Below the pieces are notes generated by a model that was given only the letters and a program-made list of their open reading frames with translations, made no database searches and had not been told where the DNA came from. From Asterionella formosa (taxonomy: Eukaryota): a stretch of 42,750 nt of DNA. How positions within the stretch are numbered: position 1 is the stretch's first letter; every line of letters starts with the position of its first letter. The DNA lies in contig NKIB01014529.1 of NCBI GenBank assembly GCA_002256025.1, forward strand, positions 1-42,750. Reading direction: 5' to 3'. A program made the translations under genes and the position numbers. Shown in pieces: positions 1-42,750 of this stretch.

Positions 1-1278
1 AATGGGAATCCAATTATGTGTGCCATCATTTTTGCTGCTAAGACTCTCGAAGATGAATGGGTACTTGGTCTTGATCCATTTGCAGAGTGGGTGGGAGATG
101 AAAACAACTTGTTAGCGAACAGTGGAAAGAACAAAAGGTACCCGCAAGGACCAGTGTGCACAGTTGATGGAGTCAACTTACCTACATACTGTTGTGCCTC
201 TGAAAATGGAAGTATCACAGCAGAGCTACTTGTTGGAATGCTTGCACACATGGACAAAACCGGAATTTTTGCACGGGACACTGGCCCACCACCTTTCTTA
301 ATTCTTGATGGTCACGGAAGCCGTTTTGACTTGCTCTTTCTTGAATACATCAATAATCCTGAGCACAATTGGAATGTCTGCATTGGTGTTCCATACGGGA
401 CCTCCTACTGGCAAGTCGGTGACTCCACTGAACAAAACGGTTGCTACAAGATGGCCATTACAAAAGCGAAGCGGGAACTACTCACCAAGAAAGCGGACCA
501 TCGTCAGGAATTCTCACTCAATAAAGTTGACATTGTCGGAATAGTAAGCACTGCATGGGATGAATCATTTGGTCAAGTTACCTCCAAAAGGACTGCAATT
601 GCCAACCGAGGATGGGGCCCACTCAACTATAATGTTCTCAATCACTCTGAAATCCAACTTACAAAGACAACATTGAAAAATGGCACCCAAAACATCAACA
701 CTGGAAATGCTACTTCTCCCCAAGAATTAAATCTGTCAGATGGATATGCTGGCACTCTAGTTGACCGTGTTGTTGAATACAGGAATCGTGAAGATGCTCG
801 AAATGGAATTGACCTTGATGCCCAAGCCCGTCAACGCAAGGAATCTGCCCAAGCCCATCTCGACTCCCACAAGAAAAGAATCTCTGCCGGCCTATTGGCA
901 TCTGCTGGCATTCATGCTCTTGGACCAAATGTGCTTGCATCTGCACTGGTGAGAAAGAGAAAGGCAGAGGAACTGGTTACTGAGCGTCAAAACAAAAGGC
1001 AGCATGAATTTATGAAGCTACAGAACAAATTTATGGCTCTACGCGTAGCCAACAAGCCTGAGCATATGCTGTCAGTTCCTGAAATTAAGATCCTTGTGCG
1101 ATGGTTTCGACGCAATGGAGATTTCCCGGTACCACAAACAAGACAAGCCCTACTTACCCGCTTGGGAGAGACCTCACACCGAGGAGACCAGCAGGCGCCA
1201 GCAGAAGAGATCAAAACTGCTGTGGTTCTTGCTGCAAGTCCCATCCCCCCTATTCTCCCCCCGCCCCCCTTGGCCTAG
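1..1278 (+). mobile_element. Tc1/mariner superfamily (pogo/Tigger/Fot1-like, DDE_1) transposase, 5'-truncated by the window edge
   Basis: The frame is open from base 1 (NGNPIMCAIIF). It has DDE_1 motifs 'SENGSIT', 'PFLILDGHGSRF' and 'SYWQVGDS..NGCYK' (QPLD-like), then 'GWGPLN' and a basic/coiled C-terminus. An AT-rich tail (about 1550-2045) follows and is probably the 3' subterminal region. Confidence 0.85.
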
Positions 1279-3197
1279 AGTTGACAATTGTGCTGGCACA
1301 TAAGGGGGAAATTGAAATTCCAGCCGCACTGCCTTGCATGCTTCGGGCAAGGAAGAATATGAAGGGTGACTGGCTGAGAGGAGGAATATGAAGGAAGCGA
1401 CGAAACAAGGAGGCGGAAGCGGAAGTGGAGCAAGGTGGAGGCGAAGGTGGAGAAGCAAACAAGCAATCAAACAAAAAATTCTTGCTTGGCTGGCTGACAT
1501 CTGTCATAGTAGTAATACCAAACCAGTAGCCTGATGTAAGCAGAACACTAATTAGTGACGAACGTAAATAATCCCTATATAAATCTATATCAAACCATCA
1601 TCAAAACAAATGAAAGTAAGATGATTGACACAAAAACTGAAATAATATTTGAGTTAAAAGGCAAACGCATTCTTATTTAAGGTTTAAAAAATGAAAAGAA
1701 TCAATAATAAATGGGTAGATGATGCAACGGACAAATAATATTGTGGCAGGAAAAAGCTTTAGAGTGAACAATAGGGTAATCGAAACCAGAATTTGAATAT
1801 AAAATTGTCTTCAGGTACGTAGTAAAAAATATGTATAGATAGTCATACAAAACGACCATAATCATCAACTTTAAAAACTTCATATCTCTTGAATTATGAA
1901 GCTTCATTACTAATTAAACAGACCTATTGAAAGGGGAGAGCCTGTTCTAGATTTAGCTACGTACTTGATTTGTTGTCACCATGAAATTTGACTAAAATAG
2001 TTTGAGTCGAAACATGGGGTAAACTTTATATGACTCTCAGTTTTTAGGTGGTACCCTGGTACCAGTGTACTGGGACGGGTAGCTTTACGGTAAGTACCTG
2101 GTACATACACCACGACGACAAGCGAGGTGGTCCAAAGACCAACAGAAGGAAAGCGTCAAAAAGTCTTTCACAAAACGACGAGAACACCCCTCCTGACATA
2201 CAAACAAGCCAAAACGACAAGGAACAACAGCCAAGGCGAAATCCATTGAACATATTAAATATATATATATATGATATATATTTGTTCTTGTTGTTGTCTC
2301 GCTCTCTATCAGTATTCCGGCTTCTCTTGTTTTGATACCAATAATCAATTGACTGAAGCAATTATTGAATTGAACAGAAGGATCGCAGCAAGTCCAGCCA
2401 AAGGTATGTCGAAATAAGGTAGGAGCGGAGGTAGTGGAATGACTGAATTGACCATCCACCCTTTTCGATGCGAGTGCAAGAACCAATACCCTCTTGGCTG
2501 TTGTATACATACATACATACATACGTCTATCTACGGCATGATGAAATCGGGCTCGTTTCTTGATGAGGTGCAGTTTGCCGAATTGTCATGGTCTACCGCC
2601 AGTCCAAGAAAAGCGGATCACTCTGCCCTTTTCGTACCTGGTACCAGTACATGGTACCTTCGCTTTGACATGCTACCAGGTACCTTCTCTTTGTCACGCA
2701 CCTCTATTACCAGTATTGGTAGGATGTACCGGTAGTCCCATTTTGCCATTGCAAGACGCGTGCTGCCTTGCTCCAACGGAATTGGGGTCAAAGGTTGGGA
2801 TTTTGGTTAGTTTTTACTTTTATTTCGAATGAAATCGTCCTCTCTGACGTCACAAATCGATTTTCTGAGATGTTCGTTCCTAGAATAGCACTGTATTATT
2901 TGCTAATAAAACAAGAACTCTCACATTTCAATTTTTTTCTTTCACCGGTACCGGTATATTCAGGGTTTATGTCCTTTTTATTAATTAACACAGAATCAAC
3001 GTTTCGTTAGGTATAAATTCTACTAACGCCCTTCGACATCTATAAAATCCTCTTTCAACTCATTCAGACGAACTGTACAGTTTATAGAGTACGACCGGTA
3101 CACCAACACAGAGCCATTGCTATTTGCCGGTTGTATTGTTCAGCCCAGTTTCTGCAGTTCATAACGCCGAGGGGGAGAAAGGAAGCAAACTCAGAAA

Positions 3198-5848
3198 ATG
3201 ACAACAACAACGTCCCCGTGGTCACTCTCCGTGAAACGAGTTGGCGTCGCCGAAGGAAATAACTACACCGTCCTAGTTGATCCTGATTCCAACCTGGCGT
3301 CTCTGTACACGGAAATTGAAGGCGTCACTGGCGTCAAGGCCAACCAGCAGCGATTGATCTATCGAGGCCGCATATTGGCATCGACGGATGAACGAGACGA
3401 TCAGACTCTTGAACTGGGAGTGACCAAGAAGGATCCCAAGATTAAAGATGTGATTGGTCTTTGCGATGGACAAACCATTCATTTGGTGTCCAAGCCAGTA
3501 TGCGCCGTGCAAGAGGTGGAAGGCCACGAGCCGCCCTTGACGACGACGACAGCGGAAGAAGGGACGACGGGGCCCACGGACGACGCTCCAGCTACTATCA
3601 CACCATCGAGTCGCAGCCCCGACAATTCGACATCTCCCACAGCTTCGTTCCTTGCTGCGATTCTTGGATGGAACGACGAATCGGATGAGTCATTGCCACC
3701 CTCGATGGGCGAACAAGTATCCCGCTTGCGGTCGGCTCGATTGAGAGGTCGACGAAGGGACAATTACCGTCTCACGGAGGAGGATTTAGTAATGAACGAT
3801 CCAGGCTCGATGGAACCGGTGCGGCAGGCATTGCTGACACTGCATTCGATGATACACAGTCAGACTCATCCAGAATTAGAGGGACATCGACATTGGTATC
3901 GAGGTCAATGGGTGGATGTCAGAGATACAGTCAATCAATGGTTGGAAGCGACGATTGTGGAAGTGGTCTTGGCGCAGGATATTTTGCCTTACCCATTGCG
4001 AGACGCTCCAAGAAATCGACAATCCAGAACTGTAGAGCCGACCACTGATGCCACGGTGTCGGCCAATGACTTTGAAGGGCGTATGCAACTCTTTTTGGAA
4101 CCATGCACGGGCGATTGCGACGGGCATTGGAATGGATTTAGGCAACGAGACTACAACGAAGGTGTGCAGCTTTTGCTCATTCATTACAATGGATGGCCAC
4201 ATCGATGGGATGAGTGGATTAGAAGTGATTCGGAACGAATAAGGCCCTTTCGATCTCGAACTCGGCATGAGACTGCGGTAAGTACCTCTTGTGTGTGTGC
4301 TTGGAATTATTCTGTTGTTCAAGGCAAATTTCGATTGTTTACTCACGTATTGGTTTGACGAATCTTTAGTCATTAACCGCGTCGCCATCTCCATTATCGA
4401 TCTTCAATGCAGCTCCATCAACGCATATTAAGGACGAAAATGATGCAGTGGAGAGATCTGCACTTTTGCCTGAATTGCAGAAAGTCATTGGTGTAGTCAA
4501 TACTCTCTTGCAGACTGCCATGGTTGACGAGAGCGGGACAGAGCCTTCGGTGAGAGACGATTCCCTTCCTTGGAGTGCCGAAATAAATGACGAAGCTAAT
4601 TCTATCGTGCTTGATGATGAGATCGATCGAGTAACTACGAATGCAGGGCAGCAGCTATATTGCAATCGGCGTCAACTGGAGCAGTTGGCTCCTTTGTTGG
4701 ATCGGCTTGGACGAGCCCTAACGGATGCTGCACCCCACATTGCCTCCTTTGCTGCGACACTTCCACAAGATTATACTCAGGAACCGCCTCGATGCATACC
4801 AGGTGAATGCAATGTTGTGATTGCTGGAGATGCGGAAGTTGAATCGCTGGCTGACCATGACGACGATGTGGCTAGCACGCTGGAACGTGCACGTGCCAGT
4901 TCGTTGGGAACTGGCATGTTCTCAATGTCAGACGGAAATACCACCAATGTCGTTATTCCCGATAGCAATACGCTACTGTTGAACTCAATGCTGGACAATC
5001 CGGATGATTTGTCCGACGACGCGGTAGCCCCCAACGATGTAGACCATGCCGACTTTGTTGCAAGTATGGTAAACACTGTTCGACCCGTAAACCAAAGCCG
5101 CATTGCGAGGAGGACGTCACCAAATACTTCGAATGCTAGTGACGACGGATCGAACCTCCTAGCAGCCTATCTTGCTGCCGCTAGCTTGAGTAGCTTGGCA
5201 AGCGATGACGGTGGAAACTCCAACGAGAACGCAAGTGGACTCCATGGGTTGGGTCGCCTATTGCGACAGCGAGAGAATGGAAGTGGAAATGGAGGAATCG
5301 ACATTCACATTCATGCATTTGTCACTGGGCCCGGCGTTGGAGGTGGTGCTGGATTCGCCATGCTTGGCGATCCCCGTATTGGAGGTCATGGTGGTCAAAC
5401 CACGACTCGTGGAACCGGATTTTCTGGCCTATCTTCCCTAAATCAGCGACATCAAAGCCCATTTCTAGATTTTCGTCCTACCCCCATTGCGCCTGTGAAT
5501 GAAGAAGAACTGGACATTTTCGATGACCTCTACTCTGATAATCCATCGCCAGTAGACCTTCACAGTGGCCTACTTCCAACAGAACGACGCAGTAGGGAAA
5601 GTCGTTTATTCGAACGCGATAGTGACAGCGAGTTTCTTTCTCAGCCACCCAACAGCCGATCCAGATCTGGACGTGCACCCGCCATTCGCTCAAGATCACC
5701 CAACCAAAACAACAGTTTGCCAACCTTGAGCGAATCAACAAGTCCCCGGAGAGGAAGTACTTTGTCCAGGATCTTTCGGAGAGCATTGGGTCGCCGCTCA
5801 AACTCTAACTTCGACCGATTGAATCCTTCCATGCACGATCCGGAATAG
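3198..5848 (+). CDS. Ubiquitin-like domain protein with a Tudor-knot/chromo-barrel-like domain and a long disordered C-terminus (2 exons: 3198-4277, 4370-5848)
   Basis: Ubl signature 'IEGVTGVKANQQRLIYRGRIL...GLCDGQTIHLV'; Tudor-knot-like 'GQWVDVRDTVNQWLEATIVEV...LLIHYNGWPHRWDEWI'. A phase-0 intron 4278-4369 (GTAAGT...TTTAG) joins ORFs 3198 and 4448 in frame. Confidence 0.8.
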
Positions 5849-6737
5849 TCATGCCGATAATGGTACATAAATACACAAAGTGCCACAGCCCCCATTTCAA
5901 TAGCTATTAATTTTTTTAAAAGTGATGGGTTGCGGTGCCTATGCCCTGCCCTCACTGCATCAGTTCTCTCGGCCGAGCTTGACAAATGGAATGTCTACAA
6001 TATCTGACTTAAAAAATGTTCTTTTCCATCTCCCGTAACAGCAAGGAAATTTACGTCGCAGCGAAGTCAAGAATCAAATCATATGTAAGCTACAGGAGTG
6101 CCTACCAGAAGTAAAATATGTGTGGTTTTTTGTATCTGTTGTCGCAATTATTCACGATGTAGAAATAGACCTTTGGGTAGTGAAAATGTTCAGTTGAAGC
6201 GATGAGGGGCGACTGTACCAGAAATCGAGCTCACTATCAAGGAAGGGGGGCATACCCCTCTGGAAACAAGGATAATGCCAGTGCGTTTTAGATTCTATCA
6301 TCAAATGTACACATAATGAAAAGTGTAGGAATCAAACGCGAAAGAGTTTCCCATTGTTTCCAAGTTGTAACCTCGCCGATGCACCACACGACACAAACAG
6401 CAATTGAATAAAGCACCCCTCAAATTTTCTTCGACATTCTCACATTATGTGCATGGTCCTTGTTGTCGGTTCCTTAAAAACAAGAAAACTACATATAATA
6501 GTCAGTCAGTAAGAATGGAACACAAAGCATTTACGTGACTACATCACTTGCAAGGTTTAAAAAATAATTGAAGCGATTAACTAGTATCGTAATAGAATGA
6601 TGTATGTATTCATAGAGTTGCAGTGTTTTTCTGTTCCCTGACATAAAATAGAATGATTGAACAAAAGAACTGCATTCAGATTTAATTCTTTCATGAGTTA
6701 TGTTCTTCCAACCAATGCGCGAAATTCCTTGTGGCAA

Positions 6738-8906
6738 TTACATGCCAGTGTTGTACCCAGTATACTTCTTTATGATGCCAAGGAGTTCAGCTCTCCTCAT
6801 TGGTTTGTTGCAGTACTCATCAAAGCCAATTTCCATGCATTGCGTTTTCGTTTCCTCACCAGCGTCGCCAGTGAGAGCAACTATTGGGATATTAATTTTC
6901 AACTCGTCTTTGATGATTTTCGTCGCGGTCAGTCCATCCATCACAGGCATTCTCAAATCCATCAGAATGAGATTGAACATCCCAGGAGCGCTAGATTTGA
7001 GAATATCAATAGCTAGTTGGCCATTCTCGACCCATGTTGTCGCACAATTGGCTCTTCGCAATGACATACACAGAAGTTTTGCACAAGTAGTAACGTCTTC
7101 GACGACAAGGATCGATGGAGGATCCATTGAACATACCCCTTTGCACACGATGTCCGCCTTTGAGACTGTGGGTTCGGGAATCACATCTGTTGCCGGAATC
7201 ACACGCGCAATTTTGACTGGCGCACTACCCTCTGACTCATGATGCATCCTCTTTGAAGAGTCACGGTGGACAATTCTATCTGAAGCAAATTGTTCTGAGC
7301 GATCACGCGGAATAGAAAACCAGAATTTTGTCAGCCCAGGTTCAGATGTATAACGCAGATCGCCTCCCAACGCCTGTACGAGATGATAAGATAGACTGAG
7401 CCCAATGCCCATACCGTTATGACGATGGCTATTGATTCCTCTTTCAATCTTATCTCGAAGTGTCGTCGCTTCGTCAAAGTCTTGAGTCTCTTCAGGTATC
7501 ATCTCTTGATGATAGCGTTGGAAGATTGGGGGAAGGTTTGTATGAACGCCTAAAGGAGGTTCATAGGTTGTAATACCCGGCCCTGAATCTATGATTGTGA
7601 ATACGCACCGGACATCTTGCTCCAAAATCTGCAAGGTGATGTTCCCATGTTCCGTCACATGCATAGCATTATCGAGCAAGTGACGAAGAACCTTTTTGAG
7701 TACAGCCGCGTCTGTACACAGAAAGCCAGGGCCACCTCCAATCAATTCAAAGGCTACTTCAACGTCAGACATCTTCCCTTGTGGACACACGATGTCCAGG
7801 ACTTGATTTCCAAGGCCTTTGAGAAGAACCAATTCTTTGTTAAGTTTGAAAATACCCCCTTGATCGAGTCGAGCGAGATCAGATATATCATCGATCATGA
7901 CAACTGCATTGTCGATGTGAATACCAGCCTGCTGCATCAAAGTGATACTCTCGTTGGAGATCTCGGTGGCAGTCTTTGCATCCCATGGGCTTGCAGCAAG
8001 TGCGAATAGGTTAGACGTCACAATTTCTAGAGTATTTTGAAGCACATGTAGTGGAGTACGCATGTGGTGTAGAGAACGACTCATAAAGTTGTCTAACATC
8101 TTGAGTGAGCGCTTCGTTTCATCCAAAAGAAGATGGGCTCTGGCCTCGGTGATCTTTCGTTTGGTGTCGTCGCGAATGAAGCATCGCGTGTGTTCAAAGT
8201 TGCCTTCAACGTCATATTTGACGTTGCTATCAATGAGCAAGTCCACCACATGTCCATCTTTTGCCCGGAAGCGAACGGGCACATCGCGTATAGAGTTCCC
8301 ACTTCCTAGCTGCTTGAAGATCTCTAGGACGAGCTCTTCTTCGTCAGGACAGAACTTCATGATGGGCTGGCCAATGTATTCCTCAGCCGTATATCCCAGG
8401 ACATCGAGCTCCCTTTGATTGGCCCACAAGACGATTCCCTGACCGCTGAGCCAGTGCAAAGCAATGGGCGCATTCTGGAAAAAGTCCACAAGCTCGCTAT
8501 CCTTGGCCCGTTGTTCCATGTCCTGTTCAGTGCAAGGGTCGCCAAACAAAAGCAAGCTGCCATCCGAACTTCTTCCCACGGTCCAATCAAAGTGTTTCTT
8601 GATAGGTAAGCCCACCCCTGCCAATGTCAACATTTCAATGTTGCGTGCCTTGGACCTAGTCATTCCACTCTTGACAGCTTCGATAGCGCCTTCAAGCGAG
8701 TTCCGATGATCTTCTCCCTCGGTTGCCAGATCAATAAATCTCATCCCTGATATCTTGAATGTTTGTCCTACGATGCTTTCAAACATCTCGTTGGCTTGCA
8801 CGGCTATTCCCGTCTCGGGGTCGAGAGCTACCATGCAAAATGGACCATTAGCGAGGTAAGAGAACGCATTCTTCTCCTTGACGACAGTGATTGGGAAAGG
8901 CATCAT
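6738..8906 (-). CDS. Hybrid sensor histidine kinase/response regulator (PAS-PAS-HisKA-HATPase_c-REC), intronless, 722 aa from the first ATG
   Basis: PAS 'FFQNAPIALHWLSGQGIVLWANQRELDVLGYTAEEYIG...HTRCFIRD'; H-box-like 'HHMRTPL'; N box 'LRHLLDNA'; G1 'DSGPGI'; G2 'GMGIGLSLS'; receiver 'ILVVED...LILMDLRMPVMDG...ALTG...KP'. Confidence 0.92.
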   Translation of the reverse strand: MMPFPITVVKEKNAFSYLANGPFCMVALDPETGIAVQANEMFESIVGQTFKISGMRFIDLATEGEDHRNSLEGAIEAVKSGMTRSKARNIEMLTLAGVGLPIKKHFDWTVGRSSDGSLLLFGDPCTEQDMEQRAKDSELVDFFQNAPIALHWLSGQGIVLWANQRELDVLGYTAEEYIGQPIMKFCPDEEELVLEIFKQLGSGNSIRDVPVRFRAKDGHVVDLLIDSNVKYDVEGNFEHTRCFIRDDTKRKITEARAHLLLDETKRSLKMLDNFMSRSLHHMRTPLHVLQNTLEIVTSNLFALAASPWDAKTATEISNESITLMQQAGIHIDNAVVMIDDISDLARLDQGGIFKLNKELVLLKGLGNQVLDIVCPQGKMSDVEVAFELIGGGPGFLCTDAAVLKKVLRHLLDNAMHVTEHGNITLQILEQDVRCVFTIIDSGPGITTYEPPLGVHTNLPPIFQRYHQEMIPEETQDFDEATTLRDKIERGINSHRHNGMGIGLSLSYHLVQALGGDLRYTSEPGLTKFWFSIPRDRSEQFASDRIVHRDSSKRMHHESEGSAPVKIARVIPATDVIPEPTVSKADIVCKGVCSMDPPSILVVEDVTTCAKLLCMSLRRANCATTWVENGQLAIDILKSSAPGMFNLILMDLRMPVMDGLTATKIIKDELKINIPIVALTGDAGEETKTQCMEIGFDEYCNKPMRRAELLGIIKKYTGYNTGM

Positions 8907-9666
8907 TGATCCAAAAGATGTGGGAACGGTATGCAATATTACTAGCCGTAACACTTGAGAACTCAATCCACAATTGCCAATTTTCTTTTGGTGAGAGATG
9001 TGCTTTCTGTTACCTTGATAAAGTGAATAATGTTGATACGACCGGTAACTTAAGCGAAAGAATAGATCCCTATTTTTCACACATTTTCTACTGATCGTAG
9101 ACTCTATGACAGTTTAAACTTGGGATTGGAAATCTGAGGTCAAAACTTACTACGATTCATGTGTTCCTTGTCCCGAAATATGTATCGTGATAAATTGTTC
9201 GATGCGAAGCCGGAGCAACATTTTCCATTATTGAAGTTCCCCGGATACGACTACCCATTGTACCTACCGGCTACCAGCGAACCAGTACCTGGTTACCGGC
9301 AGGTAGATGAAAACACAGCAGCAAATTAAGCTACCTGGTACCGTACCAGGTACCGGGTATCAGATACCGGTAACATGACCGAATCGATTAAGTAGCAGTA
9401 TATACCTGTACAATGTCTGTCATAAATTTCTGTTGAAAAATGCATTGCTTCTTTTTTCTCATAAATGGTCAATTAGGACTTTGGATATTTCAATAACTCT
9501 CCGCGAGAAACTCTAGTCAATCAAAAGTGAGGGATGCCATCATCAATGACTGTACACATGCGGATCTCAATGAATATACCGGGTAGCCAATCACAACAAA
9601 CTTCAACAACCCCAAAATCTTGACACCACACGACAGATCCCATTTAGAAGAATACGCCGAAGAACC

Positions 9667-9691
9667 AGCAAGGTGCGGTCATTTTGCTGAA
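9667..9691 (+). mobile_element. Isolated transposon terminal inverted repeat (same family as the MITE at 36401-36490); probable left end of a decayed element occupying the AT-rich ~9.7-11.2 kb region
   Basis: AGCAAGGTGCGGTCATTTTGCTGAA matches the reverse complement of the MITE right end with 2 mismatches in 25 nt. No partner TIR was found. Confidence 0.55.
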
Positions 9692-10194
9692 TGCCAGTCG
9701 GCTCTAAAAATATATGCCGGTACATCTATCATATCATGTAATAATATACCGGCTATGCAGAGAACAACTCCAAATACCAGTAGATGTTTCATGCATTGTT
9801 AGCCAAAGTCGGCCAAGCTGCACACAATTCAGTGACATTCATTTTGTGCTGATGTATTCGTCCAAACGCGAAAGCTCAGAAAATGGCACTGACAACAGCA
9901 AAAGTTTGTAGAAATCGACAAGTTTTGCTGGGCTGTTCTAACTCAACATCATTTTGCTGTTCTGGCCATCCTTTCGACTTTGAGTACATATTCTTCTAGT
10001 TGGGTTGCAGCATGATAATCAGTGGAATATAAATACATAGTCTTGAGAGAACACATTGAAAAACAAACAACCTCATCAGGCAGTAGAATGACGGTGTCAT
10101 TCTGTTTGTAGTATATCAAAGAATTATGTGAAAAGATGTAGCTTGCCCTAGAATGAAAACCAATGGACTTCAGTCAATTTAAAACAATTTGGAC

Positions 10195-10412
10195 ATCATT
10201 ATTCTTCAGAATAAATTCTGTCCATGCATAAGTCAACCTTGGAATTTTACTTCACTAATCCATAGAAAAATCAAATCTTAAGAAGGGGAGTAAAAGAAAA
10301 ATCATTATTCTTCAGAATAAATTCTGTCCATGCATAAGTCAACCTTGGAATTTTACTTCACTAATCCATAGAAAAATCAAATCTTAAGAAGGGGAGTAAA
10401 AGAAAAATCATT
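10195..10412. repeat. Exact 106-bp tandem duplication with ATCATT microhomology at the junctions
   Basis: 10195-10300 is identical to 10301-10406, followed by a third ATCATT at 10407-10412. Confidence 0.95.
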
Positions 10413-11503
10413 GGACAATGATGACGCCAAACTGAGACAGCTTCTTTCTTTTTCATTGTTGGCTAATTTATTCTTAGTCTTGTGAGTTTGTCAATTTTAA
10501 CTTTTTCTTCAGTTTGAATCATCAACATTGAAATGAACGTATTTACAAATGATGATTGGGATAGTTACATTTACATCATACTTGGTGGCTAGACCCTCCT
10601 AGATTCATCAGCAGTCTTCTTGGATCATTGGTCGGTTCATTTTCATTCATATATTCAATTAAAAATAACCGTTATGGACTAGTATAGTGTGCTTGTTGAG
10701 CTCGTCTTTTTTGTGGCTCATGCAACCTCAGAATACTCAAAGCGCAATAAGCAGTATAGCTTCTATCAACAGGTTAACATCATATTGACAAGTTATTTAT
10801 TATTTATTTGTGAGTGCTGTGCTGACTATCATTTTCTAAATGAAACCATTCCTTGTTTTTGCATTTAGTATATCAGCCAAATACTCAGATTGTGATATTT
10901 GATTGTGAACATCCTCTAGCCAGTCCCTTGAAAGGGGGCAATCCTCCTAATCCAACTCAAATGCACATAATAGCTAGTGTTGAACGCAGTCAAAGCTACT
11001 AGTTAGATCTGGAAATTATGTACAAGTTGCTTTCTGTTTTACTCTTTGTGAGAATTAGAATATGAAAATCAATATATCATTTTCATAGTTTTCGGAGTAA
11101 TTGTATCAAAAAGGTATTTTTATCTCCAGAATTCAGGGTTCCTGTATGGGTTTCAGCATTTACAATAGTATGCTGAGATTGCGATCAATAGGGAGAAAGA
11201 AATGCTGAATCTAAACATACATTATGTCAGTGCGCATTCTATCATACATGCTGTAGAACAAATATATATATATATATCACAAACACTTTGTTCGCACAAC
11301 CAGATTGGAACTTATTTGACCACAAACAACCATTGTGCCCATCATGTTCCAAAAAAAACCATCAGTCGGCAAATAAACTCCCACTATTGAACTCTGACTA
11401 TAACATAGCACACATCTGTTGAATGCATGATCCCCAATTGGTAGCTTTTCTCTATAATAATTAATATATAAATATATCGCATGTTGTCATTCTTCCTATC
11501 CAT

Positions 11504-13514
11504 TTAATTTGATTTGAAGCTTGGAAGCCAGCTGAATATTTTCAGTCGCCGGTCCTGTAGTAGTGCTTCTTGTAGCGCATCTTCCAAGGCTTCTTGTGGG
11601 ATCAGGTTCTTTAAAACTTGTTTCATAAAGGATGCATTGAAGCCTGCAAGACTCCCGTACACGGCATCCTTCCAATACTTTCTCAAAAAATTCTTTCTCG
11701 TGTCAGGATTCATTCCACGTCGGATCAACATGTAACTTGTTCCCCAACACACAGCAGTGACAAACGATTCATACACAACGGTCCACAACGCATTGGATGA
11801 CTTGAATCCGAATAGAAAGAATTGTTTGGTTGCTGCCGATCGGCTCAGCCATAACACAAATGATGCAATTAGCCCGTAAAAGTCGCCCCGGTGAACGCAC
11901 TCAAACAAAGCTTCTTGGTCCATAGCACATTGTTGAACGCTTTCCATTTGTGTTTCAACCCAGTTCAACCACGATGGTGCTCGAGCTTGTATCTCAGCAA
12001 AGACAGCCACCATCGTTAAGAAAAGAATAAAGTAGTTGGCCAAAACAAAGACCACCTGACGTTTTTCTGCCGATCTTCGGACGAACTTCTTTTCGTGTAT
12101 CAACAAATCTGCCAATTGGCGCAAGCGGTGCTCAATCATATCTTCAGGACTGTAATCCATAACATCATCTTCATCGTGTCTGGAACCTTGAGATGCCGTC
12201 TCAGCATCCGTGACTTTCTTTGGAGGACTTGCCGTGGTGGTGGCAGTGTCCGTCATGTTCCCTGCTGCATCTTCTGGCCCATTCTCAGGAGGAGGGGGCG
12301 GCGGCGGCGGTGACATTCTTTTGCGATTCGCTTGTTGTGGGGTGAGCAGTTTTTGAGCCAGTAATTTGGCATTAAGATCAGCCAAATCTGTGACAGATGG
12401 GAAGGGGCTGGGTGCAGCCGAAGGCGAGTCCGGTGCGGATACACTATCATAGCGATCAACAACTGTGCGCAATTTTGTTTCCTCCATTTCCTTGGCAGTG
12501 AACCGCAATAAAAATTCTGATCCATCAGGAATAAACGGTGAAAGGACAATTTCTTATGGATTTGTCAACCGAAAAAGTGGTGTTAGATACATCTGGAAAC
12601 CAAGAGTTGGCCGAGCACCTGTACCCTGGGCACATACCTTCCGGTGGATCCACTGTTTCGTCCAATATTCTCAAATCCGTCAGTTTCGCATGTCCCATTT
12701 TGCGAATGACAGAATTGCGCACATGCTCCTGCAATTCCGCAGTGGTGGTCCCTTCAAACCAAGAAACAGTAATTTGTCCTCTAGGAATTCCCTCCGTGAG
12801 TTCCGAGGCCACTTGAAAGTCTGAATTGTTGTTATACAGAAAGGATCGCGAGGACCGTCTTCGAAAGAAGAAGGAGCCTCTCTTATCTTGTGGTCTATCT
12901 TCTTGTAGTTTGAGCAATATCTTCCTTCGTCCGAAATTGGGAGGGGGCGGCGCCAGTATTCCCATTGAGGGGTATCCATACGCTGATCCCATCGAGTGTT
13001 GATGTTGAAAGGTCTGTTGGTGGTGTTGAAGAGTCATATGCAGCATAACGTTGCTTGGAACAGTGGATGGTTGTGGCAGCGTTGTCAGATATGCTAGGTC
13101 GACTTCCGACGTTAACGAATTTGGTGATGTCAATTGCGGAGGTGGAACTTCGTGCGGCCTGACAACTAATGGTGGCGCTTCGAGCAATGGGTCATAGTTT
13201 GCATTAGGTGACATGGCAGGACGAATTGGAGCGGCCTCGTCGTTGGGTGGTAGTGAGTCGTCGTCGGGCAGTAGTGGCTGCTGCGATACATGCGGTTGTC
13301 CATCTTCTGGCGTGAAGGCATCGTTGTTGGATGATACGTCGGTCGTACGAGGGCCGCAATCGCCACCTGGAACACCGGACTCCTCACTTTCGTCCCCCAG
13401 TTCCGACTCGAAGATTGGCGACGCGCCTTGATTGGAATCATCCGTGTCTGTCGGTGAGGCAGGAGTAATCAGGTCGAGAAGTAACTCGCTGAGGTCTCCT
13501 TGCGTCGCCGCCAT
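11504..13514 (-). CDS. Uncharacterised membrane protein with a Pro/acidic disordered N-terminus and C-terminal hydrophobic helices (2 exons: 13514-12638, 12552-11504)
   Basis: Two long ORFs are joined in frame by a phase-1 intron 12637-12553 (GTATGT...ATAAG), giving ...DPPEEIVLSPFIPDGSEFLLRF. Hydrophobic segments: 'VVFVLANYFILFLTMVAVFA', 'FYGLIASFVLWL', 'FVTAVCWGTSYML'. Confidence 0.75.
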
Positions 13515-14207
13515 GGTCGACCAGTTCAAGCACTACCGTAGATTTCGGTATAGTACGTATGTGTTTACATTTATATTTACAAGCGTTCCTTCGTCGTCAC
13601 GTCAAGAATGGTTAGCACCGGTGCTTTTCCGGGTATAATACCAGGTACTACCTGGCACCATCATGCATACCGGTAGGTAATTTTGGGGTGTAAGAAACCC
13701 GGACAATTATCATGACGTCAAGCAAATACCGCCCCATGGTCGACATCGGCAAACTTGCCACACCACGCAACGACACAGTTGCCTGCACATGGTGATTGTT
13801 CTCAGGGTCCAAGTGGGCTCTACAGTGAATTATACTACCGTACCAGTATTATTAATAAAACACAGACTGGCTTTAGTACCGGTAATACATTTCCAGTAAA
13901 TGATCAATTAGCATGGAAGGGTTGATGCAACCAACAACTGATACAATGCAAGCCTCACAATATGTGAGGAATTGAAATTGGCACCACAGCATCTTTAAGC
14001 AAACACAAAAATCTACGATTCTCATTCGAGAGAGTGTTACCACCTTTTCCCTGCTGACTAGCACCCAGAGTCACCACACATGTTGGGATGATACAAGGGG
14101 AGTTTTGATTCTTAAAAATTTCGGCTTAGTTTGCCAGGAAGTGCTACACGGCCTCCTCTACCAAATATAGAGTAGTATTTTTAATAATAACTTTCCTAGT
14201 GATGTGT

Positions 14208-16382
14208 TTAAACAAACGACAAACTAATTACTTCATTTGTCACATACTTGTCAATATAGACACGTTCTGACCCAAAAACATCCACCCCTATCTCAGATTT
14301 GGAATAGTGGGTCATCTCATCCCTGAGTTCATTGGGTGTCTCTGCATCTGCATCAAAGGCATCCTTGTCCATGTGCACCATTCCATTCATGTTTGTTGAA
14401 GCCACAATGATACCACGGTCTACATCAGTGAAACGAAAAGCACCCATGTCATCTTTACTTGCTTGAAGCAGGAGCATGTCTCCAAACGCCCCAGGACCCT
14501 TCAAATTGGAAAGCCAACCTGCTTCAAAGTTTTCCAAGGGGTCTCGCTTGAGCATCTCGTTAATTGTGATGCCAAGCAAACATGGTCCAGTAATGGTGAG
14601 GAGAGGGAGAAAACGCAATTTCCAGATTTCTGATGACCCACCAGAAATGTGACATACAGCACGTTCAATATCATAGTAGTCTGCTCGATTCAATATGTTT
14701 GTTACGCTTTTCTCGACAGCCTTCGCAATAACTGGATGCCCAGGAGCAGACCCTAGCAAACCATTCCATACACAATAACTTCCTGGTCTCGCATAGTCGG
14801 TCACAATATCAACAGGGGCGAAAAATGAGAGGTTGGGAGGTATGACTAGGTCCAGGTTGGTGTCCAGAACAACATCAATGTCCACGTAGATGCCTCCTTC
14901 CTTAAGCAGCACAAGGTACCGAAACAGATCCGCCCTGAACGCACCTTGCATCACAGAATCAAATGCTTCCATCACTCTGGCTGGGAAGTTCTTGATCAAG
15001 TAGTTGCGAACATCATTGTCATCATAGAAACGATATTCCCACCCGGAACTTTTCCATGTATTCTGGAGTCGGGAAAGTTGCAAATAACGATCTGTAGATA
15101 GTTCCTCAGAAAAAGTTTGATGAATAATTTTTGGAATAGCATGGGGGTTTGGTCCTTGCCGTGTCACTTTGAAAGTGATCTTATTCATTGCATCTGTCTC
15201 CTTCTTATTGCATATAATTTTTTCAAAGCAGGAATTACAAAAGGATTTGCAAGTCGCATAGGATCCCCGAAACGAGAGTCGTAGGCACCGATTGCATAGC
15301 CATCCTGCTTTACAACCAGCATTTACAAGTTGATCACTCAATGGCTTTTTGAGAGTCTTCACAGCTTTTCGTGCATCTACTACCTCCGATACAGTCACTG
15401 CAACTCTTCCTGTTTGGGGAATATTTTCTGGGGGCCCAGATTCCTTGTGTACACGAAATTCCTCAGTAGATTTAAAATTTTCAAAAACGGAATTGAAGAA
15501 TGAGGCAATGCCTTGATCCCAGGTAGCCATCATTTGTATTGCCCATGCTAGTTGAGGGTGTCTAGGTGAAGCGGCGAGGAATGTGAGACTGGTTGTGCTC
15601 AAGAATGCAATTCCAAAATCATGACAGGGCAGAGATGGCTTGGTGTTGATTTTGCTAAGTTCCGAGTCGACAATTCGTGTTGCATTTCCAAGAAAGTAAC
15701 CCCCATATTGATACATCGCGCATACAGACCAAATCAGGATCCGTTCGTCTGGGTCCAGGGTCCTTTTATACAACGGAAATATCAAAGGGAAGTATTCCTT
15801 GATCAATGTATGTGATTCTTCTTCACTAAACTGCAATCTGTTTAAATCCATGCGACCGAAAAGTGGTCTGAACCAAGATCCAAAGTTCGGTTGCAATATC
15901 TGATCTGGAATTACAGAGTCTCTCCCCGTACACTCCTTTTCTTTCCATTCTGTAGAGCGATTGAAAGCCATTATATGTTCATTGTTCCTTCTCTCAGACC
16001 TGATTAGAATTTGTTCAACAGTTGACTGGGGTAGATTCCAATCGTTGTCAGTTGGACATGCTGCTGGAAGTTGTAGATGGAGGTCAAAAAGTTTTTTTTT
16101 TCTATGCTTCAAACGAAGCCGTAGTGTTCGCCGCCGTATGCCTTCATCCACCAATCTTCCTAACTTTCCACCTTTGATGCTACCTGGCTTTCCAAACCAA
16201 ACTTCTAGGGCATGAATCACGAGAGGAGTCAAGATAAGCAGGATCACTAGAATCAATAAATATACCTTTTTGCTCCGAAACGGACGTAGTCTCGACTTTG
16301 ACACATGATCCTCTCGTACTCTTTCTGGTTGGCGCTCTGGCGTCCTGCTTCTCGGACGTCGGTGCTTAAGTTTCGATTTCAT
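14208..16382 (-). CDS. Type II membrane glycosyltransferase family 32 (DXD, OCH1/IPC-mannosyltransferase-like)
   Basis: N-terminal TM 'VYLLILVILLILTPLVI'; GT32 motifs 'IPKIIHQT', 'WEYRFYDD', 'GAFRADLFRYLVLLKEGGIYVDIDV', 'GSAPGHPVI', 'TGPCLLG'. Single long ORF. Confidence 0.88.
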   Translation of the reverse strand: MKSKLKHRRPRSRTPERQPERVREDHVSKSRLRPFRSKKVYLLILVILLILTPLVIHALEVWFGKPGSIKGGKLGRLVDEGIRRRTLRLRLKHRKKKLFDLHLQLPAACPTDNDWNLPQSTVEQILIRSERRNNEHIMAFNRSTEWKEKECTGRDSVIPDQILQPNFGSWFRPLFGRMDLNRLQFSEEESHTLIKEYFPLIFPLYKRTLDPDERILIWSVCAMYQYGGYFLGNATRIVDSELSKINTKPSLPCHDFGIAFLSTTSLTFLAASPRHPQLAWAIQMMATWDQGIASFFNSVFENFKSTEEFRVHKESGPPENIPQTGRVAVTVSEVVDARKAVKTLKKPLSDQLVNAGCKAGWLCNRCLRLSFRGSYATCKSFCNSCFEKIICNKKETDAMNKITFKVTRQGPNPHAIPKIIHQTFSEELSTDRYLQLSRLQNTWKSSGWEYRFYDDNDVRNYLIKNFPARVMEAFDSVMQGAFRADLFRYLVLLKEGGIYVDIDVVLDTNLDLVIPPNLSFFAPVDIVTDYARPGSYCVWNGLLGSAPGHPVIAKAVEKSVTNILNRADYYDIERAVCHISGGSSEIWKLRFLPLLTITGPCLLGITINEMLKRDPLENFEAGWLSNLKGPGAFGDMLLLQASKDDMGAFRFTDVDRGIIVASTNMNGMVHMDKDAFDADAETPNELRDEMTHYSKSEIGVDVFGSERVYIDKYVTNEVISLSFV

Positions 16383-16610
16383 GAGAAGACATGTGTGGGC
16401 AGGGTGCACACATCCAAGACTTTATATGACCAATGATCTCGCCTTAACAGAGTCGTACTCTATGTATGTAGGGGGAGTGCTTTTAGCAATTCAAACGGAC
16501 TCGTCTGTATGACCATGCTGCACGAATAAATAGGACACAGAATTTTTCACGTGCTGTCTCATGGGATTACGGGTACCAGGTACCCCTGGTACCTGGTACC
16601 AGGTAAGTGC

Positions 16611-16779
16611 TGTTAATGTCTGCATATGATGCTCCATACATGCGCCGTACGACCTACACCGGCGCAGCCACCAGATTAGGTACATGAGTGAGTGCTAAAA
16701 CAATGATGTACTCGAAGCAGCAATAGAATAGTCATAATATTGTAGTTCACCTTTATTCATGACAAGGTTCCTCTCAACA
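16611..16779 (+). repeat. 5' LTR (169 bp)
   Basis: TGTTAA...TCAACA; roughly 90% identical to 18312-18479 by manual alignment. Confidence 0.92.
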
Positions 16780-18311
16780 GAACTACAATATCTGTTCTCT
16801 CTCCCTTGTCCACACCTGTGATGTTGCGGCTCTTGTCAGCGGTGCAAACCAGCACTGTTTTCAACAATCAACTGTGAAGCACCGCTTGCCTGTTTGCTTT
16901 CCATGTCTCTCGCTCGGGCCTTCTTCCACCATGGCGACTCCACTCGTTTCTGCTGTTTTCCCATTCCCTCATCCGCTCTTAACGCCGATAGAGGGCAAGC
17001 CTACAGCCCTCACTGTAACCCGCCTTCGCAAGGAACTCTTTGCCAATGCTCGCTCTGTCCACTGTACCAGCCAGTGGTGGCTGGCTGGTGGTGCCAATGG
17101 TTTCCTTGGTATTGTCATGGCTGCTGCTCCTTATCTTTTACGTGCTGGTGAACCATTTCTACCACCCAAACATCCCAGCACCCAGCCGCCACACATTGCT
17201 ACTGCAACACAGTCCCTAATCACTGCTGCCAACCGTCTCTTTGACACTCCCTTGATGCATTCTGCCGTTACTCCCAAATCCGTGAAATTCTCCGGCAACA
17301 AATTTTAACAGCCATTGACCCTACTTACTACAACGTTCTGGAAGATGCTACATTTGGATATGCCGAAATCACTGTTATGAACTTGCTGGCTCACTTAGAA
17401 TCTACATATGCAACGTTGAGTGCGGATGATTTAGAACTTAATCGCATGCGCTTCTTGGCTGATGCTTGGACACCAGAGGAACCTATTGAACATTTATGGA
17501 TCTGCATCAAACATCTTCGTGCCATTGCCGATGCTGGTGGGGCGGAGCCTTTATCTGACAGTACTGTCATGCGGTTGACTCTTTCTGCTTTAGAACAGGC
17601 TGGTGTATATTCTCATAGTATTCAAACTTGGCGTGATTGCGCTGAGATGGACCATACATGGGTTAATTTTTGCCCGCATTTCATGCATGCTGATGTTGAA
17701 AGCGATGCCTCCTATCTATCTGAAACGCGTGGTCGCTCCCGCGCTGCCGGCATTCACTTTCTCAGCTGTAAACCCCTGTCTCCGCCTTGCTTCACTACGT
17801 CCATCCCTCCTCTTAATGGTGCTATTTACGTTCACTGTCAAATTCTTAAGGAGGTTGTATCAAGTGCTGCTGAGGCCAAATTAGCTGCCTTGTTCCACAA
17901 TAGCAAAGAGGCATATGCTATTCGCAACATTCTTGCTGAGCTTGGTCATCCCCAACCTTCTACCCATATTGTCACCAATAATAGCACTGCCAGTGGCATT
18001 GCCAATGATACCATCCAACAAAAACACTCCAAGAAAGCTATGGATATGCGTTATTACTGGGTACTTGATTGGTTTCGCCAAGGCCAATTTCCTGTATAAT
18101 GCTGGGAAAAAGGTAGCTAGTTTGAATCATGCCGATTATTTCACTAAATATCATCCTGCTTCCCATCATACTACGTTGATGCGCCCGCACTATCTCCATT
18201 GCCCTCCATCCCTCCCTAGTCCTCCTGACTATTATGCGTGCTTGGCTTCCAATGCTGCTATCATCTCCACCCCGGTTCCTGTTCTTCTGCCTGAATCTGC
18301 TGGTGAGGGTG

Positions 18312-18479
18312 TGCTAAAATCTGCATATGATGCTCCATACATGCGCCGCACAAACCATATTGGCGCAGCCACCAGATTAGGTACATGCGTGAGTGCTAAC
18401 AATGATGGACTCGAAACAGCAATAGAATAGTCATAATATTGTAGTTCACCTTTATTCACAACAAGGTTCCCCTCAAACA
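18312..18479 (+). repeat. 3' LTR (168 bp)
   Basis: TGCTAA...CAAACA, preceded by the PPT and followed by the TSD copy CGTGC. Confidence 0.92.
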
Positions 18480-18576
18480 CGTGCATCCACACCACATGCA
18501 CAATTGTACTGGTACCAGGTACCAGGTAGTAGACTATCAGGCATACAGTGGTTGTTCATTGCAACTTTACTGCATA

Positions 18577-18873
18577 ATTGGTGAGCAATCCAAATGTCAT
18601 CTCTATTGGGAGTTGTGAAAGGAAATAGTTGTATGCATCTTTGTTTGTTGATTCCCTTTGATTTCCAACAAATGGACAGAGCACTTGATCAGTCAATGTG
18701 TACTAAGCAGCATCACCTACTATGTATTATCCTGGATGAAGGTTGGATACAATCTTAAAAAGTTTTTTCTTTCAAATGCCTTGTGATCTGGACATTTTCC
18801 TGGTGCCATGACACCAAAGTATGCATAGGAAACAATAATTGCTGTCACAAACAGCTCGAACATTCAATCCATA
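18577..18873 (-). pseudogene. Decayed PIF/Harbinger (DDE_Tnp_4) transposase fragment
   Basis: Manual minus-strand translation across stops and a frameshift gives 'YGLNVRAVCDSNYCF / YFGVMAPGKCPDHKAFER / NLHPG*YIVGDAA*YTLTDQVLCPFVGNQRESTNKDAYNYFLSQLPIEMTFGLL'. This matches the Harbinger NVQAVCD, PG..D, GDxxY and N..S..R..IE..FG motifs. Confidence 0.85.
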
Positions 18874-19863
18874 TTATGAACTCACGTTTCTTCTTACACC
18901 AGCCACTCAGCAGCTGGCTTGCTGTTCCAGGGGTCCGTTGTTTTAACATCTTTGCCAGACGATGCAAAGGATTACTCAGGACGTTTCTGAACTTCACCAG
19001 CCTTCTTTAGCATATGTTCAAGTTGTATCATAGAAAAATCGGTTGATGACACATTTCCATACCCGACTATGGTTTGACGTTCACGTATCCAGTCACGGAT
19101 TGCATATACCCAAGAAAATTTGCCAGCAGATAATCTTGTGGCAGCATTGAAGCATGATAAAATTGTCTCATCATCAAGTGGGCCTAATCGCATCGTGGTG
19201 TAAATGTCTTCATTTACTAGTCTTGTTGCTTGTTGTGGTGTGAGAAGTAGGACACTGGCTGATAAGTGGTGTGTTCCAGAAGGCTTGCTCATCAGTAATG
19301 ATTTCTGGAGCATCCGGTTGAAGGTTTGCATCGGCCATACTGAGAGACATTTGCTCAGAGAGATTTGATTCGATTCGATTGTCCCGACTTGGGTTATTCG
19401 TAAAGCGTATGTATTCGATTATCATAGGCGTCCCTGTGATGTATTCGATTTGTTTATGGTAATGGTTAAAGAACCAACCAGTATATTCGGTTTGTTTGTT
19501 TTCGATTTATTTGTTTCGATTCATTTACGATGCTGATCAAGTAAAGAGCGATCTAGCAGCTTTATGTTGTTGTTTGGTTAAAGAATCAATCAACTTAATC
19601 GGTTGTTTTCGATTCGTTTGCAAAGCTGGTCAAAGTACCAAGCAGTGTGGTACACAAGCATTGATTCTCGCTTCGATTTCTGTTTGATTTCCTTTCAACC
19701 CCTCTTTCTTGCAGAGCCTGGGTCTGATAAACTTTATGATCTCTAATCAAAGAGCTATTATTGATAGATAGATCAACTTTGGATAGGAGTAAGACAGCGG
19801 GATTCTCATTCAAGCAATATCGGATAAAACTAAAAATTATGAGATGTAATTTTATGATCACTT

Positions 19864-20856
19864 GTGGCCCTGAATTCAGTTTTCCAGTTTTCAAACTCAC
19901 TCAGTTTTCTACCTGTCCTTCAGCTTTACATTACTACACTGCTGTTAAGTGGGCCTTCTATTACCTTTCTGGTACAATTGACCATGGTCTCACCTATTGG
20001 AGTACTGCACCCCACTCCACTCTCCCTCTTGTATCTCCTCCTCCTTTACTTACCCATCCAAATGATCAACATCTTCTTTATGATGTTTCTGCGCGCTGCC
20101 ACTGAGAATTACTCACCATTTGCTGTATTTGGGTATGCTGATTCTGACTGGGCTATGGATATCCATCACCATTGTTCCATATCAGGGATTGTGTGCTGCA
20201 ATTGCCTGGAAATGTCGTGTCCAACCCACAGTCTCCCTCAGTTCAACTGAAGCTGAATTTCTTGCTGCAAGTGATGCTGGAAAAATGGCCCTCTACCTTC
20301 ACTCCATCTTAGATGAACTTCATGTTCCCCAGACATATGCTAACCTACTCTATGAGGACAACCGTGGTGCCCTTTTGATGGCTCATGCTGGCCAACCTAC
20401 TAGACAGTCATGGCACATTGACAATCATCATTATGCCCTAACTGATTGGGTTGAATGTGATCTTGTTGCCCTGGATGATGTTCCCTCCAGGTTCAATGCT
20501 GCTGATGGCTGCCATCATTACAAAGCAAACTGAAGGTATCCTGTTTGCCCGCCATCTTGACACCATCACTGGCCGCCTTGCTCCACCTTATGTCTCCTCT
20601 GTCCCACTTGATTCTTCCGTCAAAACTGCCTTTTGAGCGAGGAGGGGTAGGGGGTGTTAGTGGGACATACAAAGTGCTGTACAACCGTGTCACTTCTGTA
20701 CTACGTGGTACTGTGATGTATGTACAAATAGTGATGCACTTCTGTACTACAGTACCAGGTACGGTATGTACTTGATATGCATCATTCCTATCGTAGAAGA
20801 ATATCCTCAGTTATATTATAATTTTTTGCATTTCATCTTTTGATATTGCATTAACA
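19864..20856 (+). mobile_element. 3' fragment of a second Ty1/copia element (end of RT, RNase H, PPT, 3' LTR), pseudogenised
   Basis: RT tail 'GPEFSFPVFKLTQFSTCPSALHY..AVK..YLSGTIDHGLTYW'; RNase H 'GYADSDWA', 'AIAWKCRVQPTVSLSSTEAEFLAASDAGK', 'LYEDNRGA'; frameshifts; PPT GAGGAGGGGTAGGGGG immediately before TGTTAG. Confidence 0.9.
20655..20856 (+). repeat. Putative 3' LTR (~202 bp) of the second copia element
   Basis: It starts TGTTA right after the PPT and ends TAACA (terminal inverted repeat). No second copy is present in the window, so the 3' boundary is inferred. Confidence 0.7.
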
Positions 20857-20896
20857 GGTACAGGTATCTGAGGGGATACGAGACACCAGCTTTTAC

Positions 20897-20935
20897 GGTA
20901 CCTGGTACCTGGTACCAGGTACCAGGTCCCCTGGT
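20897..20935. repeat. GGTACC/CCWGGTA heptamer array containing a perfect 28-bp palindrome (20900-20927); one example of a motif dispersed through the intergenic DNA
   Basis: ACCTGGTACCTGGTACCAGGTACCAGGT equals its own reverse complement. Confidence 0.9.
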
Positions 20936-21992
20936 TGTCTACGATACCATTTTTATGTAGGAATGTATTTTTACAGCGGCACTGTACATAGATTAGTGGC
21001 CACTTATTCTGTCCATGCTCGGAACATGTTTTTCATTCGGAGTAGAGTTAAGACCTGGTAGCAGGTACCAGGTACCTGATAGTCGGAGTAGCAGGTACCA
21101 GGATACCAATTGGGCTACTAATGAGCAGACAGACAACCAGCACACACTTGCACTTTCTATTTTATTTAGAATGCTTTATTATTAGCCCCTGTCTTCTCCC
21201 GATAGTAACAGTGGAAACCACCGGTACTCGGAGTACACATGGAGCGAAAAATGCAAATTTGCTCACAAATTATGTACACAGGTACCTGGTGCCGGTAACG
21301 CAACAAGCAACCAGAAATCGACTGGCTGGGATGGCTCTCCAGTACGTTCTGTTTTCAACATAGTGTCTATTTGAACACACAAAATACTGTACCTGGGGTA
21401 CCAGGTACCTGGTACTATTACCCTCCACTTGGCGCACCAACCATTAAGCGAGCATGCCCATCGGACCTGACCAACGATATTATGTGGAGTCGACCAAAGT
21501 ACCAGTTAATTATGTAGTACATAGTAACCAGAAAAAAGAGTTCACATGTTTGTTTGGCAGTGCATGTATGCTGTCTACACCTGTGCTTTTGTAAAGAATC
21601 TCTCTACCTTGCACTTCCACCGACCACTCAACAGAAATAATAGTTTCGTTTGCTATCTCTAACTAATAACATGACACCTTCCAGTCTTGACATGACTGAA
21701 TCATCGTGGAGTTCTCGAGAGATCGTACTATGGACAGTTGACGAAGCACTGATCGACTAACTATTATATTTTCCGACGATTCGAGGATCTCTGACGGTGC
21801 GCACCTGGAAATGTTGGCGATACGAAGGTGTTCATTAGAAGTCACATAATATATATGTGTTTGCGCTGCAGATAGACTCCGAGTACGAACGCAAAGAATC
21901 AGGTGATTGACGTTGTGCAAACTACCTGTCGTTTCTTCAAACACGAACGCACCTGTCCATTTTCGATTCCAGTCGAGGGCATCAGAGAGAAG

Positions 21993-22358
21993 ATGGATTC
22001 ATCCAAGGAAGTAAGTTTGTGCTTGTCATGTTAGCTCATATCGAAGAACTGCTGCCTCTCAGCCACTCAAAAATATCTCAACCTTTTTGTGTTCCTATTG
22101 CAGATCAACATTAATTGGTGGTCACCTCTTGTGTCGACCACCACATCTAAGAACCCTCGTTCCCCTTTCCCAAGTCTAAGAAAACGACAAATGACACTCA
22201 ATTCATGTGAGACATTGGTGGAGATTCAATCTAGAATTGAACAACAATGGAAAATACCCGTCGATGATCAGCAACTCACTTATGAAGGAGACCCATGCAG
22301 CGCAACCGTCATTCATGTATATCGTAAATCTGAGTTTCCAGATGAACTTACCAACTGA
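21993..22358 (+). CDS. Small divergent ubiquitin-like protein (90 aa; exons 21993-22010, 22104-22358), possibly part of a decayed longer gene
   Basis: ATG + 6 codons, canonical phase-0 intron 22011-22103 (GTAAGT...TTGCAG), then 'ETLVEIQSRIEQQWKIPVDDQQLTYEG', which resembles the ubiquitin helix and the IPxxQQxLxYxG motif. Confidence 0.5.
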
Positions 22359-24149
22359 CGTTGACGTGAATTCGTCCTTGGAAATTGTGAACGAATTTAT
22401 ATGTGGAAATTTTGTGTGATAAAATGTGTGTGAAAATGGGACTTTTTGGGAAACCACGCGCGTGTTGAAAGTAATCTGAGAGGATCCAACGCGCAAGCTA
22501 ATCTACACCAGCGTGTAGGAAATTCTGTTTTTGGAAGCGATTCAGGAGACGAGGAAAACGGTTCAGAACGAGTGACACCAGGAACATTTTGACCATTGTC
22601 CGGATCGACTGTACCTGTGTTCGTTTCCCCTTTGACTCGTGGAACTGAGGGGTATTTTGTGACCTGAGGGAGAAGGTACATAACTGCTAGACTAGACTTT
22701 ATATAGAGTCATGTGTGTGTGTGTGTGGTTTTCAAATCCTGTTCCTTTTCTTGATGCATTGTTGGCGTAATAGCAGTCAACCACAACCAAGCAAGAAAAA
22801 AAGAGAATTGATTCAGCAAATGCGATAGGGTTGGACTGTTAGTACTGGCTCCGGGTTCGCTTACTACGTGGGTTTCTGATGTCAGACATATTAGACGAGA
22901 ACGAACCATTGTTCCAAGCTTGTATCGTCACTCAGCACTCAAAATACATGTAACCCTTTTATTGAGATAGGGTTAAGAAATCTCAAACAAGTTGCAATTC
23001 TATATTCTGCATGGACATCGTTAGACTATATAGATATATATATATATATATAAACACATGTCCGTGTAGTTTCTATTTCATCAGAAGGACCATTCCAAAA
23101 TGTTTTCCATGCTCCATGCGTCACTCCAAGATGACAAGTAACACATAAGTAAAAATGAATTTTTCTAGAAGTTGTTAAAATAGAATCATGAAAAACATTG
23201 ATATTGTGAGCTAAAAACAATTAGGCACCCATATCAAAAACCCAAAAAGGGTGCCAACAAGATCCATGTAGATGATTGGTATTGTGAATGACTCCATCTG
23301 CCTGTAGGGCTGCAGCTTCAAGATGAAATGAAATTAGTGACCATAACAAATGTCAAATATTGGGTAAGATGTTTTCCTTACCAGTTCAAAACAGCGGCAT
23401 GCAGAATATTGATATTGTCGCCAGCTCCAGCTCAAGCTCCAGTTCCAACTCCAACTCCAGCCAACCAACTCTAATTCTGGATCAGATAATATTCAAAATA
23501 ATTCACTACATTTGAAAGTTGATATTTGATTATATTGACTCGAAAATAATCACACATGGATATGGAAAATCTAGATACCTACAGCAAGGGTTCCCAAGTG
23601 ACACTCAGAGCATATGTCTTCACCTTTCCAAGATTATCCTCAAAACAGTCAGCAAACTTACCTCAGCTCATTTCTTCAATGTATGATGACCTTGTCTAGG
23701 TTTGATAACCCAGATATCATAGAATGGCTTAGTACTATACACTACACTGATAGCTATGACTGTAAATGATCAGCTATTTGGAACAAGGTAGGCCTGGTCT
23801 AGTTATGTTAGAGAAGGCGTATAATGATTCCTGAATGTGAGACAGACATGGGTCTATCTATGAATTCGAATTAGACCAATTCACATGATATTTATAAATA
23901 AGTCCATTTTGTTTCTGACCAGCCTCCCAAAATGAATAAATGTAAGATAAGGATGATATTTAACCCTAATTCACAAGCATAAGAATACACCAATGAATGT
24001 GATGCTACATGTAATAAAAGGTAACACTTAAAGAACCCCAATACACATGTTTAAATACAATATAATAATAAACATGCCTTCTGCACAATATTACTGTGGC
24101 TTCCCATTGTTATTCCATTTTCAAATTCTAATCCATATTTGAAACAACA

Positions 24150-25493
24150 TTACTTATGCCGTTGTGGCAATGTCGGTGTTGTTGGAATCGAAATGCCCTT
24201 GGCCTGCAATTGCTTAATTTCTCCCATCAATACTTCCATGATGCTTATTGGCCCAAAGCACATCTGCCGATTGGTTGATTCTTGAAGTGTCTCCATGACA
24301 GAGTATTCCCATCCTCCAATCCCAACCAGCTGATCCACTGTCACACTTCCTAGCACCAATGGACAATCTGGTGACAGCCTCAATACCACCGTAATCCCTT
24401 CTTGAAGAGAGCATACGATTTCTTGATCTTGACCTCCATCAGGCAATTTTCCAATTTTGGTCAAGTATAATTTGCGAAGGGTAGTGAATTCCTGTACACG
24501 GGCTTGATGAATTCTAATTCGTGCCATGGTCTCCCGTAGGACAAAGCGCAAATCTTCGACTGGACCAAGCGAGGAAGATACTTGCACCAAATCTTCGAGA
24601 GAAGGGATGTTCCATTCCAGTGTGTCATCTACGGAAACCTTGGTTGATGTGATGAAGCGTGCGCTTACCACCAACAGGGCATCTCGGCCATCCGATTGAA
24701 GTGTTATCATAACTTGATGCGAGTCCAATAAGAGTACCTTCATGGTGACCAAGTTCTGTTCCCCAGCCGTGTCTACCGCCAATATTTTCATTCCACTTAG
24801 CTCTTCCAAGACACCTCGCATTGTATCATACCATTCCTGCATTTCTTGCAACTCGGTTATCTTTGCCTTGTTCTGTTGAATGGCAATGACAGTCGTTGGA
24901 GAAAGAACACGGACTGGTTGCTTGCTCAAAAGCTGTTGTTTCTGCTCTGTTTCTGTTCTTATTTGATCCAGTTCTGCTTGCAATTCCGCTCGACGTAAGC
25001 GCAAGTTTGCAAGGCGTTGTTCTTGTGCCAGCAACTCCTCCTCCTCCAATGGCTCGTCCTCCCCGTCCTCCTCATCCTCGACAGTGGCTTCTTGAGTCAT
25101 GTCTTGCACTTGCTGAATCAAGTCTTGACGTTTGTCCACGAGTGATTCGTATGACTGAATCATTGCCACGAACTTTTTGTTGACTGCAACAGCCGTCTCT
25201 TTCAGGCTTTGTTGCGTCATCAATCGGCGGTCTTTCAGTTGTTGCTTCGCCTCCTCCGTCGGTAAGTCCGGAAACTCCACCCCGTCCCCGGAAAAGGTGG
25301 CCAAATGCTCATAAAAGACTTGCTGTGTCCTCTTTTGTAGGTAGGTATTCCGAGCACGCTGATATCGCTCTAGAATGTCGTCAGAAACAGAAGCAGCACC
25401 TTCGCCGCAGGCAGATTGTGTAAATTTGTCAGGCAGTTGATACGCTTGGAGCTGTTCCAACCGTTCGTGCAGTTGCTGCTTCAGTGTGGACAT
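24150..25493 (-). CDS. Coiled-coil protein with a C-terminal alpha/beta (RWD-like) region; possible Zwint/Sos7/Kre28-type kinetochore subunit
   Basis: Intronless 447-aa ORF with a long heptad region. 'YQRARNTYLQKRTQQVFYEHL' and 'ELQEMQEWYDTMRGVLEELSG' resemble remembered Sos7-family motifs; two repeats of a beta-rich/helix unit follow. The CDS is solid; the family call is tentative. Confidence 0.7.
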   Translation of the reverse strand: MSTLKQQLHERLEQLQAYQLPDKFTQSACGEGAASVSDDILERYQRARNTYLQKRTQQVFYEHLATFSGDGVEFPDLPTEEAKQQLKDRRLMTQQSLKETAVAVNKKFVAMIQSYESLVDKRQDLIQQVQDMTQEATVEDEEDGEDEPLEEEELLAQEQRLANLRLRRAELQAELDQIRTETEQKQQLLSKQPVRVLSPTTVIAIQQNKAKITELQEMQEWYDTMRGVLEELSGMKILAVDTAGEQNLVTMKVLLLDSHQVMITLQSDGRDALLVVSARFITSTKVSVDDTLEWNIPSLEDLVQVSSSLGPVEDLRFVLRETMARIRIHQARVQEFTTLRKLYLTKIGKLPDGGQDQEIVCSLQEGITVVLRLSPDCPLVLGSVTVDQLVGIGGWEYSVMETLQESTNRQMCFGPISIMEVLMGEIKQLQAKGISIPTTPTLPQRHK

Positions 25494-27878
25494 GATAGTC
25501 TGGGCTATATAGTAAGCAGGCAAGCAAGGGGAGAGGAGCAGTAAGTACCGGTAGTTGATGTCGACTTTCCTTGGTGCACTGGTATCTATCAAGGTTGAAC
25601 TGATTCAAAGCAAGCCATCATCCATGCTGAACCTAAATTATACATCGTACCAGGTACCAGGTACCATTTGAAAATGATCATTGTGGTAAGTACCAGGTAT
25701 CATTATAGATACCGGTACCAGTACTACCGGTATATTTCCAGTACCTGGTACCGGGTTTACTACATACGTTAGTCAAGTGTATAGTCGTTGAAAACTGCGT
25801 GCGAACGGCGCAAAATTCAAATCTTCATTTTCATCATATATTCCGGTATGTATGACTGTATTTATCTACAGCTGTAGAACTGCTATCAAAACCTCGGGGG
25901 CCTCCTAGTGGCTGTACATACGTAATGTGCATCCATTTTTGGTCTGCTGCTTTGTTGTAACATATACAGGTATTTACAGGCACCAGGTACCAGGTACTAG
26001 TATGTTTGCAACAATCTCCTCAGTTGTAAAACTGATTGAATTTTACACATAGTACTTTTTGCTTCAAACATTTGTTGATACAGTGGCTGGGCAATTGAAA
26101 GTCATTGTAAAAAGAATCCTAATTATTCCTGTGTTACAATAACTGAATCAATATTGTTTCCTGATGCCACCAGTTGAGTGATGCAAAATGAGGGGTTGAT
26201 TGCTGTCATTTCGATTTTCGACTTTTCATCTCTGGAAGGCTGCCAAGATTTGCCAACAAATGAAGAATTCGAAAATCTCAGATTGCAGCAATTTCATAAT
26301 TTTGGAGATTCATCACTCATATATTCCTTTGTTGTAGACATTGTTCTCCCACTCATAACAACATCATGGTAAAGCTAGTACATAGCTATTATGCATAGAG
26401 AACAATACAAGTTCACCATAAATATGAGATTGGTGCACATCACCTGTATTGTTGTTGTTGCAATCATTGTCGCCATTTTTCTCTTGTTTGTTTTGATTGA
26501 TGTCACATCACACTGGTTGATTGTTGGGTCTAGGCAGTGGTTGCTTGGAGGTGAGGGAAGAATTGTACATGTAGCCCCTCATCACCATGTTGTGGCACAA
26601 ACAAACATCAACACTTCCTAACGGTAATTGACGACCAGCAGATTGGATATTGTCGAATATCTTTGTCCACCAGAATCTCATGCAGTTGTCCATTTTCATA
26701 CCTCCTCTTTCTTGCAGAAGCAGCGATAACAATGATATGAGGAATGGGTTGATTTTCAATAGAACTGGCGAGATGAAAGTCCAAGCAAGGAACATATTTC
26801 AAGGCGGACATTGGCAACTAGAAAAAGAACAAATTGGCGAAGGTTTTAAGCAACGCTATAATCAACAGATCATCAGGGGCAAACGAAGCATCAAACAGGT
26901 AGTTCTATGGACATGTGTAGTGATGATTGAGGAGCGGCGAAATACGAATTTTAGATGGATTGGCAGGCCATCAATATTTGGAATGCCATTGCATACATTA
27001 TGCCTGTTCATTAGGTCACCAACACTACCGAAAGTATGACCATTGTTGATCGTCTGATTGATTTAACATTGCTAGTGGTTTTGTCCTGCTATATTGTGCT
27101 CGAGGGGTATCTCAATAGCCGATTTTTCCGAAATAAGCAAGGAGTAACATGAAAGTGCTATCGGTTGGGCATTTGTTGACAGCTCCACTAAAACTTGGTA
27201 AAACTTGAAAAGTTTTAAGCATAGGATAAAAACGGGCTAATACAGACCAAAAAAATATAAACATTTAACTACAGTTAAGGTTGCATGTGTAAAGCAAAAA
27301 GCATGAATGCAACACTGTTGGCAATGGCAATCCAGCTACCGGTACCAGGGTCGTTTGATTTTATGGAAGCCAAACAATTTATGTCAATTTTCACCATCAC
27401 TTCACAAAAAGGCAATCCAAGAAAACATCCATGTTCCTTTATTTTGCAATAGGAAACCAGTTTGGTCAACGCAAGAGCAATGACATATATGAATATGGTT
27501 TTGCCAAATCTTGTAATAAAGCTTAATAGTTTGCCTACAAGTGGAATCAGTGACTTGTTTACTGTGATTCTGATGAATTTTCATTGGCCATGATGGATGG
27601 TACTCTTCTTATATTATATTTTTAATGTACGGATGTGGTCTCGAAACAGTGGAGTACGAAAGGTATGGTTGGTACTTCGTGCGTTGCTTCGTGAATCCCG
27701 TCGGACCCTGTCTTTCCCTACTCCAGATTGCTTTCGAAATGTTCGTCATTGGATCAATAGTTTCATTCATCCCGCATTAGGTCCATGATTTATTTCCATC
27801 CAGTTTCAAATCAAAGAGATCAATTACAAAGGCAGCACGAGGTAATACATACTATACACAAAAAAGCCATAAACTGTT

Positions 27879-28163
27879 CTATCTTCGCTTCATGGCTGGA
27901 TGAAGAAACATCCAATCTTCTCGTTGAATGACTTGTGTCAAGTCACGTAAATGACACAGAGTTTCTTGTAACAACGATGCTTGATTGGCTTCAGTACATC
28001 GCTCATGATCCGATTCTTCCAATAAGGCATCCATCCGATGGTCACGCTGATGCCGATTTGTTGCTGTGCTGTTGCTGTTGGTGGCAGTCGTGGAAGCAGA
28101 AGTTGGAGTATGATACAACGACATTCTATTCGTTGTAGTTGAAGTAGTACCTGTCGTCGTCAT
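27879..28163 (-). CDS. Small protein (~94 aa) with a Thr/Ser-rich N-terminus and a C-terminal amphipathic helix ending 'EDWMF'; APC16-like (tentative)
   Basis: ATG in ACC ATG A context; coding-like composition; helix 'LLQETLCHLRDLTQVIQREDWMF'. Confidence 0.55.
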   Translation of the reverse strand: MTTTGTTSTTTNRMSLYHTPTSASTTATNSNSTATNRHQRDHRMDALLEESDHERCTEANQASLLQETLCHLRDLTQVIQREDWMFLHPAMKRR

Positions 28164-30296
28164 GGTTGGTTCGATGAACAAAAAAATTATAAATATAAAA
28201 GTAACAGCAATCGAGAGAATTGTTGTACGTACACAACACATATACACCTCTACAAAAGCAATCGGTGCCTGATAGAAAATTCCCTATATGTAGACTACAG
28301 TACCTGGTACCAAGGTTGTTTGTTCATGCATAATGCATACACTCTACATACACCACAGTACAGATAAACACCAATGACAATCATACTACCTTGCAATCAG
28401 TTTTCACCTAATTTGAAAATCAAAATGCATTTCAGGATAGGACAAACCCAAGCAACTACTCATCATGGGTTCAGTTCTGTATTCCACAATTGTCTTAGTA
28501 GACACCGCCTCAAAGGACATCAGGTGATGTGTGCAGAATAAATCCGTGGAAATCATGATTCAATGGGACTTGATTCCTTGTTGCTTGGTTATGCATGATT
28601 CCACAGTCTTACTAATAAAGAACCAGCCTGTCGTCATTTTCATCCAGTTATTCACACTTTCAAATATTATTGTGGGCGGCCCTTGCACAGTACATCCCGA
28701 TGAAGCACACACAAGGGGCGGGAACATGGCTTCAAAACCCTGTATCTAGTGGTGAATATGCATAACTCTCATCCCAGCTGCATCCTCTGTGAATGGAAAA
28801 AGTGTTAGTAGGACTAAGACTCTTTCTGTTATCCGAGAACAAAAAATGCAGTTAAAAATTTTATGTTTCCCTTGACCATACACAAATTTATAATTGATCA
28901 CTCACATATATTTCTGATACTATCTAACACCATTTTTTCAAAAGCCAAGAACCATTAGAAACAAAATAAGCAAAGCTATTACTATCACAGCAATCATACT
29001 AGCATTGGTAAGCTACCTCTCTCACAATAGAGAATGATTTATATTTGCAGCCACATAATCATTCCTTAACTAAATACCTATGCAGTAACCATGGTGGATG
29101 ACAAACACATGAATGAGCCACAAGAAGAATTGACAAGAAAATGATTTGAACATATAAAAAATTATTACCAAATTTTCATATTTTGATTTGTTAAATGCAA
29201 TTCAATAACTATTACTCACATCTGTTTCTCTGAACCAAATAATCGACTATACATTCACCATCCTCCTCCCCCTTAATGGTTAACACTCAAAATAAACATC
29301 TGTTGAAAAAATCAGGATAAATGCATAGATGTCACTGGACACAGAGAATTAAAATTACCAAATGATTTTTTTCTACTACTAATGCATCGTCATGGTAGCG
29401 AGAACTTACATCTGGAAATGTCAAGGTTGATTGTTCCTAAAAGCAATAAAAATGGAGGGGCAAGTAGTAGTTAGTTTCAATGAATGAACATATATAACTA
29501 CACGTGGACATCAACATTTCTATTTTGACTTACCTCATCCTAGGTTTTTTTCTTGATGCTCTAGTTATCAGTAGCAAACACTGATTGTTCTGTGAAGTCA
29601 GCACTTGAAACTTAATTTACTGATCTCTTTGATAATTTGCATGGTGTATAAAACAGTGCAACAACCAAATTACTCAAATCTGTGTGCAGTGATGAGAGAT
29701 GGCGCGCTTCAATCTCGCAATCATTTCTATAAAGTATCATCATCAATTTTAATTTTTTTCCCACAACAAACGCAAGTACGAATTGCATTCTTCACATATT
29801 CAATGGAGAACTACAATGTTCATATACATTAGTAGTAGTACTTTTGGATGGATACAGCAAACATAAACCTTTATGTTTATGAAACCATTAGAATGGATCA
29901 GATTTGTCATTGCACCAATCTTGTTGGATGATGATGGAAGGAATACCAAAAATATCAAGCATCAATTAGTGCCATTGAACACTTTCATAATATATACTAT
30001 ATGGAGTAGTGCTTAAGTTGACAGCTTTGTCAGGAGAAAAACCGAAACAGGTACAAGACATTGGACCCTTGCATGACTCTTTGTACCATGAGCTCTTGTT
30101 CATTCAAGACAAAATAATATGTAAAAACACTAGGCTTGTACTAAATTCCTCATTGTTACCAGGAAGTTTTGTGTTGCTAAATTAAAAATGGTTCGTAGGT
30201 AATTTTGTGCATGCAGTTGAGTGTATGTTCTTGCTCCAGCTGACTTGTATTAGCAGTGGAGGATGATATACATAATGTTGCCATCGCTATGGGTGT

Positions 30297-30918
30297 TCAA
30301 TACTTGTCTTTTCCACCAAACCCATCATCAAAGCCACTGCTACCACTGCTGAATCCACCGCCACCACCACCGCCTCTGCTGAATCCACCGCCACCACCGC
30401 TGTTGTATCCACCGCCTCCACTGCCGCTGTTGTATCCACCACTGTTGTATCCTCCCTGTCCTCTTCCAGGTCCTCCCATATGGCCACTGTAGCCATCAAA
30501 CTGAGAACGTTCTGGAGGTCTTCCTTGAAGTTCAACTCCTCCTGGTCCAGTCACATTCTGGGCACGTTCACGGCCAGTATCATCGGCAAGAATATCAAAT
30601 TCAACAGGTTCTCCGTCCTAGAAATGTGGACACAAATATAACGTGAGAGACCAAGTTGTTCCTTCCATGAGTGCGCGCACACGAACACACACACACACAC
30701 GCACTTACCATGGCAGACTTGAATCCACTCTTGTTGAGGGCCGACCAATGCACAAAGACATCACTCTTGCTCTCGTCGTCGGGTGTTAAGAAACCAAATC
30801 CTTTCTTGGAATCGAACCATTTCACAGTTCCTGTCATCTTGGCACCTTCTGATGCGAAGAAGCGAAAGTTCATCAGCATTACTCGAGGACGAGTCAAAGC
30901 AGCAATACGAGACAACAT
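30297..30918 (-). CDS. Cold-shock domain, glycine-rich RNA-binding protein with a probable mitochondrial presequence (exons 30918-30709, 30617-30297)
   Basis: CSD '[56 protein letters not shown]'; phase-0 intron 30708-30618 (GTAAGT...TCTAG); GGY/GGF tail; Arg-rich acid-free N-terminus ending 'RFFAS'. Confidence 0.93.
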
Positions 30919-31700
30919 GATGGACGGTACGGGTAGTCTAGTTGATGAGAAAATGTATAGTGTCGTAAGGAACAACAATGAGGGGTGTTAGGATTGTAAT
31001 CGGCCTAGGTTTATATGCACGTAGTAGTCAGAAGGGGCGCAGCGCCGCGTATAATATTGTGCGGTGCTGATGCGGTATTCCGCACTTTTTGTAGAAATGT
31101 ACTCCGTACCACAATGCATGTACCATATGGCCAGTGCAACAAAATGATGGACACACTCAAAATCATAAGTAGCAAAAATAACAATTACCAAAAAAAATAA
31201 GTGTAAAGAAGGACATGGATGCTAAACGAAGGGTTGGCTGGTGCGAGGCTGAGCGTCTGTCCTACTACGGATGGGATATGCGCTGGGAGAGGCGGAGGCT
31301 TTCGTTTACGGGTTCGGAAGGTACCTGGTACCTGCACCAGTTATAAATGGCTTTGAGCCACGGACATAATTATATCGTTTTCCGACTACCGGTAATTCAA
31401 CAGGTGGATGATGTTTTGCCATCAACATAAAATTGATGGACAAGCATCTTTCACTGATCTATTGGCTTCACAGTGTATCCCAGTTATTGTGATAATTTAT
31501 TTCATTGATCATTCTGAAATTTGGGCTAGCAACACTTTTCTTTGGTCTGTCCCTTGATGCCATGTAATAATAGGCATAGTTCTTCCTATAAATCGATGTG
31601 AACCAGTTATCAAACTGCCCTATTTTAAAATTCACGTTAACGCTGTTACCATCACAATACAATTATTTCTAAATACCTCACAGGAAAACTCCAGCGTTTG

Positions 31701-33812
31701 TTAATATACCTCCACGTGCCACTGCTTCTTAGCCTTTAGGCCCTTCAACCAGTCATCATAGACTAATCCTTTCGATTTAGCAACAGTCTCCAACATATCT
31801 TGAATTCCGGGCATCATACCTTTTAATCCACAAAAGTAGATGTGAGCACCACTATCCAACTTTTGGAAAATTTCATCAGCGTACTCTTCTACCTTATCTT
31901 GAATGTACATCTTTCCTCCCTTTTTGTTTTCCTGCTCCCTGGAAAGAGCATAATCTAGACGAAAGTTATTGGGATATTTCGTCAAAACATCTTGCCATTC
32001 ATCATCATACAATAATGCATCACTGTTGGCCACGCCAAGAAAGAGCCAGGCTTGGCCCTTGTAGACTGCCGCTGCAGGCGTATCTTCCACAAACAACCGG
32101 CGGATAAACCCTCGGTACGGGGCAATGCCGGTACCCGTTGCTACCATAATGTAATCTGTGGCTGGATCTTCTTCGGGAAGGAGCATGACCTTTCCGGCCG
32201 GTCCAGTCATGTCAACTTGATCACCTGGTTGAGTGTCACACAAAAAGTTGGAGCAAACACCCTTTTTGGCAGGATCGTCCGCCTTCAAGTCTGGATCCCA
32301 ATAAGTAGCACGCCTGACACAGAGTGATCCTGTTTTACCAGTCATGTCATCCCCATACCGTGTGGACGCAATGGAATACAGACGTACCGAATGAGGCTTG
32401 CCATCCTTTTCACGAACTCCTGGTGGAATGACACCCCACGATTGTCCTTCCCAGTAAGGAAATTCTCCTTTGTGATCAATGACAATATGACAAGTTTCTC
32501 CTGTTGCCTTGGGGCCCACAATTTTCTTGGTACTAACCACCTTTCCAACAAAGGGCGCTTTGTTTTTATAGACATTCACCGGAACTTCTGACTGATCCCA
32601 ATAGGGGTCAGCTTCTAAGAAATCTTGTTTCTTCGATTTGGATGATCCCATCCATTCCTTGGCAGTAAACAATGCCAATGTTCCCAACGCCAAAACCCCT
32701 CCTGTACGTCCTGCTAATACAATGGCAGTCATGATAATTCCAGCACTGACAACGCCAGTAAAGATGGATGACAGAGCTGTCAGAGTGGGCATTCCTAACA
32801 AGACAGCTCCCATAGCCCCGGTCCATGCTCCAGTTCCTGGAAGTGGTACTCCCACGAAGGCTGCCAAGGACGCCCATTGTTTTTCAGGAGATGCCAAGCC
32901 AATAGATGATGATTTTTTGGCAGCACGGTCCAGTAGTGGTTTGAGGAGTGCTCTTGAATATGTAAAAACCAAATGAGTGATGAGGAATCAGAATGAGTCA
33001 GTGTCGAATCAATTGTAGCAGACAAACACACGCGAAGAATAGAACGTACTGAATTCTTGAATTCTTCAACAAGAGTAAAATGGGTATAATTGGCACCATA
33101 TTTCCAAAGATACTGGCTGCCAGTACAGTAGGGATAGGCAGTCCCATCCAAATCCCAACTGGAATGGCTCCACGTAATTCTACTACTGGCATGGCTGATA
33201 TGATTGCCAGAATAGCAATATCAGGAATACCAAAGGTACGAAAGAAATTGGCAATTTTTTGGCCTGTATGCAAAGTGACGGCTGCAACAGGTGCTTCTTG
33301 AATGACCTTTTTTTTGAACCAAGCTGCAGCCGTGGCAGTAGGTGTGTGACAAATGGCAAGAGCACAAAAGAGCATGGCGGCTGTGGAAAGAATCTATGAA
33401 AATGTTGATGCATTGGTAAAAGTTTTTGTAAGAAAAGGTAAGGTGTGAATGATTACATTTTGGGCGAGAAACATTGAGAGTGAGAATGAACTCCAATTCA
33501 TATTTATGTGTTTACCTTGATTGACTTGTTGGTAGTGGTTGTTTCCTTCCTTGATTCAATCATGTTGTTGCTGTTGTTGTTGTTGTCGTCAAGATTCATG
33601 TATGAGTGTAGTGTCATTGCACTGTTTGCATTCCTACTGTTGATACTTGTATTGACAATGGTACGACGGTAATGTTGATGTTGCGTAGGCGCCATCATGG
33701 AATGATGACTATACAGTCCACCATAGCTAAAGGCTTTCACTCCTGCTGTCAAGAGTGTGATAGCAACAATAGCAACACAAGCAATCGTTGGAGACTTGCG
33801 AAACACTATCAT
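31701..33812 (-). CDS. petH: Plastid-targeted fusion protein: small-multidrug-export-like (Sm_multidrug_ex) membrane domain + ferredoxin-NADP+ reductase, 630 aa (exons 33812-33516, 33393-33050, 32952-31701)
   Basis: Signal peptide ending 'GVKA|FSY'; membrane domain '[35 protein letters not shown]'; FNR '[66 protein letters not shown]'. GT-AG introns 33515-33394 (phase 0) and 33049-32953 (phase 2) preserve the frame. Confidence 0.9.
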
Positions 33813-34183
33813 GTTGTTGGTAAAAGTGATGAACAGTTTTTCTCGATGGTGATTTGAAAAAGCAAATAAAAGTGCCAATCATAGCAAAGCAAAAATGACA
33901 CTGGTATCTGTCATGATGCGGCTCATCAACGACAATCATAGTACGTACTCCGGAGTGTCGGTACTCCTATGTACATGCTCTACTGCTACAGTACTGTACC
34001 GTACGTGTTGTTACTGTTTCTCAAAGATTTGCTTTGGTTGATGTGCGTCTGCAATTATACCAGGTACAAAGCTACATACATAGGAGATAGGAGCTCATTA
34101 TATCCTATAGTACTGAAACGTCGTGTCATACTAACTCTGTAAATGCAAATGTAGTACTGGTATGTCGACGGTCGAGATCAGAC

Positions 34184-34376
34184 GTATGATGATGATGATG
34201 ATCATGGGTGTGATGGCCGCATGTCATATCATGACCTCCAAGAACCAGCTCATCCGCCTTAAGGGATACTGCAAAAATGCAATGCAATGCATTTGCTATT
34301 TTATCATTCTTCCTCCTCCTCCACCTCCTCCTCCTCCTCCTCCTCCACCACAACAACACAACAACATCATCATCAT
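34184..34376. repeat. Trinucleotide microsatellite cluster (GAT)n, (CCT)n, (CAA)n, (CAT)n between divergent genes
   Basis: ATGATGATGATGATG at ~34187, a CCT run at ~34311-34348, then CAA and CAT runs. Confidence 0.8.
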
Positions 34377-34509
34377 AGCTGACTACGACGTATCAGTATA
34401 TCTTTCAAGCAACCTGATAATAAGCAATTGTTGCAAAATCCTTCGATCTATCTTTCCATTGATCGATCCATAATCTAGAGAGGAACGCCAAACGAAATCC
34501 ATCCACGAA

Positions 34510-34971
34510 ATGAATCGACTTTCGGTAACGACAAGCAAAATGACACTGCACTTCTCCCAACAACAAAGACAACCTCTCGTTGTTTGTCGACAACAGCATC
34601 GGACAACAACAACAACAACCAAACAAACACCATTCAATGGTAAATCACTTCCCTCGACTTCACCACTTGATGCATTGCGTCCCATTGTTCGTCGGAAAGC
34701 ACCCGCATCGTCCTCACGCCATTCACCACAAAAAGCATTTGGCATGACCAAGGTGGATTACTCCATACCACCGCCATTGTATCGATCTCCACCACCACCA
34801 CCTATTAAAACACCGTACTTGGCCATTGGGACGGCGGTGGCTTGCTGTATGGGTGTCGCATGGTTTTCTATATATGGAAAGAATGATGCTTTGGAAATGT
34901 GGGAAGCCATGGAATCCGGAGAGTTGTTTATTGAAGCAGACGATGATGACGACGATGATGATGACGAGTAG
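34510..34971 (+). CDS. Hypothetical single-pass membrane protein with a basic Ser/Thr-rich N-terminus and an acidic tail
   Basis: 153-aa ORF; TM 'YLAIGTAVACCMGVAWFSIY'; poly-Asp C-terminus; convergent with the thioesterase gene. Confidence 0.6.
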   Translation: MNRLSVTTSKMTLHFSQQQRQPLVVCRQQHRTTTTTTKQTPFNGKSLPSTSPLDALRPIVRRKAPASSSRHSPQKAFGMTKVDYSIPPPLYRSPPPPPIKTPYLAIGTAVACCMGVAWFSIYGKNDALEMWEAMESGELFIEADDDDDDDDDE

Positions 34972-35033
34972 TAGTAAATACATACAAATGTATATAGTGA
35001 AGCAACCAATAATCTCATTCTTACATTGAGCCT

Positions 35034-36118
35034 CTACAACTTGCCATCCCGATAGTCCTGAAGCAAGGACACAAATTCTTGTTTATCAAACAACCCTACA
35101 GCCTTGTGACTCAATCCAGCCTTTTGAATGGCCACACGTAGTTCCTTCACCGACATGTCCTTGGCTTCCTTGACTTTAATATTGCAAGTACCATCCACGG
35201 GAAGGACCTTGGATAAAAAAGCTTTCACATCTTTCAATTCGTCCATATTGATTGAATGTTGCAAGCCAGGATAGGATTTCAATTCATACGCCGTAGCACC
35301 ACGATCCAACAAGAGCTGCTTTGTTTTTTGTGCAATGGCATGTGTCACCAATGGATCAGACATGCCATGACAATGCAATGTTGGGGTCTGAGGGTGCTTC
35401 ATGGACAATTGAGATACTGCAGGAACGTACGCAGAAAGGCACACAATCCCAGCCAGCTGCTGTGGCAATTGAAATCCAGTAAAGAGAGACAGGGCTCCGC
35501 CTTGAGAAAATCCCATCAACACCATGCGCTGATAGGGCAGACCAGTCATCACATGTTCAGTTTCCAAAATGGATTCGAGAGTGGTTCGACTATCTTGTAT
35601 TCCAACACAATTCTCATTCGACCGCTCGTCCAAGCCAGTAATATCATACCAACTAGGCATGGGCATGCCCATATTCATAGTCACTCGCTGCGTCGGTGCT
35701 GTGGGGAGGATGACTTTGAGGTAGGGGAATTGGGAAGCAATCATCTGTTGTTTGTGTGGGAAGGGTGTTGTGTCGGTATGCGTGTATTAGTTTGACAGAT
35801 CGAAAGGCCTCTCTCTCTCTCACATACACACACACACACACACACGTAGTAACGTACCTCACCGACATCCACCAATCCTTCCGCTGTATCACCAAGGCCA
35901 TGAGAAATCACGACCAATCCACTTTGGGTTTCTTCCTTTTTGGGAGAAATCGTAATCGTCCCGCCATTTCGTACAGTTACAAAACTCATGCTTCGTGATG
36001 TTGTTGCTGTTGCTGTTGCTGTTGTACTAGGACTGCAGGATGTCAAGGTAACAAAAAGAGGAAACACTAGAGAACAACGACGACGACAAGATGTGAAGAA
36101 GAAGGAAGATGGCAGCAT
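35034..36118 (-). CDS. Acyl-protein thioesterase / lysophospholipase (APT1/LYPLA-like, Abhydrolase_2) with a C-terminal SAP/HeH-like extension (intron 35857-35745; alternative start 35989)
   Basis: 'HGLGDT', 'PTAP..VTMNMGMPMPSWYDI', nucleophile motif 'GFSQGGA', 'HGMSDPLV', 'YPGLQHS'; phase-0 intron GTACGT...AACAG. Confidence 0.92.
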
Positions 36119-36400
36119 TGCTTGATGTTGTGTATACCGGTACATAGTGGTTTGTGCTGTATGTCGTTATTCGCATATTTATGTAGTCTACTTGTAATGC
36201 CGGTACACATCATTTGCAGTATGTATATATATCAAGTGCTGGTACCATGAGTACCGGTTTGTTAGTTAGCTACCGGTATATACCGGTAGTATGACGATAC
36301 TACGAAATGGATACGAAGGACTGTGCGTGACAGGGATTTCTGTTGTTCCTCCGGCTGGTACCTGGTACTGGTACTCCACCCACCAGGTAACCTCGTACCT

Positions 36401-36490
36401 GCAAGTTGCGGTCATTTTGCTTCAACAAACATTTTAATCTGGGATTAAGATAGCTAAATCTTTAGTTTCAGCAAAATTACCGCAACTTGC
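36401..36490. mobile_element. 90-bp MITE-like element with 21-bp terminal inverted repeats
   Basis: Left GCAAGTTGCGGTCATTTTGCT versus right AGCAAAATTACCGCAACTTGC (1 mismatch); internal TTAATC-tgg-GATTAA palindrome; a further TIR copy at 9667. Confidence 0.75.
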
Positions 36491-37376
36491 TACATAATGG
36501 CATCAATCGTACTTTTTGTGCTGCCTTATTCGAAATAGCTAAAATAATTTTCTAAAATACGTATACCACCTCCCAAAATTTGCTTTTTTAGATAGTAAGT
36601 GGCAATCAGGGAACTCATAAATGGATACATTTATGTTTATCATAGAATGTGGTCTCTGTTCACGTAATTTTAGTATCAAAAATTCATTCTGGTTGCAGAT
36701 CGGACGGTATTTTCTTTGATATAGATTGATTTTACCAAAACAAATGTTAATTTGTAAATTCAATGAGACAATAGTATTTACATTCGGGAAGCTTCGTTCA
36801 AACACTTTTTTACTTGTGTCGTAGGAATAGATTCAGCTAAATATCTCGATTACCTGAATTTCCGGGGTCCTCCGATACTTGGTACCAGGCACGGGTAATG
36901 CGATTACGGACATGCTGGTACATGCGTTTAGCGATGTCCTTAAATGAATCGGTAGCTATACAATAGGTATATATATCACAAGACAAGCGCGCAAGTTTAG
37001 TTGCTGTGAGCACACGCACTGAAGGCAGAAGGTCTTGAAAATAAATCACGGTTACATTCTCTCAAAAAACCCAAGCTAAAATTCTCAACCGGCTGGTGAG
37101 CTTGACATGTACTTCTGTACTACGATACCGGTAGTCAAGAGAGAAGAAGGGCTTATATGTGGCTGGAATAGATTTATAATGCACGTTATTCGCACTCTTA
37201 CTGTACAGTATTACCACAGGCAGGTCTAGTATACTGTAGTCTATCAATGTGTGCATACCGGTAATACACTAAAAGCATATTTTATAAATGTCGTGTCGAT
37301 TAGAACTGTCAAACTATCCCTCGCGGTTCCACAGTTGATCGCCGACAAAGTAACAACCACCACTCTCTTCCTAATC

Positions 37377-38047
37377 ATGGCGACCAGCGGAGCTCTTCCA
37401 CGGAGAATTGTAAAGGTACGCAGCATCCATCAGCGACGCTTCTACGATCAACGCTGGTCATGTGTGAACCAAGACTTCCGTGTGGTGACACAGGACATTC
37501 CTCGTTGCTTGAGTCAAAGGAGTCGAGTTGTTGGTGATCGACATCAGCTCCTCACTACGTACTCCAGAATTTTTTCAATGGTTGACTAATCTTATGTAAT
37601 GTTCGCTTCCCCTCTCAGGAAACTCAACGTCTCATTGCAGAGCCAGTCGCCGGCATTAGCGCGACTCCCTACGAAGATAACTTGAGGTACTTTGCAGTTG
37701 CCATTGAAGGTCCTCCCGACAGTCCGTATGAAAAGGGGATTTTTCAATTGGAATTGTTTTTACCGGCCGATTATCCGATGGCCCCACCCAAGGTGCGATT
37801 TTTGACCAAGATATATCACCCTAATGTTGATAAGCTGGGGCGCATTTGCCTGGACATTCTCAAGGACAAATGGTCGCCGGCGTTGCAAATTAGGACCGTG
37901 TTGTTGTCAATTCAAGCACTGTTGAGTGCGCCCAATCCAGATGACCCGTTGGATAACAACGTGGCGGAAGTTTGGAAAAAAGATGAAGCAGAAGCCATTC
38001 GACGAGCAAGAGAATTTACGGAATCCTTTGCTATGAAGTCAAAATAA
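37377..38047 (+). CDS. UBC13: Ubiquitin-conjugating enzyme E2 N (Ubc13), 155 aa (exons 37377-37415, 37619-38047)
   Basis: '[20 protein letters not shown]', '[60 protein letters not shown]'; phase-0 intron 37416-37618. Confidence 0.97.
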
Positions 38048-38625
38048 GAAAAAAGTACAAAGGGAGAACGCAAAACACCAGTGACTACGAGCACCAAATA
38101 CAAAATCCATTCGTTGAAGTAGCCCCAAACATGTACATCACACATGCTCAGATTATGCTGGAACCATTTTGTAGTTCATATGTGCTTAACGAGTCTTGTC
38201 GTAACTACTTTGATAGGTAATAATAAAGTAACTGCAACAGAGGGAATGCTGCCTAACGTAGATATTTCCATTTATATATTCCAATGGATGTCCTATGGAA
38301 CATTCCTCCAAATCACAAACCTTGATCCTGGCAGTCGTTTGCAGGGGTATGTGAATCATCCGAAAATGACATTGGATGAAGCTATCGCTCATGTGACCCA
38401 CAAAACCGTTGAATCAATTATGGAGAGATACATAACTAAATTTGGCCGGCCAACTATCATCCCCTGTCCACTTCTCAAATAGGTGATGGGATATCAAATC
38501 TCCATAACGTATACCTATCGTTCAATAAAATTGTTGTTCTTAAACTATAGTGCAATGATTTCTAACATTGATTTGCTGATTGTCCCCCATGAGCAAAAGG
38601 TCAAGAGTAGTGATAACAATTCAAT

Positions 38626-41600
38626 CTATTCATCATTGAGGGATACAAGGGCAGTGCGGCGTTTCTTCTGTGGAGGCGGGCGTGGCTTACCAGCAACATT
38701 AGAAGTATTTTGTGCTCCCGATCGAGTAGCACCTGAAGAAGTAGGCCGAGGCCTACTTGCCACGATGATTGGATCATTCTCCTTGTCTGACTCCTTGTCC
38801 GGGCTGGGTTCCGACTCAGTGCCAGAATCTGTATCGATGGCCAATGTGGACCCCAACAGACTTGTTTGCTTGTCATTGTCGTCATCAAGTTCTGCTGGTT
38901 CCTCAGACGCGCTTTCTTCATCTGTCTCGTCATCTTCTGTTTCCTTCAAGTTGGCATCGCCGTCAAAGGACTTTTCACCGTCGTCATCATCGTCATCGTC
39001 CACAATAAAATCGGTTGTGCTTGTCTCCTCGTCCTCTTCATCATCTAAGACTTCCCTCTCCACTTTGCCTCCATTTTTGCTCCCTCCTTTGCAAGAAATC
39101 CCTTTTTTGCTGGAAATTGCTTCATTGTTGTCGACAGCTTCATTGTCCGATTCTTCGGCTTCTACGAGTTCATCGAATTCTTGGATGGCTTCGAGCTCCT
39201 TCATTGCTTGACGTTCCTCTTCTTCTTGTGCACGTTCTTGGATCAAGCTCCAGGTAACTTCTAAACCAAAAACGAACGAGACAGAATCATAGCCCTTCAT
39301 TGCAGCTCGAAACACAGGATCGTCAACAGTGTCAGTGCTATAGTGATGCGACCAACTACGCATATTCTCTTCATCGGGCATTCCAATCTGCTCCTGGTAG
39401 TCATCACCTCGCTCATCCGATACGGCGGAAGCACAGACAATTGCGTCGTCGCCATTTTCATCAGCGGGATCCTGCTCATCAGAGTCAGATTTCATAGACA
39501 TGAGCAGCGGGACAAGGTTCGTCCACTCCTCCACCCACCAACTCTGCAGTCGACGAGCAACATCAGCAATCTCCTGACCAGGAGACCAAACCTTCATTAT
39601 GTTGGAAAATATGCGATTGACATCCTTAGAAAAAGTTGAAACACTTTCGTACGAGTTGGAATGTTCAACAGGAAGCTCGAGTCGCTTTCGTATGATAGCA
39701 AGGTCCATCGGCTGCTTGACAAGTCTTTCCCATTCCTCCTTCGTGCTTCCGTGATCTTCAGGATTTATTGCCTTGGCAATGTGTTCCCCTCCATCTTGTT
39801 CTAACATCTTTATCAAAAGTTCCTTGCAAGCTTTCAACTTCTTAGGCAACACCTTCTTACTTTCCAACTCAGCATTATCAGCAATAATTTTGCACCGCTC
39901 GCATTGAAGCTTATCATGAGTATCAGATGGAGTTCCACATCTAAGCTTGAAAAGATTCCGTAAGTCTTTGGTACTTAGTGCATTCACTTGTTCTTTGTCG
40001 TCAACAACCGACTGAAGCCCCTCCTTTGAAAGCTGACGCTGAAATATCTTTTCCTCGACTGTTCCAGTTGCAAGAAATCGATATGTGAAGCATCTCTTTT
40101 TCTGACCATCACGCCAGCAGCGAGCAGCAGCCTGCTTGTCCACAGCAGGGTTCCAGTCAGGATCGAACAATACCAATCGATTGCCACCAATAAGATTTAA
40201 ACCACAGCCACCAGCCTTACTAGAGAGCAAAAATGCCACAAGTGGTGTACAGGGATCGTTGAATTCGTCAACCATCTTTTGACGCTTCTTCATTGAAATA
40301 CTACCATCTAGACGACAAAATCCCCAAGAATTCTCGCGACACATTTTTCCAATGAGATCGAGTGTCTGAGTATAGTTCGACACGATCACAATCTTATCGG
40401 CCCCGTTGCCAGGTTTTCGCATCTCACGCATCAATCTATACAATACAAACATTTTTCCGCTCCACTCGGGATGGACGGGGGAATTTTTCCCAGAAGATGG
40501 AAGAAACTTGGCAATGCCATCGACTCCCGCCATGGGTTTCTTGTCTTCGTTTCCGTCCTCCGAATAATTCGATTGTTTCGAGCATGCTCGCCGACCACCA
40601 GTACTTCTAGCTTCCTCTTCAACAATCAAGCTTGGGTGGTTACAGAGCTTCATCAACATTTGAATGTATCCAAGGCAATTTGCCTGCTTGCCACTCATCA
40701 CGTGTTGCAAATCCTTGGAGTTGACAAGGTGCTGGTAAACGTTTTCTTGCATAGGTGTCAAGTTGCAACAGACAACTTGAACAAGTTTTGGAGGTAGGTG
40801 CTCAGCATTTAGGGTGTTGACACGACGAAGAATAAACTCATTCACAATAGAGGACATGTCGTTTTGTATCTGCTGCATTCTTTTCTTTTGAGCGTCAGTC
40901 GCATCCGGCTCTCGGCCTCGAAGAATTGGAAATAACATATTTCTTCTAAATTCCTCTTGACTTCCAAGGATACCAGGATTTGTGAAATCCACCATAGCGA
41001 AGAATTCTTGTAGATCATTCTGCATTGGAGTTCCTGTCAACAAAACACGGCGCTTGACTGGTAACGATGCCAGAGCCTTGGAGGTTTGGTTCTCACTGTT
41101 CTTTAGGCGATGGGCTTCATCACAGACGAGCAAATCACAACAATCCTTGTGCTTGATGAGCCTTGTCACGTGCGTCCTAATCGTTTCGTAGCTAACAATG
41201 AGGATGTTAAACATTCTAGTTTTGACGAAAATGTCAAGATTCTTCTCGACTGTCTTCTTGTCGGACTCTGCGAGCGCCAGTGTTTTGACGACACCTGGAC
41301 CGAGCCACTTGACAAATTCATTTTCCCAATTCTTGACCAAGGAGCAAGGGCAAACAACTATAACACGTTTGGCAGTAGGTTCTTTGTTTGCGGTGATGGA
41401 AGTCTTTAGAAGAGTGTAAATAAGGCATACAGACTGGAGTGTTTTACCGAGACCCATATCATCCGCAAGAATGCAACCTTGACCCTTGAAATCCCGGAGG
41501 CCCATGACGCACTGATAACAGAATAATACACCTTCTCGCTGATGCTCTCTGAGCCATTTGGCTAAAACTGGAGGTACGAAGACGCTTTCTTTGGCATATG

Positions 41601-42318
41601 CTTGTATGGGGGCTAGTGTATCGATGAAATAGGGTTGAGGGACGCAAAACAAAATGGGCTACAATCATCGAAAACTTGATGCCGACAATTTGGACTCACC
41701 TGGACGAACAACTGTGAGCTCTTCTTCGACCCCATATTCATCGGGAATAACTTCTTTTACTCTATTTACGGTAAAGGTTGAGAGCATGGTAAGAAGCAGC
41801 ATGGTTCATTCATCAAAAAAGTCTGTTGATGCGACTTACAATTGTGGCGGCAAGCCCTTGGGCTCGCCTCCTTCGTGGGGACTTTCCCATAAGCGCAACG
41901 GTTCAAATGGTCGTTCCGGTGCTTTAGATTCTTCTGATTCACTTCCACTCTCTTCACTTGTATTGCCATCACATCCTCCCCGAACTGGCAACTTGAACGA
42001 CAGTCCACGACCCGCGCGCGCCATGAGCTTTTGCATCCCGTTCATTCGTTTGCGTTGTCCCAAACTGCTTTGCTGCAGTGCTTCATCGGCTCGTTGCGTA
42101 TACCCTCGACGTTTGATACTTGGTCTCTGAAAGCCCCTTTGAATGCCTAGTCCTGGCATAAGAGGAGCCTTGCGAATCATCATTTTCGCCCCTGGCTGAA
42201 ATAGTGAGTTTGACTTTCCGGGCAAACTGCTGCAGCTAAGTAGCGACGGCGCTGGACCGTTCAAGCGACGCCCATCAGGCCCAAAGGAAGAACCGCTCTT
42301 TTTGCGACCGACGAGCAT
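38626..42318 (-). CDS. RAD54: RAD54 family SNF2 DNA translocase with an inserted bromodomain and acidic tail (exons ~42318-41840, 41761-41700, 41612-38626; start uncertain)
   Basis: 'LAKWLREHQREGV..GCILADDMGLGKTLQ', 'CDEAHRLKN', 'TGTPMQNDL', 'PILRGRE', 'KIVIVSNYTQTLD', 'LLSSKAGGCGLNLIGGNRLVLFDPDWNPA..QAAARCWRDGQKK', 'EEKIFQRQ..K', 'SDTHD..C..C'. Introns 41839-41762 (phase 2) and 41699-41613 (phase 1) keep the frame. Confidence 0.93.
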
Positions 42319-42750
42319 TCTGGGAGAAAAGTACAGCAGCAAAGTCAGTTGCTGGAATGAGATCAGAACAGGTCAGAAACCACGACAAAGGCAAAAAGAG
42401 TGAGCATAAATATATTAACTACAATTTGATGGTATATTTACCGCTATATGTACCAGGGTGGTACATGCAAAAAATTCAACCCCCAGTGCAACCATTTATG
42501 TCCGTAGTGAAAGCTAGTGTACTAGCAGTCAACTAGCACTGTGTACAAAGGTAAACTACAAGCTACCCTGGTACCGGTATTAAAAGGCATGACCAAATTC
42601 ATGAAACAACGTTTCGACTTCACTATGGCTCAACAGTGCAGCATAACCAGTTTGAGGCGCTTGCAAGTTGCAAACAAGTGCCACAACTGGGAGTTGATAT
42701 TCTTTGTAATTCAAGCCTAATGAACAACCACATCGAATCGCAAAATGTGC

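Follow-up and report, generated by a model that had tools for sequence, protein, structure and literature searches.

A plant-type ferredoxin-NADP+ reductase fused to a DedA-like (PF06695) membrane domain in diatoms and Parmales

Gene structure and transcripts

The window analysed here is a stretch of 42,750 nucleotides of contig NKIB01014529.1 from Asterionella formosa. Its minus strand carries, from 33812 to 31701, a diatom nuclear gene with three exons, whose product of 630 amino acids is 80-90% identical to diatom proteins. Starting with the ATG at 33812-33810, the exons comprise positions 33812-33516, 33393-33050 and 32952-31704 and are followed by the stop codon (31701..31703). Both introns have GT..AG borders; intron 1 (33394..33515) is 122 nt long, and intron 2 (32953..33049, 97 nt) lies inside the part encoding a PF06695 membrane domain. 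The original prediction was that this membrane domain runs into a complete ferredoxin-NADP+ reductase (FNR) within a single exon, and this is what the window contains: an open frame of 428 codons on the minus strand (31701..32987) includes the membrane string, the linker and the entire FNR without a stop.

RNA contigs from all four runs examined, which belong to three studies, bear out the predicted junction and the splicing of both introns. Positions 33394-33515 are skipped exactly in four of four runs, and intron 2 is likewise absent from the contigs of all four; at its acceptor edge two letters remain unaligned, and the length preserves the frame. The region between the two domains (32560-32700) is bridged by single RNA contigs and is crossed by contigs of every run. 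Examples are a contig of 2030 nt (X3 record 7), which spans 31623..33874, and one from a polyA library (X2 record 4), which spans 31899..33556. The spliced gene model is also collinear with full-length homologues, MMETSP transcripts included. Membrane domain and FNR form a real and strongly conserved fusion encoded by one shared mRNA. There is hardly any chance that the join is an artefact arising from mis-assembly or from read-through of two neighbouring genes: both domains are located within one stop-free exon, the junction is crossed by independent RNA contigs, and the same architecture is found in dozens of species, chromosome-scale assemblies among them. Mis-assembly in particular is ruled out by these observations.

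The RNA contigs are compatible also with an additional internal transcription start. The full-length fusion protein is predicted here from the gene and from the RNA contigs.

Domain organization of the fused protein

All features described below are encoded on the minus strand. The protein begins with a putative signal peptide (residues 1-27, 33732..33812, start codon included), recognized from the translation and from a hydropathy window at residues 6-26, and this hydrophobic segment is followed by an Ala|Phe junction. By the ASAFind rule, diatom plastid presequences carry an aromatic residue at position +1 of the signal peptide cleavage site. In a crude motif count, 58 out of 62 sequences scanned had [AGSC][FWYL] between residues 13 and 38. 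The rest of exon 1 (residues 28-99, 33516..33731) is transit-peptide-like; it is poorly conserved, with a mean pairwise identity of 0.22 among 57 full-length fusions, and has a pLDDT below 50 in the model of a homologue. A signal-like hydrophobic segment with an AxA-type motif at its end follows (TM0, residues 100-123, 33322..33393; identity of 0.38 among the 57 fusions). In the homologues TM0 opens with a basic n-region, continues with an h-region some 20 amino acids long and closes with an A-x-A motif. This n-h-c/AxA pattern was seen throughout the full-length fusions listed (judged by eye and uncounted, 55 of the 57 being scannable) and is also visible in charge counts, and it is less uniform in six stand-alone membrane proteins. 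All N-terminal elements that had been predicted, namely a first hydrophobic stretch, Ala|Phe and a second hydrophobic stretch with an Ala-rich end, are present, and this N-terminus resembles a plastid presequence of diatoms with a signal-like AxA domain behind it.

The PF06695/DedA-like core (residues 141-295, 32709..33270, interrupted by intron 2) was delimited by Pfam and by the secondary structure of homologue models, and shows a mean identity of 0.76 among the 57 fusions. Pfam assigns PF06695 positions 1-40 to exon 2 with 36.6 bits and positions 52-121 to exon 3 with 61.4 bits, both pieces scoring above the gathering cut-off of 30.7 bits, and in homologues the full profile is matched at 102-119 bits. 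The core is arranged in the order amphipathic helix, re-entrant loop 1, TM1, basic amphipathic loop, re-entrant loop 2 and TM2. Two AlphaFold2 models display helix-break-helix pairs at both motif sites together with the expected helix order, and the prolines of the re-entrant loops are nearly invariant in 70 aligned sequences. A pseudo-inverted repeat of amphipathic helix, proline-containing re-entrant loop and transmembrane helix, as in the DedA superfamily, is thus predicted to be present. Behind the core lie a basic Gly-rich turn and a short hydrophobic, TM3-like stretch (residues 296-311, 32661..32708), both recognized by hydropathy and charge; the TM3-like stretch occurs in stand-alone orthologues, too.

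Searches with the membrane domain returned no sequence relative in the PDB (best E 3.4) and no Foldseek match at E<=0.001. VIA-align gave weak matches to ArsB, SLC13, TRAP and VcINDY-type transporters with Z-scores of 5-5.9, the best of which (ArsB, 5.9) is under the level the tool considers meaningful and offers no basis for a family assignment. PF06695 had been called functionally uncharacterised, which is not simply so: in two papers it is assigned to the DedA superfamily as a fourth family and is described with two re-entrant loops (bioRxiv 10.1101/2020.12.18.423352, 10.1101/2020.06.27.174763), and other members of this superfamily are reported to be lipid or polyprenyl-phosphate translocators. 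The Thalassiosira oceanica protein K0TKX5 is listed in the PF06695 family, and the accessible text of that source does not mention FNR (bioRxiv 10.1101/2020.12.18.423352). With the family, Arabidopsis At2g02590 included, the Asterionella protein shares the Pfam match in both exon pieces as well as two predicted re-entrant loops and two predicted transmembrane helices, in agreement with the helix pattern given in both papers. Typical PF06695 members are reported to consist of the core alone (bioRxiv 10.1101/2020.06.27.174763), whereas in ochrophytes the core is preceded by a signal-like segment and followed by a hydrophobic stretch, and the form found in diatoms and Parmales additionally carries the FNR.

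Both domains are joined by a linker of residues 312-322 (32628..32660). In most homologues it has about 6-12 amino acids; the lengths computed for the 57 fusions range from 6 to 48 with a median of 10, seven of these values being too long where the end pattern was missed. No conserved motif, a cleavage motif included, could be found in the linkers of the 57 fusions. An internal translation start was rejected as a general source of soluble FNR, as just two of the 57 homologues, plus the window protein itself, have a Met in the linker.

The remainder of the protein (residues 323-630, 31704..32627) is a complete plant-type FNR with a C-terminal Tyr, a mean identity of 0.85 among the 57 fusions and, as had been noted, no presequence of its own. 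Of the Pfam profiles expected for the fusion, PF06695 and NAD_binding_1 (PF00175; 91.6 bits and 6.4e-26, the cut-off being 22 bits) were found, but FAD_binding_6 is absent from the matches at E<=0.01. Evidence for the FAD half comes instead from an unbroken alignment of query 121-416 with chain 21-316 of maize root FNR (1jb9), at 461 bits and 3.1e-137. In the homologue model the pLDDT of the FNR is mostly above 85 and the strands of the FAD barrel are shown. The view that FAD and NADP motifs and the terminal Tyr are intact agrees with this alignment, in which these stretches and the Tyr are identical to maize root FNR; the FAD- and NADP-site stretches are also nearly invariant in the 70 aligned sequences. 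These motifs serve the binding of cofactor and substrate, and the C-terminal aromatic residue of FNRs stacks on the flavin. The plant-type FNR is predicted to be catalytically intact.

Distribution and phylogeny

The architecture proved to be widespread in diatoms, where a survey had been suggested. PF00175 and PF06695 occur together in 120 of the 120 homologues listed (at least 120 exist), with Ditylum, Dactyliosolen, Leptocylindrus, Epithemia, Nitzschia, Chaetoceros and Seminavis among the named sources; a second listing, again with both domains in 120 out of 120, adds Triparma strigata, Corethron, Fistulifera and Pseudo-nitzschia-like names. Therefore the fusion is not due to chance, and it occurs in diatoms as well as in the parmalean Triparma. 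Among the model diatoms Thalassiosira pseudonana has the fused protein, and no Phaeodactylum sequence is present among the homologues listed. Databases label the fused proteins simply as FNR. A full-text search of the main articles of mostly open-access journals found no description of the fusion; supplementary proteome tables may list the protein.

In a phylogenetic tree all 14 fused FNR domains included fall into one clade (support 100/99). This clade groups with a plant root-type FNR and is split from Sphagnum and cyanobacterial-type sequences with a support of 100/96. Judged from the sequences, the fusion has a single origin that predates the divergence of diatoms and Parmales.

In the raphidophyte Fibrocapsa and in the brown alga Choristocarpus, orthologues of the membrane protein stand alone; their core identity is 56-61%, and the hydrophobic segments on either side of the core are the same. 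The membrane protein thus works without FNR, and a redox-linked role for the whole PF06695 family, which had been proposed, is not implied by the fusion. Two further homologues carry one of the two domains: the transcript-derived P0141 has a core identity of 76% and stops shortly past the membrane domain, and P0123 is an unfused FNR with 64% identity. As a lead from the Atlas, the FNR-only clusters nearest to P0123 are mostly from Bacillariophyta.

Proposed function and location of the fused protein

Taken as a whole, the data are best explained by a plastid-imported FNR that is held covalently at a membrane by a PF06695 domain, a reading to which we assign a probability of roughly 60%. With plastid presequence, signal-like hydrophobic AxA segment, polytopic PF06695 domain, short linker and FNR in this order, the protein would enter the plastid and become integrated into one of its membranes, most probably that of the thylakoid. 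Still covalently attached, the FNR would lie at the stromal face, near the bilayer, and could there transfer electrons between NADP(H) and either ferredoxin or flavodoxin. Counted from the AxA site, this membrane form would have about 507 residues and a mass of ~55 kDa, as against ~35 kDa for a soluble product. On this reading the membrane domain is more than an anchor. With about 76% identity among 57 fusions its core is too conserved for a passive one, and a translocator-like activity of its own is probably kept, since the family motifs are conserved and, in other ochrophytes, a plastid membrane protein orthologous to the domain stands alone.

Regarding the topology, the most basic segment is the loop before re-entrant loop 2, with 7.8 K+R and a net charge of +4.8. 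This loop and the AxA segment would fit a lumenal N-terminus and a stromal C-terminus, on condition that the last two hydrophobic stretches fold into a hairpin. In the AlphaFold2 models, fused and stand-alone alike, TM2 continues without a break into the next hydrophobic stretch, giving a helix of 48-51 residues; neither model has the hairpin needed for a stromal FNR.

Diatoms would have at least two plastid FNR isoforms, the fused form among them. Two isoforms, Thaps3a_4586 and Thaps3a_4914, are reported from the plastid fraction of T. pseudonana (PMC6683858), and proteomics of T. oceanica lists two petH ids (PMC5570362). For T. pseudonana, FNR B8CGL9 is reported on 2D gels of soluble extracts, in which FNR activity was also measured, the isoform being left unassigned in the accessible text (PMC5299434). 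Considering two isoforms and a soluble FNR, the fused form need not be the main photosynthetic enzyme. That it is the FNR serving photosystem I in diatoms and Parmales, as an integral thylakoid protein on a DedA-type translocator, is conceivable but rather doubtful in our view; in that case the membrane domain would position the FNR at photosystem I or cytochrome b6f, or couple it to a lipidic substrate.

The soluble enzyme could also be explained if the fusion merely served import, with a plastid protease cutting the linker to release a soluble FNR and the membrane protein. Such hitch-hiking would suit the FNR in the T. pseudonana extracts, the short, poorly conserved linker of variable length, the membrane proteins that function alone in other ochrophytes, and P0141 with its end shortly past the membrane domain. 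We consider it unlikely, because no conserved cleavage motif was seen in the linkers of the 57 fusions, a second, unfused isoform, to which the two isoforms of T. pseudonana and the Atlas lead point, can account for the soluble enzyme, and the two domains have stayed joined head to tail by a minimal linker since before diatoms and Parmales diverged. As to the membrane, At2g02590 is listed among plastid solute transporters in the accessible part of one study (PMC2246286). The FNR itself scores 461 bits with maize root FNR and only about 296 bits with leaf or cyanobacterial FNR, and it shares the clade of a plant root-type enzyme. We take the listed transporters, At2g02590 included, to be envelope proteins, which points to the envelope over the thylakoid. 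Together with the two isoforms of T. pseudonana, this would allow for a heterotrophic-type FNR at the inner envelope, working mainly from NADPH to ferredoxin, while an unfused isoform serves photosystem I. But the nearest unfused FNRs of a haptophyte and a chlorarachniophyte belong to the same root-type-like clade, so that membership in it says little on direction or location; moreover, the n-h-c AxA segment resembles a thylakoid transfer signal and the catalytic direction is unreadable from sequence. An envelope location of this kind seems improbable to us, and a thylakoid location is favoured.

Going further than attachment, FNR and DedA-like domain might act in one process, for example in a redox-dependent handling or reduction of lipidic compounds like quinones or xanthophylls. 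Strong conservation of both halves with a minimal linker between them, the lipid and polyprenyl phosphate translocators reported from the DedA superfamily, and the weak fold matches, with a best Z of 5.9, to ion transporters with re-entrant loops and to elevator-type transporters would agree with such a coupling. However, sister lineages conserve the membrane protein just as strongly in the absence of FNR, no residue or cofactor site was found that would link the domains, the fold matches stay under the tool's meaningful level, and the idea is purely inferential, which makes it highly unlikely.

Comparison with other FNR systems

The attachment of FNR to membranes is an active research topic. 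Recent work, as far as the accessible texts go, deals with tethering to photosystem I in Chlamydomonas, binding to Lhca in green algae and a photosystem I-docking extension in eustigmatophytes. In diatoms, cryo-tomography has fitted FNR into a stromal density on photosystem I, and the accessible text mentions no membrane domain of the enzyme (PMC8331139); the same applies to a report that PsaS may help to recruit FNR in diatoms (bioRxiv 10.64898/2026.08.10.743057). The covalent fusion would be a further form of FNR membrane recruitment. A covalent anchor would offer a direct handle on FNR placement and on how electrons are divided between linear and cyclic flow in a group important for ocean productivity, and would provide the first physiological context for the uncharacterised PF06695 branch of the DedA superfamily. 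If the fused protein indeed served photosystem I, the enzyme carrying out the final reduction of NADP+ in these major primary producers would be an integral protein of the thylakoid, an arrangement that would set the balance of linear and cyclic electron flow in a way not known from any other lineage.

Maize root FNR (1jb9/3lo8) corresponds to the diatom domain as a two-domain enzyme from end to end, but solved or described FNRs are soluble, whereas in the diatom protein a polytopic membrane domain of about 200 residues comes before the FNR on one and the same chain. In land plants Tic62 and TROL are reported to recruit FNR to plastid membranes as well; there a C-terminal motif of a separate membrane protein binds FNR non-covalently, in contrast to the covalent fusion with an unrelated family in diatoms. 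Among ochrophytes the FNR-N of eustigmatophytes, reported from this group only, also has an N-terminal extension, a 43-residue peptide on the stromal surface of photosystem I that fixes FNR nearby (bioRxiv 10.64898/2026.08.10.743057); the diatom extension is a membrane protein with no known contact to photosystem I. The cyanobacterial CpcD-FNR likewise brings its own N-terminal attachment module, which is a soluble phycobilisome-linker domain and not an integral membrane domain as in diatoms. Pfam gave no match to the CpcD-like PF01383 in any of the three exon products, while in the cyanobacterial FNR cluster of the Atlas 91% of the members carry it.

Gene structure and transcription

The original prediction placed the second half of a membrane domain and a complete ferredoxin-NADP+ reductase (FNR) in one exon. 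This is confirmed by a stop-free open frame of 428 codons on the minus strand (31701..32987), in which that half-domain is joined to the entire FNR by a short, basic linker. Two more coding pieces lie upstream on the same strand. The spliced model comprises exon 1 (33812-33516), exon 2 (33393-33050) and exon 3 (32952-31704), separated by intron 1 (33515-33394, 122 nt) and intron 2 (33049-32953, 97 nt), both GT..AG, and its product has 630 amino acids. Pfam splits the membrane family PF06695 over two exons, with its positions 1-40 matched in exon 2 and 52-121 in exon 3, both pieces above the family cut-off, and finds NAD_binding_1 (PF00175) in exon 3. The expected FAD_binding_6 is absent from the matches listed for the exon products; the FAD half is instead covered by an unbroken alignment to the maize root FNR chain 1jb9 (3.1e-137, query 121-416 versus chain 21-316). 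Against twelve full-length homologues, four of them transcriptome-derived MMETSP proteins, the model is collinear and gap-free at the exon joins.

Nineteen rows recorded as RNA contain part of the locus, and contigs from three of the studies (four runs) were compared with the window. Both introns are skipped in all four runs, intron 1 exactly and intron 2 with two letters left unaligned at its acceptor edge; the reading frame is kept. Contigs of all four runs cross the domain junction. Among them are single contigs that start in exon 1, one of 2030 nt running past the stop codon (X3) and one from a polyA library reaching deep inside the FNR (X2). The contigs carry no information on transcript ends and an extra internal start is therefore possible; as the linker has a Met in just two of 57 homologues, initiation at an internal site cannot be general. 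At five sites the RNA contigs of all four runs depart from the window sequence: 31655, 31659, 31696 and 31699, shortly after the stop codon, and 31716, in the last coding codons. This points to another allele or strain. The two-letter mismatch at the intron 2 edge (32951-32952) seems to be allelic as well. In one run the A-run at 33307 contains an additional T, which is probably an error of assembly.

Distribution and origin of the fusion

In a protein collection clustered at 90%, all 120 matches listed to the exon-3 product (74-100% identity) carry both PF00175 and PF06695, many of them being gene calls of 411-447 aa that represent the last exon alone. Full-length fusions named among these matches come from Ditylum, Dactyliosolen, Leptocylindrus, Epithemia, Nitzschia, Chaetoceros and Seminavis. 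In a library clustered at 50% they merge into one representative, and a second two-domain cluster appears at 58% identity; P0287, the full-length protein in it, has its nearest relative in Triparma strigata, likewise with both domains. The architecture is present in diatoms and in T. strigata. Of the 150 representatives listed, the other full-length ones have just one of the two parts, being FNR-only (62-69% identical; named ones from Prymnesium, Artemisia, a root-type FNR, and Amorphochlora) or membrane-only (260-320 aa, with PF06695 in those checked; named ones from Fibrocapsa, a transcript, and Choristocarpus).

A maximum-likelihood tree was built from 34 FNR domains; several of its long-branched rows are unreliable. 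In it, the 14 fused domains form one clade (support 100/99) with the Triparma group as a subclade. The whole group stands with plant root-type FNR, split (100/96) from Sphagnum and cyanobacterial-type rows, and the grouping also includes haptophyte and chlorarachniophyte FNRs. The FNR domain itself (31704-32627, minus strand) scores 461 bits to plant root-type FNR versus about 275-296 to leaf or cyanobacterial FNR. We conclude that the fusion was a single event predating the diatom/Parmales divergence.

P0123 and the members of its cluster are unfused FNRs of about 490-500 aa and 64% identity, which begin with a signal peptide ending in Ala|Phe and continue into a soluble Ala/Ser/Glu-rich N-terminal extension of about 130 residues. 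The FNR-only clusters nearest to P0123 in the Atlas are mostly from Bacillariophyta, and P0123 may be the second diatom FNR isoform.

Conservation and topology of the membrane domain

Averaged over all pairs of 57 full-length fusions, identity is 0.22 in the presequence, 0.38 in the signal-like segment (residues 100-123), 0.76 in the DedA-like core, 0.47 in the last hydrophobic stretch plus linker and 0.85 in the FNR. Because a passive anchor needs hydrophobicity alone and the core is far more conserved than that, the membrane domain appears from these identities to retain a function of its own, independent of FNR. Towards six stand-alone orthologues the core shows 56-61% identity to five and 76% to P0141, a transcript-derived protein of 307 aa that thereby reaches the fusions' level among themselves. 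P0141 ends in an acidic tail where FNR would start and could be an unfused paralogue, a fusion-losing lineage or a retained intron. The computed linker has 6-48 residues (median 10, mostly about ten), the printed values being too long in seven of the 57 rows where the end pattern was missed, and no conserved motif was found in it among the 57 fusions. Long acidic, Glu/Ala-repeat or Pro-rich inserts of up to 48 residues occur in the linkers of P0094, P0319, P0320, P0325, P0334, P0117 and P0321.

PF06695 is not an orphan family, nor is it simply uncharacterised: the accessible parts of two preprints (bioRxiv 10.1101/2020.12.18.423352, 10.1101/2020.06.27.174763) make it the fourth family of the DedA superfamily, with a core built as a pseudo-inverted repeat of amphipathic helix, re-entrant loop and transmembrane helix. 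A Thalassiosira oceanica protein is listed there in the family, FNR going unmentioned in the accessible text (bioRxiv 10.1101/2020.12.18.423352). AlphaFold2 models of the fusion P0009 (mean pLDDT 78.9) and of the stand-alone P0141 (73.4) reproduce this helix order, with high confidence in the core.

Beyond the PF06695 core, ochrophyte proteins, fused or not, have an extra segment before the core and an extra stretch after the second transmembrane helix (TM2). The former combines a basic n-region with some 20 hydrophobic residues and an A-x-A motif, and it is shaped like a cleavable lumen-type signal. The latter consists of a turn that is basic and rich in Gly, and then a further hydrophobic stretch about 16 residues long. 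Of the loops, the one preceding re-entrant loop 2 is by a wide margin the most basic (7.8 K+R on average), and on this charge pattern it should face the stroma. If the signal-like segment places the N-terminus in the lumen, a stromal FNR requires TM2 and the last stretch to form a hairpin. In both models (md0245497461e, md1199370ddd5) they are predicted as a single helix whose 48-51 residues exceed the length of one membrane crossing, which counts against a simple stromal-FNR topology.

Proposed role

The FNR would reach the plastid within the fusion protein and be fixed to a plastid membrane by its covalently attached partner. We favour (probability roughly 0.6) an FNR that is stably anchored in a membrane, most likely the thylakoid, and faces the stroma. 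Besides the hairpin missing from the AlphaFold2 prediction, several reports, as far as their accessible parts go, speak against this reading: FNR in soluble extracts of T. pseudonana (PMC5299434), two plastid FNR isoforms in the same species (PMC6683858), two petH ids in T. oceanica (PMC5570362) and a plant PF06695 homologue listed among plastid solute transporters (PMC2246286). We take these transporters to be envelope proteins. Cleavage releasing a soluble FNR enzyme seems unlikely to us. So does an envelope-located isoform running from NADPH to ferredoxin. True functional coupling between FNR and the membrane domain is still less probable, and we give hardly any weight to an artefact, the junction being bridged in RNA.

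As an anchored enzyme, the window protein would differ from other FNR attachment systems. According to the accessible portions of the sources, FNR is recruited via Tic62 and TROL in land plants and carries a PSI-docking peptide at its N-terminus in eustigmatophytes (bioRxiv 10.64898/2026.08.10.743057), and in cyanobacteria it is attached via a CpcD-like domain. Here the partner is a covalently joined membrane protein. Fusion to a membrane protein would be a new route to a known outcome, the placement of FNR at the membrane. The fusion sequences are public under the machine label 'ferredoxin--NADP(+) reductase' with both Pfam domains precomputed, so the architecture is visible in databases. The full-text literature searched, which covers few subscription journals, nowhere describes or discusses it; an earlier mention is possible. 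Recent papers on algal FNR placement (including PMC8331139 and bioRxiv 10.64898/2026.08.10.743057) are silent on it in their accessible parts. The fusion is of real interest for photosynthesis research, and model diatoms allow ready testing.

Genomic neighbourhood

Four long frames neighbour the FNR gene, and no connection of any of them with it is apparent. They are, on the minus strand, an Abhydrolase_2 (phospholipase/carboxylesterase) frame (35034-35786, Pfam 4.4e-42), a frame of 1010 codons with SNF2, Helicase_C and Bromodomain matches in Pfam (38626-41658) and one of 484 codons with no Pfam match (24150-25604), and on the plus strand one of 165 codons, also with no Pfam match (34474-34971). 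Upstream of the gene, 34290-34370 holds a run of CCT-type triplet repeats and, after it, repeats rich in CAA/CAT; in one reading frame this gives a long poly-Pro stretch.
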